Assembly: GCA_964016885.1 (NCBI GenBank)
Contig: OZ024762.1
Location: 19,406,001-19,470,000, forward strand
Source of the DNA: Eledone cirrhosa
Taxonomy: Eukaryota
Direction of reading: 5' to 3'
Length of the DNA stretch: 64,000 nt
In this document: piece after piece, positions 1 to 64,000 of the stretch
Position numbering within the stretch: position 1 is the first letter of the stretch
How the letters are laid out: every line of letters starts with the position of its first letter
Made by a program: the position numbers and the translations under genes
The notes under the pieces: generated by a model
What the model saw: only the letters and a program-made list of their open reading frames with translations
What the model was told of the DNA's origin: nothing
The model's database searches: none

Positions 1-9
1 GTATAGAAG

Positions 10-62
10 GAGCTTCTACAGGACTAGTACTGTTTCATTCAGATGAAATCTTCAGGAAGCTC
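10..62 (-). ncRNA. Type I hammerhead ribozyme (family A)
   Basis: Reverse complement reads gagcttc-CTGAAGA-tttcatctgaat-GAAA-cag-tactagtc-ctg-TA-gaagctc. It has a 7-bp stem I, an intact core, stem III Acag/ctgT and a GUA cleavage triplet. Confidence 0.85.
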
Positions 63-116
63 ATATATATATATATATATAATGTGTGTATATATATGTG
101 TGTATATGTGTATATA

Positions 117-169
<53 letters not shown>

Positions 170-180
170 ATATATACATG
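63..180. repeat. (TA)n/(TG)n microsatellite
   Basis: Direct dinucleotide repeats. Confidence 0.95.
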
Positions 181-485
181 TTCAACTGGCAGTTAAACAT
201 TCACACATACCACACATATATACATACAGCAATAGATATATTACATTCATGAATGTTGCACTTGTTGATTTAACAAAACATGTAAACGTTTGTTGATGCT
301 TGTTCTAAGGTATCTATTTCAACTATTTCAACATACAATACTGTAGTTCTTTTCACTTTATTTGTTTTTTGGTGTGTATTTGAATCATGGGTCATGGGGT
401 GGATTTGCTCAATTTATATTCTTGAGTGAAAAAAAAAAGGCATACCTCTTGATGCAATTGTTCAAATTACTCTAAACCCTTCAGC

Positions 486-1628
486 ATTTACATTACTCTA
501 TATATACTATTATATTTTCATGGTAAAGGCTTTACCTCACATAAATATCTCACATAACATTCTCATTACTCTATATATACTATTATATTTTCATGGTAAA
601 GGCTTTACCTCACATAAATATCTCACATAACATTCACATTACTCTATATATACTATTGTATTTTCATGGTAAAGGCTTTACCTCACATAAATATCTCACA
701 TAACATTCAGATTACTCTATATATACTATTATATTTTCATGGTAAAGGCTTTACCTCACATAAATATCTCACATAACATTCACATTACTCTATATATACT
801 ATTATATTTTCATGGTAAAGGCTTTACCTCACATAAATATCTCACATAACATTCACATTACTCTATATATACTATTATATTTTCATGGTAAAGGCTTTAC
901 CTCACATAAATATCTCACATAACATTCACATTACTCTATATATACTATTATATTTTCATGGTAAAGGCTTTACCTCACATAAATATCTCACATAACATTC
1001 ACATTACTCTATATATACTATTATATTTTCATGGTAAAGGCTTTACCTCACATAAATATCTCACATAACATTCACATTACTCTATATATACTATTATATT
1101 TTCATGGTAAAGGCTTTACCTCACATAAATATCTCACATAACATTCACATTACTCTATATATACTATTATATTTTCATGGTAAAGGCTTTACCTCACATA
1201 AATATCTCACATAACATTCACATTACTCGATATATACTATTATATTTTCATGGTAAAGGCTTTACCTCACATAAATATCTCACATAACATTCACATTACT
1301 CTATATATACTATTATATTTTCATGGTAAAGGCTTTACCTCACATAAATATCTCACATAACATTCACATTACTCGATATATACTATTATATTTTCATGGT
1401 AAAGGCTTTACCTCACATAAATATCTCACACAACATTCACATTACTCTATATATACTATTATATTTTCATGGTAAAGGCTTTACCTCACATAAATATCTC
1501 GCATAACATTCACATTACTCTATATATACTATTATATTTTCATGGTAAAGGCTTTACCTCACATAAATATCTCACATAACATTCACATTACTCTATATAT
1601 ACTATTATATATTCATGGTAAAGGCTTT
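486..1628. repeat. 61-bp tandem array (about 18 units) derived from a MITE segment
   Basis: Unit cattcacattactctatatatactattatattttcatggtaaaggctttacctcacataaatatctcacataa repeated head to tail. Confidence 0.95.
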
Positions 1629-1962
1629 CATTCATTTCATTTTACGTCCACTTTTCCCTGCTTGCAAGGGTGGGACGGGAACTGATTCTGGCTTGATTTC
1701 TACAGCTAGATGCCCTTCCTAACACCAACCTCATTTACAGTGAGTGCTGGGTGCTTTTTTTGCCGTGGCACCACCACGACCACTTTGCAGTGGAATGATA
1801 TGGACCCCAGTCCCTATCATCTCATTTCTACAGCTGAGTAAACTGGAGCAATGTGAAATAAAGTGTCTTGCTCAAGGAAACAACACATCACCCGGTCTGA
1901 GAATTGAACTCACAACCTTTCGATTGCAAGGCCAATGCTCTAACCACTAAGCCATGTGCCTC
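1629..1962 (-). mobile_element. tRNA-derived SINE family 1 (CORE-like central domain, RTE-type tail)
   Basis: Minus strand has an A box TGGCTTAGTGG, a B box GAGTTCAATTC, a central ccttgagcaagacacttt motif and a tail ending ggacgtaaaatgaaatgaatg. Near-identical copies lie at 4251, 48347 and 53338. Confidence 0.88.
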
Positions 1963-2765
1963 ACATAATATCTCACATAACATTCACATTACTCTATATA
2001 TACTATTATATTTTCATGGTAAAGGCTTTACCTCACATAATATCTCACATAATATTCACATTACTCTATATATACTATTATATTTTCATGGTAAAGGCTT
2101 TACCTCACATAATATCTCACATAATATTCACATTACTCTATATATACTATTATATTTTCATGGTAAAGGCTTTATCTCACATAATATCTCACATAACATT
2201 CACATTACTCTATATATACTATTATATTTTCATGGTAAAGGCTTTACCTCACATAATATTCACATTACTCTATATATACTATTATATTTTCATGGTAAAG
2301 GCTTTACCTCACATAATATCTCACATAATATTCACATTACTCTATATATACTATTATATTTTCATGGTAATGGCTTTACCTCACATAATATCTCACATAA
2401 CATTCACATTACTCTATATATACTATTATATTTTCATGGTAAAGGCTTTACCTTACATAATACCTCACATAACATTTACATTACTCTATATATACTATTA
2501 TATTTTCATGGTAAAGGCTTTACCTCACATAATATCTCACATAACATTCACATTACTCTATATATACTATTATATTTTCATGGTAAAGGCTTTACCTCAC
2601 TTAAATATCTCACATAACATTCACATTACTCTATATATACTATTATATTTTCACAGTAAAGGCTTTACCTCACATAATATCTCACATAACATTCACATTA
2701 CTCTATATATACTATTGTATTTTCATGGTAAAGGCTTTACCTCACATAATATCTCACATAATATC
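1963..2765. repeat. About 60-bp tandem array (same MITE-derived unit, 1-bp shorter variant)
   Basis: The unit has cacataatatctc instead of cacataaatatctc. Confidence 0.95.
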
Positions 2766-2812
2766 GAATCTATGTGATGTTGGTATTATTTATTTTGAGA
2801 ACAATACCTTAA

Positions 2813-3033
2813 CCCTTTAGCATTCAAACCGGCCACAACCGGCTAGAATTCCCTCACCTCTTTCTGTTCAAACTGGCCGTAACTAGCCACTCATACTGAT
2901 GTTAAGGTCTTGTTTTCAAAGTTAATAATAATATCATCAAAATCTCATAGATTCGATGTGAATAATTATGTAAGGTAAAGCCTTTACTGTGAAAATACAA
3001 TAGTAGATATAGAGTAATGTGAATGTTAAAGGG
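2813..3033 (+). mobile_element. piggyBac-type MITE (about 220 bp)
   Basis: TTAA-CCCTTTAGCATT ... AATGTTAAAGGG-TTAA gives terminal inverted repeats with TTAA duplication. Paralogues at 6499, 10549, 18570 and 21685. Confidence 0.85.
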
Positions 3034-3403
3034 TTAACTTCGGTATGAGTGGCCGGTTACAGCCAGTTTGATCAGTTTGTCAAGTGGAGGGATGTGCTGT
3101 GAAGGACCTGTCCTAACTATGATGAAGACACCTGCCAAGTGGAAAGATGTTGTGCTGAGAAGGGCACACCCAAACTATGCAAGCATGGAAAAACAGACGT
3201 AGAAATGACGATGATGATCTGTCCACCAGTAAAGATACTATAAACATTTGAATGAATTGTTTCTACATTTGGCAATTAGAAGGAAGTCGTTTGAGATGAC
3301 CTCAGTGCGTTACTGGTATTTTATTTTATCGACCTCCATAAGGATGAAAAGCAAAGTTCTATGCCACAAAGCATGTCGTCCAACAGACTATCATAGCAAG
3401 ACA

Positions 3404-3593
3404 TGCGGTGGATTGGCAGTATCAGTAGAGAGTCGGACGCCATGCTTTCCAGCATAGTTACGTCCCTTTACGGTCTGAGTTCAAATCCCGCCGAGGTTAA
3501 CTTTGCCTTTCATCCTTACGGGATCGATAAAATAAAGTACCAGTAATACACTGAGATAATTGCTGGCCTTGTGCCAAAAGTAGAAACAATTAT
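3404..3593 (+). mobile_element. tRNA-derived SINE family 2 (about 190 bp)
   Basis: A-box-like tggcagtatcag, B box gagttcaaatcc, central gttaactttgcctttcatccttacggggtcgataaaataaagtaccag (resembles the Meta-SINE domain, from memory). More than 10 copies in the window. Confidence 0.85.
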
Positions 3594-3957
3594 TTAGTAG
3601 AAAACAGTTGTATGGCTGCATCATGTTCAGGCCTTAAGTCTTTAGTCTAAAATTGTAAATTTTCACTAAGACCTATCCACTAGTAAAGATACTATAAACA
3701 TTTGAATTAACGAGCCTATTTCTAAATATAATCTTAGTAGACAGATCGTTATGAAAATTTTGCAGTATTAAAATAAAAACTTCAGATTTTTATTGTGATA
3801 CAGTCATGGTACTGATTGTACTTGTTAAGAATGTTTTGCTAATGTGGTTTTATGTGGTTCAGCACATTAAGAGTTAACAGACCTGTGGTCAAAGACATAT
3901 ATGTTTCCAGTTCCTGCATAGTTTTCGTTAAAACTCTTTTGTTTCAGTTTAATTGGG

Positions 3958-4252
3958 TGAATTAAGTAAGTGCAATAATTGCAGGAGCTGGTACAGTAAT
4001 GCACCAGCTCCTGCATTTGATAATCAGAAGGGAGGTAGGTGTATAAGTCAAACTCACTACCTTCCATTCGGTGTTCACCACTTGGCAGGTTTCTTCACCA
4101 TAGTTTGGACGGGCCCTTCTCAGCACATCTCTCCATTTGGCACATTTCTTCACCATCCTTTGGACAGGTCCTTCTCAACACAACATCTATTATAGACATT
4201 CAAAAATGACTTTTACCTATGGTCATGAATCTTGGGTAATAACGGAAAGAAT
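3958..4252 (+). pseudogene. Degenerate RTE-clade LINE RT fragment
   Basis: Translates in part to IAGAGTVMHQL... and TFTYGHESWVITER, an RTE-like LTYGHExW motif. Homologous to 43880-44180. Confidence 0.6.
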
Positions 4253-4596
4253 CATCATCATCATCATCATTTCATTTACGTCCGCTTTTTCCCTGCTTGC
4301 AAGGGTGGGACGGGAACTGATTCTGGCTTGATTTCTACAGCTGGATGCCCTTCCTAACACCAACCTCATTTACAGTGAGTGCTGGGTGCTTTTTTGCCGT
4401 GGCACCTCCACGACCACTTTGCAGTGGAATGATAGAGACCCCAGTCCCTATCATCTCATTTCTACAGCTGAGTAAACTGGAGTAATGTGAAATAAAGTGT
4501 CTTGCTCAAGGAAACAACACATCACCCGGTCTGAGAATTGAACTCACAACCTTTCGATTGCAAGGCCAATGCTCTAACCACTAAGCCATGTGCCTC
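4251..4596 (-). mobile_element. SINE family 1, full length
   Basis: Near-identical to 1629-1962, with a (CAT)n tail at 4251-4270. Confidence 0.88.
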
Positions 4597-4722
4597 CTAA
4601 TACGACCGCAAATACAAGCAGCCAAAATGGGGTTGCTCTGAAGGGTCTTTATAGAGTAACGTTACTCTATAAAGTGTAGCTCGGAGAGTATCCGCAGGTA
4701 GACCCATTATTTTTCTGAAATG

Positions 4723-5235
4723 AGTGGTGGATTGGCAGTATCGGTAGAGGGTCGGACACCATGGCAGTATCGGTAGAGGGTCGGACACCATGGCAGTATC
4801 GGTAGAGGGTCGGACACCATGGCAGTATCGGTAGAGGGTCGGACGCCATGGCAGTATCGGTAGAGGGTCGGACACCATGGCAGTATCGGTAGAGGGTCGG
4901 ACGCCATGGCAGTATCGGTAGAGGGTCGGACGCCATGGCAGTATCGGTAGAGGGTCGGACGCCATGGCAGTATCGGTAGAGGGTCGGACGCCATGGCAGT
5001 ATCGGTAGAGGGTCGGACGCCATGGCAGTATCGGTAGAGGGTCGGACGCCATGGCAGTATCAGTAGAGGGTCGGACGCCATGCTTTGATGCATTGAGTTA
5101 CGCCCCTTTATGGCCTGAGTTCAAATCCCGCCGATGTTAACTTTACCTTTCATCCTTACGGGGGTCGATAAAATAAAGTACCAGTAATCTACTGGGTAAT
5201 TGCTGGCCTTGTGCCACAAAGTAGAAACAATTATT
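4723..5235 (+). mobile_element. SINE family 2 with a 12x tandem amplification of its 29-bp head
   Basis: Unit tggcagtatcggtagagggtcggacgcca spans 4733-5080 and is followed by a normal SINE body. Flanked by the direct repeat attatttttctgaaatgag (TSD). Confidence 0.88.
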
Positions 5236-5713
5236 TTTCTGAAATGAGAGATCGCAGCTCTGATACTATGAGCTTGTGGTCAGAATGAATGGTCTGAGTA
5301 AATGGGCCTGCCTTCAGTGTTGTAGATTGGAGGCAGACAACTAGGACAGGGCACTTGTCTTAGTGGTCAGGGTGACAGTGGCTTTTGTGGCCTTTCTCCA
5401 TGAGTGACCCTTTGCCTCTCCTTACCTTTGGGGAATTCCTTATGTTTATTTTTTTTAAATGTTTATTTTCTTAGACTCTGTTATAAATTTTATTTTACAC
5501 AAAAAAAATCACACTGTATCTTCCTGTGCTGTGTTTAATGTTTTTTTAATGTGAGCCCTGTGTGGCTAATAAACAAATCATTGTTCTACTACTACTACTG
5601 CTGCTGCTGCTACTACTGCTGCTAGAATTCAATGGTGTGCCAGGCTTTTTCAATAGTATCTTTGAAGATTCATGTTCATTACTAGCTATAGAAATATGTT
5701 GCTTCACTGAACA

Positions 5714-5751
<38 letters not shown>

Positions 5752-6498
5752 TATTTATACATTATATATATATATATATGCCTCTGTGAGTGTGTGTATA
5801 TATATAATATCTTACAAACTGCCATAGAATATTTTGTATAGGTCACTAGGTTAAACATTGTTCGGTTTCTTCTTGTCTTTGTTAATATTTGCTGTTGTTC
5901 CTTGTATTTCTACTTTGAACTTCCCCATAAACCTAGTTTAGTATTTTAACCCTTTCTACCTCGAACTGCCTCCGGTTCTAGTGAAGCAAAGCTGTTTGTC
6001 TTGAAGTGTTTATATTTATGTAAAAGCCTTCCATAATTTTATGTAAGAATTTTCGTTAAGCTATCTTTCAAACACCAGCTTAATGAGAAAGTTAGTTAAT
6101 ATTACTAAAGCCCTCAATATTTTTGATAATGTTTAGAATGATTTGAAGATCATAGTGTCATTTATTAGAAATGTGATAATGCAAGAGATAAAGGGCTTAT
6201 AATTATCTCAAAACCTTACATCTTAATTTTATTTAATGACATATGTTATGTTCCAAACATCGGCTTAATAACGATAAAGTTACTTAAATTACTTAATCGC
6301 TCAAAACTCCTGTGTATTTCCTAAATTATTTGAAGATCGTATTTAGTGTCGTTTATTAGAAATGCGATGTTGCAAGAGTGAAAGTGTTTATTATCATCAT
6401 CATCATCATCATCATCATCGTCATTGTCGTTTTAACATCTTTCTTTGCTAGCATCAGTTGGATGGGTCTACCAGGGCGCTGAAAAGTTCCTGGCTTAA

Positions 6499-6710
6499 CC
6501 CATTAGCATTTAATCAACTGTATCCGGCCAGAATTCTCTCACCTCTTTCTGTTCCAACTGGCTGCTCATACTGACATTAAGCTATTGTTCTCAAAATAAA
6601 TAACAGCAAAATCTCATAGATTCGATATTTTGTGAGATAATTATGGGAGGTAAAGCCTTTACCGAGAAAATACAATAGTAAATATAGAGTAATGTGTAAA
6701 TGCTAAAGGG
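6499..6710 (+). mobile_element. piggyBac-type MITE inserted in the left TIR of the mariner-like element
   Basis: TTAA-CCCATTAGCATT...AATGCTAAAGGG-TTAA. Confidence 0.82.
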
Positions 6711-6719
6711 TTAAGGGTA

Positions 6720-7521
6720 TTGTGAAATGGTAAAGCTGTTTACCTCTACATGGGAGGTAGGACTGCTGCAATAAGTGTTGCGGAAGGGTAGAGCTGTTAG
6801 CTTTACAGGGAAGGTAGTACCGCTGCAATGTCACAAAAGGGTAGTGCTGTTACCTTTACATGGGAGATAGGACTACTGCAAATAAGTGTCACGAAAGTGT
6901 AGAGCTGTTACCTTTACATGGGAGATAGGACTACTGCAATAAGTGTCACGAAAGTGTAGAGCTGTTACCTTTACATGGGAGGTAGGACTACTGCAATAGG
7001 TGTCACGAAAGTGTAGAGCTGTTACCTTTACATGGGAGGTAGGACTACTGCAATAGGTGTCACGAAAGTGTAGAGCTGTTACCACTACAGGGGAGGTAGG
7101 ACTACTGCAATAAGTGTCATGAAAGTGTAGAGCTGTTACCTTTACATGGTAGGTAGGACTACTGCAATAAGTGTCATGAAAGTGTAGAGCTGTTACCACT
7201 ACAGGGGAGGTAGGACTACTGCAATAAGTGTCATGAAAGTGTAGAGCTGTTGCCACTACAGGGGAGGTAGGACTACTGCAATAAGTGTCATGAAAGTGTA
7301 GAGCTGTTACCACTACAAGGGAGGTAGGACTACTGCAATAAGTGTCATGAAAGTGTAGAGCTGTTACCACTACAGGGGAGGTAGCACTACTGCAATAGGT
7401 GTCACGAAAGGGTAGAGCTGTTACCTTTACATGGGAGGTAGGACTACTGCAATAAGTGTCACGAAAGGGTAGATCTGTTACCTTTACACGGGGGGGGGGG
7501 GGGGTAGGACTGCTGCAATAA
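6720..7521. repeat. 57-bp minisatellite (about 14 units)
   Basis: Unit tactgcaataagtgtcacgaaagtgtagagctgttacctttacatgggaggtaggac. Explains the 19-aa repeat ORF 6873-7559. Confidence 0.92.
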
Positions 7522-7964
7522 CTGTGAATCCGAGAGGGGAATATGTTGAATAAAATCATAATTAACTGATCCTCCAGTATCCTCTTTTACCCAAAGCCAG
7601 GAACTTTTTAGCACCTTGGTAAATAGACTAAATTAGTACTGAAGCAGGGCTACTGATCTCCCAGACAGGCAAGGGATCTGTGTCCCACTTATGTACAATC
7701 TCACATTCTACCAAGTGCACAGGGGAGGTTGTTATGTATTTGACACATCTGAAAACCTTCCATCAACATTTTATTTCAGAACATTGTTTTCTTTACTCCC
7801 ATCAATTTTCCTCTTCCTTCTTCTCTTTCTTATCCTATCTTCCAATGAAGGACTGATGTCTGAAATGCCAATACACTTTTCCTACTATATTAAGCATTAA
7901 ACTAATATATATCATCATTGTATTGTATAGCTCTCCTGTGTTATTTTTTCCTTGTTGTTTATAA

Positions 7965-8045
7965 ACTGGGTGTCTCCAAAAAATGTATACACACTTTGAT
8001 TAGAATGCTGTTGAAGAGTGTATACATTTTTTGGGATACCCTGCA
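7965..8045. mobile_element. Very short Tc1/mariner-type MITE
   Basis: gggtgtctccaaaaaatgtatacac / gtgtatacattttttgggataccc inverted repeats around a spacer of about 25 bp. Confidence 0.6.
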
Positions 8046-8165
8046 TATATACATACATATATATATATATTCATAACATAGGGTGGTCCATTGTTACATT
8101 GATAGGTGTTTGTAGAGGAATTTATCTGGTTCAAATATCAGTTCAGTATTGTCTTAGTTCCTCTG

Positions 8166-8275
<110 letters not shown>

Positions 8276-8496
8276 AAAGAGTGTATACATGTGTGTATGT
8301 GTGTGTGTAACAGTGTACACATGTATGTGTACATGTGTGTGTGGGATAACCTATTCTTGTTCCCACCAACCAAGATGTCTGCCTTTTGTTTCTTCTCTCT
8401 AGGTCATTTCATTATGTTGAATTATCTCACTCCCAAGTTAGCGTTTAGTTTTCTTCAAATCACTCCATGGAATTTTTAACCTCTCTAACACTGGCT

Positions 8497-8638
8497 AACC
8501 ACTACTACTACTACTACTACTACTACTGCTGCTGCCGCTGCTACTACTACTACTACTACTACTACTACTGCTGCTGCCGCTACTACTACTACTACCACCG
8601 CCACTACCATCACTACTACTACTATTACTGCTGCTGTG

Positions 8639-8678
<40 letters not shown>

Positions 8679-8910
8679 CACCACCACCATCACTACTACT
8701 ATTACTATGACCACCACAAGTACAAACACCACCACCATCACTACTACTACTATTACTACTGCTACCACCATCACTACCACCACCACCACTACCACCATCA
8801 CTACCACCACCACCACCACCACCACCACTACCACCATCACTACCACCACCACTACCACCACCACCACCACTACCACCACCACCACCACTACCACCACCAC
8901 TACCACTACA
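8497..8910. repeat. (ACT/ACC/GCT)n trinucleotide tract
   Basis: Simple repeat; source of the poly-Y/poly-T ORF. Confidence 0.95.
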
Positions 8911-9412
8911 TCTAAAGAAATATGTGTGTTTGTGTGTGTTACCTTTTATTTTCTATTGAAATCCGGGTGCATTTGGAAAATTCTCCTACTAATAACTTCC
9001 TTTATCTTATCCCTCCCTATATCCCTCCTTCTCTCCCTGCCACCACCACCCATCCCTCCTTCTCTCCCTGCCACCACCACCCATCCCTCCTTACTGCTCA
9101 TTTCACTGTCATACAACATTATATCATTAAACATGACCATCACACAACCAGTCCTGCATGTTTAGATAATCTCCCTTTCTTGTCTACCTCTCTCTCCCCC
9201 CATCTCTCATCTACACCCCCCTCTCTTTTGTAACCCCCCCACTCTCACTCTCCCTCTCTTTTCTATTTCACCCCTCTCTCTCTCTCTCGCTCTCTTTTCT
9301 ACCCTACTCCCCTCTCCTCCCCCTCTCTGCCTCTCTCTGTATTTTGTCTTCTGGAATAAAGAAGCAAAATTTCTTAATCTCTTTTCATCCACTATTAACT
9401 GTAACATCTAGA

Positions 9413-10282
9413 ATGATAGGTAGATAAATATATAGGTAGATAGGTAGATAAATATATAGGTAGATAGGTAGATAAATATATAGGTAGATAGGTAGATAAA
9501 TAGATATGTTTCTTTTATTTGCCACCAGGGCATCAAAAGTGGGACAAGTACAAAGGGGGGAGTTTACACAAAAAGGCGTCCTCAATATGGAGGAGGCAAT
9601 AACAAAATATAAAAATAAAATAAAATATAACAAAAAATAAAATTTATAACAAAATCCTCAATAGAGAGGAGGCGCCTTGGGGGGTCGCACACACCCCCGA
9701 AAAAAGTGTGCAACCCTTTTTCTCAGGAGCACAGAGAGGGGGTGCTCCCTCGTTCCTTCCTCTTTTATAGATAGATAGATAGATTGATAGGTAGATAGCT
9801 TGATAGACAAATAGATAGATAATGTAACTCAATCGATAGATAGATAGGTAGGTAGGTAGATCAATCGATAGATACATAGATAGGTAGGTTGATAGATCAA
9901 TCGATAGATACATAGATAGGTAGGTTGATAGATAGGTAGGTAGATCAATCGATAGATACATAGATAGGTAGGTTGATAGATAGGTAGGTAGATCAATCGA
10001 TAGATACATAGATAGGTAGGTTGATAGATAGGTAGGTAGATCAATCGATAGATACATAGATAGGTAGGTTGGTAAGTAGATCAATCGATAGATACATAGA
10101 TAGGTAGGTTGGTAGGTAGATCAATCGATAGATACATAGATAGGTAGGTTGATAGTTAGTTAGGTAGATCAATCGATAGATACATAGATAGGTAGGTTGG
10201 TAGGTAGATCAATCGATAGATATATTGGTATATAGATAAATGGCTGGATAGATAGAAAGATAGATGAATCAGATAGATAGAT
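9413..10282. repeat. (TAGA/TAGG)n-based compound repeats
   Basis: gataggtagataaatata units (9413-9505) and gatcaatcgatagatacatagataggtaggtt units (9830-10225). Confidence 0.85.
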
Positions 10283-10548
10283 CCTGTGTGCGATTTACAA
10301 ACTAAAACTTAGTTTTATGCAATAAAACAAGAGCTTTTCTTTATGCTGTCTTAACAACAGAGCTTATTTGCCTTTTTCTTTTGATCCAGCTATATAATTG
10401 TAGACAGTTTTAGTTGCGTGTGGTTTTATATACAACACAGAGTGGAATGGAATGTGGTGGAGGCACATGTCCTAGTGGTTAGTGTGTTGGGGATCATGAT
10501 GTAGATGTGGGTTTGATTCCTCGACCAGGTGGTGCTTTGTTTTCTTAA

Positions 10549-10766
10549 CCCGGCCTTTAAATCGGCCACATCCTGCCAGAATTCTCTCACCTCTTTCTGT
10601 TCAAACTCACCATAATTGCCCACCCATACTAACGTTAAGGTATTATTCTGAAAATAAATAATATCAAAATCTCGTAGATTTGATATTATGTGAGATAATT
10701 ATGTGAGGTAAAGCCTTTACCATAAAAATACAATAATATATAAAGAGTAATATAAATGCTAAAGGG
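10549..10766 (+). mobile_element. piggyBac-type MITE inserted into an old SINE family 1 copy
   Basis: TTAA-CCC...AATGCTAAAGGG-TTAA. The SINE head gaggcacatgtcctagtggttag (10460) precedes it and the central domain ggaagatactttatttc follows it. Confidence 0.75.
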
Positions 10767-10939
10767 TTAAGGAAGATACTTTATTTCCCATTGCATTTCA
10801 TGATACCCGTAGGACTGAGGCCCCTATCGTCAAAACACTTAAGAAACTTATGATAGGCAGGCTTATACGAGCCCTGTTAAACATGCATAGGTGTAATCTT
10901 CTTACCATATGACATATGCACAATGGTTTGAGTAAGAGA

Positions 10940-11100
10940 GAGAGATTGGTGAGACAGACTAAGGTGTCATTTGCAGTATTATGGCTTACTTCCTGGCTGC
11001 CAAGAGTACGTCTGAGGGGGCAATCTTGAATAACATACAGCACTGTCTGGTCAGGGTCCTCACTGTCACATGTTGGGCTGTCCTGGCATAAGTGTAATAA
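10940..11100 (-). pseudogene. Non-LTR retrotransposon C-terminal zinc-knuckle remnant
   Basis: Translation DSPTCDSEDPDQTVLYVIQDCPLRR resembles the CxC...QT..H....CP motif. Confidence 0.45.
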
Positions 11101-11117
11101 ATATCGTCTATTTTCCA

Positions 11118-11330
11118 TGATGTGCATGGAGGATGACCACTGGGTAAAGAAGTGCCAAGAAATCCCAGTAGAAGGAAGACAACAGAGGAAGATCACGAAA
11201 ATCATGGTCAGCGGAGGTGGTGAGAGCTGACGTCAGATCGCTAAAGCTCACGGAGGAAATGACGAAGGATCATGACAAAGGGAGAGATGCTGTGCCACCC
11301 TTGCAAGCAGGGAAAATGATGATGATGATT
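11118..11330 (+). pseudogene. RTE LINE 3' end fragment
   Basis: MEDDHWVKKCQEIPVEGR...EVVRADVRSLKLTEEMTKDHDK followed by a cccttgcaagcagggaaaatgatgatg tail. Homologous to 26300-26442. Confidence 0.7.
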
Positions 11331-11776
11331 TCCATGCTTCCATGGGTTAGACAAGTTGTCATGTTCTGAGAAGGTGGCAAATTGGCAGAGTTGTTAGAAT
11401 TTCAGATAGAATTCTTAGTAATATTCATTTCAGTTCTCTGCTCTCTGAGTTCAAATCCTGCCGAGGTCAAGTTTGCCTTTCATCCATTCAGGGTTGATAA
11501 AAAAAGTACCAGTCAAGTACTGGGGTCGATTGTTCTTTTATATTTCTTTCTCACTTCCTTTCTCTCTCTATCCTTCTCTGGAAGAAATCAGCTGTACTCA
11601 GGCCTGAAGAGGAGATGGGCTCCGCTAGGCTTAAAATGGCCAAGAAACACTGTATGTCAGTACGGCACCTCTACGACTCTATCAGGAGTTACGGGACCAT
11701 ACATACATATTCTGAGACATGACAGGTCAGACAACAACATGTAGCTCATATGCTCCGTTTTGTTATAGTTTCTACA

Positions 11777-11910
11777 GCTGGTTGCCCTTGTATAAGCCGG
11801 CTGGTTGCCCTTGTATAAGCCGGCTGGTTGCCCTTGTATAAGCCGGCTGGTTGCCCTTGTATAAGCCGGCTGGTTGCCCTTGTATAAGCCGGCTGGTTGC
11901 CCTTGTATAA
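11777..11910. repeat. 23-bp tandem repeat (about 6 units)
   Basis: Unit gctggttgcccttgtataagccg. Confidence 0.9.
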
Positions 11911-12181
11911 TCCAAGGCAGTTAATCAACACATGTTTAGATTGTGTGGTTTTGTAAATTCCCACAAGTGGAGAGTATTTTTATCAAGTTTTAATATTTTA
12001 ATATCTAAAAATGTTTTTAAAGTGTCGTTTAGAGTATATTTTTGGTGTCACAGCTTCAAATACATCTGGATATATTTAACACTTCATCTGTTTTATAAAG
12101 TTTCAACAAGTTTCTTGAATTTTTGTATACTTCTTTGTAGTATACAACAATAGCGCCATCTTTGGATTGTAACAGGTTTTT

Positions 12182-14562
12182 AAACTGGAAGAGAATTCCA
12201 TAGGTGAGATGTGAGAGGGTAGAACCTGGAAGAGAGTTCCATAGGTGAGATGTGAGAGGGTAGAAACTGGAAGAGAGTTCCAGAGGTGAGATGTGAGAGG
12301 GTAGAAACTGGAAGAGAGTTCCATAGGTGAGATGTGAGAGGGTAGAAACTGGAAGAGAGTTCCATAGGGGAGATGTGAGAGAGTAGAAACTGGAAGAGAG
12401 TTCCATAGGTGAGATGTGAGACGGAAGAAACTGGAAGAGAATTCCATAGGTGAGATGTGAGAGGGTAGAAACTGGAAGAGAGTTCCATAGGTGAGATGTG
12501 AGACGGAAGAAACTGGAAGAGAATTCCATAGGTGAGGTGTGAGAGGGTAGAAACTGGAAAAGAATTCCATAGGTGAGATGTGAGAGGGTAGAAACTGGAA
12601 GAGAGTTCCATAGGTGAGATGTGAGAGGGTAGAAACTGGAAGAGAGTTCCATAGGTGAGATGTGAGACGGAAGAAACTGGAAGAGAATTCCATAGGTGAG
12701 ATGTGAGAGGGTAGAAACTGGAAGAGAGTTCCATAGGAGAGATGTGAGAGGGTAGAAACTGGAAGAGAATTCCATAGGTGAGATGTGAGACGGAAGAAAC
12801 TGGAAGAGAATTCCATAGGTGAGATGTGAGAGGGTAGAAACTGGAAGAGAGTTCCATAGGTGAGATGTGAGACGGAAGAAACTGGAAGAGAATTCCATAG
12901 GTGAGATGTGAGAGGGTAGAAACTGGAAGAGAGTTCCATAGGAGAGATGTGAGAGGGTAGAAACTGGAAGAGAATTCCATAGGTGAGATGTGAGACGGAA
13001 GAAACTGGAAGAGAATTCCATAGGTGAGATGTGAGAGGGTAGAAACTGGAAGAGAGTTCCATAGGAGAGATGTGAGAGAGTAGAAACTGGAAGAGAGTTC
13101 CATAGGTGAGATGTGAGACAGAAGAAACTGGAAGAGAATTCCATAGGTGAGGTGTGAGAGGATAGAAACTGGAAAAGAATTCCATAGGTGAGATGTGAGA
13201 GGGTAGAAACTGGGAGAGAGTTACAAAAGTGAGATGAGAGAGAGAAGAAACTGGGAGAGAGTTCCATACGTGAGGTGTGAGAGGGAAGAAACTGGGAGGG
13301 AGTTACAAAGGTGAGATGAGAGAGGGAAGAAACTGGGAGAGAGTTCCATAGGTGAGATGTGAGAGGGTAGAAACTGGAAGAGAGTTCCATAGGTGAGATG
13401 TGAGAGAGTAGAAACTGGAAGAGAGTTCCATAGGTGAGATGTGAGACAGAAGAAACTGGAAGAGAATTCCATAGGTGAGGTGTGAGAGGATAGAAACTGG
13501 AAAAGAATTCCATAGGTGAGATGTGAGAGGGTAGAAACTGGGAGAGAGTTACAAAAGTGAGATGAGAGAGGGAAGAAACTGGAAGATAGTTCCATAGGTG
13601 AGATGTGAGAGGGTAGAAACTGGAAGAGAATTCCATAGCTGAGGTGTGAGAGGGTAGAAACTGGGAGAGAGTTCCATAGGTGAGATGTGAGAGGGTAGAA
13701 ACTGGAAGAGAGTTCCATAGGTGAGATGTGAGAGGGTAGAAACTGGAAGAGAATTCCATAGGTGAGATGTGAGAGGGTAGAAACTGGGAGAGAGTTCCAT
13801 AGGTGAGGTGTGAGAGGGTAGAAACTGGGAGAGAGTTCCATAGGTGAGATGTGGGAGGGTAGAAACTGGAAGAGAGTTCCATAGGTGAGATGTGAGAGAG
13901 TAGAAACTGGAAGAGAGTTCCATAGGTGAGATGTGAGACAGAAGAAACTGGAAGAGAATTCCATAGGTGAGGTGTGAGAGGATAGAAACTGGAAAAGAAT
14001 TCCATAGGTGAGATGTGAGAGGGTAGAAACTGGAAGAGAATTCCATAGGTGAGATGTGAGAGGGTAGAAACTGGGAGAGAGTTCCATAGGTGAGGTGTGA
14101 GAGGGTAGAAACTGGGAGAGAGTTCCATAGGTGAGATGTGAGAGGGTAGAAACTGGAAGAGAGTTCCATAGGTGAGATGTGAGAGGGTAGAAACTGGAAG
14201 AGAGTTCCATAGGTGAGATGTGAGAGGGTAGAAACTGGAAGAGAGTTACAAAAGTGAGATGAGAGAGAGAAGAAACTGGGAGAGAGTTCCATATGTGAGA
14301 TGAGAAAGAGAAGAAACTGGGAGAGAGTTCCATACGTGAGATGTGAGAGGGAAGAAACTGGGAGAGTTACAAAGGTGAGATGAGAGAGGGAAGAAACTGG
14401 GAGAGAGTTCCATACGTGAGATGAGAAAGAGAAGAAACTGGGAGAGAGTTCCATACGTGAGGTGTGAGAGGGAAGAAACTGGGAGAGAGTTACAAAGGTG
14501 AGATGAGAGAGGGAAGAAACTGGAAGAGAGTTCCATAGGTGAGATGTGAGAGGGAAGAAACT
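12182..14562. repeat. 41-bp minisatellite (about 58 units)
   Basis: Unit aaactggaagagagttccataggtgagatgtgagagggtag. The minus strand is open in all three frames, which is a repeat artefact. Confidence 0.95.
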
Positions 14563-14714
14563 AGCAGAATAACATTTCTGATCATATTTAGGAAGTTCAA
14601 CTGTAAATGAGTTCTAGCTGCCAATCTGGTGATCCTCTGTTTAAACTCATCAAAGCTCAGTAGAACAATTCCTATGAAAATACTGAACATAAAAAAAACG
14701 TCTCTTAGATTATG

Positions 14715-15037
14715 CGCTCTGCCTCTCTCTCTTTCTCTCTGTTTGTCTCTCTGTCTGTTTATCTGTCTGTCTATCTGTCTGTCTCTCTGTCTGTCTGTCT
14801 CTCTGTATATCTGTCTCTCTCTCTTTCTCTCTGTCTGTCTCTCTGTCTACCTGTCTGTCTCTCTATCTTTCTATCTGTCTGTCTCTCTGTCTGTTTGTCC
14901 CTCTCTCTTTCTCTCTGTCTGTTTCTCTGTCTGTCTGTCTGTCTGTCTGTATATCTGTCTCTCTCTCTCTTTCTCTCTGTTTGTCTCTCTCTCTCTCTGC
15001 CTCTCTCTCTCTCTCTGTCTCTCTCTCTCTCTGACTG

Positions 15038-15088
<51 letters not shown>

Positions 15089-15143
15089 GCCTCTCTCTCT
15101 CTCTGTCCGCCTCTCTGCCTCTCTCTCTCTCTGTCTGCCTCTC

Positions 15144-15198
<55 letters not shown>

Positions 15199-15580
15199 GC
15201 TCCTCTCTCTCTCTGTCTGCCCCTCTCTCTCTCTGTCTGCCCCTCTCTCTCTGTCTCATTCTCTCATTCTATTTCTCTCTCTCCTTCCATCTCACTTTCC
15301 TCTCTCTCTCATGTTCTCTCTCTCCTTGTCTCATCTTTCCCTCTACCACTCCCTCACTCTCTTGCCCCTCATTTCTCCCTGTATGTTTCTCTTGCCCTCC
15401 CCCCACTGTCCCCCTTTCTCTCTCTCCCCCTGGTTTTTCTCTCCTCCTTCCATCTCACTTTCATCTCTCTCTCTCCTCCTCTCATATTTCTCTCTCCCAC
15501 TCCCTCACTCTTACATCACCTCTCCCTATATGTTCCTCTTGCTGGCCCCACTCTGACCCCTGCTCTCTCCCCCCCCACCA
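14715..15580. repeat. (CT)n/(CTGT)n polypyrimidine tract
   Basis: Simple repeat. Confidence 0.95.
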
Positions 15581-15607
15581 ACCTCCATAGTAACATCACT
15601 GACATTA

Positions 15608-15649
<42 letters not shown>

Positions 15650-15699
15650 CATGTCTGTGCCTGTGCCCCCCCCCCCCGTCTGACTATGTATGTGTCTCC

Positions 15700-16035
15700 C
15701 TGCCCCCCTCCTCCACCTGACTGTGTGTGTGTGTCCCCTCCTCCACCTGACTGTATGTGTGCCTCCCCTCCTCCACCTGACTGTATGTCCCTGCCCCCCT
15801 CCTCCACCTGACTGTGTGTGTCCCCTTCTCCACCTGACTATATCCCTGCCCCCTCCTCCACCTGACTGTGTGTGTGTGTGTCCCCTTCTCCACCTGACTG
15901 TATGTCCCTGCCCCCCTTCTCCACCTGACTGTGTGTGTGTGTGTCCCCTTCTCCACCTGACTGTATGTCCCTGCGCCCTCCTCCACCTGACTATGTGTGT
16001 GTTTGTGTGTGTGTGTCCCCTCTCCTCCACCCCAC
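15700..16035. repeat. Variable minisatellite ctccacctgact + (GT)n
   Basis: Recurring cccctcctccacctgactg motif. Confidence 0.85.
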
Positions 16036-16134
16036 TCTGTGTCCCCTGTCTTATCTGTCATGTGGTGTAAGTAAACCCTAACAGATTACTGGAACTGACT
16101 TGTTTCTGTATTCTGAAAACTGTTGACATGTGAT

Positions 16135-16895
16135 AGTCACAACCACAACCCCCACTACTACCACTACCACTACAACCACTACAACAATAACCACTACTGC
16201 AACCACAACCCCCACTACTACCGCCACTACAACAATAACCACTACTACAACCACAACCCCCACTACTACCACCACTACAACAATCACCACTACTACAACC
16301 ACAACCCCCACTATTACCACTACCACTACAACCACTACAACAATAACCACTACTACAACCACAACCCCCACTACTACCACCACTACAACAATCACCACTA
16401 CTACAACCACAACCCCCACTACTACCACTACCACCACTACTACCACTACCATCACTACTACCACTACTACCACTACTACCACTACCACCACTACAACACT
16501 CACCACTACTGCCACCACTACTACAACCACAACCCCCACTACTACCACTACCACCACTACTACCACTACCACCACTACAACCACAACTACCACTACCACT
16601 ACCACCACTACAACACTCACCACTACTACAACCACTACTGCCACCACTACTACCACAATCACCACTACTACCACTACCACCACTCCTACAATCACCTCTA
16701 CCTCTAACACCACAACCTCTACTACCACAACCCCCACTACTACCACTACCACTACCACCACTACAACACTCACCACTACTACAACCACTACTACAATCAC
16801 CTCTACCACTACTACCACAATCACCACTACTACCACTACTACCACAACCTCTACTACCATGACCACCACTACCATAACCACCTCTACCACTACCA
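16135..16895. repeat. (ACC/ACT/ACA)n trinucleotide tract
   Basis: Simple repeat. Confidence 0.95.
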
Positions 16896-17025
16896 ATGAA
16901 GGGCAATTCATTTGATTACCCCCCCCCCCCCCCCCGAACTTTAGTCATACCTTATTTTATGAAATGAAGTGTCTTGTTCAAGAACACAATGTGCCTGCCA
17001 TCCAGTAATTAAACCCACAACCTTA

Positions 17026-17623
17026 TACTCTGGGGTCCCAAATAATAGGAGGGACTGGAATAAGGAGGGGGTGGAAAATTGGTAATGTTTCTAAGTTGTC
17101 TGTTGATTTAAAAAAAAAAAACCCGAATTAGTTGTTTAGTTTACATATTTGTTTTCTACTTTAGGCACAAGGCCAGCAATTACCAGTTCATTACTGGTAC
17201 TTTATTTTATCGACCCCGTAAGGATGAAAGGCAAAGTCAACCTCGGCGGGATTTGAACTCAGATCGTAAAGGGACGTAACTATGCTGGAAAGCATGGCGT
17301 CCGACCCTCTACCGATACTGCCAATCCACCGCCGTTTAGTTTACATATTGAGACCCATACCCCAACTCATCCTATTTATTTTATAACATATGGGATTTCG
17401 AGTAATGTACTTTTGTCATGTATAATGTTTTTTCTAATGTATAAAAGAAATTAATTGTTGCAGGAATGCTATCACTTAAAATAAAATTTTGCCAAAGATA
17501 GATTACCAAAATTTGATAATCGAGGGGTGGTGGTGGTGGAATAAGAGCAGGTGGGCGTGGGGAAGTATGAAAGATTAATAAGTGGGAGAGGTGCTGGGGG
17601 TGATTATTCGAAACCTGAGAGTA
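17026..17623. mobile_element. TA-flanked DNA-transposon MITE containing a SINE insertion
   Basis: Ends tactctggggtcccaaataat / attattcgaaacctgagagta. Related pieces at 18750-19022, 22475-22633 and 34225-34450. Confidence 0.6.
17148..17333 (-). mobile_element. SINE family 2 with TSD
   Basis: Flanked by gtttagtttacatatt on both sides. The paralogous MITE at about 34350 has only one copy of this motif. Confidence 0.88.
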
Positions 17624-17820
17624 AATAAAGGAGAACAAATGTAAAATATTTCTTGTGTTTTTGTTGCAGGAATGCTACCACCTTAACCCTTTAGCATTTA
17701 AACCAGCCGTATCTGGCCAAAATTCTCCAATAGGCTTCAAATGCCCAAGAAACACTGCAAAAAACACCGTACACTGGGCCCTTACAACTCCAACAGGAGT
17801 TACAGGGCTATCACATCATA

Positions 17821-18497
17821 TAATTGTTTCTACTTTTTGGCACAAGGCCAGCAATTACCCCGGTGCATTACTGGTACTTTATTTTATCGAACCCGTAAGG
17901 ATGAAAGACAAAGTTAACCTCGGCAGGATTTGAACTCAGAATAATTGTTTCTACTTTTGGCACAAGGCCAGCAATTACCCCGGTGCATTACTGGTACTTT
18001 ATTTTTATCGATCCCGTAAGGATGAAAGGGAAAGTTAACCTCGGCGGGATTTGAACTCAGAATAATTGTTTCTACTTTTGGCACAAGGCCAGCAATTACC
18101 CCAGTACATTACTGGTACTTTATTTTTATCGATCCCGTAAGGATGAAAGGCAAAGTTAACCTCGGCAGGATTTGAACTCAGAATAATTGTTTCTACTTTT
18201 GGCACAAGGCCAGCAATTACCCCGGTGCATTACTGGTACTTTATTTTTATCGATCCCGTAAGGATGAAAGGCAAAGTTAACCTCAGCGGGATTTGAACTC
18301 AGAATAATTGTTTCTACTTTTGGCACAAGGCCAGCAATTACCCCGGTGCATTACTGGTACTTTATTTTTATCGATCCCGTAAGGATGAAAGGCAAAGTTA
18401 ACCTCGGCGGGATTTGAACTCAGAATGGCAAGGGCCGTAACTCTATGCATCAAAGCATGGGGTCCGACCCTCTACCGATACTGCCAATCCACTGCCA
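17821..18497 (-). mobile_element. SINE family 2 with a 5x tandem duplication of its 3' part (about 120 bp)
   Basis: Five head-to-tail taattgtttctacttttggcacaagg...tttgaactcagaa units, then a single SINE head at 18420-18497. Confidence 0.9.
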
Positions 18498-19404
18498 TTG
18501 TTAAAGTAAATAAATGCAAGTGAATCTGCTGTGATCCACCCTGGAAAAGCAATAGGCTCCACAAGGCTTTAACCCTTTATTATCATTTAAACCGGCCATA
18601 TCCGGCCAGAACTCTCTCACCCCTTTCTGTTAAAACTGGCCGTAACTGGCTGCTCATACTTATGTTCAGGTATTGTTCTCAAAATATATAATATCAAAAT
18701 CTCATAGATTGGATATTATGTGAGGTAAAGCCTTTATCACAAAAAATAAAATTTCACCGGAAATAGATTAGCAAAATTTGATAAGTGGGGGAGGGAGCAT
18801 TGGAATAAGAGTAGGTGGGGGTGGGGGGATCTGAAAGATTTTATAAGCGGGGGATGGGGGAAGGTTATTCAAGACTTCAGAGTAAGTAAAGAAGAGCAAA
18901 TGTAAAGTATTCCTTGTGTTTTGTTGCAGGAATGCTACCACTTAAAATAATAGTTCGCCAGAGATAGATAAACAAAATTTAATAAGCTGAGAGCAGTGGT
19001 GATTATTTAAGACCTGAGAGTAATTGTGAGTCTAACTACCTAACCACAGCGCCACATACCTTTATGGTGTTGTTGATTTTATGTACAGTAGATATATTGG
19101 TTTTTGAAGTTGAATTGAATTTGGACTGTAAATTTGTGCAACAGTGATTTTTTTTTTTTTGATTTTTGATTTTTTATTTTTTATTTTAAAAAGTTACATC
19201 AGCGTTGTCATAATAAGTTTAACGATGTTGAAACAACTACATTTATAGCTGTACTGATGTAGTTTGTAATCACACAGAATGGTTTGTGTAGGAAGTTGAA
19301 AGCAGAGATGTATTTGCTCCAATAATACACCATATCTGTTTGTATATATGGTAGTTGGACTCTCTCGTCATCTTTGACGAAACGAGGGCCAACAAATTTT
19401 ACTT

Positions 19405-19500
19405 TCGTTTTATTCCACATTTTTGTGTGTTTTCTGTGAGACACTAAACCTGCTTTGTTTTTACAAACCAGACCACATCCTTCACACCGCACCCTTCACA
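19405..19500 (-). pseudogene. C2H2-like zinc finger remnant, probably an RTE LINE C-terminus
   Basis: RCEGCGLVCKNKAGLVSHRKH; isolated, with no supported splice context. Confidence 0.4.
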
Positions 19501-19551
19501 CCGAACACAAAACACTGAAAAGGAACAGTATTCCTTTGATCATATATATAT

Positions 19552-19589
<38 letters not shown>

Positions 19590-19719
19590 CTTGACTCTAT
19601 TTTCCTGTGATTTTCATCGAAAAATTTGTGAATACATTTTCTCTTTTCATGATATTTGGATTACATTGAGTTCTTCATACTGATTGGACACTACCGTCGT
19701 ATATTTGGGTAAATTTATC

Positions 19720-19757
<38 letters not shown>

Positions 19758-19912
19758 CATCATCGATTAACGTTCATCTTCCACGCCTGCATGGGTTAGA
19801 TGGGTCCTATTTTGAGGCAAGCTGTGTCGGGTGGCCGTGTCACGCTCATATAGGGCTGTTTCTGGCTGGTTTTCTACGGCTGGATGCCCTTCCTAATGCC
19901 AACCACATTGAC

Positions 19913-19943
<31 letters not shown>

Positions 19944-20034
19944 CAGACAGACACACCTCCTAGCAAAATAATGATGATGATAGTCTAACCCATGCTAGCG
20001 GGGAAGATAGACGTTAAACAATGATGATGATGAT

Positions 20035-20091
<57 letters not shown>

Positions 20092-20493
20092 ATATATTTA
20101 TATAGTTAAAAGAATAGAGGTGTAACACACAAGTTATTATATATTGGTAAACGGAATAGAAAATGCTGACAAATTGTTCACAGTTGAAAAATGGTTTAAT
20201 TAGGAATAAAAGAGTATATATATATAGTTATAATAATAAAAGAGTATATATATATAGTTATAATAATAAATTTGAAGACTAAAATCCGAAGAGGGCTCGA
20301 TAAGGATAAATATATATCAGATATATAAGAACCGTAGAGCAAATATTTATTAAAATAACAGATTAAAGTTTAAGCAAAGAATCGCTGCTTTCACCCTTAA
20401 CGTTTCCATGAACCATAGTATCATTTTCCTGTCTTCCTCCGGCTGCAACGTTTTTTGAAATATTCACTTCTGCGTTCACAGATTGACTTTGTT

Positions 20494-20544
20494 AGTTTCA
20501 GAAGATCCTGTTAAGGGTGAAAGCAGCGTTTCTTTGCTTAAACT
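20494..20544 (+). ncRNA. Degenerate type I hammerhead (family B; core CAGAAGA)
   Basis: agttt-CAGAAGA-tcctgttaagggt-GAAA-gca-gcgtttctt-tgc-TT-aaact. Overlaps the right arm of an inverted repeat (20341-20401/20510-20568). Related sequence at 51070-51195. Confidence 0.55.
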
Positions 20545-20564
20545 TTAATCTGTTATTTTAATAA

Positions 20565-20624
<60 letters not shown>

Positions 20625-21093
20625 GTATATATATATATATATATTTATGTATATATATATATATTTATATATATATATTTATATATATATATTTATATAT
20701 ATATATATATATATATCATTCATCATCATTCATTTCATTTTACGTCCACTTTTCCCTGCTTGCAAGGGTAGGACGGGAACAGTGATTCTGGCTTGATTTC
20801 TACAACTGGATGCCCTTCCTAACACCAACAATACATATTTATATATATATATATATATACATATTTATATATATATATATATACATATTTATATATATAT
20901 ATATATACATATTTATATATATGTATATATATATATACATATTTATATATATAAATATGTATATATATATATATATAAATATGTATATATATATATATAC
21001 ATATTTATATATATATGTATATATATATATACATATTTATATATATATGTATATATATATATACATATTTATATATGTATATATATATATACA

Positions 21094-21158
<65 letters not shown>

Positions 21159-21181
21159 TCATACACACACACACACACACA

Positions 21182-21511
21182 CAATGACCCCTGGCATTCA
21201 CGGTCTCAGTTCTTCGCGGAATTTTCCTTAGAACCTAACTAATAATTGTTTGTGGAAACCACATCATATTCGCAGAATCGTAAATATTTTCCACGATTTT
21301 TTTTAATGGCTTTTTTTGTGGCAATATATATATTTTTTCACGCTCTTTAACCCTAAATTATTAATAACAATTTACCGTATTGCCGGCCTATATTTTATGT
21401 TATGTTTTGACATTTATAGGCATTTTTATGGACCAAATCAAATATTTGCGGTTTTTCACTCTTCGCGTGGGCTCTAGGAACGTAACCTGCATGATTACCG
21501 GGGGACAACTA
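21182..21511. mobile_element. Degenerate pogo/Tigger-like MITE
   Basis: Ends caatgacccctggcattcacgg / catgattaccgggggacaacta, with subterminal ttcgcg...ggaacgtaacc motifs. Confidence 0.45.
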
Positions 21512-21684
21512 TATATATATATATATATATAAGGCATGATCAAAAGAATGCAGTATTCCACCTGGTTGTGGTGGGGCTGGTAATGTTGTTAGAACTGAAT
21601 GTGTTCTTGGAAAGACGGTTGCAGAGAGATTAGGCAATGTGAGCCTACATTTCCTCAAAGAAGATCCGCTCAGGTTACAGAGTC

Positions 21685-21899
21685 ATTTAAACTGGCTGTA
21701 TCCAGCCAGAATTCCCTCACCTCTTTCTGTTGAAACTGGCTATAACCAGCCATTCATACTGATTTTAAGGTATTGTTCTCAAAATAAATAATATCAAAAT
21801 CTCATAGATGCGATATTACGAGAGATATTATGTGAGGTAAAGCCTTTGCCGTGAAAATACAATAGTATATATAGAGTAATGTAATTGTTAAAGGGTTAA
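21685..21899 (+). mobile_element. piggyBac-type MITE, left end eroded
   Basis: Homologous to 2813-3033; ends gttaaaggg-TTAA. Confidence 0.75.
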
Positions 21900-22024
21900 T
21901 GTGTTTGTGTATAGAAAAGGACAAAATACACAATACATTTCCTGCCTCAGTCATGTTGTTACAATAAGAAGTTTTCTTTCTAAATCACAAGGTCCTGCGT
22001 TCTTAATCCACATTTGTCTTTGTA

Positions 22025-22417
22025 CGAGGTAATCCCAAAATTAAGGTCTCCAAAGCGATGGGGACGCAGAGAAACTGTTCGTACGGCTGTTGGCAACACT
22101 GTTGTGATTGGTGCTTCCTTCACTCCCAAACAAGCATGCGCGCGCTTCGCTGGGATGCTCAATCTTGGCTTGGCAGCCGTTGAGAATGGAGCTCCCGCTG
22201 AACGCTACCGCCAAGTGCAAATTTCGCGCAGTTATTATATAGAGGGCAATCCCAAAAGTAAGGTCTCCATCCGGGGAAAACATGCGTAAAGATCGGCGGA
22301 TCATTCTGGATGCTTTCTGCATTTTGGTTCCTGAGGTTTCCCGAAGCACCATCCACAGGATTTTAAACGGAAAAGTTGCAATATCGGAAGGAGACCTTAC
22401 TTTTGGGATTGCTCCCG
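22025..22417 (+). mobile_element. Internally deleted mariner element with three TIR copies and a transposase fragment
   Basis: TA-cgaggtaatcccaaaattaaggtctcc ... ggagaccttacttttgggattgctcccg-TA, with an extra TIR at 22240-22268. 22272-22390 encodes ENMRKDRRIILDAFCILVPEVSRSTIHRIL/TEKLQYRK (mariner HTH region, one frameshift). Confidence 0.8.
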
Positions 22418-23325
22418 TAGATAGTTAATTCTCGAAAATTACTCATACATTTAATCCTGGATGTTATATATATATACTCTTGGGTCCCAAATGATAGGGG
22501 TGGAAATTTTTGGAATAAGTGGAGGGTGGGGGCGGAGTGGACATTTGCTTAAATTCTTATAAGTGGGTGGGGTGGGGAGGAAATTGGTAATTGTGTACAT
22601 TCATAAATATGGGATTTTTGAAGACCTGAGAGTACATGCTGAAAATTTATGTAATTATATCCTAGATATAAATTATTAAGATATCATTCTTGTCTTTAAT
22701 TACTGCCATGTGTTAGTAATCAACAATAACTGGAGGGCTTCTCTTATGCAGAACCAATACAAATGCCTGGCTACAGGCAATTTGATATCAAATGGTTTGA
22801 TATCAAACGTCATTTAATAACACTAAACACCCACCACCACCACCACCAACCACCACCGCTACCACCCCTTCAAACACCACCAGCACTACCCACCAACCAC
22901 TCCGATCACCAACTACCACCCACCCCTCAAACACCACCACCAACCACCACCACCACCACCACCACCAACCACCACCACCACCACCAACAACCAACCACCA
23001 CCCCCTCAAACGCGACCACCACCACTATCACCAACAACCATCACTACCGCCAGTTAACCCCCCCCCCCCTCAGCTCTCAAACACTCCCATCAAACACCAC
23101 TACCATCACCATCTACAAATTAGGAAGATATATTCTAACCATGTCTTCAGGTAAGAAGCTATTGAAAGTTGTAATTGGTGAGCAGATCCTCGTTTATTTG
23201 TCTCTACAATTATATTGACCTTTCATTACAATTAAAATGGAAATTGTCATACCTGTTAATTATCACCTCTTTTAAATAATTGTTTTGCTGCAATTGCTTA
23301 TTGGGAAAATATTCTAATTCTTTTT

Positions 23326-23368
<43 letters not shown>

Positions 23369-23401
23369 TATTTACATGCACTCACACACACTTATATATA
23401 A

Positions 23402-23432
<31 letters not shown>

Positions 23433-23653
23433 TATGCAGTCACACGCTCACACATATATATATGCACTCATACACATGTATATATACATACACACACGTA
23501 TATATAAATAAATATACACGGGTGTGTATGATTGTGTATAGAAGATTATATTAATAGAAGGAATTCCAACTTTGTCTGATTTACTCGTTTTATTTACAAT
23601 CCTTTAAAATTATAATGATATTATAATGAAATAGTATGGTAGAATATTAAATG

Positions 23654-23830
23654 TTTGTTTCTAGATTTGGCACAAGGCCAGCAATAACCCATTGTATTAC
23701 TGGTACTTATTTTATCGACCCCGAAAGGATGAAAGACAAAGTTAACCTCGGCGGGATTTGAACTCAGAATGGCAAGGACCATAACTCTATGCGTCAAAGC
23801 ATGGTGTCCAACCCTCTACCGATACTGCCA
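23654..23830 (-). mobile_element. SINE family 2 inserted in the left arm of the fold-back
   Basis: Absent from the right arm; flanked by the direct repeat aaatgtt. Confidence 0.85.
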
Positions 23831-23846
23831 AATGTTAAGTGTTAAT

Positions 23847-23885
23847 TGAACAAGTACTTTCATGCTTTCGCAATCTTCAGGGTCA
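23847..23885 (-). ncRNA. Minimal type I hammerhead (family C)
   Basis: Reverse complement tgacc-CTGAAGA-ttgcgaaagcat-GAAA-gtac-TT-gttca; one stem I mismatch. Confidence 0.7.
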
Positions 23886-24316
23886 TATTCAGTGGTGACA
23901 GTCAAGTTTGCAATTTTCAACTGTAATGAGATGGGTAAATTCTGTGTCTTATATACAGTAAAAAGGGGCTACAGAATGGGTTTTTCAACAACAACAATAA
24001 TAATAATAAAAGTGATGTTGATGATTACTGAAAATTTTTTATAAAAACCCTAGAAAATGCTATTTTCATCATTTCTAAAAATAGCAAAACAATTGATGCT
24101 TTGGATAGGGTCAAATAGAAGTCGTTAGACATGCTCAACCAACCGTGACGCCTAAATCAATCAGCTTTAGTAATCTAGTGAAACTACACACCGATTGGTC
24201 GAAATACAGTTTGCAAAACTTAGCATTCTGTAGCCCCTTTTTACTGTATATAAGGCACAGATTTTACCCATCTCATTACAGTTGAAAATTGCAAACTTGA
24301 CTGTCACCACTGAATA

Positions 24317-24355
24317 TGAACCTGAAGATTGCGAAAGCATGAAAGTACTTGTTCA
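24317..24355 (+). ncRNA. Minimal type I hammerhead (family C)
   Basis: tgaac-CTGAAGA-t-tgc-gaaa-gca-t-GAAA-gtac-TT-gttca: 5-bp stem I, GNRA-capped stem II, palindromic stem III, CUU site. Confidence 0.82.
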
Positions 24356-24647
24356 ATTAACACTTGGCATTTAATATTCTACCTTACTATTTCATTATAT
24401 CATTATAATTTTAAAGGATTGTAAATAAAACAAGTAAATCAGACAAAGTTGGAATTCCTTTTATTAATATATATATATATATATATATACACATACATAC
24501 ACACAGACACACACGCACACTTGTGTGTGTGTGTGTGTGTATACACACACACACAGACACTCACGCACACTCGTATATATATCAAAGTGAAAAGGCTTCT
24601 CCCCATTTACAAAAGGATGACTGTATGGCGCCTGTGTGCAAAGCGTG

Positions 24648-24932
24648 TTGCTACATGGCAGTGTAGCATGGGCAGTGACTGCAGAAGACATGTGGTGCTA
24701 CATGGTAGTGTAACATGGACAGTGACTGCAGAAGACATGTGATGCTGCATGGTAGTGTAACATGGGCAGTGACTGCAGAAGACATGTGGTGCTACAATGG
24801 TAGTGTAACATGAGCAGTGACTGCAGAAGGCATGTGGTGCTACATGGTAGTGTAACATGGGCAGTGACTGCAGAAGGCATGTGGTGCTACATGGTAGTGT
24901 AACATGGGCAGTGACTGCAACAGACATGTGGA
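24648..24932. repeat. 47-bp minisatellite (about 6 units)
   Basis: Unit gtagtgtaacatgggcagtgactgcagaagacatgtggtgctacatg. Confidence 0.9.
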
Positions 24933-25867
24933 GCTCACATGCCGGTGCTTATCCCGTGTTCATGGCGTAGACTGACTGAGAATACAAGACTTCCTCCTAA
25001 ACAGGACCCCAGTCCATTGTAGTATTAAGCCCCCGGATATTGCTGGTACTCATTTTTAGCTGTGTATATTGGAGCAACATGAAATGAAGTGTTTTGCTCA
25101 AGAACACAACACAACACTCAGCCCAGTCCAGGAATCAAACCCACAACAGTATGATCACAAGTCCAACACTGTTACCACTAGGCCAAACGCTTCTTCATCA
25201 ACGACGAAACCAACAGAAGATAAAATAAGTTGTATATCCAGAGACAAGCCTGTTTCTGTATGTTATACGCTGTCAGTATGTAAATTACTAGATAGTCAAT
25301 TATATTACACTGTACATGTAAATGTCTTCATTTTTATTCAAAAGAATAGAGAGAAGGGAGAAGAAAAGAAAGGAAATATTTTTTTCCATTTTTTTCGCTT
25401 CATTGATTTCAGTTTTTTTATGGGTACTTTAATAAAAAAAAAAACGAAATGAAATCCTTGTTATCTAAAATTATCGAAGATTTCTGTCTATTTGATGTAT
25501 CAATATTACAAGATTCAGAAATACATAATTATCAACGTCATCAATTTTATTACCGTATCAGCATTATATTGGTACTTCACCTAAATTAAAATTGATTATT
25601 CACTAAAGACATAAACAAAGATATCCATAGATACACACTTGCATGCACTTACACACACTTACACACACTTACACACACTCACACACACTTACACGCAATC
25701 ACTCTCTCACACACACATACATATGTATGAGTGTCAGCTAAGAAGTTCATAGACTGAAAAGTTCACAGGCTGACCAAGATACTCTCCTGGAATGATTAAA
25801 TGACGTTTATTTTTCAACATAGTCCCTGGAAAGAAACAATGCCGTTATTAATAAGAAGAGTTGAAAT

Positions 25868-26058
25868 TAATTGTTTCTACTTTTGGCACAAGGCCAGCAA
25901 TTATCCCAGTGCATTACTGGTACTTTATTTTATCGACCCCCGTAAGGATGAAAGGCAAAGTTAACCTCGGCGGGATTTGAACTCAGTCCGTAAAGGGACG
26001 TAACTGTGCTGCAAAGCATGGCGTCCGACCCTCTACCGATACTGCCATTCCAGCGCCC
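25868..26058 (-). mobile_element. SINE family 2 with a 19-bp TSD
   Basis: aagaagagttgaaattaat duplicated on both sides. Confidence 0.9.
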
Positions 26059-26176
26059 TCCAAGAAGAGTTGAAATTAATGCATGCAAAATTTCACAGCT
26101 CTGACATCACTCCTTCATCTTATAGTATAAGAGTAAAGGAACAAAGAGTCAGTGTTGCATCATAACATATTTAATA

Positions 26177-26268
26177 ACATATTACATATGTTTCACTGCC
26201 GATCAGCTCGAGGAACGATCCATTTTTGATCGAACCTGACTCTGGAATCAAAAGATCCTCAGATATGC
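26177..26268 (-). ncRNA. Type I hammerhead with a long (61-nt) stem II (family D)
   Basis: Reverse complement gcatat-CTGAGGA-[61-nt interrupted hairpin]-GAAA-catatg-TA-atatgt. Confidence 0.72.
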
Positions 26269-26299
26269 CTCAATGTGTAAGCTCGCCTCTGATACACCA

Positions 26300-26442
26300 T
26301 CAGCATCTCTCCGCTTGTCATGTTCCTTTGTCATCTCCATGAGCTTTAGTGATCTGAGATCAGCTCTCACCACTTCCATCCAGGTCTTCCTTGGTCCTCC
26401 TCTACTGCAGCCTCCCTCCACTGGGATTAGTTGGCACTTGAA
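26300..26442 (-). pseudogene. RTE LINE 3' ORF fragment
   Basis: KCQLIPVEGGCSRGGPRKTWMEVVRADLRSLKL, an RTE GRPRKTW-like motif. Confidence 0.72.
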
Positions 26443-26659
26443 AGTATACAAAGTATATATATATATATACACACATACATACTCTGTATACTTTGGAGTG
26501 TGTGTGGATATGTATATATATATGCACACACATGCACATATATATGTATAGATATTGTAACAATAACTTTTTGTTCTTAGTCCATCTTGAGCCTAGCCTA
26601 AAGAACAAGACAAGTTGGTGGACAATGGATTACCTACCTTAGCTTATTTAGCTAACTTC

Positions 26660-27160
26660 TTTCTCCCACATCCCACACCTACCCACATCTCACATCAACT
26701 TACATCATACACCCACCCACATTGCACGCCCACCCTCATCTCACATCTACCCTCATCTCACATACACCCACATCTCACATCTCATACCCATGCACGTCTC
26801 CCGCCCGTCCCACCCACATCTCCTGCCCACCCACATCTCCCACCCTCCCACATCTCCCACCAACCCACATCTCCCACCCACCCACATCTCCCACCCACCC
26901 ACATCTCACACCCGCCCCACCCACATCTCATACCCACCCACATCTCATACCCACCCACATCTCATACCCACCCACATCTCCCACCCACACACATCTCCCA
27001 ACCACCCCACATCTCCCAACCACCCCACATCTCCCAACCACCCCACACCTCCCATCCTCCCCACACCTCCCAACCACCCCACATATCCCACCCATCCCAC
27101 ATCTCCCACCCATCCACACCTCCAACCACCCCACATCTCCCAACCACCCCATATCACCAT
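26660..27160. repeat. C/A-rich cccacatct minisatellite
   Basis: Short degenerate tandem units. Confidence 0.85.
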
Positions 27161-27489
27161 CCTTCTACTAAACAACAAAAGTCTGTTTTAATTAATATGA
27201 TAGTAAAGATGTGAAGCTAATCTCTTGCACTGGGATGGCGCTACCTTGCACTCTGCAGCTTTCTTAATTAGGTTCATACACTCAGATTAATGATTGATGG
27301 AGATTATATTTTAACATTAACTTTAGCAAGGACACTTTTGTCATACAGTAGAAATGAAATTATTATAATTTAGGGGTCATTGATATTGTGAGTTCAATTC
27401 CTGAACTGGGCAGTGTGTTGTATTCTCTCAGAAAAAACCCATTATTTTACAAAACCCTTTATTTTACTTTTTATGATGCAACTTATGTC

Positions 27490-28375
27490 CCTATTGTTAA
27501 AAGACCCAGAAAGCCTATGATATTGAACCTGATAGGAAACCAATTAAACCTACATATGTGTGAGCTGTAACAACCCCAACATCATGATAGGACTGGGGTC
27601 CCCTATCATTAAAACACCTGAGAAACCTTCTATAATATCAAACCTTATAGGAGACCAACTAAACTTACGTAGGTGTGAGCTGTAACAACATCAAACAACA
27701 TGATAGGACTGTGTCCCCTATTATTAAAACACCAGAGAAACCTCCTTGGGTGATACAACTTCAGAGGACACCAATTAAACCTACATAGGTGTGAGCTGTA
27801 ACAACACCAATAACATGTTAGGACTGGGGGCCCCTATAATTAAAACACCTGAGAAACCTCCTATGATATTCAACCTTATGGGGACCAATTAAACCTACGT
27901 AGGTGTGAGCTGTAACAACACCAATAACATGTTAGCACTGGGGGCCCCTATAATTAAAACACCTGAGAAACCTCCTATGATATTCAACCTTATTGGGGAC
28001 CAATTAAACCTACGTAGGTGTGAGCTGTAAAACACCAATAACATGTTAGCACTGGGGGCCCCTATAATTAAGACACCTGAGAAACCTCCTATGATATTCA
28101 ACCTTATTGGGGACCAATTAAACCTACGTAGGTGTGAGCTGTAAAACACCAATAACATGTTAGCACTGGGGGCCCCTATAATTAAAACACCTGAGAAACC
28201 TCCAATGATATTCAACCTTATAGGAGACCAATTAAACCTACGTAGGTGTGAGCTGTAACAACACCAATAACATGTTAGGACTGGGGACCCCTATCATTAA
28301 AACAGCTGAGAAACCTCCTCTCAGATGCAATCTCATAAGTGGCCAATGAAAGCTGCATAGGTGTGAGCTGTAACG
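27490..28375. repeat. About 114-115-bp tandem repeat (7-8 units)
   Basis: Recurring caattaaacctacgtaggtgtgagctgtaacaacacc...ggcccctataattaaaacacctgagaaacctcc. Confidence 0.9.
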
Positions 28376-28379
28376 ACGA

Positions 28380-29360
28380 CATGAAACGTCTTGATAAAGA
28401 ACACAATGCAAATGACCGCTCTAGAAATCAAGCCCCACAGCCTCATGTTCATGTAAATCCAACACCCTAACCATGAGGTCACATGTTGAACATGACTCTA
28501 TCATTTTTCTACCAAACCATGCTCTTCAAACCCCACGATCTTATACTCTTTTACTCTTTTAGCCATCTGGCTGAGGCCATGCTGGGGCACCACCCTTGGT
28601 TATGTTAATATAAGTCCAACACCCTAACCACTAGACCACATGTTCAACAATACTCTACCATTTTTCTACCAAACCATGCTCTTCAAACCCCACAACCTCA
28701 TGTTCATATAAGTCTGACACTTTACCACTAGGCCACATGTTCAACATAACTCTACCATTTAGTAACAAACCATGCTCTTCAAACCCCACCATCTTATTTC
28801 CTAACCACTAGGCCACATGTTCAACAGGACTCTACCATTTTTCTATCAAACCATGCCCTTCAAACCACAGGACCTCATGTTCACATAAGTTCAACACTCT
28901 ACCACTAGGCCACATGTTCAACATAACTCTACCATTTTTCTACCAAACCATGCCCTTCAAACCACAGGACCTCATGTTCACATAAGTTCAACACTCTACC
29001 ACTAGGCCACATGTTCAACATAACTCTACCATTTTTCTACCAAATCATGCTCTTCAAACTCCTTGATCTTATGTTCATATAAGTCCAACACCCTAACCAC
29101 TAGACCACATGTTCAACATGACTCTCATTATTTACGGCCCTTTATGTTCTGAGTTCAAATCCTGCCAAGGTTAACTTTGCCTTTCATCCTTACGGGGTCG
29201 ATAGAATAAAGTACCAGTAATACACTGGGTAATTGCTGGCCTTGTGCCAAATAAAGAAACAATTATTTTTCTAAGAAACCTTCAAACCCCAGGATCTCAT
29301 GGTCATATAAGTCCAACACTCTACCACTAGGCCACATGTTCAACATGACTCATTATTTCT
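28380..29360 (-). repeat. About 95-bp degenerate tandem array built from a SINE tRNA-like head plus flank
   Basis: Units contain caaaccccacaacctcatgttcatataagtccaacaccctaaccactaggccacatg, the reverse of a tggcctagtgg...ggtttga head. Confidence 0.7.
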
Positions 29361-29899
29361 AACCAAACATGTAGCACTGGTACTTTCCTTCCTTCATGTG
29401 CTTTTGTTTTTTGTTGTTTTTTTTTTAAATTTATTTTTTACCTTTGTTTATTTTTTTCTTCTAAATTTCTCTATATCATATTTTGGTGTTCAAAAGTATG
29501 TTTCTTTGGAATCGTTTCTGGTGATGGCCTTTGATCGAGTTTAGACATTTCTAATCTCATCAGCTGCAATAATGCTATCCTTTTGCAATGAATGCTTTAT
29601 CCTACACATTGCACATTGCTCCTGGCATGGCATATGAATTTGTCTTCTCTCTCTCTTTCTACCTTTCTCTCTCTCTCTACCTCTCTCTCTCTCTCTACCT
29701 CTCTCTCTCTCTACCTCTCTCTCTCTCTCTACCTCTCTCTCTCTCTCTTTCCTTTCTCTTTCTGTCTCTCTCTCTTTCCCTCTCTTTCTCTACCTTTCTT
29801 TCTCTCTCTCTCTCTCTCTCTCTCATTTTTATCCTTTTGTTGTTTTGCATATGTTCTGTGTACTGTTTGCATGTGTGTGTGTTGCATATGTATGTATGT

Positions 29900-31676
29900 G
29901 ATTGCATGTAGTGCCTGTGTGTGTATGTGTATATATATGTGGTAGCATGTGTGTGTGTATGTATGTGATATCATGTGTGTGTGTATGTATGTGATATGTG
30001 TGTATGTATGTATGTGTATATATGTGATAGTATGTATGTGTATATGTATGTGATAGCATGTATGTGTATATATGTATATATGTGATAGCGCATGTGTATA
30101 CATGTGTTATCATGTATGTATATATATGTGATATGTATGTATATATATATGTGATATCACATGTATGTATATATGTATATATATGTGATATCATGTATGT
30201 ATATATATATGTGATATCATGTATGTATATATGTATATATATGCTATCATGTATGTATATATGTGCTATCATGTATGTATATATGTATGTATATGTGCTA
30301 TCATGTATGTATATATGTGCTATCATGTATGTATATATGTATGTATATATGTGCTATCATGTATGTATATATGTATATATATGTGCTATCATGTATGTAT
30401 ATATGTATGTATATATGTGCTATCATGTATGTATATATGTATATATATGTGCTATCATGTATGTATATATGTATATATATGTATATATATGTGCTATCAT
30501 GTATGTATATATGTGCTATCATGTATGTATATATGTATATATATATATGCTATCATGTATGTATATATGTATATATATATGCTATCATGTATGTATATAT
30601 GTATATATATGTGCTATCATGTATGTATATATGTATATATATATGTGATATCATGTATGTATATATGTATATATATGTGCTATCATGTATGTATATATGT
30701 GCTATCATGTATGTATATATGTATATATATGTGATATCATGTATGTATATATATATGTGATATCATGTATGTATATATATATGTGATATCATGTATGTAT
30801 ATATGTATATATATGTATATATATGTGCTATCATGTATGTATATATGTATATTTATATGTGCTATCATGTATGTATATATGTATATATATGTGATATCAT
30901 GTATGTATATATATATATGTGCTATCATGTATGTATATATGTATATATATGTGCTATCATGTATGTATATATATGTGCTATATGTATGTATATATGTATA
31001 TATATGTGCTATCATGTATGTATATATGTATATATATGTGCTATCATGTATGTATATATATGTGCTATATGTATGTATATATGTATATATATGTGCTATC
31101 ATGTATGTATATATGTATATATATGTGCTATCATGTATGTATATATGTATATATATGTGATATCATGTATGTATATATATATATGTGCTATCATGTATGT
31201 ATATATGTATATATATATGCTATCATGTATGTATATATATGTGCTATATGTATGTATATATGTATATATATGTGCTATCATGTATGTATATATGTATATA
31301 TATGTGCTATCATGTATGTATATATGTATATATATGTGATATCATGTATGTATATATATATGTGATATCATGTATGTATATATATATGTGATATCATGTA
31401 TGTATATATGTATATATATGTGCTATCATGTATGTATATATATGTATATATATGTGCTATCATGTATGTATATATATGTATATATATGTGCTATCATGTA
31501 TGTATATATATGTATATATATGTGCTATCATGTATGTATATATATATGCTATCATGTATGTATATATGTATATATATGTATATATATGTATATATATATG
31601 CTATCATGTATGTATATATGTATATATATGTATATATATGTATATATATATGCTATCATGTATGTATATATGTATA
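29900..31676. repeat. Compound TA-rich minisatellite (gctatcatgtatgtatatat)n
   Basis: Direct inspection. Confidence 0.95.
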
Positions 31677-31812
31677 ATACACCTTCAGACAGTTCCATAT
31701 ATTCCATCTGGCATTTCAAAATATTCCTTATAATCTGGTTTAACTTTTGGTTTTCATCTTCAAACAATTCTCTTGACCTTTTCCATCTCCACAATTATTG
31801 TTATTAATAACA

Positions 31813-32642
31813 TTGTTGTGGTAGTGATGGTGGTGGTGGTGGTGGTGGTGGTGGTGGTGGTGGCTGTTGTTGTTGTGGTGGTGGTGGTGGTGGTGGTGGT
31901 GGTGGTGGTGGTGGTGGCTGTTGTTGTTGTTGTGGTGGTGGTGGTGGTTGTGGTGGTGGCTGTTGTTGTTGTTGTGGTGGTGGTGGTGGTGGTGGTGGTG
32001 GTGGTGGCTGTTGTTGTGGTGGTGGTGGCGGTGGCAGTTGTTGTGTAGTGGTGGTGGCTGTTGTTATTGTTGTGATGGTGGTGGTGGTGGCTGTTATTGT
32101 GTAGTGGTGGTGGTGGTGGTGGCTGTTGTTATTGTTGTGATGGTGGTGGTGGTGGCTGTTGTTGTGTAGTGGTGGTGGTGGTGGTGGTGGCTGTTGTTAT
32201 TGTTGTGATGGTGGTGGTGGTGGCTGTTGTTGTGTAGTGGTGGTGGTGGTGGTGGCTGTTGTTATTGTTGTGATGGTGGTGGTGGTGGCTGTTGTGTAGT
32301 GGTGGTGGTGGTGGTGGTGGTGGTGGCTGTTGTTATTGTTGTGATGGTGGTGGTGGTGGCTGTTGTTGTGTAGTGGTGGTGGTGGTGGTGGTGGCAGTTG
32401 TGGTGGTGGTGGTGGTGGTGGTGGTTGTAGTGGTGGTCGTGGCAGTTGTTGTGGTTGTGGTGGTGGTTGTGGTGGTGGTGGTTGTTGTGGTAGTTGCAGT
32501 GGTGGTTGTTGTGGTAGTTGTGGTGGTGGTGATGGTGGTGGTGATGGTGGTGGTGGTGGTGGTGGTGGTTGTTGTTTGGTGATTGCTGTTGTGGTTGTGA
32601 CTGTCATTGTTTGTAGTGGTAGTTGTTGTTGTGGTGGTTGTT
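31813..32642. repeat. (GGT/GTT)n trinucleotide tract
   Basis: Simple repeat. Confidence 0.95.
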
Positions 32643-33352
32643 ATTCAGTAGAATCAGTAATCAGTAGAGGGTTGTACAACGTTTTGCAACATATAGTTAC
32701 GTCCCTTTATGTTCTGAGTTCAAATCCCACCAAGGTTAACTTTACCTTTCATCCTTCCAGGGTCAATAAAATAAAGTACCAGTAATGTACTGGGGTCAAT
32801 CAGTTGGCTTTGTGCCTAAATCAGAAACCATTAGACGCCATGCTTTGACGCATAGCGTTACGGCCCTTACCATTCTGAGTTCAAATCCCGCCGAGGTTAA
32901 CTTTGCCTTTCATCCTTACGGGGTCGATAAAATAAAGTACCAGTAATGCACTGGGTAATTGCTGGCCTTGTGCCAAAAGTAGAAACAGTTATTAATATTA
33001 TTATCATTGTTTTTGTTGTAGTTGTGGTTGTTGTGGTGGTGGTTGTTGCGGTAGCGTTGTGGTTCTTGTTGGTGTTGGTGGGGGTGTTGGTGCTGTTGTT
33101 GTTGATGGTGGGGGGATGATGTTGGTGATGATGTTGGTGGTGGTGATGTTGGTGGCTGCCCAAAGGTCAAGAAATGTCAACATTAGTTGGCGCTAAAGAA
33201 TTAGTTTTTAGCTGAAAGCCAAGACATGTGAAAGGCGGAAGGGAGAGGCTCTGGTGAGAAATGTTGCCACTTATTCTGTGAAAGTAGCAGAGGAAGAAGA
33301 AGAAGAAGAAGAAGAAGAAGAAAAGAGAAATATTGTTGGAAGAGTGGAAAGT

Positions 33353-33567
33353 GTCATCATCATCATCATCGCCATCACCACCACCATCATCATCATCACC
33401 ACCATCATCATCATCACCACCATCATCACCACCATCATCACCACCATCATCATCATCATCACTATCATCGCCACCATCATCATCATCATCACCATCATCG
33501 CCACCATCATCATCATCATCATCATCATCACCATCATCATCACCATCATCATCATCATCATCATCAT
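33353..33567. repeat. (CAT/CAC)n tract
   Basis: Simple repeat. Confidence 0.95.
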
Positions 33568-33699
33568 TTTTGCATTAGCATTTTTATGTTGGCATTAGCT
33601 GGACAAGACTTTTTGAAGTTGTTTTTTCTACAGCTGAATGCATGTCCTGATGCCAAACCTTGGCCTTCATCGAATATGCCTCCCATAACAGGTTTCTAA

Positions 33700-34133
33700 A
33701 GTATTTCAATGATAGAGGATACCAGTGTTATCTTAAAAACCAATGTGATATAAAGTGTGTTACCTGGTCCTTGGGTGTTTCAATGAATAGGGTACCAGTC
33801 ATATCATGAAAACCATTGCGATATAAAATGTGTTACCTGGCCCTTGGGTGTTTCAATGAATAGGGTACCAGTCATATCATGAAAACCATTGCGATATAAA
33901 ATGTGCTACCTGGCCCTTGGGTATTTCAATGAATAGGGTACCAGTGTTATGAAAACCAATGTGATATAAAGCGTGTTACCTGGTCCTTGGGTGTTTCAAT
34001 GATCGAGGCTCCCAGTCTTATCATAAAAACCAATGTGATATAAAATGTGTTACCTGGTCCTTGGGTGTTTCAATGAATAGGGTACCAGTGTTATCATGAA
34101 CACCAATGTGATATATAGCGGGTTACCTGGTCC
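33700..34133. repeat. About 73-bp tandem repeat (about 6 units)
   Basis: Recurring ttcaatgaatagggtaccagt...aaccaatgtgatataaaatgtgttacctggtccttgggtg. Confidence 0.88.
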
Positions 34134-35156
34134 AGGAATTAAACCCGTGAACTTATGATTGTGAGTTCAATACTCTAACAACTAGGCCACAAACTTTCAC
34201 AAACTATTCTTTAGTTTAAGAACAACTCTTGGGTCCCAAATAATAGGAGGGTTGGTTGGAATAAGCTGCGATGTTGGAGTAAGTGGCGCAGTTGGAAAAT
34301 TGGTAATGTTTCTAGGTTGTCTCTGTTGATTTCTTTTGAAAAACCAGAATTAGTTGTTTTGTTTACATAGTGAGACCCCCAACCCATCTTATTTATCTTA
34401 TAACATATGGGATTTCTCGTAATGTACTTTTTTGTTGTATCAAAGTTGTTGCCATTGTATGTAAGTGTGTGTGTCTGTGTATATATATATATATATGATG
34501 ATATCTAAAGAATGAAACAGTTCTAGTCCTGTAGAATCTCATCTATATTAAAACTATTTGGATTGATAATGTTTTTTGAAAAAACTAATTAACCCGCGTG
34601 AATATTATTTTTTCTTTTCTCGTGTATTGGTTGTCTCCCCTTCCTGCTTCGTGACGCTATAATACTTCCTCAGTCAAAAACTGCTGGAATTTCAAATTTG
34701 GCGGTCATTTGATGCGTGAGGGAGCAGCTTAGCAGACACGATTTTTAACTGCGGTAAGAATTTTTTCTTATATCAAAGTTTAATGGGCTTCCACTGATGA
34801 TTTATAAGTGCCCACCTAAATATATTCTTACATGAATATATGTTAGGCTTCTACATAAACTGGAAACATTCTCCTAATTTGTAGAAAACTTATAATGAAA
34901 CAATTGTTTGGAAAGAGAGATATATTTTAACTTTAATTATATCTCATAAAATAATACAACTGGCTTTCCACATAATACATATAGTTAGCACCCAAACACT
35001 TAAATTGGATTAATACTAACATATAACCTAATGTTTGTTGAGTGAGATGGTTGCCAGTCAGAGTTTAGCTTTAAGCTATCTCTGTTATTGTATTAAATAT
35101 ATATATATATATATAGTTTTAATATAGATGAGATTCTATAGGACTAGAACTGTTTC

Positions 35157-35203
35157 ATTCCTGATGATTTCTAAAGAATGAAATAGTTCTAGTCCTGTAG
35201 AAT
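35157..35203 (+). ncRNA. Type I hammerhead (family A) within a fold-back (35116-35221)
   Basis: attc-CTGATGA-t-ttc-taaa-gaa-t-GAAA-tag-ttctagtc-ctg-TA-gaat. Truncated or degenerate relatives at 34495-34554 and 55545-55650. Confidence 0.75.
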
Positions 35204-35290
35204 CTCATCTATATTAAAACTTTTATACTCTGCTATGTATTGAGTACCTTACTTACTGTGGTTACCTCTGATTCAATCCGGAATAACTTA

Positions 35291-35331
<41 letters not shown>

Positions 35332-35372
35332 ACGATATTAACAAATGGAAACTATATTTATAAAACCATATT

Positions 35373-35437
35373 TATTTCATTATACATATTTCAAGGACAC
35401 CAAGTTAAATTATGGTGTGCTTTCATCAGATAAAATA
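35373..35437 (-). ncRNA. Minimal type I hammerhead (family E)
   Basis: Reverse complement tattttat-CTGATGA-aagcacaccataatttaacttggtgtcctt-GAAA-tatgta-TA-atgaaata. Confidence 0.8.
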
Positions 35438-35631
35438 TAATATAGATCAGTTTTATAAATAAATATTGACATACCCTTAAAGAATGCAACCATTACTGTT
35501 GGAAGCTCTATGTATATGTATATATACGTGTGTGTATATATATGTGTGTGTATATAAATATATCTGTGTGTATATAAATGGAATAGAGTGAAACGAAATT
35601 TCATTTCTCACTCTTAGTACGGCACTTACTT

Positions 35632-36111
35632 AAATGTAAATATGCATGTATGTATACGTACATACATATATGTATACAGACGTACAGTAGTATGTATATA
35701 TATACATACATGCACACTTATATATATGCACGTATCGGTTTACCGAACATTTACTCGATATGCAAATTAGGCTGCTCAGCCGTTAATATGCATAAGGAAA
35801 GTATATACTTTCAGACGTTCAACCATCTGGCAGGAAGGTATACGATGCTGATGATAGCTAATAAGCTTGAAACTAGTACATCGTTCCTGTGTCAGTGTTG
35901 AACAAAAAGGTGACGTGGTTGCCTAAACACTGTACGGCGTAATTCGGGCTGTCTGTTTGTTTACAAACAAATAAACCGAGCATTATAATAAATGTTCGGT
36001 AAACCAATACGTGCATATATATATATGTGTGCATGTATGTATATATATACATACTACTGTACGTCTGTATACATATATGTATGTACGTATACATACATAC
36101 ATACTTACATT

Positions 36112-36112
<1 letters not shown>
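35632..36112. repeat. Inverted repeat (about 120-bp arms) enclosing a hammerhead
   Basis: 35632-35753 is the reverse complement of 35988-36112. Confidence 0.85.
35817..35903 (+). ncRNA. Type I hammerhead with extended, bulged stem I (family F)
   Basis: acgatg-CTGATGA-t-agct-aata-agct-t-GAAA-ctag-TA-catcgt (35842-35884). Stem I can continue as cagga/tcctg after a 6-nt bulge and out to gttcaac/gttgaac. Confidence 0.9.
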
Positions 36113-36159
<47 letters not shown>

Positions 36160-36497
36160 TATATATAAACATATATGTATATATATATATGTATATACAT
36201 ATGTATATGTATACATATATATATATATATGTATATACATATATATATATATATGTATATATATACATATGTATATACATATATATATATATATATGTAT
36301 ACATATACATATGTATATACATATACATATATATACATATATGTTTATATATATATATATATATTTATACACATATACATATATATAAACATATATGTAT
36401 ATATGTATGTATATACATATATATATATATGTACATATATATATGTGTACATATATGCATATATATATATACACATGTATACATGTGTGTGTGTGTG

Positions 36498-36558
<61 letters not shown>

Positions 36559-36753
36559 GTATACATATATATGTACATTATGTATTTACATGCGTGTATA
36601 TAAACAATCAATTAAGCTGATGCCATTTCGTTTGTAGTTTTTAAAAGAAAATTTAAGCATGATTTTATATTTTTCAGGTAATACATTTATTTCTAGGGAT
36701 TGGAACTTTGCCAGATTTCCATTTTGGCACTGTCTGTAAATGTTGTTTAGTTC

Positions 36754-36789
<36 letters not shown>

Positions 36790-37254
36790 CTTTGTTTTTG
36801 TATACTTGTCTTTGGAAGCATGAGATTGAAGATCATCCTTTAATATGAGCGTTCATTCTAGCATGGCAGAAAGAGAACTAAGGCTACTGTTTGGTGCTGG
36901 TTTCACTTTGATATGCTCATCAGCTGTCTGTGACTTGTCAGCATTTAGAGACAGCTAAGAAAAATAACATTGATCACATGACCAATAGTAACCAAAACAG
37001 CTTTTGTGATGTTTCTCTTTGACATGTATTGATTTATCATCTCTTTTCCTTTCCTCTCTTTTCCTTTTCTCTCTTCTTTTCTTTGTAGCAACAGTGGTAG
37101 AGAGGAGATGAGGAGATTGGTGTAGTGGTGTTCAGTCCCTCCTTGATGAAATTATTTACCTTGTTGTTGTTGTTGTTGGAAGTGGGTGGGTAGTGGTAGT
37201 TGAGGTGTGGGTATGTTGGGCAGTGTAGGGCTGGTTTGGGCTGGGCTATTGAAA

Positions 37255-38100
37255 TCTCTTGTCTTTCTTTCTCTCTCTCTCCCTCACTCCCCTCACCCTT
37301 CTCTCTTTCTCACCCCCCTCTCTCCTTCTTACCCCTCCCCCTACCCCCTCCTTCTCGCCCCCACCCCACCCCCTCTCCTTCTTACCCCCTCTCTCATTCT
37401 TTCTCACTCTCCCCCTCTCTCCCCCTCTCCTTCTTTCTCACTCCCCTCTCTCTTTCTTGCTCACTTCCCCTCTCTCTTTTTTGCTCACTTCCCCTCTCTC
37501 TTTCTTGATCACTTCCCTCTCTCGCTTTCTTGCTCACTTCCCCCTCTCGCTTTCTTGCTCACTTCCCCCTCTCGCTTTCTTACTCGCCCTCTCTCTCCCT
37601 CTTACTCCCTCTCTCTTTCTCCCTCTTACTCCCTCTTACTCCCTCTCTCTCTCTTTTACTCCCCCTCTCTCTTTGTCACTCACTCTCTTTCTTACCCTCT
37701 CTCGCTTTCTCACTCCCTCTCTCTCCCCTCCCTCATTCTCCTCCACCATCCATCCATCCATCATCTCTCCCTTCTCCCCCCCCCCCATCCCTCTCAGATT
37801 TTCTTTCTCCTTCTCTCTGCAGGTCTCTCTCACTCTATTCCTCTCTCCCCTCACCTCTCTCTCCCTTCACCTCTCTCTCCCTCTCTCTCCCTCTCTCTCC
37901 CCTCCCCTCTCTCTCCCTCTCTCTCCCCTCCCCTCTCTCCCATCTCCCACTCCCCTTCATCTCCCTCCACTCCTCTTCCCTTTCCCATTCTCCCCATTTC
38001 TTTCACCCCTCCCCTCTCTCCACCCTCTCCTCATTTCCTCCACTCACCCCCTCTCACACCCCTCTGCCCAATTTCACCCACCTCTCCGCCTACCCCTCTG
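37255..38100. repeat. Polypyrimidine (CT-rich) low-complexity tract
   Basis: Simple sequence. Confidence 0.9.
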
Positions 38101-38398
38101 TGTACCTGTATGTGTGTGTATTTGTATTTGTCTACCTGTACATGTGTGTTTGTGTGGGAATGTCTGTGTGTGTGTATATATGTATGTATATATGTGTGTA
38201 TGTGATTGTAAATGTTTGTGTATATGTGTGTTTGTGTATGTCAGAATACATACATACATACATACATACGTGTGCGTGTGTTTGTGTATGGATGGATGTA
38301 CGTGTGTGGATGTGATTGTGAGTGTTTGTGTGTATATGTGTGTATATATGTGTGCATGTGACTGGTTGTGTGAATGTTTGAGTATTTCTGTATATCAG

Positions 38399-38436
<38 letters not shown>

Positions 38437-38782
38437 AGTGTGTGTGTGTGTCTGTTTATGTACGTATGTGTGTGTATCCCACCTCCCCCTCTATTTTTTC
38501 CATTCACTTTAAGTTATAGTCATCTTCTATAAAGTTGAATGAGTTCTTCCACCATCCCTCTTATGTTTTTCTTTACATTTCTTCATTTTTATTTAATTTT
38601 AGGTTTTTTTTCCCCAGCATCCCCCCCTCCTCTCCCCCCTCCCCCGATTCAGACTTATGTGAGAGTTTAGCAAGAGAGGCAAGTTGTTGGAAATTTCTTT
38701 TTAACTCAACTTATCTTTGTCATTTTCTCTCAAAAATGGAGACTGCTTCACTTTAATTTGAAAGGGCAGATTTTGTTTTAGA

Positions 38783-38815
<33 letters not shown>

Positions 38816-39391
38816 TGAGAGAGAGCGAGAGAGAGAGCGAGAGGGAGAGAGAGAGAGTGAGAGAGAGAGGGAGAGAGAGAGAGGTGGTAGTCATGGAGGC
38901 AAGGTGAGATTTTCTTTTCAATCCAAGTTTCCAGTTTAGAGTTTACATTAGCTTTCATTTGTTCATCTATTATTATTATTATTATTGCACACAATATATA
39001 TATATATATATATATGTATACACTCACACACACACATATATATATATATGTGTGTGTATGTATATATGTATATACATATATATATAACAAAATGCATATA
39101 TATATATATATATAGCAATATATATGTATGTCTGTATATACATATATATATATATATCAAAATGCATATATATATATTGTATATACATATATATAGCAAT
39201 ATATATATATTGTATATATATATATGTAGTATATATATATATATATAGTATATATATATATATGTAGTATATATATATATGTAGTATATATATATATGTA
39301 GTATATATATATGTAGTATATATATATATGTAGTATATATATATGTAGTATATATATATATATGTAGTATATATATATATATATATATGTA

Positions 39392-39425
<34 letters not shown>

Positions 39426-39997
39426 CACACACACACACACACAGCTCTAGGAATGATAGTTATTCAATATAAAAAAATAATAATGACCAAATCAGAATCA
39501 CGATTGATTTGTCTTTATATACACGAATTGCTTTTATTTCGAAAAAGCAGTGTAAAAGCCAGGTAAAGAATAGCAAAAAAATGCAAACCCAACCCAACCC
39601 AACCCAACCCAACCCAACCCAACCAGTCCCTGAACACTGTTAAAAGGTGGTGTAAAGTGCGAAGGTGTAGAAATGCGGCAGGTGCTTGTTTTCTTTTGTT
39701 ACCTTCTTGTTATCTTTTTGTGTCTTTCTTGACGACGTTCGGATAGTTTTCTTTTTTCTTCTTCTTCGAAGAAATTCTTGTTTATAGACCAATTCTTTTT
39801 AGGGTGAAATTTTTAGGAGATTTCAATGTGGAATTATTATTCGTAATGGTGTTGCTATTAATTCAATAACATCTTTGTAAGTTCAATGTGAAGAACTTTC
39901 TTTTCTTTTAGAATCAGTTCGGTCGTGATTATGTAAAGTCCTTTTTTTTCTTGGTTTGTTTGTTTTTTGTAATTTGTATTTTGTTTATTAAATTTTT

Positions 39998-40041
<44 letters not shown>

Positions 40042-40044
40042 TTA

Positions 40045-40075
<31 letters not shown>

Positions 40076-40204
40076 TGCATTATACCATCTTCTATAGCAG
40101 TACCTTCTTGTTTGTAACTGAATGATAATACATAGCATATCGTATAGACCATACAGTAAAAGCCAATTTCTAAGATGTTTTTGCCTGGTTTGTTTAGGAG
40201 AAAA

Positions 40205-40685
40205 TGGTATATCGTAGTCACACCATGGTGTTTGATATATTTCTGAGAAGGGGGTGTTGTTGATGTTGAAGTTGTTGTTATCATGTATGAAGAAGTGTTT
40301 GTCTGGAATATACTGCTATATGATAGCCACACCATGGTGTTTGATATATTTCTGAGAAGACGGTGTTGTTGATTCTGTTGTTGAAGAAGTGTTTGTCTGG
40401 AATAAACTGGTATATCATAGCCACACCATGGTGTTTGATATATTTCTGAGAAGACGGTGTTGTTGATTCTGTTGTTGAAGAAGTGTTTGTCTGGAATAAA
40501 CTGGTATATCATAGCCACACCATGGTGTTTGATATATTTCTGAGAAGACGGTGTTGTTGATTCTGTTGTTGTAGTTGTTGAAGAAGTGTTTGTCTGGAAT
40601 AAACTGCTATATGATCGATACACCATGATGTACGACATATTTCTAAGATGTTGTTGATGTTATGGTGTATGAAGATGTTTGTCTA
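40205..40685. repeat. About 94-bp tandem repeat (about 5 units)
   Basis: Recurring accatggtgtttgatatatttctgagaagacggtgttgttgattctgttgttgaagaagtgtttgtctggaataaactg. Confidence 0.88.
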
Positions 40686-40689
40686 GAAA

Positions 40690-40880
40690 ATAATTGTTTT
40701 TACCTTTGGCACAGGGCCAGCAATTACCCAGTGTATTACTGGTACTTTATTTTATCGACCCCGTAAGGATGAAAGGCAAAGTTAACCTCAGCGGGATTTG
40801 AACTCAGAATAGCAAAGGCCGTAACTCTATGCGTCAAAGCATGGCGTCCGACCCTCTACCTATACTGACAATCCACTGCC
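40690..40880 (-). mobile_element. SINE family 2
   Basis: Full-length match to the other copies; a partial second copy lies at 40900-40965. Confidence 0.85.
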
Positions 40881-41565
40881 CTAATTTGCCTAGAAAATAA
40901 ATGTTTCTACTTTTTGGCACAAGGCCAGCAATTACCCAGTGCATTACTGGTACTTTATTTTATCGCCCCCCCCCCCCCCCCCCTAGAAAATAATAGTATA
41001 TGATATATTTCTGAGAAGTGGTTATTGTTGTTGTTACAGCTTTATATTTGTGTAAGTTTAGTTGGCCTCATAGGCTGTCTCTAGCATTTTATATTAATGG
41101 CACCAGTCATAACATAGAGACATAGTCCTAGCAAGATGTCTTTCACTGGCCTAGTTGTTGGGGTGTTTGATTCAATGACAAAATCCTGAGTTTTATTCCT
41201 GGCTATTTGTTGTGTCCTTGAACAAAACACTTTTATTTCACATTATTCCACTCACCTGGCAAAAGTGAGTCTTACCTTCAATTCAAAGAGTTAGTCTTTT
41301 CACACAGCACGTCACTATGAGTCACTCTGTGAAATATATTGAGGTTTCATGTACTTGGAATTCAAAGTGATGGCTTTGTTTCACACACACAGTCATACTG
41401 TGTCACACTGAATCTCCCTGAGAACTACAAGGCTACATATAATTCAAAGTGCTAGCTTTTACCCCCCCCCCCCCCCACACACACGTACACAACCACACAT
41501 GGTGCCACACTGAATCTCCTTGAGAATTGCATTGAGGTTGCCTGTTATTCAAAGTGATAGATTTT

Positions 41566-41601
<36 letters not shown>

Positions 41602-43539
41602 GTGTGTTACACTGGATCTCCCTGAAAACTACATCAAGGTTACATGTACCTGTAATTCAAAGTGATTGCTTTGCCATGTGCTCATACACATACACACACA
41701 CACACACACATACACATGCACACATACACACACACACACATACACACACACTCACAGTGTCATACTGAATCGCCCTGATAACTACATTGAGGTTACACAT
41801 GATTGTATAATAACTCAGCTACTTACACATTAGAGTGTTGTTTTTCCTCCCCGAGGGAGCTGTTCCGCTTCATTGAATAACTGGAGCACTGATCATTGTA
41901 AACTGGAGTGTTCATCTATCTGATAGCTGCTGATTGTGAAGTTTGTTGTAGGCTAGAAATGACTTACTATACCTTGAGAGAGAGGGCGAGAGGGAGATTG
42001 AGAGACAGGGCGAGAGGGAGATTGAGAGAGAGGGCGAGAGGGAGATAGATAGAGAGAGACAGAGTAGAGAGAGGGAGAGACAGACAGGCAGAGGGAGAGA
42101 GAGAGAAAGTCAGATAGACAGACAGGGAGAGAGAAAGAGAGACAGATAGACAGGCACAGAGAGAGAGAGAGACAGATACAGGCAGAAAGAGAGAGAGAGA
42201 GAGAGAGATAGAAAGAGAGGGGGATGAGGGACGGAAGGAGAGACAGACAGACGGAGAGCGGGAGAGCGAGCTTCAGACAGAGAGAGAGAGAGATACTGAC
42301 AGACAGACAGGCGGGGAGAAGGAGACAGGAGGGAGAGACAAACAAACAGGGAAAGAGAAAGAGAGAGTTAAGAATAAAGCCAGAGGATTATAAATAAATT
42401 GTATTCACTAAGTGAGTGTATGGGTGGTTAGGTGGGTTGCTCGGTCAGTGAGTGATTCATTAGTATCTATTTACAAACCCTCCACAGTAATGGATACACA
42501 TTTCCTCTGCCATGCCCACCACCACAACAGAAGTCTCTCCACTTAACCTATTGATTTTAGTATTTTGTTTTTATGTTTGTATGTATGTTTTTATCTTTCT
42601 TATCTATCAGACATCCATAAAGGAGTGTGTTTATTTTAGACAGTGGATCAATCGTTTCTGATTCCATCCTAATTTCCTATCAGTGTTATTTGATGAAAAC
42701 AAACAAACAACAACAACAACAACAACAACAACAAAATGTAATCAAAATGAAAACCCATCTGATTTTGATTGATCTCTCCTCTATCTATAAAACTCTGTGC
42801 TAAATTCCTATGATGAAAAATCACTGACTGTGTATTCTATATTCTCCGTTCTGTATCATAAGTTGGTTGTGGTTTACAACATTGAGGGTGTGGCAATCAT
42901 AGCTGTGTGGTTAGGGAGTTTGCTTTGCAACCATATGGTTCTGGGTTAAGTCCCACCACGGTGTCGCAACTTGCTCAACTTGGTGTCCTCTACTATAACC
43001 TTGGGTAAGGGTAAATCAATGTCTTCCAAATGGAATTTGGTTGGCGTAAACTATTTTGGAGCCCCTCATTGTATAATCTTCTTCTGCGCCCACTTATTCC
43101 TGAGAGGGCCATGGGGGCAGAGTCCTCAAACATACCTTCCAGCTGGTCCTGTCAGAAGCAACAATTTCCAACTGATCCGGGTGGATCCCCAAGCGAGGCC
43201 AACCAAGCTTGGGGTTTACCCCTGGTTTTCCTGCTGGTTGGTTTTTTCCTGCAAAATATAGATAGAGCCGATACCATGACACCCATCAACATTACTATTA
43301 ATTGTTCCTAACATTGGCTCAAGGCCATCAATTTGGGGGCAGGGAAAAATTTATATCCTACTTCTGCACCCACTTATTCCTGAGAGTGTTGTAGGGGCAG
43401 AGTCCTCAAACACTCCTTCCACAGGTCCTGTCAGAAGCAACCGTTTCCAAATGATCCGCCTGGATATCTCAGTGAGACTACCCAAGTCCACGGATGTTAT
43501 CCAACTATCTTACTTGGGGTTTATTCCTGGGTTTCCTGC

Positions 43540-44180
43540 TGGTTAGTTTTGCCCATAAATTCTGTCCAGCGATTCTTTCCTGAGACGTTCTAACCACATG
43601 TCCATAGTATCAGAGCTGTGATCTCTCAATTCAGAGAAGTAGCGGCTCCACCTGGAGTGACTCTCTGATCTCTGAGCTATAAATCTGTCCAGCGATTCTT
43701 TCCTGAGACGTTCTAACCACATGTCCATAGTATCAGAGCTGTAATCTCTCAATTCAGAGAAGTAGCGGCTCCACCTGGAGTGACTCTCTGATCTCTGAGC
43801 TACACACTCTATTGAGTAAGTTTACTCCAAATACCCTCTGGAGGAACCCCATTTCGGCCGCTTGTATTCGTGATCAGATTTTTTCAGTCCATTACTCAAG
43901 ATTCATGACCATAGGTAAGGATTGGCACAAATACCAAATTGAAGATAGTGTGTTTGGCTTTTTACACCTACCTCCCTTCTTCTGATTACTGAATGCTGAA
44001 GCTGATGCATTACTGCACCAGTTCCTGCAATTCTTGCACTTAATTAATTCAGCCACCTGCCTTCCATCATTCGTGAATACAGCCCCGAGATACTTGAACT
44101 TCTCTACCTCCTTCAGTGGAACTCCATTCACATGTAGTGTGCATTTGCGCAGGCTTCCTTGAGTGGATGAGCATCTCAGT
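43540..44180 (-). pseudogene. Degenerate RTE LINE fragments with an internal duplication of about 123 bp
   Basis: LKEVEKFKYLGAVFTNDGRQ (RT thumb region) at 44060-44130; a duplicated block at 43556-43802. Confidence 0.65.
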
Positions 44181-44340
44181 TTAGCTTTTGCCTTTCATCC
44201 TTACAGGGTCGATAAAATAAAGCACCAGTAATGCATTGGGATCGGTTTTATCAACGCCCCCCCCCCCCCCCCATTGCTGGCCTTGTGCCTCTAGTAGAGA
44301 TCATTATTATTATTATTTTTATTTTATTTATTTATTCATT

Positions 44341-44432
<92 letters not shown>

Positions 44433-44494
44433 CATATATATATATATTTATATATATATATACATATATATATATATTTATATATATATATATT

Positions 44495-44556
<62 letters not shown>

Positions 44557-44649
44557 ATTCGCCTCTATATTTAAACCAGTACGCAGATATCTTAAAAGCT
44601 TTTCTCTGTTGCCTTACTTAATGTACCTTTCTCAAGGTATTAATGATGA

Positions 44650-45422
44650 GCGATGGTGGTGGGTGTGGTGGGTGTGGTGGGTGTGGTGATGGTGGTGGTG
44701 GTGGTGGTGGGTGTGGTGGTGGTGGTGGTGGTAGTGGTGGGTGTGGTGATGGTAGTGGTGGTGGTGGGTGTGGTGATGGTGGGTATAGTGGTGGGTGTGG
44801 TGATGGTGGTGGTGGTGGGTGTGCTGGGTGTGGTGATGGTGGTGGTAGTGGTGGGTGTGGTGATGGTAGTGGTGGTGGCTGTGGTGGTGGTGGTGGTGGT
44901 GGTGGGTGTGGTGATGGTAGTGGTGGTGGCTGTGGTAGTGGTGGGTGTGGTGATGGTAGTGGTGGTGGCTGTGGTGGTGGTAGTGGTGGGTGTGGTAGTG
45001 GTGGTGGTGGTTGTAGTGGTGCTGGTGATGGTAATGGTTGTGGTAGTGGTGGTGGGTGTGGTGGTAGTGGTGGGTGTGGTGATGGTAGTGTTGGTGGTAG
45101 TGGTGGGTGTGGTGATGGTAGTGGTGAGTGTGGTGATGGTAGTGGTGGTGCTGCTGGTGGTTGTAGTGGTTGTAGTGGTGATGGTAGTGGTGGTGGTGGG
45201 TGTGGTGATGGTAGTGGTGGTGGTGGGTGTGGTGGTGGTGGTGGATGTGGTGGATGTGGTGGTAGTGGTGGATGTGGTGGTAGTGGTGGATGTGGTGATG
45301 GTAGTGGTGGTGGTAGTGGTGGTGATGGTGGCGGTAGAGGAGGTGGTGGGTGTGGTAGAGGTGGTGGAGGTGATGGTGGAGGCGGTAGTGGTAGTGGTAG
45401 TGCTGCTGGTGGTGGTGGTAGT
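44650..45422. repeat. (GGT)n-rich tract
   Basis: Simple repeat; source of the poly-G/poly-V ORFs. Confidence 0.95.
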
Positions 45423-45723
45423 TAAGATAATATGGTTATGGCTTAGAGACTTTATTTAAAAGATACATAAGTCATCATATGCTGATATTTTATGAGGTAC
45501 AGTTGTCAATTAACGTATCATCGTCCCCCTCCACCCTCTTGCTTTACTCTTTTTTCAAACTTGTATTCATATATATGTATGTATATATATATATATATAT
45601 ATGTCTATATATATATGTATATATGTATGTATGTGTATATACATGTGTATATATACACATGTATGTATGTGTATATATGTATGTGTATATATATATGTAT
45701 GTATGTGTATATATATATGTATG

Positions 45724-45762
<39 letters not shown>

Positions 45763-46031
45763 TGTATATATATATGTATGTATATATATGTATATATGTA
45801 TATATTGTATATATATGTATGTATATATATATATGTATGTATATATATGTATATATGTATATATATATTGTATATATATATTGTATATATATATATATGT
45901 ATGTATATATATGTATATATATATTGTATATATGTATCTATATATGTATATATATATATATGTATATATGTATGTATATATGTATATATATATATATGTA
46001 TATATGTATAATATATATATATATATGTATA

Positions 46032-46109
<78 letters not shown>

Positions 46110-46596
46110 TGTATACACGGTTCAAGAGTAAACCAATCTTAAAGAGAGAGATGGAGATAGGAAGATAGGAGAGGAGAAGAGAGATTGGTGAATTTGTTAG
46201 AAGCCAAAAGCGTAAAGGCATGTGCTCAATGTGCAATATGCAGTGGAAGGCAGCTAGATGGCTGGGTTCATGCAGAGGTTAGGTGCACAGAGCTGGAAAT
46301 ATTCATTAGTTAAGCAAAACAAGTTTAGATGATTAAATCCTTTATTGATAAGGCTGTGATACATATTTCGAGGACGACAAATGGTTATGCAATTCAGTGT
46401 AGAAGCTAGTGCCATGCTCTCTTCAGAGAGCATCTTACATAATAAAGTTATAATCAAGGAGGTAATCCAAAATTGAAGTGGCGAGGGAATGGACAATGTT
46501 CATTAATTGATGGAATGTTCATTAATTGATGCCTGTTCCCTTGTTGTTCCCAATGTCAACAACTTTATCATCTAAACTTTGTATTTCCTTATTCTA

Positions 46597-48300
46597 TCAT
46601 CATCATCATCATCATCAACGTTTAACGTCCGTGTTCCACGCTTGCATGGGTTTGGACGGGGGTTTTCCCACTTGAGGCAAGAGTGATTATCTTGCTCGCA
46701 TAGGACTGTCTGGCGGGTTTTCTACAGCTGGATGCCCTTCCTAACACCAACCACATTTACAGTGTGGGGCTGGGAGGTTTTTACCGTGTTGCCTACACGG
46801 CCACATTACAGCGTGGACTGTCTGGCGGGTTTTCTACAGCTGGATGCCCTTCCTAACACCAACCACATTTACAGTGTGGGGCTGGGAGGTTTTTACCGTG
46901 TTGCCTACACGGCCACATTACAGCATGAACTGTGTGTTTTTTTGTCGTGACACCTACATGATCTCATTTGTTTCGGCCTGGATGTTGTGGCACCAACATA
47001 ACTTTACATTGAAAGGGGCGGTGTGGATGGGGTGGGGGTGGTGGGACGGGGGTGTATTTTGTTAGAGATGCCTACTGACTGTAGTAGGTTTTACTTTGTA
47101 TTTAGGTAAGGCGGGTCTTCTCTATTACTGAGTACCGCCAAAGGTCTCGGTCCAGTGACATTGTCTTGGTGAGGTGTAAGTGTGTGAGGTCGGAATTTAT
47201 CAGCTCGTCCCAGGTCTTTCTGGGTCTGCCTATTCCGTGGCTACCGTCTATCTTTATTGCCCTGCACTTTGTTATACAGCTATCGTCTTTCATGCGCATC
47301 ACGTGACCATACCAACGTAGCCTTCTCTCGAGTAAACAACATCTGATCCCTCTTATTTCTAATTTTTTCCTTAGTTCGTTTATGCTTTGCCGTTCACGTA
47401 TATTACTATTACACATCCAGCGGAGCATGCAAGCTTCGTTTCTCTCTAGTCTGCGTATATCCTCTGCACACAATGCCCAGGTCTCACTGCCATGCAACAT
47501 TGCTGTTCGTATGCAGGCATCATACAACCTGCCTTTCATTTTTAGGGAGAACCCTTTAGCGGCTAATAGTGGTATAAGCTCTCTGAACTTTTTCCATCCA
47601 GTTCTGACTCTAGCTACTGTACTTTCAGAGCACCCTCTCCCACTGCTGATTTTGTCACCCAGGTAACTGAAGCTGTCCACTATTTCTATAGAACCCTCTG
47701 CGCAGTTGAAAGAGCTAGTATTTTGTGGGCACTTGCTACTTATTGCACCAGAGCACCGGCCACATGTAAAATCTATGTTCTTAGTTAGCTTACCTGTGAT
47801 CCCACTACATCTTTTATGCACCCATACTTTGCATTTGGGACACAAAATGGAGTTTCTACCTACGCCTTTCCTACACACTGAGCATGGCCACTTCCCGGAA
47901 GGGACCGCCGCCTTATTTTCTTTCTTACAAACTAGAACTTTAGTCTTAGCCAGGTTAATTTTAAGGCCTTTTGATTCTAGGCCGTGCTTCCATGTTTGGA
48001 ATTTCTTCTCTAGCTCGGCCATTGATTCAGCTATGAGTGTTAGGTCATCTGCGTATAGGAGTTCCCATGGGCAACCGGTCTTGAACTCCTCTATTATAGC
48101 CTGAAGGGCAATAATAAATAGTAGGGGGCTGAGAACAGAGCCCTGATGGACGCCAACTTTTACGCTAAACTCTTCACTATATTTGTTGTTAATTCTAACC
48201 TTGCTGACTGTTTCTTTATACATGGCTTGTATAGCTCTCACAAGCCATTCGTCAACACCTAGTTTTCTAAGAGCCCACCAGATAATGGAACGGGGGACTC

Positions 48301-48304
<4 letters not shown>
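46597..48304 (-). mobile_element. 5'-truncated RTE-clade LINE
   Basis: RT ORF followed by a 3' UTR of about 500 bp, containing a 112-bp duplication (46704-46925) and ending gacgttaaacgtt(gat)n. The 5' break abuts (TA)n. Confidence 0.92.
47102..48304 (-). CDS. RTE non-LTR reverse transcriptase, C-terminal about 400 aa, uninterrupted
   Basis: DRVPRSIIWWALRKLGV, GVHQGSVLSPLLF, LLYADDL, YLG, RLRWYGHVMR and GRPRKTW motifs; no stop codon or frameshift; no start (truncated). Confidence 0.92.
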
Positions 48305-48346
<42 letters not shown>

Positions 48347-48645
48347 ATCACCATCATCATCATTTTACGTCCGCTTTTCCCTGCTTGCAAGGGTGGGATG
48401 GGAACTGATTCTGGCTTGATTTCTACAGCTGGATGCCCTTCCTAACACCAACCTCATTTACAGTGAGTGCTGGGTGCTTTTTTGCATTGGCACCTCCACG
48501 ACCACTTTGCAGTGGAATGATAGGGACCCCAGTCCTTATCATCTCATTTCTACAGCTGAGTAAACTGGAGCATTGTGAAATAAAGTGTCTTGCTCAAGGA
48601 AGCAACACATCACCCGGTCTGAGAATTGAACTCACAACCTTTCGA
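48347..48645 (-). mobile_element. SINE family 1, head truncated
   Basis: Near-identical to 4251-4560. Confidence 0.85.
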
Positions 48646-49065
48646 TATATATGATATATATTAAACAGATGTTTCCATTGGTCTTTCCACTGCTGATACT
48701 ATCTACCGGTTGCTGGTTGCAACCTCTGGCAGAAAGAGCAACGTGAAATAAAGTGACTTGCTGAGGGATCTAACACATCACCCAGTCTGGGAATCAAACT
48801 TATAACCTCACGATTGCGAATCTAATTCTCTTACCACTAAGTCACATGCCTTCCCAATAAGTTGGGTGAATTTCGTTGGGGTACCATCAGTAAGAAGGCC
48901 ATCATGTTCTCTCAACCCAATGTTTCTATGGCTGGATGTTCTTCCTACCACCAACCATATTTTCTATTATTGGATACCCTTCCTGACACCAACCACCTTA
49001 CATAGTCTACTATATTGTATCCATATATTGATAGCATGTGTTTTTATATAAACATTATGTGTGTG

Positions 49066-49100
<35 letters not shown>

Positions 49101-49112
49101 CATCATCATCAT

Positions 49113-51026
49113 CATATATTAACAATCTCGCCAACAACAACCCTGAGCACCTTTTTGATCTCCATCTGTCTAACACATGTGGACATGCCCACTAAGTCAG
49201 AAAACAGCACAGCTCCCATGACTTTCGGAAACATTTTCTCACGCTTAGAGTTGCTGAAGCATGGAACAAACTACCTGCATCAGTTGTTAGCTGTTAAGAC
49301 ACTGCATCCTTTAAAACCTCCATGGAACAAACTACCTGCATCAGTTGTTAGCTGTCGAGACACTGCATCCTTTAAAACCTCCATGGAACAAACTACCTGC
49401 ATCAGTTGTTAGCTGTCAAGACACTGCATCCTTTAAAACCTCCATGGAACAAACTACCTGCATCAGTTGTTAGCTGTTAAGACACTGCATCCTTTAAAAC
49501 CTCCATGGAACAAACTACCTGCATCAGTTGTTAGCTGTCGAGACACTGCATCCTTTAAAACCTCCATCGAACAAACTACCTGCATCAGTTGTTAGCTGTC
49601 GAGACACTGCATCCTTTAAAACCTCCATCGAACAAACTACCTGCATCAGTTGTTAGCTGTTAAGACACTGCATCCTTTAAAACCTCCATGGAACAAACTA
49701 CCTGCATCAGTTGTTAGCTGTCGAGACACTGCATCCTTTAAAACCTCCATCGAACAAACTACCTGCATCAGTTGTTAGCTGTCGAGACACTGCATCCTTT
49801 AAAACCTCCATCGAACAAACTACCTGCATCAGTTGTTAGCTGTCGAGACACTGCATCCTTTAAAACCTCCATCGAACAAACTACCTGCATCAGTTGTTAG
49901 CTGTCGAGACACTGCATCCTTTAAAACCTCCATCGAACAAACTACCTGCATCAGTTGTTAGCTGTCGAGACACTGCATCCTTTAAAACCTCCATGGAACA
50001 AACTACCTGCATCAGTTGTTAGCTGTCGAGACACTGCATCCTTTAAAACCTCCATGGAACAAACTACCTGCATCAGTTGTTAGCTGTTAAGACACTGCAT
50101 CCTTTAAAACCTCCATGGAACAAACTACCTGCATCAGTTGTTAGCTGTCGAGACACTGCATCCTTTAAAACCTCCATCGAACAAACTACCTGCATCAGTT
50201 GTTAGCTGTCGAGACACTGCATCCTTTAAAACCTCCATCGAACAAACTACCTGCATCAGTTGTTAGCTGTTAAGACACTGCATCCTTTAAAACCTCCATG
50301 GAACAAACTACCTGCATCAGTTGTTAGCTGTTAAGACACTGCATCCTTTAAAACCTCCATGGAACAAACTACCTGCATCAGTTGTTAGCTGTTAAGACAC
50401 TGCATCCTTTAAAACCTCCATGGAACAAACTACCTGCATCAGTTGTTAGCTGTTAAGACACTGCATCCTTTAAAACCTCCATGGAACAAACTACCTGCAT
50501 CAGTTGTTAGCTGTTAAGACACTGCATCCTTTAAAACCTCCATGGAACAAACTACCTGCATCAGTTGTTAGCTGTTAAGACACTGCATCCTTTAAAACCT
50601 CCATGGAACAAACTACCTGCATCAGTTGTTAGCTGTTAAGACACTGCATCCTTTAAAACCTCCATGGAACAAACTACCTGCATCAGTTGTTAGCTGTCGA
50701 GACACTGCATCCTTTAAAACCTCCATGGAACAAACTACCTGCATCAGTTGTTAGCTGTTAAGACACTGCATCCTTTAAAACCTCCATGGAACAAACTACC
50801 TGCATCAGTTGTTAGCTGTCGAGACACTGCATCCTTTAAAACCCTCATGCTTGCCGAAATTCGCCAACACTACACCTGATGTACCCCTTCCATACACATG
50901 CACACATGTGTATATCATGACTCATGCACTGTTCATTTTCCTGACGTTTGTACATTACCCTATGTACTATACATGCACCTTTGATGAGTTGTAGTGCACC
51001 TGAGCACTGTACACAATATTTTTATT

Positions 51027-51041
<15 letters not shown>
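49113..51041 (+). mobile_element. CR1/L2-group LINE 3' end with an internal satellite expansion
   Basis: ...NTCGHAH*VRKQHSSHDFRKHFLTLRVAEAWNKLPASVVSCRDTASFKTLMLAEIRQHYT* is a CR1-type C-terminus, followed by a short 3' UTR and an (ATT)n tail. Confidence 0.8.
49260..50847. repeat. 61-bp tandem array (about 26 near-identical units)
   Basis: Unit catggaacaaactacctgcatcagttgttagctgtcgagacactgcatcctttaaaacctc. Confidence 0.97.
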
Positions 51042-51058
<17 letters not shown>

Positions 51059-51201
51059 TATACATACACACAGCGATTCTTTGCTTAAACTTTAATCTGT
51101 TATTTTAATATATATTTGCTCTATGGTTTTATATATTTATATATATATATATTATCCTTATCGAGACCTCTTCGGATTTTAGTCTTCACATTTATTATTA
51201 T

Positions 51202-51253
<52 letters not shown>

Positions 51254-51271
51254 ATAGCATTGTACAGATAC

Positions 51272-51309
<38 letters not shown>

Positions 51310-51813
51310 CAGAAATAGCCGTCGAAACGGCTTGAGCTCTGCCGTCGGGGTCATACTTTCTCCTATTACCTAGTCTACTACCCTAAGTATTGAGTACGCT
51401 GGTGCGTTATGGTCCATCGGGTTCCTTACCACACCTATCGGGTTCCTATGTATGTAAATGGTTGATGCACACACACACACATTTACATATGCACTCCTAT
51501 AAATGGATATAGATATATATATACAAACACACACACACACACACACACATCTACAAATGCACTCCTATAAATGGGTGTAGATATATATATACATACACAC
51601 ACACACACACTCATTTTTATATATATATATACACACACACATTTATATATATATATATATACACACATATATATATATACACACACTCATACACACAAAC
51701 ACATATATATATACACACATACATATATACATGCACATGCCCATATATAAGCAAGTGCAATACAGGAATATAGAGATTTTTCAAGTAAATGAAAATGAAG
51801 AAAATAAATAGAA

Positions 51814-51850
<37 letters not shown>

Positions 51851-52190
51851 AATAGATGAAAGCGGTAGTATATAAAAATACCTGGTAATCTCTTGAACTT
51901 TTCAATTTATAGATGAAAGAAATATTTCCATATTTCTGTTTTGGCTATCCTAGAGACAAATATAGATAAAATACTGTTAAACAGCCCTCACACACACCAT
52001 AAAACTCCTACCAACATAACACAAGAACAGGTGAAAAAATCTTTAAGGAAATTCTATTTGAAAAAACGAAAATATTTAAATGTTGATTTTTCTGTGATTT
52101 TCTCTAAAGAAATTTCAATATTTGAGAAGAAATGAATAAGAAAATAGAAGCAATGAATGAATGATATATTACAATGTATATGGAATATTA

Positions 52191-52243
<53 letters not shown>

Positions 52244-52383
52244 CACGCACACACACACGCATATATATCATCATTATCATCATTTTACGTCCCCTTATAT
52301 ACATAACCGTGTGTCTGTGTGTGTATATATATATATATAGAGAGAAAATTGATATATATATGCATACATACAAATTATGTGGG

Positions 52384-52417
<34 letters not shown>

Positions 52418-52994
52418 AACACAGAAACGAATATATATAGATGTATGTACACACACACACACACATATATATATACACACTCACACAGAAAATTAAAGGA
52501 ATTCTGAAATCTCATGGCAAATGAAAATAAGAAAAATACCTATTTAGACCTTCTTAAAATATATAAATATACCTGCGAAATTATTTTGATCTTTCAGTAA
52601 ACAAGTTAAAAGTGATAAAATTCTCCAGAGAATGGTAATAAGTTCAGTTTTTGTAACAAGGTTCTCCAGAACTAACTAAACAATCTTCTTTATATTAATG
52701 AAGTTAGTTTTTTCCTTAAATATAGGTGCAACGGTCATTGCAGTCTGTTTAACCCTTTCATTACTATATTCCAAATGAGATACATTATATTTCAATTAAT
52801 TAATTAAGAATTTGGAGAGATTTACTAAAATTATCAAGCATTTCATTATATATATATATATAATGAAATACTTGATAATTTTAGTAAATCAGGGTGACCG
52901 GCTGAAGTTGAAGGAACAGAATAGCGGTCGCCCTCGGGTCCTCGATTTTCAGCCCCATGGATTTTATCTATTAGATTCACGTATTATATTTCGA

Positions 52995-53052
52995 ATACCT
53001 GATGATATCACCGGATTCATACGGAACCCGGTCATTGAAATGATCATAGTAT
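52995..53052 (+). ncRNA. Minimal type I hammerhead (family G)
   Basis: atac-CTGATGA-tatcaccgg...ccggtcatt-GAAA-tgatca-TA-gtat; palindromic stem III, AUA site. Confidence 0.8.
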
Positions 53053-53098
53053 ATTAAACCTTTCAAGGATTTACACAAATCCAGCCTCCTGTCATTTC

Positions 53099-53159
<61 letters not shown>

Positions 53160-53197
53160 TTGCGAGGTTTTTTATATGAAATCGTGTGTTGAAACAA

Positions 53198-53332
53198 ATA
53201 TTGTTATACTTGGGGAGGGTCATATTTGTGTAATATTGCCAGAAAAGCGAAAACCAACCAAACAGTGTGTGTGTTCTGTTATTAATTCTGGCAATATTAC
53301 ACAAATATGACCCTCCCCAAGTATAACAATAT
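53198..53332. repeat. Perfect inverted repeat (about 47-bp arms)
   Basis: atattgttatacttggggagggtcatatttgtgtaatattgccagaa and its reverse complement, about 40 bp apart. Confidence 0.85.
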
Positions 53333-53337
53333 ATATA

Positions 53338-53621
53338 TCATCATTTCATCATCATTTCATTTTACATCCGCTTTCTCCCTGCTTGCAAGGGTGGGACGGG
53401 AACTGATTCTGGCTTGATTTCTACAGCTGGATGCCCTTCCTAACACCAACCTCATTTACAGTGAGTGCTGGGTGCTTTTTTGCCGTGGCACCTCCACGAC
53501 CACTTTGCAGTGGAATGATAGGGACCGCAGTCCCTATCATCTCATTTCTACAGCTGAGTAAACTGGAGCAATGTGAAATAAAGTGTCTTGCTCAAGGAAA
53601 CAACACATCACCCGGTCTGAG
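53338..53621 (-). mobile_element. SINE family 1, head missing
   Basis: Near-identical to the other copies. Confidence 0.85.
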
Positions 53622-53889
53622 ATATATATATATATATATATTTAGATATATATATTTAGATATATATATTTAGATATATATATTTAGATATATATATTAT
53701 AGAGTAAAATGACATGAGGTCGGAGAGGTTAAAGTCTGTTCCCGCACCACCAACAGGATTCAACATCAAAGATGGAGGAGTTATGTAACGTGCAGTGCTT
53801 TTCTACTATTACATAATGGTTAACATTGTGGAATGACCAATTCTACCCAGTGGTGAACCACTAAACTTGAATGAATATATATATATATA

Positions 53890-54112
53890 TAAATAGGAAA
53901 AGAGTCAGGACCCCAACGGCAGAGCTCCGGCCATTTCGACAGCTAGATCCAAACTCTACTACCCTAAGTATTGAGTACTCTGGTGTGTTATGGTCCACCT
54001 GGTATCTTACCACACTTTCTTTGTTTTTTATATATATATAATGAAGGAGGTGTGGTAAGGAACCAGATGGACCATAACGCACCAGAGTACTCAATACTTA
54101 GGGTAGTAGAGT
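53890..54112. mobile_element. Rearranged fold-back of family H (half-hammerhead element)
   Basis: Inverted arms 53953-54021/54044-54112; homologous to 51310-51445 and 57765-57970. Confidence 0.65.
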
Positions 54113-54294
54113 GGGGAATTGGAAAATGTTTAACCAGAGCTAGTCATAACAGGTCTGGTATGGAAAGGGCTTAAAAGAAACCCTTTACCTTTCTGGGCAC
54201 TCTAGGTACATTATGTTGCCAACAGAGTAATTTCCCCTTAATACATAATGCAGTGTCAAGGGAAACAATTCATGAAAAAATTCAGCGTGCTAAA

Positions 54295-54566
54295 GATTAA
54301 TAACACCAGAGCTAGTTATAGCAGGTCTGGTATGGAAAGAGCTTAAAAGAAACCCCTTTAATAAAACCAGAAGGAGTTATGGTAGGTCTGGTATGAAAAG
54401 GGACTGAAAAGGAACCCTTTAATAAAACCAGAACCAGTTATGGCAAGTCTGGTATGGAAAGGGACTGAAAAGGAACCTTTTAATAAAACCAGAGCCAGTT
54501 ATGGCAGGTCTGGTATGGAAAGGGCTTAGAAGAAACCCTTTAATAAAACCAGAGGTAGTTATGGCT
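54295..54566. repeat. About 61-bp tandem repeat (4-5 units)
   Basis: Recurring taataaaaccagagccagttatggcaggtctggtatggaaagggc. Confidence 0.85.
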
Positions 54567-56030
54567 GAGTAAGTATCAAAAGGCTTAAGGTTATTGCAAT
54601 GAAATTTCACTATTGCTGCGTCTAATCAATTTACTTATATTGTGCAGCGATAAATGAGTGTCTCGTTAATTTGGCAGCTGTAATTAGTTGTAAGCGAAAG
54701 ATCACATTCATTTCTATTAAGCTGTCCCTTCATTTGCCACCTGTCCCTTTCTCGCATTTCATAAATTATATTTAATAATTATACTAGAATCACTCTCTTT
54801 CACTCATATGTGTGTGTATATATATATATATATATATGTATATATGTTTGTTGGTATAAATATGTATATATGTATGTATATATGTATATATATATATATA
54901 TGTATGTTTGTTGGTATAAAAATATTTATATATATATATGTTTGTTGGTATAAATATGTGTATATGTATATATATATATGGATGCATATGTATATATATA
55001 TGGATGTATATATGTATATATATATATATATGTATATGTATGTAGATGTATATATGTATATGTATGTAGATGTATATGTATATATATATGTATATATGTA
55101 TATATATATATGTATGTATATGTATGTATGTATATATGTATATATATATGTATGTATATATGTATATATATATGTATGTATATATGTATATATATGTATA
55201 TATATATGTATATATATGTATATATATATGTATATATATGTATATATATATGTATGTATATATATATATATATGTATATGTATATGTATGTATATATATA
55301 TGTATGTATGTATATATATATATATATATTACTATTATTATTTCTCACTCATATTTCTATTTAATTTAGATGTCAGATATAATTTTAAAGTAGGTTTTAG
55401 GTTTCACTGATGATGATGATGGCGATGGTGATAATGGCGGTGATAGTGATTATGTTAGTGTTGATGGTGATGATTGTGCCGATGGTGTGGTTGATGAAGA
55501 TTAGACGGTCATATATTTGGGCCAATAAAGACATTGAGTTCTCTATAGATATATTAGAACTAGGACTGTTTCATCCAAAAGAAATTGTCAGGAAATACCT
55601 TTTTGAATGAAACAGTTCTAGTCCAGTAGAAGCCATTTCTATATTAAATATGATATTTACACTCTACTAATGTATTGAGTACCTTACTGTGGTTACTCCC
55701 AATTGAACCCGTGGTGCACACACACACACACACACACACTACCACACCACACCACACCACACCACACCACACCACACCACACCACACCACACCACACCAC
55801 ACCACACCACCTCCACACCACACCACACCACACACCTCCACACCACACCACACCACACCACACCCCCACCCCCCACACCTCCACACACGCCACCACCGCT
55901 TTATATATATATATATATTTATAGTGGTAGAACACTGGAAGGTAGTAGTAGAGCACTTTGTAGTGGTAGAGCACTCAGTCCATGGGACGAGTTAGGTAGA
56001 AGTGGTTACACAACAGTTAGTTCACCATAC

Positions 56031-56068
56031 CGAGAAGAATTGTTTCACCTTAGTGGATCCTCAGCTCG
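56031..56068 (-). ncRNA. Minimal type I hammerhead (family I)
   Basis: Reverse complement cgag-CTGAGGA-tccactaaggt-GAAA-caattc-TT-ctcg; stem III mismatch. Confidence 0.65.
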
Positions 56069-56129
56069 CAATGGACATGGTTATATGGAACAGGAAGGAC
56101 AACCCTGTTCCGTATAACCATGTCCATTA

Positions 56130-56167
56130 CGAGCTGAAGATCCGCTAAGGTGAAACAATTGTTCTTG
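56130..56167 (+). ncRNA. Minimal type I hammerhead (family I)
   Basis: cgag-CTGAAGA-tccgctaaggt-GAAA-caattg-TT-cttg; palindromic stem III, GUU site. Confidence 0.75.
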
Positions 56168-56275
56168 GTATGGTGAACTAACTGTTGTGTAACCACTTAT
56201 ATATAGATATATGTCCCAAGGCTCTGATACCATCAACACTATAAACACAGAGCTGGCATATCTAAGAACTGTCTA

Positions 56276-56331
56276 ACTGCCTGATGAGGTCATAGCCATT
56301 CAATGGCTATCATCGAAATATATATAGTAGT
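56276..56331 (+). ncRNA. Minimal type I hammerhead (family J)
   Basis: actgc-CTGATGA-ggtcatagccattcaatggctatcatc-GAAA-tatata-TA-gtagt; canonical G10.1-C11.1, long stem II. Confidence 0.82.
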
Positions 56332-56376
56332 AAATAAAGGATTATGAGTTCATGCAATTGACTTATTTTTCGTCAC

Positions 56377-56442
<66 letters not shown>

Positions 56443-56797
56443 AACACACACATGCATGTACATATATATATATACACCTACATACAGTATATCAATGTGT
56501 ATGTGGGTGTGAAAGAAATGGATATATAATTAATATATGAAGAAGTTTTATGGGTTTTCATGAAAGGACAATTAGACATTGTGACATTGTAGGTTTCTTT
56601 ACCAAAAAAGAAACATGGATTTAAGTGAAGCAGCAAATCTTGACTAATTTCATATATATGTGTGGTGTATGTATAGTGTGTGTTGTGTATGTGTGTGTAT
56701 GTAGTTGTATGTGTGTAGATGTAGTCGTGTGTGTGTAGGTGTGTGGTGTGTGTGTGTGTGTAGGTGTGTATTTGTTTGTATTTATATATTTATACAT

Positions 56798-56884
<87 letters not shown>

Positions 56885-57426
56885 TAAATATACACACACA
56901 CACACATATATATATATATACATACACAGACACACACATATATTCCATAACATATATAAGTGACTATAGCGTCAAAATGGGAAAATAGTTAACAAAATAT
57001 ATATAGGGATTTTAGTTATCAAATTTTAATTGGCGAAATATAAAATTAAGTGATATATGCAGTGTTGACAAGTAAGGAAAAACTTACGCAGCTGGACTGG
57101 ATAATTGTTGTAAATTGTTCGAGGTATAAGAGTTGATTATTGATTAAAATTTGATTCTACGAAAATAATGAGTTTTATGAAAGATTTGCTTTAACACTTC
57201 TGATGCCAAATTACATGGAAGTTCCCTTATCTTTTTGTGTGATGGGCTGAGAATCACTAGTTTGTGGGTTCAAGTCTTGCCGAGGGAGAGCAAGTGAGAG
57301 AGAGAGACAGAGACAGAGAGAGAAAGAAAAATGAAGTGAAATGATAGTATCATCTCTCTCTCTCTCTCGAGAGAGAGAGGTTATATTTAATTTATTGGGA
57401 TTTATTTATAAAACTAACATATATTA

Positions 57427-57492
57427 TATTTTATCTGATGAAAGCGCACCATAGTTTGCCTTGGTGGCCCTTGAAATATGTATAATGAAATA
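57427..57492 (+). ncRNA. Minimal type I hammerhead (family E)
   Basis: tattttat-CTGATGA-aagcgcaccatagtttgccttggtggccctt-GAAA-tatgta-TA-atgaaata. Confidence 0.8.
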
Positions 57493-57530
57493 AATATGGT
57501 TTTATAAATATAGTTTCCATTTGTTAATAT

Positions 57531-57579
<49 letters not shown>

Positions 57580-58026
57580 ACTAGAAATAGATTGACACAT
57601 ATATATATAAAATAAACACATGAAACACACAATCTATTTCTAGTTGATATAAAATGCTCGGAACTATTCTTTGAGCTTATTCTGCAGTGAATATGGCGCA
57701 TGTCTCTCAGACATGACAACCTTACCTTAATTTAATTTTGGATATATATATATATATATATATAACGAAGGAAATGTGGTAAGGAACCAGGTGGACCATA
57801 ACGCACCAAAGTTCTCAATACTTAGGGTAGTAGAGTGGGTAATAGGAACGAGTAGGACCCCGACGGCTGAGCTCAAGCCGTTTCAACGGCTAATTCTGGA
57901 CTAAAATATTTTAGTCCAGAATTAGCCGTCGAAACAGCTTGAGCTCAGCCGTCGGGGTCCTACTCGTTCCTATATATATATATATAGTATAAGAATAAGG
58001 TAATAAAGAATCAGTGTTGCATCATA

Positions 58027-58118
58027 ACATATTACATATGTTTCACTGTCGATCAGCTCGAAGGACGATCTATTATTGATCGAACCTGACTCTTGAATCG
58101 AAAAACCCTCAGATATGC
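58027..58118 (-). ncRNA. Long-stem-II hammerhead (family D), core variant CTGAGGG
   Basis: Homologous to 26177-26268 but with A9 changed to G. Confidence 0.55.
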
Positions 58119-58173
58119 GTCAGTATATAAGCTCACCTCTGATGTATCATCAGAGGCGAGCTTACATAGAGAA

Positions 58174-58265
58174 GCATATCTGAGGGTTTTTCGATTCCAG
58201 CGCCAGGTTTGATCAATAATAGATCGTCCTTCGAGCTGATCGACAGTGAAACATATGTAATATGT
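58174..58265 (+). ncRNA. Long-stem-II hammerhead (family D), core variant CTGAGGG
   Basis: gcatat-CTGAGGG-...-GAAA-catatg-TA-atatgt. Confidence 0.55.
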
Positions 58266-59022
58266 TATGATGCAACACTGATTCTTTGTTACCTTATTCT
58301 TATACTATATATATATATATATATATATAGGAACGAGCAGGCCCCCGACGGCTGAGCTCAAGCCGTTTCGACGGCTAATTCTGGACTAAAATATTTTAGT
58401 CCAGAATTAGCTGTCGAAATGGCTTGAGCTCAGCCGTCGGGGTCCTACTCGTTCCTATTACCCACTCTACTACCCTAAGTATTGAGAACTTTGGTGCGTT
58501 ATGGTCCACCTGGTTCCTTACCACATTTCCTTCGTTATATATATATATATATATATCCAAAATTAAATTAAGGTAAGGTTGTCATGTCTGAGAGACATGC
58601 GCCATATTTATATAAATATGAGACTAAACGTGCTGCGTAGTTGCAAATGGGTTACATATGAATAAAGTTAGTCCTTCATCAGTGATCATTGGTATTTCAT
58701 CGCTTTAAAGACCATATACCTCCGGTTGGTGCGAGCAACGGCTAAAAAAAGTCGTTGGGACATGTAAATAAAGGGGACACGAGAGTGTAAACAAACAAAG
58801 ATGGTGAAGCAACGAAAAGTGAGGAAGAAAGAGTTAAGTCCCAAATTTCCATGAATATAAGTTCGGTGAAATCGTGAATGAGAGAGAGAATAAAGACCAT
58901 CAAACCTGGTTGGAATGTGAGCAAGTACAGGTCTAACGGGAGGAAGAAGGAATCTAGTCTGTGAATTCGGTGAACATAAGTTCTGTGAAATCGTAGATGA
59001 GAGAGAGAGAGAAAATGCGAAC

Positions 59023-59070
<48 letters not shown>

Positions 59071-59613
59071 AAATTAATTCGAAAATTGAGATAGACATGA
59101 TAACTTGTATGATAAAATCATCAATAATATTTATACATGCACAATTTTTAATCTATATAGATACTTATATACTTACAACCTGTTGTAATGTAATAAGATA
59201 AAATGTACTTACAACCATAATTCTTCATATAATCTAATTGATTATATATACAATATTATAACTCATAATATAGCTAAACAATTTTTTTAAAATTCTAGAA
59301 TCATATTCCACCATTCCTACAAAATGTTAATTCTTTTTAAATTAACGTAAATACAAGCTCTTCTTTCTTTCTCTTTCTTCTTCCTACACATACATATATC
59401 CTAATAATTATTTAAATCTGCCTAGCATCTACAAATAACGTTTTTTTTTTTTTCAGTCCTATACCTCAACCTCATTTGCATACTCATCTTAATAATTTGA
59501 AATATTTGACTTTTATTTTCTTCTCTTTCCCGTCTTTCCTTTACTATCCAGGAAAAACTTGAACCATTAAGATCTCCTTCCTGGTTATGTCAATATTTAT
59601 GAAACAAACTTTG

Positions 59614-59674
59614 TATTTTATCTGATGAGAGCATACCAAAATTTTGGTACCCTTGAAATGTATATAATAGAATA
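59614..59674 (+). ncRNA. Minimal type I hammerhead (family E)
   Basis: tattttat-CTGATGA-gagcataccaaaattttggtaccctt-GAAA-tgtata-TA-atagaata. Confidence 0.78.
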
Positions 59675-59797
59675 AATATGGTTTTATAAATATAGTTTCC
59701 ATTTATTTAATATCATTGAATATTATACTCGAGTGCTTCCAATTAGTTATAAACATTTATATTTGTTGAATTACCAACAAATTAAATATCCCTTTTG

Positions 59798-59847
<50 letters not shown>

Positions 59848-59878
59848 CAAATGGAAACTATATTTATAAAACCATATT

Positions 59879-59944
59879 TATTTCATTATACATATTTCGG
59901 GGATACCATATTAAAAATATGGCATGCCTTCTTCAGATAAAATA
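59879..59944 (-). ncRNA. Minimal type I hammerhead (family E), left arm of palindrome 59846-60159
   Basis: Exact reverse complement of 60061-60126. Confidence 0.72.
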
Positions 59945-60060
59945 CAATATATAAGCAGTTTTATAAATAATTTTGACGTACCATAAATATTGATCAACAC
60001 ATGAAAGTTGATCAATATTTATGGTACATCAAAATTATTTATAAAACTGCTTATATATTG

Positions 60061-60126
60061 TATTTTATCTGAAGAAGGCATGCCATATTTTTAATATGGT
60101 ATCCCCGAAATATGTATAATGAAATA
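60061..60126 (+). ncRNA. Minimal type I hammerhead (family E), right arm of palindrome 59846-60159
   Basis: tattttat-CTGAAGA-aggcatgccatatttttaatatggtatcccc-GAAA-tatgta-TA-atgaaata. Confidence 0.72.
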
Positions 60127-60166
60127 AATATGGTTTTATAAATATAGTTTCCATTTGTTTAATATC

Positions 60167-60231
<65 letters not shown>

Positions 60232-60269
60232 ATATTAACAAATGGAAACTATATTTATAAAAGCATATT

Positions 60270-60335
60270 TATTTTATTATACATATTTCAAGGGCCACCA
60301 AGTCAAATTATGGTGCGCTTTCATCAGATAAAATA
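60270..60335 (-). ncRNA. Minimal type I hammerhead (family E), left arm of fold-back 60237-60558
   Basis: Reverse complement tattttat-CTGATGA-aagcgcaccataatttgacttggtggccctt-GAAA-tatgta-TA-ataaaata; perfect 8-bp stem I. Confidence 0.82.
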
Positions 60336-60459
60336 CAATACAGATTAGTTTTATAAATAAATATTGACATACCCTGAAAAAAAGACAACCTTAACGGTTG
60401 GAGCTTCCTGGATAGTCAATATTTATGTCAATATTTATTTATAAAACTAATCTGTATTG

Positions 60460-60525
60460 TATTTTATCTGATTAAAGCGCACCATAATTTACCTTGGTGG
60501 CCCTTGAAATATGTATAATAAAATA
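60460..60525 (+). ncRNA. Hammerhead (family E) with core mutation CTGATTA, probably inactive
   Basis: Mirror of 60270-60335 with G8 changed to T. Confidence 0.55.
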
Positions 60526-60556
60526 AATATGGTTTTATAAATATAGTTTCCATTTG

Positions 60557-60713
60557 TTGTGGTTGGTGTTAGGAAGGGCATCCAGCCATTGAAAACCCGC
60601 CAGACAGTCCTATGCGAGCAAGACAACCACTCTTGCCTCAAGTGGGAAAACTCCCGTCCAAACCCATGCAAGCGTGGAATATGGATGTTAAACGATGATG
60701 ATGATGATGATGA
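60557..60713 (+). mobile_element. RTE LINE 3' tail fragment
   Basis: Reverse complement match to 46597-46755; ends in (gat)n. Confidence 0.85.
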
Positions 60714-60848
60714 TTGTATATTTACTCCAATAACTTGTTGAGTGCTTTATATCAGTTAAAAAAATATTTTTAAGCTTGTTGTATCCCAACAAATTCAATA
60801 TAACCTTTGCATATATATATATATATAATTTAATTATGTTCATACCCG

Positions 60849-61040
60849 GAACAAAAGCACTTCCTAAGGCTTCAAGGCCCAAATTTGACTATATCTCCAA
60901 AATACAAGCGGCATCGATTTTTGTGACATTTCTTCAGGCACTTATACAAGTTGAGAAGAAAAGTCATTATTTTGATGCCTCTTGTGTTCTGGAGATATAG
61001 TCAAATTTGAGCCTGGAATGTTGAGTAGCGCCTTTGTTCC
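60849..61040. repeat. Imperfect palindrome, MITE-like
   Basis: caaatttgactatatctcca / tggagatatagtcaaatttg core arms, with ggaacaaa / tttgttcc outer ends. Confidence 0.6.
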
Positions 61041-62164
61041 TTCTATGAATATAAATACATAATATAACAATTCTGTTCTCTTCCCGAATGAACACTGTTT
61101 TCTGTTTCCTTTTCACACCTACAGATATTGTTACATACATACATACACACACAAACACACACACATACACACACACACACTCACACACATACATACACAC
61201 ACAGAGAAAGAGAGTAAAAGAAAAACAAAAAAGGGAGAGCAAGGAAAGCCAGAAAGAGACAGGTAAATAGATCAATACATACACATATATATATATGGAG
61301 AGAGAGAGAGAGTGAGAGATTGAGTGGGAGAGATAGAGATAGAGAGAGTGAGAGAGCAACAAAAACATCTGCATTCTTTGGTTAAGTGAAATGGAAGTTG
61401 TCAACACAGCTTTAACATTACATTTTCTACATTTGGCAGCTGAATTGATGTGTGGCTGTCTACAGCTCTTATATAACCATACACACTCTCACATATATAA
61501 TATACACACATACACTACAGAAGCTCTTAAGTACTCCAAGCTATATAGCAATGGAATTTCAATATGTTGGAATTGTGTATGGCTTTTTTTGAAAGGTGTA
61601 AGTAATTTGTCTGGACACTTCACTAAAAACATTGCTTGATGGTTCTTGATGAAATTTTAATATCTTGGTTGGTGCTTCCATCAAGAATGGTTTATTTCTC
61701 CCTCTTTGAATATGGCGTAGTGTTTTTCTTCTTATTTTGTTCTTTTTTTTTAAAAGAACATGCTTTTTATTGTGTCTGCACATATAGGTTTATGTGTGTG
61801 TGTGTATATATTTGTGCATGTATATATCTCTATATCTATGTGGGTGTGTTTATATATGTGTGTGTGTGTTTGTGTTAATTTTATTTGTATGGCATATATA
61901 TATATATGTGTGTATATACGTATATATGTGTATATATATATATATATATATGTGTATATATGTGTGTGTATATATGTATGTGTATGTGTGTATATATATG
62001 TGTGTATATATGTGTATGTGTGTGTGTATGTGTATGTGTGTGTATATATATATGTGTGTATATATATATATATATGTGTGTATATATATATGTGTATATA
62101 TATATATATGTGTGTGTATATATATATGTGTATATGTGTGTGTATATATGTGTATGTGTGTATA

Positions 62165-62203
<39 letters not shown>

Positions 62204-62557
62204 ATATATATATATGTGTGTATATATATATATATGTGTGTGTGTATATATATATATATGTGTGTGTATGTATATGTGTGTATATATGTGTGTGTGTTTA
62301 TATATATATGTGTATATATGTGTATATATATATATATCACAATAAAGTGTGTGTTTTTGCATGTGTTAATATTTAGTCTTTATGACATGTGTAGTATATG
62401 TATATATCTGTGTGTGTCTGTTAATTTTTTGTCCTTATGATATGTTTGTGCATATGTATCTATGTGTGTGCATTCATATGTGTGTGTGTGAGTGCATGTT
62501 TGTATGTGTTAATTTTATCTTTATGGTATGTATGTGTTTGTGTCTTCTTAAGTTCAT

Positions 62558-63252
62558 TTTGCTTCCTCATGGAACACTGAGCAATGTGAGATCTCCAGTC
62601 CAAACTGTTGCAGTCCTTGTCACAGATTTTCTTCTAGGGCAGCTATTGCTTCCTTGTGGAACATTGGGCAATGTAAGATCTCTATTCCAAACTGTTGCAG
62701 TCCTTGTCACAGGTTTTCTTCTAGGGCAGCTATTGCTTCCTTGTGGAACATTGGGCAATGTAAGATCTCTATTTCAAACTATCGCAGTTCTTGTCACACG
62801 TTTGTTCCTAGACCAGCTATGGCTTCCTTGTGGAACACTGAGCAATGTGAGATCTCCATTCCAAACTATCACAGTCCTTGTAATAGGTTTTCTTCTAGGG
62901 CAGCTATTGCTCCCTTGTGGAACATTGGCCAATGTAAGATCTCTATTTCAAACTATCGCAGTCCTTCTCACATGTTTGTTCCTAGACCAGCTATGGCTTC
63001 CTTGTGGAACACTGGGCAATGTGAGATCTCCATTTCAAACTATCGCAGTCCTTGTCACAGGTTTGTTCTTAGACCAGCTATTGCTTCCTCGTGGAACAAT
63101 GAGCAATGCTGGATCTCCATTCCAAACTGTTGCAGTCCATGTCAAAGACAGGTTTGTTCCTAGGCCAGCTATGGCTTCCTCGAGGAACATCGGACAATCT
63201 GAAATCTCCATTCCAAACTGTCATGTCACAGGTTTGTTCCTAGGTCAGCTAT
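62558..63252. repeat. 87-bp tandem repeat (about 8 diverged units)
   Basis: Recurring gcttccttgtggaacattgggcaatgtaagatctctattccaaact...ctagggcagctatt. Confidence 0.88.
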
Positions 63253-63564
63253 CAGCTTGTAATTTCTTTTGCAACATTTGTTTAATGGGTGTAAGTCTGC
63301 TAGTCTTATGTTCCATCCCTTCACCCTTATCAACACGTGCTGGAAGCTATCCCAACATTCTGAAATCAAAATGCGGCGTCTACATAACTCTGGATAGAGG
63401 CCCATTTCCAGTACTGTCAGCTGGAGCCAGTTTGAGTCGGTATGAGATGTAACAGGGTGGCGGGTGGGGGTTGGAAACTTACAGTACACATCCATGGCCA
63501 GCTTAGCTGACCCTCTACGTGGTCTATCTTGTATTTTTCATGAATTAACACTAACACTGCTGGG

Positions 63565-64000
63565 GGAGGCGGCTTGGCAGTATCAGTAGAGCATCAGATG
63601 ACATGCTTTGTGGTATATAGTTACTTCCCTTTATGTTCTGAGTTCAAATCCTGCCGAGGTTAATTTTGCCTTTCATCCTTATGGGGTCGATAAAATAATG
63701 TACCAGTCACGCACTGGGGTCGATTTAATCAATTTCCCCTCCCCCAAGATTGCTGGCCTGTGCCTATATAAGAAACCATTATTTTATTTTTATATAATAT
63801 TGATAAAATAAGGTACCAGTCATGCACTGGGGTCTATTCAATTGACTTTCCGCTCCCCCAAAATTGCTGGCCTTGTGCCTAAATAAGACACCGTTATTTT
63901 ATTTTTATATAATTGTTTCTACTTTTTGGCACAACCCCAGTGCATTACTGGTACTTTATTTTATCAACCCCGTAAGGATGAAAGGCAAAGTTAACCTCAG
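63565..64000. mobile_element. Cluster of SINE family 2 copies and fragments in both orientations
   Basis: gagttcaaatcctgccgaggttaattttgcctttcatcc on the plus strand; reverse copy at 63910-64000. Confidence 0.8.

Follow-up and report, generated by a model that had tools for sequence, protein, structure and literature searches.

Non-LTR retrozymes have been described from metazoans such as coral, mussel and axolotl (Cervera and de la Pena 2020, PMC7229834) as short tandem units of low GC content without an ORF, each carrying one canonical type I hammerhead; they form highly self-paired predicted circles, reach very high copy numbers, accumulate as monomer RNA in linear and circular form and coexist with Penelope-like elements (PLEs). 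That work states the mobilisation of animal retrozymes as open, with PLEs as "a strong candidate". A 2026 preprint (bioRxiv 10.64898/2026.07.22.740005) argues from co-occurrence and from the phylogeny of pLTRs, and treats the mechanism as still to be worked out. Hallmarks of PLEs are inverted 5'-truncated partners, a tail that is often found at one end and a bias towards (TA)n (PMC8557442, PMC3846280). The tail corresponds to the stretch that separates two internal RT starts of the PLE protein, which extends both strands of the target (PMC11167929). Non-autonomous Chlamys PLEs such as MRC1 (PMC8557442, PMC9977147) are multicopy, arranged head to tail, targeted to microsatellites and mobilised by PLEs.

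The window analysed here, a stretch of 64,000 nucleotides from Eledone cirrhosa (contig OZ024762.1, positions 19,406,001 to 19,470,000) whose SINEs and microsatellites are of an octopod kind, contains at 35817..35903 (+) a type I hammerhead with an extended stem I, as delimited by the predicted fold and by variant columns. The hammerhead belongs to a non-coding tandem unit of about 440 nt with one type I hammerhead per unit, an organisation that fits a non-LTR retrozyme. The locus itself is very probably a truncated two-armed insertion of this high-copy retrozyme, likely written into (TA)n by the RT/GIY-YIG enzyme of a Neptune-type PLE.

The forward arm of the insertion (35751..36112, +; 1502-1863 of region L001) is a 5'-truncated unit (unit positions 314-441, then 1-227) which crosses the cleavage site and ends at a proximal site, S1. 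The inverted arm (35574..35753, -), mapped on a natural monomer, is a second 5'-truncated copy (unit positions 110-285) and ends at a distal site, S2. Both arms are joined head to head (5' to 5') with an overlap of 1-3 nt at 35751-35753, and are flanked by a TA/TG-rich target remnant on the left (35505..35573) and a (TA)n-rich target tract on the right (36113..36580). The stretch common to both copies constitutes an inverted repeat (left arm 35632..35753, right arm 35989..36112), identical in 119 of 124 columns. A sequence-only reading of this DNA had described an inverted repeat of about 120 bp around a 234-bp spacer, with arms of TA/CA-rich sequence; the repeat is real, but the spacer measures 235 nt and the arms are no generic TA/CA sequence, being unit positions 110-227 of the element. 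Overlooked in that reading were 57 further element bases beyond the left arm (35574..35631, -), the "tail" between S1 and S2 that is found on one arm only. Since the arms are element sequence in two truncated copies, the inverted repeat is not special to this locus; it is an insertion by-product.

The copy number, to which the earlier reading had made no reference, amounts to tens of thousands of related copies genome-wide. A 35-nt core has 3,821 exact copies in the genome and a downstream 29-mer 13,541 (none for the reversed control in either case), while a relaxed core finds 28,547 related copies compared to 5 for its reversed control. A similarity search of the genome returned 1,957 candidates, and the 40 of these that were scored are 97-100% identical. 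Natural monomers, measured from cut to cut (n = 44), are 419-538 nt long, at or above the 150-450 nt range given for metazoan retrozymes (PMC7229834); the unit has a GC content of 37.9%, tandem arrays reach 7 units in the sampled loci, and no ORF longer than 75 aa was found inside the array checked. Circular monomers folded with z-scores of -7.2 to -9.4 (three of three), with the extended stem I closing the circle. Subfamily variants recur in contigs of four sequencing runs, which carry no information on ends or strand; low-depth rows from two further organisms (B and C) show these variants too and were left out of account. No RNA run is listed among those that contain the family. The element is of a known kind, to which the insertion statistics are a useful addition. 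No paper in the literature searched dealt with this family, with retrozymes of cephalopods or with retrozyme insertion scars; Repbase, Dfam and supplements, which lay outside its scope, may contain the family. The main text of a repeat paper on O. vulgaris has no occurrence of ribozyme, hammerhead or retrozyme. A tandem array of about 52 kb (G000:C3:12272037-12324202) contains at least 53 units with G for A at the cleavage position, outside the NUH rule, and is a satellite-like amplification of a ribozyme that is likely dead.

The ends of the arms were mapped in 168 regions (samples of 64, 74 and 30 regions, 16 overlapping loci having been dropped from the second), mostly from contigs C1-C3 and chosen by exact motifs. 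Among 279 arms, 111 end at S1 (203-232) and 118 at S2 (268-288), two sites 57 nt apart that together account for 229 ends; the other 50 lie elsewhere. TA adjoins the end in 214 of the 279 arms. Both ends fall on a site in 55 of the 84 head-to-head pairs (one pair being duplicated), and of these 51 are S1+S2, four are S1+S1 and none is S2+S2 (26/1/0, 17/1/0 and 8/2/0 in the three samples). The other 29 pairs, with an end outside both sites, were left uncounted. Arm length ranges from none to more than 3 kb and the inner junctions are scattered; 52 of the 84 pairs have overlapping junctions, several of them at internal hairpins with near-equal 5' positions.

These insertion features (inverted 5'-truncated partner, one-sided tail, (TA)n target) match the PLE type. 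EN+ Neptune-type PLEs (PMC8557442, PMC3846280, PMC11167929) resemble the family in several respects: partial tandems truncated at the 5' end, an inverted partner truncated likewise, a tail that may be present at one end, two internal start sites for RT, an AT-rich or (TA)n target and a template uncut at the hammerhead. They differ in that the retrozyme lacks an RT/GIY-YIG ORF, has a tail of 57 nt compared to 30-40 nt and carries a canonical instead of a minimal hammerhead. The one-site rule, near-strict here, is described for them only qualitatively ("often only at one end"), and in vitro the two strands did not differ. PMC7229834, in whose text "inverted" occurs 0 times, gives no description of inverted partner arms, a tail or (TA)n targeting for retrozymes. 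The Chlamys elements share 3' sequence with an autonomous family and are without canonical hammerheads, whereas here a short end motif alone is shared.

A genome search for GIY-YIG domains gave 10,597 candidates, 150 of which were scored; the genome holds PLE ORFs with RT, C-terminal GIY-YIG and a CX2-5CxxC linker, and a homologue search with the PLE protein returned 79 PLE-like proteins without useful names. No RT plus GIY-YIG ORF was found in the retrozyme unit. Two Neptune-type PLE families have ends at two sites next to (TA)n, with S1 and S2 on opposite strands in five of five loci of one family and five of six of the other, although each locus may not be one insertion. Three of the 168 regions join the retrozyme to 3' ends of autonomous PLEs: L011 (1930-2275) is a same-strand switch, and L140 (1510-2271) and L143 (1587-2323) are head to head without a PLE remainder on the far side. 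Their end classes, S2+S1, S1+S1 and S2+S2, respectively, are as expected if the one-site-per-arm rule binds only arms from one RNA (n = 3). The S2 end of the retrozyme shares a short end motif with the proximal end of PLE family L069. A comparison of the unit with the termini of 40 PLE loci, among about 10,600 GIY-YIG candidates, gave no longer homology. Since Neptune-type PLEs show the same end pattern and three joint loci exist, PLE machinery likely mobilises the retrozyme. Two further candidate links were rejected: the unit as a 3' pLTR of the L070 PLE (it follows a TA run and is missing from five sister copies) and L010 and L208 as PLE chimeras (the match belongs to another repeat). The Neptune-type PLE 3' termini of L056 (- strand, two copies), L063 and L069 carry a hammerhead with a U3-A8 core, a known variant (PMC4209133); in the L063 and L069 termini the GAAA stretch also reads GCAA. 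A short TA-flanked repeat (L067, about 6100-6800) has a terminal hairpin like the tail hairpin of the unit and often lies beside retrozyme copies.

In 20 of 50 S1+S2 pairs, this locus included, the arm lengths rule out that one arm was copied from the other, in either order, so that in these both arms were presumably primed on RNA. Opposite arms share a variant haplotype (median of 2 differences compared to a background of 23; 37 pairs). Among 48 adjacent tandem units, 35 differ at no more than one diagnostic column. Both findings point to one source per insertion; the 10 of 48 that differ at 3 or more are not explained by a single circular template. Tandem arms with neighbouring units from different subfamilies occur in L154 and L152, suggesting mixed source arrays or template switching. 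Truncated 5' ends do not pile up at the cut (of the first 30 per set, 2 lie exactly there, whereas two control positions gave 7 and 5; raw counts were 182, 98 and 81, and 53 of the 100 entries listed for the first set came from one array), so that cut linear monomers are not the main template. The template would be either a circle or a linear multimer. The p 0.007 from a Fisher test, whose columns were counted by hand, is given no weight.

An inverted arm could also arise without a second priming on RNA, by self-priming or copy-back on one template, for which an antisense self-priming model has been put forward in Penelope elements of rotifers (PMC3846280), or by later fold-back of DNA. The overlapping junctions, the hairpins among them and the shared haplotype agree with this route, and the arm lengths of 30 of the 50 pairs allow it. 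In the other 20, however, each arm contains sequence missing from its partner, purified PLE protein extends both target strands (PMC11167929), and chimeric arms exist. Copy-back is thereby excluded as the sole route and unlikely to account for this locus, but possible for a subset of pairs.

The hammerhead itself is ordinary. Its extended stem I consists of a 7-bp outer helix, a 6-bp helix, 3 bp AGG/CCU, a 3x1 internal loop (loop 1) and the 6-bp stem I, ACGATG/CATCGT (35842-35847 and 35879-35884). The catalytic core, helix II, GAAA and helix III span 35848..35878 (+), with CTGATGA at 35848-35854 and the predicted cut after A35878. Core CUGANGA, GAAA and NUH are present, as are the features of type I (PMC4209133), namely helix I of 6 bp, helix II of 4 bp and a short palindromic helix III. 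The sequence-only reading had correctly identified stem I, the AATA loop, the palindrome ACTAGT, the GUA site with its predicted cut at 35878/35879 and the outer GTTCAAC/GTTGAAC helix. It had passed over a U-U mismatch at the base of helix II (10.1-11.1), on which 4 bp and the AAUA loop follow, and the make-up of helix III, a single A-U pair with a CUAG loop within ACUAGU. The 101-nt hammerhead region folds with z = -2.83. In the alignment of 148 family copies, the window copy departs from the majority letter of the column only at the free N7 among 87 positions, and is an ordinary family member instead of the "best-formed" copy it had been called. No Rfam family reached its gathering score at the locus; Hammerhead_HH9 (RF02275) aligned with 20.4 bits compared to a gathering score of 52 (E 0.007, 201-nt stretch), and E-value scans gave microsatellite-driven miRNA noise and this weak match, nothing else. 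HH9 shares type I topology, a 6-bp stem I, internal loop 1 and, if helix II is read with its U-U base, a six-base loop 2, but is a conserved single locus, whereas the present hammerhead has a short palindromic helix III and sits on a multi-copy mobile element.

The extension was examined in 168 cores, 148 of them ungapped over the 87-nt domain and 20 dropped as truncated or gapped. The supported register is stem I, UAU/U loop, AGG/CCU, CUGGCA/UGUCAG and GUUCAAC/GUUGAAC; each of the 11 columns that differ among subfamilies is unpaired or pair-preserving in it, including a two-sided change at one stem I pair (A-U in 52, U-G in 47 and G-U in 43 of 148 copies). The nine pairs of AGG/CCU and CUGGCA/UGUCAG are each kept in 141-147 of 148 copies. 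A 6-nt bulge followed by a cagga/tcctg helix had been proposed before; three of the five pairs of that helix are kept in just 92, 105 and 122 of 148 copies (broken in 26-56). Ten recurrent variants, which come from close relatives and thus represent few events, leave the supported register 100% paired and the cagga/tcctg helix 80%. Energies (-25.0 compared to -19.9 kcal/mol) and pair probabilities (0.55-0.72 compared to 0.18-0.28) likewise favour the supported register. The proposed extension was thus right in kind, with a 3x1 loop in place of the bulge. By its letters and variants, the hammerhead is of canonical-type type I with an internally looped, selected stem I extension, and tertiary contacts between loop 1 and loop 2 are plausible given this looped, conserved extension.

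As previously noted, the hammerhead is single-copy in the window, where it is the only member of its family. Twelve other hammerhead-like motifs, at 55 (-), 24322 (+), 35161 (+), 35429 (-), 52999 (+), 56134 (+), 56281 (+), 57435 (+), 59622 (+), 59936 (-), 60069 (+) and 60327 (-), belong to several other families, mostly with a palindromic helix III. Some stand in head-to-head pairs (56064/56134, 59936/60069) or in a hairpin (35110-35225), and the motif at 24322 matches the 3' end of PLE family L059. Between 34400 and 36600, TA tracts close to one another contain at least three different insertions with hammerheads, and 34496-34558 copies 35162-35224 at 95%. A LINE-type RT fragment of 420 aa with a PHD finger lies at 47102-48364 (-), which we take to be RTE-like.

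Had the locus held a uniquely well-formed hammerhead, active as a monomer and kept in a host hairpin, it might work in place, and the copy had been considered the one most likely to be active in vivo. In the local context the predicted fold contains stems I and II (p 0.55-1.0), the extension is selected in the family, and monomers cleave in invertebrate retrozymes (0.1-0.8 per min; PMC7229834) and in newt motifs, where looped helix I extensions permit it (PMC6155905). However, thousands of identical cores exist and the arms are element sequence. In ViennaRNA, the core CUG pairs with the UAG of helix III (p 0.74-0.92) at all four context lengths; pair probabilities are equal for 87, 359, 537 and 1,100 nt, so that the inverted repeat leaves the predicted fold unchanged. 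The active-like monomer (-19.6 compared to -26.4 kcal/mol) would cost about 6.8 kcal/mol. A dominant alternative fold, named beforehand as speaking against activity, is therefore predicted in two dimensions. The hammerhead combines the 1-bp palindromic helix III of axolotl HHR_Amex1 with the U-U base of HHR_Amex2, which separately mark motifs with 6% and 22% monomer cleavage and much better cleavage as dimers (PMC7229834); a palindromic helix III of the 1-bp type impedes monomer cleavage (PMC4209133). Since tertiary contacts, of which 2D energies take no account, can rescue monomers (PMC6155905), the copy may be active as a monomer despite the predicted misfold. A unique, locally working hammerhead is nevertheless improbable, and the claim of highest in vivo activity finds no support in a typical copy without a tandem partner. 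A lone hammerhead allows no cis dimer and no release of unit-length RNA; the locus falls below the two tandem hammerheads by which an "active" retrozyme copy is defined (bioRxiv 10.64898/2026.07.22.740005), while other loci carry 2-7. With one hammerhead, a predicted weak monomer, the copy is likely a dead end, and tandem arrays appear to be better candidates for in vivo activity.

The unit might also be the pLTR of an autonomous PLE and the copies its severely 5'-truncated forms. All insertion features are PLE-like, and Xenopus retrozymes match PLE pLTRs (bioRxiv 10.64898/2026.07.22.740005). Long arms, however, run on as tandem units (up to 7) and never into shared ORF-side sequence (43 single arms read on the 5' side), no pLTR homology was found in the 40 PLE loci examined, and the hammerhead is canonical rather than minimal, which makes this origin highly unlikely. 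A MITE or other DNA transposon with terminal inverted repeats of about 120 bp and a TA target would explain inverted ends in a TA context, but is refuted, with a negligible residual probability, by the variable arm length, asymmetric outer ends (S1 versus S2), scattered junctions and tandem units.

The proposed insertion of a retrozyme by a PLE enzyme builds on what is observed, namely the unit, its copy number and arrays, the (TA)n flanks, two fixed sites for the 3' ends, arms that meet head to head and use one site each, and no 5' pile-up at the cut. Tandem source arrays would be transcribed, their hammerheads would cut, probably as dimers via the palindromic helix III, and the monomers would be circularised, as suggested by the retrozyme literature. 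A PLE enzyme would then nick both (TA)n strands and prime two cDNAs inside the RNA, at S1 and S2. Both cDNAs would pass through the hammerhead site, which implies a circle or an uncut multimer as template; their ends would be joined by microhomology and their overlap would be the 120-bp inverted repeat. Several points speak against this course of events. The three chimeras involve two different PLE families and only one of the three follows the S1+S2 rule; the L143 junction lies at a TA run within the PLE, so that this chimera may go back to a nested insertion followed by loss. The dimer fold finds no support in the 2D model (double-hammerhead fold unpopulated, inter-hammerhead helix III p = 0.0 for the L008 dimer), and only one of nine retrozyme dimers cleaved in vitro (bioRxiv 10.64898/2026.07.22.740005). 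The divergent adjacent units (10 of 48) and the missing homology to the termini of 40 PLE loci also count against it.

More tentatively, and with somewhat less than even probability, a PLE enzyme dimer may bind a single RNA at two sites simultaneously, with one nicked strand serving as primer for each protomer; this would force the rule of one tail per insertion (51 of 55). Retrozyme circles would be its substrate, and about 28,000 insertions together with the chimeras would amount to genomic proof of PLE trans-mobilisation. If true, two-strand TPRT into (TA)n would have a minimal cis-acting substrate in the 440-nt unit. With a retrozyme family that carries countable PLE insertion scars and with candidate partner enzymes in the same genome, the mobilisation of retrozymes can be put to the test in an in vitro assay that already exists, and the one-site-per-arm rule constrains models of PLE integration generally.

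Follow-up and report, generated by a model that had tools for sequence, protein, structure and literature searches.

A nested palindrome of repeat stubs in Eledone cirrhosa, likely Penelope-like in origin and likely extended by fold-back copying

The 919-nt palindrome at 57690-58608 of the window (the whole 64,000-nt stretch of DNA analysed here) is a composite whose arms run in the order A, (TA)n, B, H, (TA)n, D and draw on three repeat families. It is probably a stack of stubs joined at (TA)n tracts, the stubs being likely fragments of non-autonomous Penelope-like pseudo-LTRs, in which the D pair at the axis likely seeded a fold-back copy of ∼390 nt of the left arm. By analogy with published systems, the locus would behave as an insertion stack of Penelope-like elements (PLEs) combined with a foldback duplication, and the whole stretch is probably an ordinary by-product in a palindrome-rich region. 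Its parts are as follows.

57578-57741, plus strand: stub of family Y; its last 52 nt (57690-57741, segment A) form the outermost part of the left arm
57742-57764, unstranded: (TA)n tract of 23 nt at the tail-to-tail junction of Y and H
57765-57907, minus strand: H1+B, long copy of family H; hammerhead 3′ half GAAAC...GUC, then the 80-nt B extension; 5′-truncated in the presumed stem II
57908-57970, plus strand: H2, short H copy, head-to-head with H1; ends in CCTA-(TA)n, an end common to many family copies
57971-57986, unstranded: (TA)n tract of 16 nt
57987-58144, minus strand: D1, stub of family D with putative type I hammerhead topology; CTGAGGG at 58112-58106, GAAA at 58044, would-be cleavage after 58033
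58145-58147, unstranded: 3-nt loop TAT, the main axis
58148-58305, plus strand: D2, head-to-head partner of D1; core CTGAGGG at 58180-58186
58306-58329, unstranded: (TA)n tract of 24 nt
58330-58535, unstranded: H3 (minus, short) and H4+B′ (plus, long), the inverted copy of the left H pair
58536-58556, unstranded: (TA)n tract of 21 nt
58557-58608, minus strand: A′, exact 52-nt copy of the Y 3′ end and outer end of the presumed duplicated tract
58609-58700, minus strand: right junction, outside the palindrome; (TA)3 at 58609-58614, then segment X

Alignment of the left arm with the reverse-complemented right arm placed them at 57690-58144 and 58148-58608 around the TAT loop, in agreement with the fold-back with a 3-nt loop described in the first-pass annotation. 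The H palindrome of ∼130 bp that it had placed in each arm was also recovered (57844-57970 and 58330-58456, 97% and 94% complementary). Between the arms we counted 16 substitutions at 418 non-(TA)n positions, together with two (TA)n tracts of unequal length (the outer one 23 nt on the left and 21 nt on the right, the inner one 16 and 24 nt). The outermost ∼150 bp had been reported as identical save for TA length, and this holds over the outer 190 nt (57690-57879), where substitutions are absent. By segment, the arms differ at 0/52 positions in A (57690-57741), 0/80 in B (57764-57843), 6/127 in H (57844-57970; four of the six being CpG transitions), 1/96 in outer D (57986-58081) and 9/63 in inner D (58082-58144).

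The proposed clustering of mismatches near the axis was thus correct for inner D, which holds 9 of the 16 differences, but another six lie in H and the divergence pattern is a step, not a gradient. Inner D stands apart from the remainder (9/63 vs 7/355; post-hoc Fisher p=1e-4), and finding nine substitutions in one 63-nt window is improbable under uniform scatter (p=0.005; p=0.004 for the seven non-CpG changes). Per-window arm identity, which the annotation had named as a check, was accordingly non-uniform: a one-step model was favored over a uniform rate (Bayes factor 31 with all sites, 66 with non-CpG sites only). The step is best placed at 58081-58088, the 90% sets also taking in positions in B or H; the D cleavage site, 58033, lies outside those sets and was rejected as a tract boundary. 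Without the CpG transitions, H is not significantly more divergent than A, B and outer D (p=0.29). The innermost 9 nt beside the axis are matched between the arms. Homogeneous distal arms around an inverted repeat that was there beforehand, as seen here, are a feature of foldback duplication. No target-site duplication was found at the outer ends, 57690 and 58608; such duplications are optional in Penelope-like elements.

To place the segments in families, we used public data on 57578-58215, consisting of one RAD run and three contig sets, the latter all from the same sample, with 57719-57775 skipped. Summed contig depths, which are not copy numbers and served solely to call each segment repeated, were 1.7-3.6 million at 57776-57885 (H/B), 40-113 thousand at 57578-57709 (Y) and 8-72 thousand at 57996-58105 (D). 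They were 510-630 at 58106-58127, 45-60 at 58128-58149 (the axis) and 120-236 at 58150-58193; most single contigs among those listed had a depth of 5-15. Every arm segment compared with other copies is repetitive. The 'unique flank' and two families of the first-pass annotation therefore give way to three families, B recurring in the window at 54040-54119, 54025-53953 and 51433-51365 and A being the 3′ end of family Y. In the copy at 51308-51435, B directly follows the H half, and H and B together are one element. A 20-nt B motif gave no matches in metagenome, genome and viral contig collections.

The assignment of A to Y follows from the depth, continuous across 57690, and from the family letter at 57690 itself, present in 78-91 contigs per run and in 255/324 RAD reads; these indicate a third family that runs on leftward and has A as its 3′ end. 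A single listed contig crosses 57690, with 29 letters on the right side against a bridge threshold of 31. Since Y is long on the left and only 52 nt on the right, the left arm is likely the original and A′ its copy. Segment X was rejected as the natural continuation of A because A continues left in the family, and an nhmmer extension of Y into X looked like a weak overrun. X itself (58615-58700, minus strand) carries CTGATGA and a stem, without GAAA, has one copy in the window and ends in an 18-nt palindrome spanning the right junction. At the Y 5′ end (57575-57650) lies a 22-bp perfect stem with a 35-nt loop, either a native stem II or a small fold-back.

Each H palindrome consists of two truncated H copies head-to-head, H1 and H4 extending through B and H2 and H3 stopping at CCTA-(TA)n. 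The loose end behind 57986, which is this CCTA-(TA)n end of short H, was found in 3586 RAD reads. The same type of junction occurs in public contigs: in 15/15 listed joints (238 in all) a B/H piece in antisense is followed by an H piece in sense, and the H axis is crossed by one 107-nt contig that carries 8 other letters and reaches ∼50 nt to either side. Head-to-head H pairs are therefore not peculiar to this locus. On their outer sides, the D pair and both H pairs adjoin (TA)n.

An artefact of assembly or base calling, either a right arm produced by a fold-back chimera or a real palindrome with consensus errors close to its tip that imitate an older core, is improbable. It would fit the public data on 57578-58215, where no listed read or contig spans the main axis; 10 public runs, with no RNA run among those listed, share words with the locus, the best reaching 0.42-0.47 of words. 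It would also fit the inner D differences, 5/9 of which are transversions, and the lowered nanopore accuracy at inverted duplicates described in the accessible text of PMC7229812. An assembly error is unlikely, however, because 6/16 arm differences are CpG transitions, while CpG positions are 46/418 (p 1e-5 to 5e-3 under uniform error). Other observations also speak against it: there are private changes on both arms, both (TA)n tracts are unequal in length, the mirror ends at 58608 with the sequence running on into unrelated X, the two zero-spacer H axes lack tip errors, and public contigs contain head-to-head H junctions like these. The records listed for 57578-58215 include no loose end on the right flank. 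The locus is present in the assembly as described and probably exists in the genome as well.

The distribution of differences among copies suggested the sequence in which the parts arose. Each of the six H differences is found in just one of the four half-arms, which are thus star-like, so the H pair was presumably still perfect when duplicated; as the half-arms share no change, the fold-back copy would have been made at or soon after H insertion. A D paralog at 26124-26293 allowed the same comparison in D. Against it, the arms share 9 letters in outer D and differ from each other at 1; the corresponding figures for inner D are 5 and 9. Shared D-arm letters at 58001, 58062, 58064, 58104 and 58106 are rare in the family among the rows listed. 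In inner D the left and right arms are about as far from each other (9/63) as either is from the paralog (10/63, 11/63), so that inner divergence fits an older core or a second D template alike.

That second template is the basis of an unlikely, if credible, alternative: one retrotransposition-type event with two templates, in which the right arm was copied from the left composite (by reverse transcription or from DNA) up to a template jump, after which another D-family RNA served for the last ∼63 nt. On this view the inner mismatches would reflect a subfamily difference, not age. Consistent with this, besides the similar inner distances, other contigs match each of the two inner versions at ≥85% (summed depths 510-630 at 58106-58127 and 120-236 at 58150-58193), and read-through self-priming with template jumps is proposed in the accessible text of PMC3846280. 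But the inner arms share an A at 58104 and a C at 58106, absent from most family contigs and reads, and the copy lies right next to its source, where a DNA fold-back would place it with no extra assumptions.

We therefore prefer a DNA fold-back seeded by the D pair. Before duplication, the order would have been Y-(TA)n-H pair-(TA)n-D1|D2-(TA)n-X. Penelope-like enzymes acting in trans would first have put Y, the D pair and the H pair into AT-rich targets, each head-to-head pair as one unit, via self-priming or both-strand priming. A nick or break on the right would then have let a 3′ end within D2 anneal to D1 and prime synthesis. This would have run ∼390 nt outward, through outer D, the H pair, B and 52 nt of Y, and then switched back to its first template at the (TA)3 beside X; the inner 63 nt of D2 would have escaped copying. 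Since then the arms appear to have undergone CpG decay and slippage of (TA)n; the pattern is seen in them and its cause is presumed. At the return junction, where microhomology may occur, A′ ends in ATATT beside (TA)3, in AT-rich sequence that makes a chance overlap likely. The proposal of the first-pass annotation, a central fold-back seeding a later inverted duplication or conversion, thus gains from the step, the star-like H half-arms and the 52-nt Y copy, but its reading of the inner divergence as age need not hold. The neighbouring DNA captured is repeat DNA rather than unique.

Comparing the masked window with itself, we found many local inverted repeats. Eight other inverted pairs were aligned, of which five carry CUGANGA...GAAA motifs head-to-head, with arms 0.7-7% apart (55997-56201, 59846-60159, 60237-60558, 23552-24466 and 35115-35221); three of the five pass the custom stem test described below. 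Between 53953 and 60558, inverted pairs cover 1920 of 6606 nt. Head-to-head pairs are routine in this window and correspond to the published insertion pattern of Penelope-like elements, a point that the first-pass annotation had overlooked.

Several of these neighbours have features of their own. The pair at 23552-24466 is a second span of ∼915 nt, with head-to-head CTGAAGA motifs at 23880(-) and 24322(+), a 246-nt spacer and arms ∼3% apart; its left arm is broken at 23654-23829 by an insert that is presumably SINE-like. The segment 59540-60558 holds one hammerhead-bearing family in alternating orientation, the pairs 59846-60159 (1 mismatch in 153) and 60237-60558 lying tail-to-tail across (TA)n. 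Further copies of that family, at 57400-57525 and 35293-35464, have intact CTGATGA cores and an 8-bp stem I. An H-family cluster of three pieces occupies 53899-54135.

Mismatches in the head-to-head pairs showed no strong inner bias (inner/outer halves 4/3, 1/0, 2/2, 2/3 and 1/2, 2/0). The tail-to-tail H pair at 53953-54112 had 7 inner and 1 outer mismatches, so axis-side clustering is not special to 57690-58608. These comparisons bear on a very improbable alternative, a single whole-arm duplication followed by local mutagenesis or by selective survival of tip changes that stabilise the palindrome. Central interruptions stabilise palindromes; both arms do have rare letters in common within the inner zone, and the tail-to-tail pair offers a parallel in its inner bias. 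Against it stand the five head-to-head pairs, the clean H axes and the matched innermost 9 nt.

The first-pass annotation had attributed the arms to ribozyme-element families. Rfam gave 0 matches at gathering score over the whole window, and at E≤10 over 50500-61500 it gave 149 matches with no hammerhead family, the sub-threshold models being of hairpin type only. Motifs were located with a custom hammerhead descriptor used with no shuffle control, whose matches include likely chance ones (4638, 21950, 34673 and 34794). By this descriptor, the D arms carry a stem I of 6-7 bp, a core, GAAAC-ATAT-GUA, a 3-bp stem III and a UH cleavage site. The D stem II region spans 61 nt with 0 closing pairs next to the core, and the minimum-energy fold of D2 (z -0.92) has GAAAC paired with the bases that follow the core. 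The D core is CTGAGGG in both palindrome arms and CTGAGGA in the paralog at 26262, which by the same descriptor has stems I and III; the CTGAGGA letter at the matching position, 58106, makes up 92-97% of contig depth and was found in 278/279 RAD reads.

As modelled, D has type I hammerhead topology with a mutated core. A hammerhead in each arm, as first annotated, thus stands for topology but not for the core, which is CUGAGGG in place of the family's CUGAGGA. Of the features of an active type I hammerhead, the D arms lack the CUGANGA core and a stem II closed next to it. H keeps the hammerhead 3′ half alone (GAAAC, stem III and GUC), and CTGANGA was found within 80 nt upstream of 0/8 H-family matches in the window. 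Y, read by eye, has a decayed 3′ half of a hammerhead-like motif and no CUGANGA. The label of ribozyme-element families was accordingly not borne out. Halved in H and Y and core-mutated in D, the hammerhead motifs appear to be passengers, and in any RNA crossing the axis they are predicted to be buried in the arm-to-arm duplex.

A more active role for stem II was also considered. The loose ends behind 57905 (in 39-47 contigs per run) have a consensus, with agreement of 0.56-0.60, that reads as a short AT-rich loop followed by TTTTAG, complementary to the preceding bases; from this complementarity, seen by eye in a weak consensus, the H axis appears to lie in the loop of the family's native stem II. 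Hammerhead stem II might then be the self-priming site of Penelope-like stubs, nascent cDNA snapping back there to give a perfect palindrome. Snap-back pairs would seed further fold-backs that swallow neighbouring stubs, in a genome-wide ratchet. We regard this as doubtful, since 4/5 other head-to-head pairs have axes upstream of the core. If true, the ratchet would supply long perfect duplex templates that could explain unusually high host dsRNA and A-to-I hyper-editing, and it would give PLE hammerheads a cleavage-independent role at the DNA level.

Comparison with published Penelope-like elements supported the preferred reading, a PLE insertion stack extended by a foldback duplication. The accessible text of PMC3846280 describes inverted pLTRs with palindromes at head-to-head junctions, attributed to self-priming, as well as AT-rich targets and unrelated DNA captured between pLTRs. 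That of PMC8557442 describes an inverted 5′-truncated copy beside the 5′ end, with a tail of 30-40 nt on one side and (TA)n targets. The locus resembles these endonuclease-bearing elements, as described there, in its head-to-head inverted 5′-truncated copies with palindromic junctions, its AT-rich or (TA)n targets with captured neighbouring DNA, its one arm longer at the 3′ end (H1 and H4 against short H2 and H3) and, here in D only, a type I hammerhead with a minimal stem III. It departs from them in that the H1/H4 extension is 80 nt rather than the 30-40 nt of the published tail. It also departs from a Penelope-like insertion unit in having no ORF, three nested families, no target-site duplication at 57690/58608 and a second-order duplication that mirrors two whole units.

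Other sources, in the parts accessible, are in keeping with such an origin. PLE protein nicks and extends both strands of AT-rich DNA, PLE reverse transcription starts at internal sites, and hammerhead cleavage is dispensable in vitro (PMC11167929). Octopus is among the hosts of Naiad elements, which are without canonical hammerheads (PMC8557442), and recently active Penelope-like families are reported in Octopus vulgaris in a main text that, as far as accessible, is without hammerheads or palindromes (PMC13282606). Dispersed minimal type I hammerheads are tied to PLE pseudo-LTRs (PMC7761336), and tandem retrozymes are derived from PLEs (bioRxiv 10.64898/2026.07.22.740005). According to the open portions of the latter two, D resembles such hammerheads in its stem I of 6-7 bp, core, GAAAC-loop-GUA and 3-bp stem III, and the stubs resemble them in being dispersed and in high copy; unlike them, D has a CUGAGGG core and a 61-nt stem II without a closing pair, and H and Y keep the 3′ half only. 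Metazoan non-LTR retrozymes, as portrayed there, are tandem head-to-tail whereas the copies here are inverted; a non-LTR retrozyme was rejected on this ground and because the cores are incomplete.

The window's coding content was sampled by scanning 25 of 260 ORFs. Among these, the sole reverse transcriptase found was a 420-aa frame at 47102-48364 (minus strand; Pfam RVT_1 1.8e-17, then a PHD-like finger at 6e-6), which we take to be RTE-like, another LINE. The D paralog at 26124-26293 adjoins the apparent 3′ end of a LINE resembling it. The same 25/260 ORFs contained no GIY-YIG, no autonomous Penelope-like ORF tied to H, D or Y and no host exon, and Pfam gave no match on ORFs overlapping the palindrome or its flanks. 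Since no reverse transcriptase with a GIY-YIG partner was found among the ORFs scanned, PLE membership of H, D and Y rests on architecture.

The second half of the reading, foldback duplication, also has published counterparts: foldback priming at inverted repeats (PMC10622511) and foldback inverted duplication or template-switch inversions (PMC10766186). With these, in their accessible text, the locus shares a central inverted repeat, near-identical distal arms and an abrupt end at a short AT-rich junction; unlike them, it is sub-kilobase, interstitial and seeded by retroelement stubs, and is known from sequence alone. A MITE or palindromic non-autonomous DNA transposon would likewise be a hairpin over its whole length in an AT-rich setting. 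A MITE was rejected, because target-site duplications are absent, the window contains no second copy of the whole unit and depth is low at the axis (45-60, vs thousands to millions in the arms); the arms, moreover, are composites of separately repeated stubs. No prior description of such a locus type in octopus was found in the mainly open literature covered.

The ∼450 bp of dsRNA foreseen in the first-pass annotation stands as a prediction, 441 arm-to-arm pairs being modelled. On general grounds (PMC5625713, in its accessible text), RNA crossing the axis would be an ADAR or Dicer substrate. That the locus is itself a selected hairpin-RNA locus, giving small RNAs against H, D or Y or serving as an editing substrate, is extremely unlikely. 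The predicted duplex, the great abundance of the H family and the editing of palindromic and Penelope repeats in other animals (described in the same source) agree with it, but only length distinguishes the locus from the other pairs, its changes accumulate as CpG decay and slippage, and neither a host exon (25/260 ORFs) nor an Rfam match at gathering score was found. Such palindromes may feed the high long-dsRNA load reported for octopus in the accessible part of PMC5625713.

The single locus matters little: it is longer and nested, but its pattern recurs at least eight times elsewhere in these 64 kb. Its use lies in a readable order of events, pairs first and fold-back extension later, and in pointing to where head-to-head junctions fall relative to hammerhead stem II genome-wide, self-priming having been proposed in the accessible text of the papers cited. 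Elsewhere in the window, 555-3028 is made up of 72-73 nt units in tandem, one of which, at 2956-3028, is inverted.

Follow-up and report, generated by a model that had tools for sequence, protein, structure and literature searches.

What are the hammerhead-like motifs that cluster, partly as fold-backs between (TA)n tracts, in this 64-kb stretch of the Eledone cirrhosa genome (the window, meaning the whole stretch analyzed here)? An earlier note had grouped them under its own label, family E, and had proposed that the fold-backs are an amplifying non-autonomous element that inserts into (TA)n and is selected for its RNA structure. Our analysis points to another unit of amplification: the family E copies are quite probably the 5'-truncated 3' ends of an endonuclease-positive Penelope-like retroelement (PLE).

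Seven copies in the window were common to blastn, a hammerhead descriptor and a covariance model, the last of which was trained on the same seven copies (Table 1). The cluster of five motifs in 1 kb was located at 59614–60525, and the additional copies described at 35373 and 57427 were recovered. A strict version of the descriptor matched the window ten times, with six of these matches to family E, and matched none of 12 dinucleotide shuffles made in 1-kb blocks. Further covariance-model matches scoring below 35 bits were not counted, being antisense matches, members of another hammerhead family or weak matches. Rfam returned no hammerhead at E ≤ 10 among five matches to the 59622 copy, and none among the 150 listed of 260 matches across the window; its microRNA matches in the window were microsatellites and hairpins.

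Table 1 Family E copies and neighboring features in the window. Core positions are the starts of C3 and were common to blastn, the descriptor and the covariance model.
Feature	Positions	Strand	Remarks
Subtype a2 copy	35330–35505	-	Hammerhead 35373–35437, core 35429; single arm, short 3' end, then (CA)4(TA)15
Subtype a1 copy	57378–57540	+	Hammerhead 57427–57492, core 57435
AT-rich stretch	59068–59539		From (TA)21 to subtype b unit; possible part of the element
Whole subtype b unit	59540–59800	+	5' part, hammerhead, conserved 3' end, ~90-nt tail reaching (TA)22
Hammerhead, subtype b	59614–59674	+	Core 59622, predicted cut after 59666
(TA)22	59800–59843		Separates subtype b unit from fold-back 1
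Fold-back 1	59841–60168		Two near-identical subtype c arms, head to head, 8-nt spacer
Hammerhead, subtype c	59879–59944	-	Core 59936
Hammerhead, subtype c	60061–60126	+	Core 60069
(TA)30	60168–60227		Separates fold-back 1 from fold-back 2
Fold-back 2	60228–60812		Asymmetric; small duplication at junction
Hammerhead, subtype a1	60270–60335	-	Core 60327
Hammerhead, subtype a1	60460–60525	+	Core 60468; G8 to U, predicted inactive
LINE 3' end with (GAT)n tail	60560–60714	+	Later 155-nt insertion splitting family E tail
Family E 3' tail	60715–60812	+	Homologous to 59715–59800

Judged from their sequence, all seven motifs belong to the type I hammerheads and have a self-complementary stem III. Each combines a stem I of 8 bp with CUGANGA, a long stem II, GAA, a stem/loop III and the cut triplet AUA. 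All eight pairs of stem I form in all seven copies, 8–9 of the first 10 positions of stem II are paired, with an invariant C.C mismatch at the fourth, and stem III has 2 bp. Distal to stem I, an internal loop followed by a 13-bp helix is predicted, and the predicted cut site lies ~45 nt from the short end and ~135–145 nt from the tail end. The CUGANGA/GAAA core and NUH cut site are intact in six of the seven copies. The core had been called conserved, but it is not invariant: the 60468 copy, with U in place of G8, reads CUGAUUA, and N7 also varies. Because cleavage of a PLE hammerhead needs G8 (PMC11167929), the 60468 copy is predicted to be inactive. An AATAAA overlaps the 3' strand of stem I (60119–60168 and equivalents).

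The 8 nt of stem III are self-complementary in every copy, as in the dimer type of hammerhead, and the predicted 8-mer duplex is worth only -2.2 to -3.2 kcal/mol. As a monomer, the hammerhead fold lies 4.5–8 kcal/mol above the minimum-energy fold. Single-copy folding z-scores are weak (-1.97 to +0.41), so fold stability alone is no evidence for a family E structure. The 10.1–11.1 pair is A-U in four copies, G-U in one and A.C in two, with G-C absent in the favored register; for subtype c, a register with an extra A would give G10.1–C11.1, and its scored version was 2.6 kcal/mol worse.

The seven copies form five units and fall into four subtypes (a1, a2, b and c), with 76–100% identity over the covariance model, in whose alignment subtype c sits one column out of register. 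Four motifs lie in two adjacent fold-backs with the ribozymes directed outward in both, as had been described. Fold-back 1 is symmetric, both of its arms having the short 3' end and neither a tail. In fold-back 2, the left arm (~60228–60416) has the short 3' end and is ~45 nt longer at its 5' end, and the right arm starts at ~60424 and carries the 3' tail. This tail is split by a LINE piece with 93.5% identity to 46599–46753; beyond it, the alignment of 60715–60812 to 59715–59800 scored 98, compared with a mean of 44 and a maximum of 71 in 500 shuffles. The 5' part of the subtype b unit is homologous to the left arm of fold-back 2, and the distal part of its stem II is a 16-nt perfect palindrome. 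Upstream of it, the AT-rich stretch has no second copy in the window and no long open frame on the + strand; a T12-CAG run at 59440–59456 resembles a 3' splice site. The 57435 copy has, fused to its 5' junction, 24 nt of the tail end in inverted orientation (57378–57401).

Overall, an inverted partner is present in three of the five units (those at 35429 and 59622 have none), and these three differ in junction and arm length. The 3' end is short in five of the seven copies and extended by a tail of ~90–100 nt in two, and tail sequence stands at one end only in fold-back 2 and the 57435 unit. With 4 differences between its arms over the ~135 nt compared, fold-back 2 was judged not to be an artefact of assembly or amplification; fold-back 1, whose arms differ at 2 places, is less secure in this respect.

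All seven copies run into (TA)n: the short end stops 5–20 nt before the tract in five, and the other two meet it after the tail. The proposed link to (TA)n is borne out within the window, as an association: with ~10% of window positions inside or directly ahead of a (TA)5+ tract, the chance of finding all five units there is 1e-5, although 1e-3 is fairer given that three of the five lie in one cluster. Subtypes b, c and a1 follow one another with (TA)22 and (TA)30 between them, which suggests repeated insertion into one tract. The description of both fold-backs as flanked by (TA)n holds except on the right side of fold-back 2, where 60558 is followed by the 155-nt LINE 3' end and the ~100-nt tail, and (TA)8 comes only at 60812. 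The short end of several copies closes with GTATAT, merging with (TA)n, and could serve as priming microhomology.

This anatomy, together with the dimer-type hammerhead, supports the suggested link to PLEs. Insertions of endonuclease-positive PLEs are described as 5'-truncated, with a truncated copy in inverted orientation alongside, a tail that may be present at one end and a microsatellite as target (PMC8557442; PMC3846280). Family E insertions share the truncation, the inverted truncated neighbor, the one-end tail, the microsatellite target, a hammerhead near the 3' end and possibly, to judge from a few reads, partial tandems. They differ from those accounts, and thereby speak against a PLE origin, in a tail of ~90–100 nt rather than 30–40 nt, in the symmetric and tail-less fold-back 1 and in that no open reading frame, and no PLE protein, was seen. 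Among 248 frames scanned with Pfam, none had a GIY-YIG domain and the only reverse transcriptase was of LINE type, none being of PLE type; these came from 274 listed stop-to-stop frames of at least 45 aa, the other 26 lying within tandem arrays or antisense to that of the LINE. Such an absence is compatible with truncation, as truncated copies would lack the frame.

In the mechanism we propose, the PLE protein would nick TA repeats and copy its RNA from one of two start points, and the short and long 3' ends would reflect two reverse-transcription start sites ~90–100 nt apart. A purified PLE protein has been shown to cleave AT-rich DNA on both strands and to initiate reverse transcription at two internal sites, which define the tail (PMC11167929). 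Each fold-back may arise anew during insertion, either because both target strands are primed or because the cDNA primes itself. As for the ribozyme, it would act in dimeric form within a tandem precursor RNA of the source element, where compensatory changes would be selected. The fold-back copies in the window would be inert, as their two arms pair with each other: in a read-through transcript, arm pairing is predicted at -230 and -193 kcal/mol for the two fold-backs, and + strand folding assigned stems I and II a probability of 0.0 in both. With these copies modeled as locked in a hairpin, selection on structure has likely acted in source lineages rather than in the copies themselves. Inverted repeats also contain or adjoin other hammerhead families of the window, so fold-backs are not peculiar to family E. 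Opposite-strand hammerhead pairs 100–700 bp apart were attributed to truncated PLEs in 2014 (PMC4209133), and the O. vulgaris genome contains 6.83% Penelope-like elements in 190 families (PMC13282606 supplement).

Beyond the window, we aligned one arm (60232–60418) to 4 of 14 listed read or contig sets (X1, X12, X5 and X6). Matches were found in 4,868 of 17,142,217 contigs in X1 and 23,171 of 12,467,656 reads in X12, and in 43 of 8,254,286 and 5 of 6,943,267 contigs in X5 and X6, which are labeled as other organisms. Summed depth on the arm in X1 reached 2.5 million, compared with 9–25 for the single long contigs listed, which implies thousands of copies or more, depth being no copy number. 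Together, the X1 and X12 counts and depth agree with the proposal that family E is amplified. X12 is a reduced-representation library, and subtype c stem II occurs in 13,815 of its reads, which probably reflects a restriction site within that stem. Beyond the short end, 13,095 X12 reads continue with a consensus agreement of 0.82, fitting the window tail by eye. A 29-nt conserved family E pattern had no match in metagenome, viral and prokaryote genome contigs.

The reads also contain strand-switch joints at several positions and three short head-to-tail joints (6 reads, 6 reads and 1 contig) of a kind absent from the window. Joints were supported by 3–8 reads each, apart from a row of 86 reads with a single start, and library chimeras are possible among them. 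The variable joints, the differing junctions and arm lengths and a tail on some ends only all go against the idea that the fold-back is the unit that amplifies.

A rather unlikely alternative is that family E is itself a short element, discrete and non-coding, which has a promoter and a ribozyme of its own and is mobilized in trans by a (TA)n-targeting PLE protein. No open reading frame adjoins any of the seven copies, and the 59622 copy lies within a 730-nt stretch between (TA)n tracts with no long + strand frame. Depth on the arm drops steeply toward the 5' end in X1 and X12, as a discrete element would predict, but truncation, subtype divergence and the edge of the query also give such a drop. 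Upstream of the longest window copy, 28 X1 contigs carry on with a shared consensus agreement of 0.63, which counts against a discrete 5' end. While pLTR sequences alone can be mobilized in trans (PMC3846280) and putatively non-autonomous PLE families exist (PMC8557442), Hydra-clade PLEs likewise have long non-coding 3' ends, as read by eye. In its fullest form, as a free-standing SINE-like parasite of such a protein with thousands of copies or more in octopods and selection keeping its own RNA, this reading has a low probability in our view; the features kept would, if it is true, be the hammerhead, the long stem I, the invariant C.C mismatch and the ~100-nt tail.

It is very improbable that the fold-back itself is mobile, inserted into TA repeats as a complete copy in the manner of a MITE or a hairpin-RNA element. 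In favor of this, fold-back 1 has near-identical arms around an 8-nt spacer, and the sequence leading toward its center recurs in 3 X1 contigs and 1 X5 contig. Yet the three inverted units of the window have three junctions and three arm lengths, single-arm copies exist, and joints in reads fall at varied positions. MITEs have fixed size and structure, terminal inverted repeats and a target site duplication; family E has neither fixed size nor fixed structure, and any such duplication would be masked by (TA)n. The ribozyme is moreover predicted to be unfolded in the hairpin, which would leave its conservation unexplained. Dispersed monomers of a non-LTR retrozyme (tandem repeats with circular RNA) are an extremely improbable source, despite the dimer-type type I hammerhead, the low GC, three same-strand motifs spaced 447 and 399 nt apart and a report that retrozymes derive from PLE pLTRs (bioRxiv 10.64898/2026.07.22.740005), because the window has no head-to-tail unit of 150–450 bp with a hammerhead and the three motifs are three subtypes split by (TA)n and inverted arms.

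Whichever element produced the copies, their stem II sequences bear on selection for RNA structure. All three stem II variants quoted in the earlier note pair as described, the third with one G-U pair. With the invariant C.C mismatch set aside, pairing holds in 34 of the 36 stem II cells, and both sides changed in three pairs. By parsimony count, stem II underwent nine changes, all of them transitions, while unpaired columns contain 7 transitions and 12 transversions. When the same number of changes was scattered on a four-tip tree, the probability of matching the stem II result was 0.011 with transitions only and 0.001 with two-thirds transitions, for a stem II register picked to maximize pairing. 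In the model-fitted alignment, 3 pairs covary, a number reached in 92 of 500 shuffles, and the covariation score of 0.196 was reached in 6 of 500.

Variants in the reads were unevenly distributed: among the 40 of 66 variant rows listed, they fall on 8 of the 78 positions that are paired or in the core (on none of the 12 core positions) and on 15 of the 31 that are in loops, in bulges or free (Fisher p 3e-5). The unpaired 3' end is conserved in reads too, and the read alignment clips divergent subtypes within stem II. Template-switch repair of DNA quasi-palindromes is a mechanism able to yield paired changes, and could mimic compensation in stem II. We conclude that family E RNA structure is probably under constraint and that the evidence is modest, covariation being supported by only about four lineages; of the proposed selection on RNA structure, the compensatory changes stand at this strength. 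Covariation between PLE hammerhead families within one genome has already been published (PMC4209133).

Within the preferred reading as truncated PLE ends, we compared family E to known ribozymes and clades. As in the PLE hammerheads of PMC4209133, the core is CUGANGA/GAAA, helix II is long, stem/loop III is palindromic, a genome contains many families with compensatory changes, and opposite-strand pairs lie 100–700 bp apart. Unlike those, family E has a longer stem I (8 bp plus the predicted distal 13-bp helix), the invariant C.C mismatch and A-U, G-U or A.C at 10.1–11.1, where G10.1–C11.1 was called highly conserved (PMC4209133). In sum, family E appears on sequence grounds to insert as PLEs do, and most structural features compared agree, G10.1–C11.1 excepted. 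With non-LTR retrozymes (PMC7229834), it shares a type I hammerhead, low GC and high copy number, but those are head-to-tail tandems, whereas family E is inverted or single with variable 5' ends.

Among PLE clades, Hydra may be the closest, a lead that comes from (TA)n preference and hammerhead layout. Hydra-clade PLEs prefer (TA)n and have a hammerhead ~100–250 nt from the 3' end, a self-complementary stem III region of 8–10 nt and often no G10.1–C11.1 (PMC8557442). According to the same source, they occur in Octopus, including Hydra-1_Obim, from which the family E hammerhead differs; their proteins are marked by RWK and DKT motifs and no CCHH in the endonuclease, and other PLE clades also favor (TA)n. 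Six short family E motifs had no match in the PMC8557442 supplement, and a family E motif search of that of PMC13282606 gave none. Literature searches turned up no published description of family E; Repbase or Dfam may hold it.

The window contains further repeats of related form. At least five other type I hammerhead families occur, at 24322+, 35848+, 56281+, 26262- and 55-. Those at 24322, 35848 and 55 show the CUGANGAU...UGAAA layout common among Hydra-clade hammerheads, and near 23880 the inverted partner of 24322 has an altered junction between stem I and the core. A nested palindrome at 57690–58608 (919 nt, 94% by blastn) has at its core a hammerhead fold-back with CUGAGGG cores at 58112- and 58180+; moving outward come a (TA)n tract, a fold-back of a second family, another (TA)n tract and an identical flank of 56 nt, all of it repeated inverted. 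This palindrome could be a PLE-driven inverted duplication or a 3' transduction of flanking DNA. Fold-backs without a family E motif, most of them near (TA)n, lie at 53953–54112, 55997–56201, 35115–35221, 53187–53343 and 60822–61066, and the first of these scores as a plant microRNA precursor below the Rfam cut-off. At 46599–48364 (-) lies the 3' part of a LINE with a reverse transcriptase and a PHD finger; one segment of the 3' UTR is duplicated, and there is a (GAT)n tail. The 3' end of this LINE is found again at 60560–60714 and, as shorter pieces, elsewhere. The top identities of its reverse transcriptase among named relatives were 72% (a record labeled as a bacterial MAG) and 65% (Octopus bimaculoides).

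Taken as truncated PLE ends, family E would be an apparently undescribed high-copy family of a known kind, with a layout already published for PLEs and a tail longer than the published 30–40 nt. A new mechanism is not indicated unless the family E source proves to be non-coding; if the SINE-like reading is true, family E would be a minimal natural substrate for studying PLE inverted insertions and the purpose of the ribozyme. For annotation, these (TA)n-flanked hairpins are at risk of being filed wrongly under MITEs or microRNA precursors; where tested, the family E hammerhead escaped Rfam. Family E also provides natural variants in large number, with which to test what features PLE hammerheads retain.
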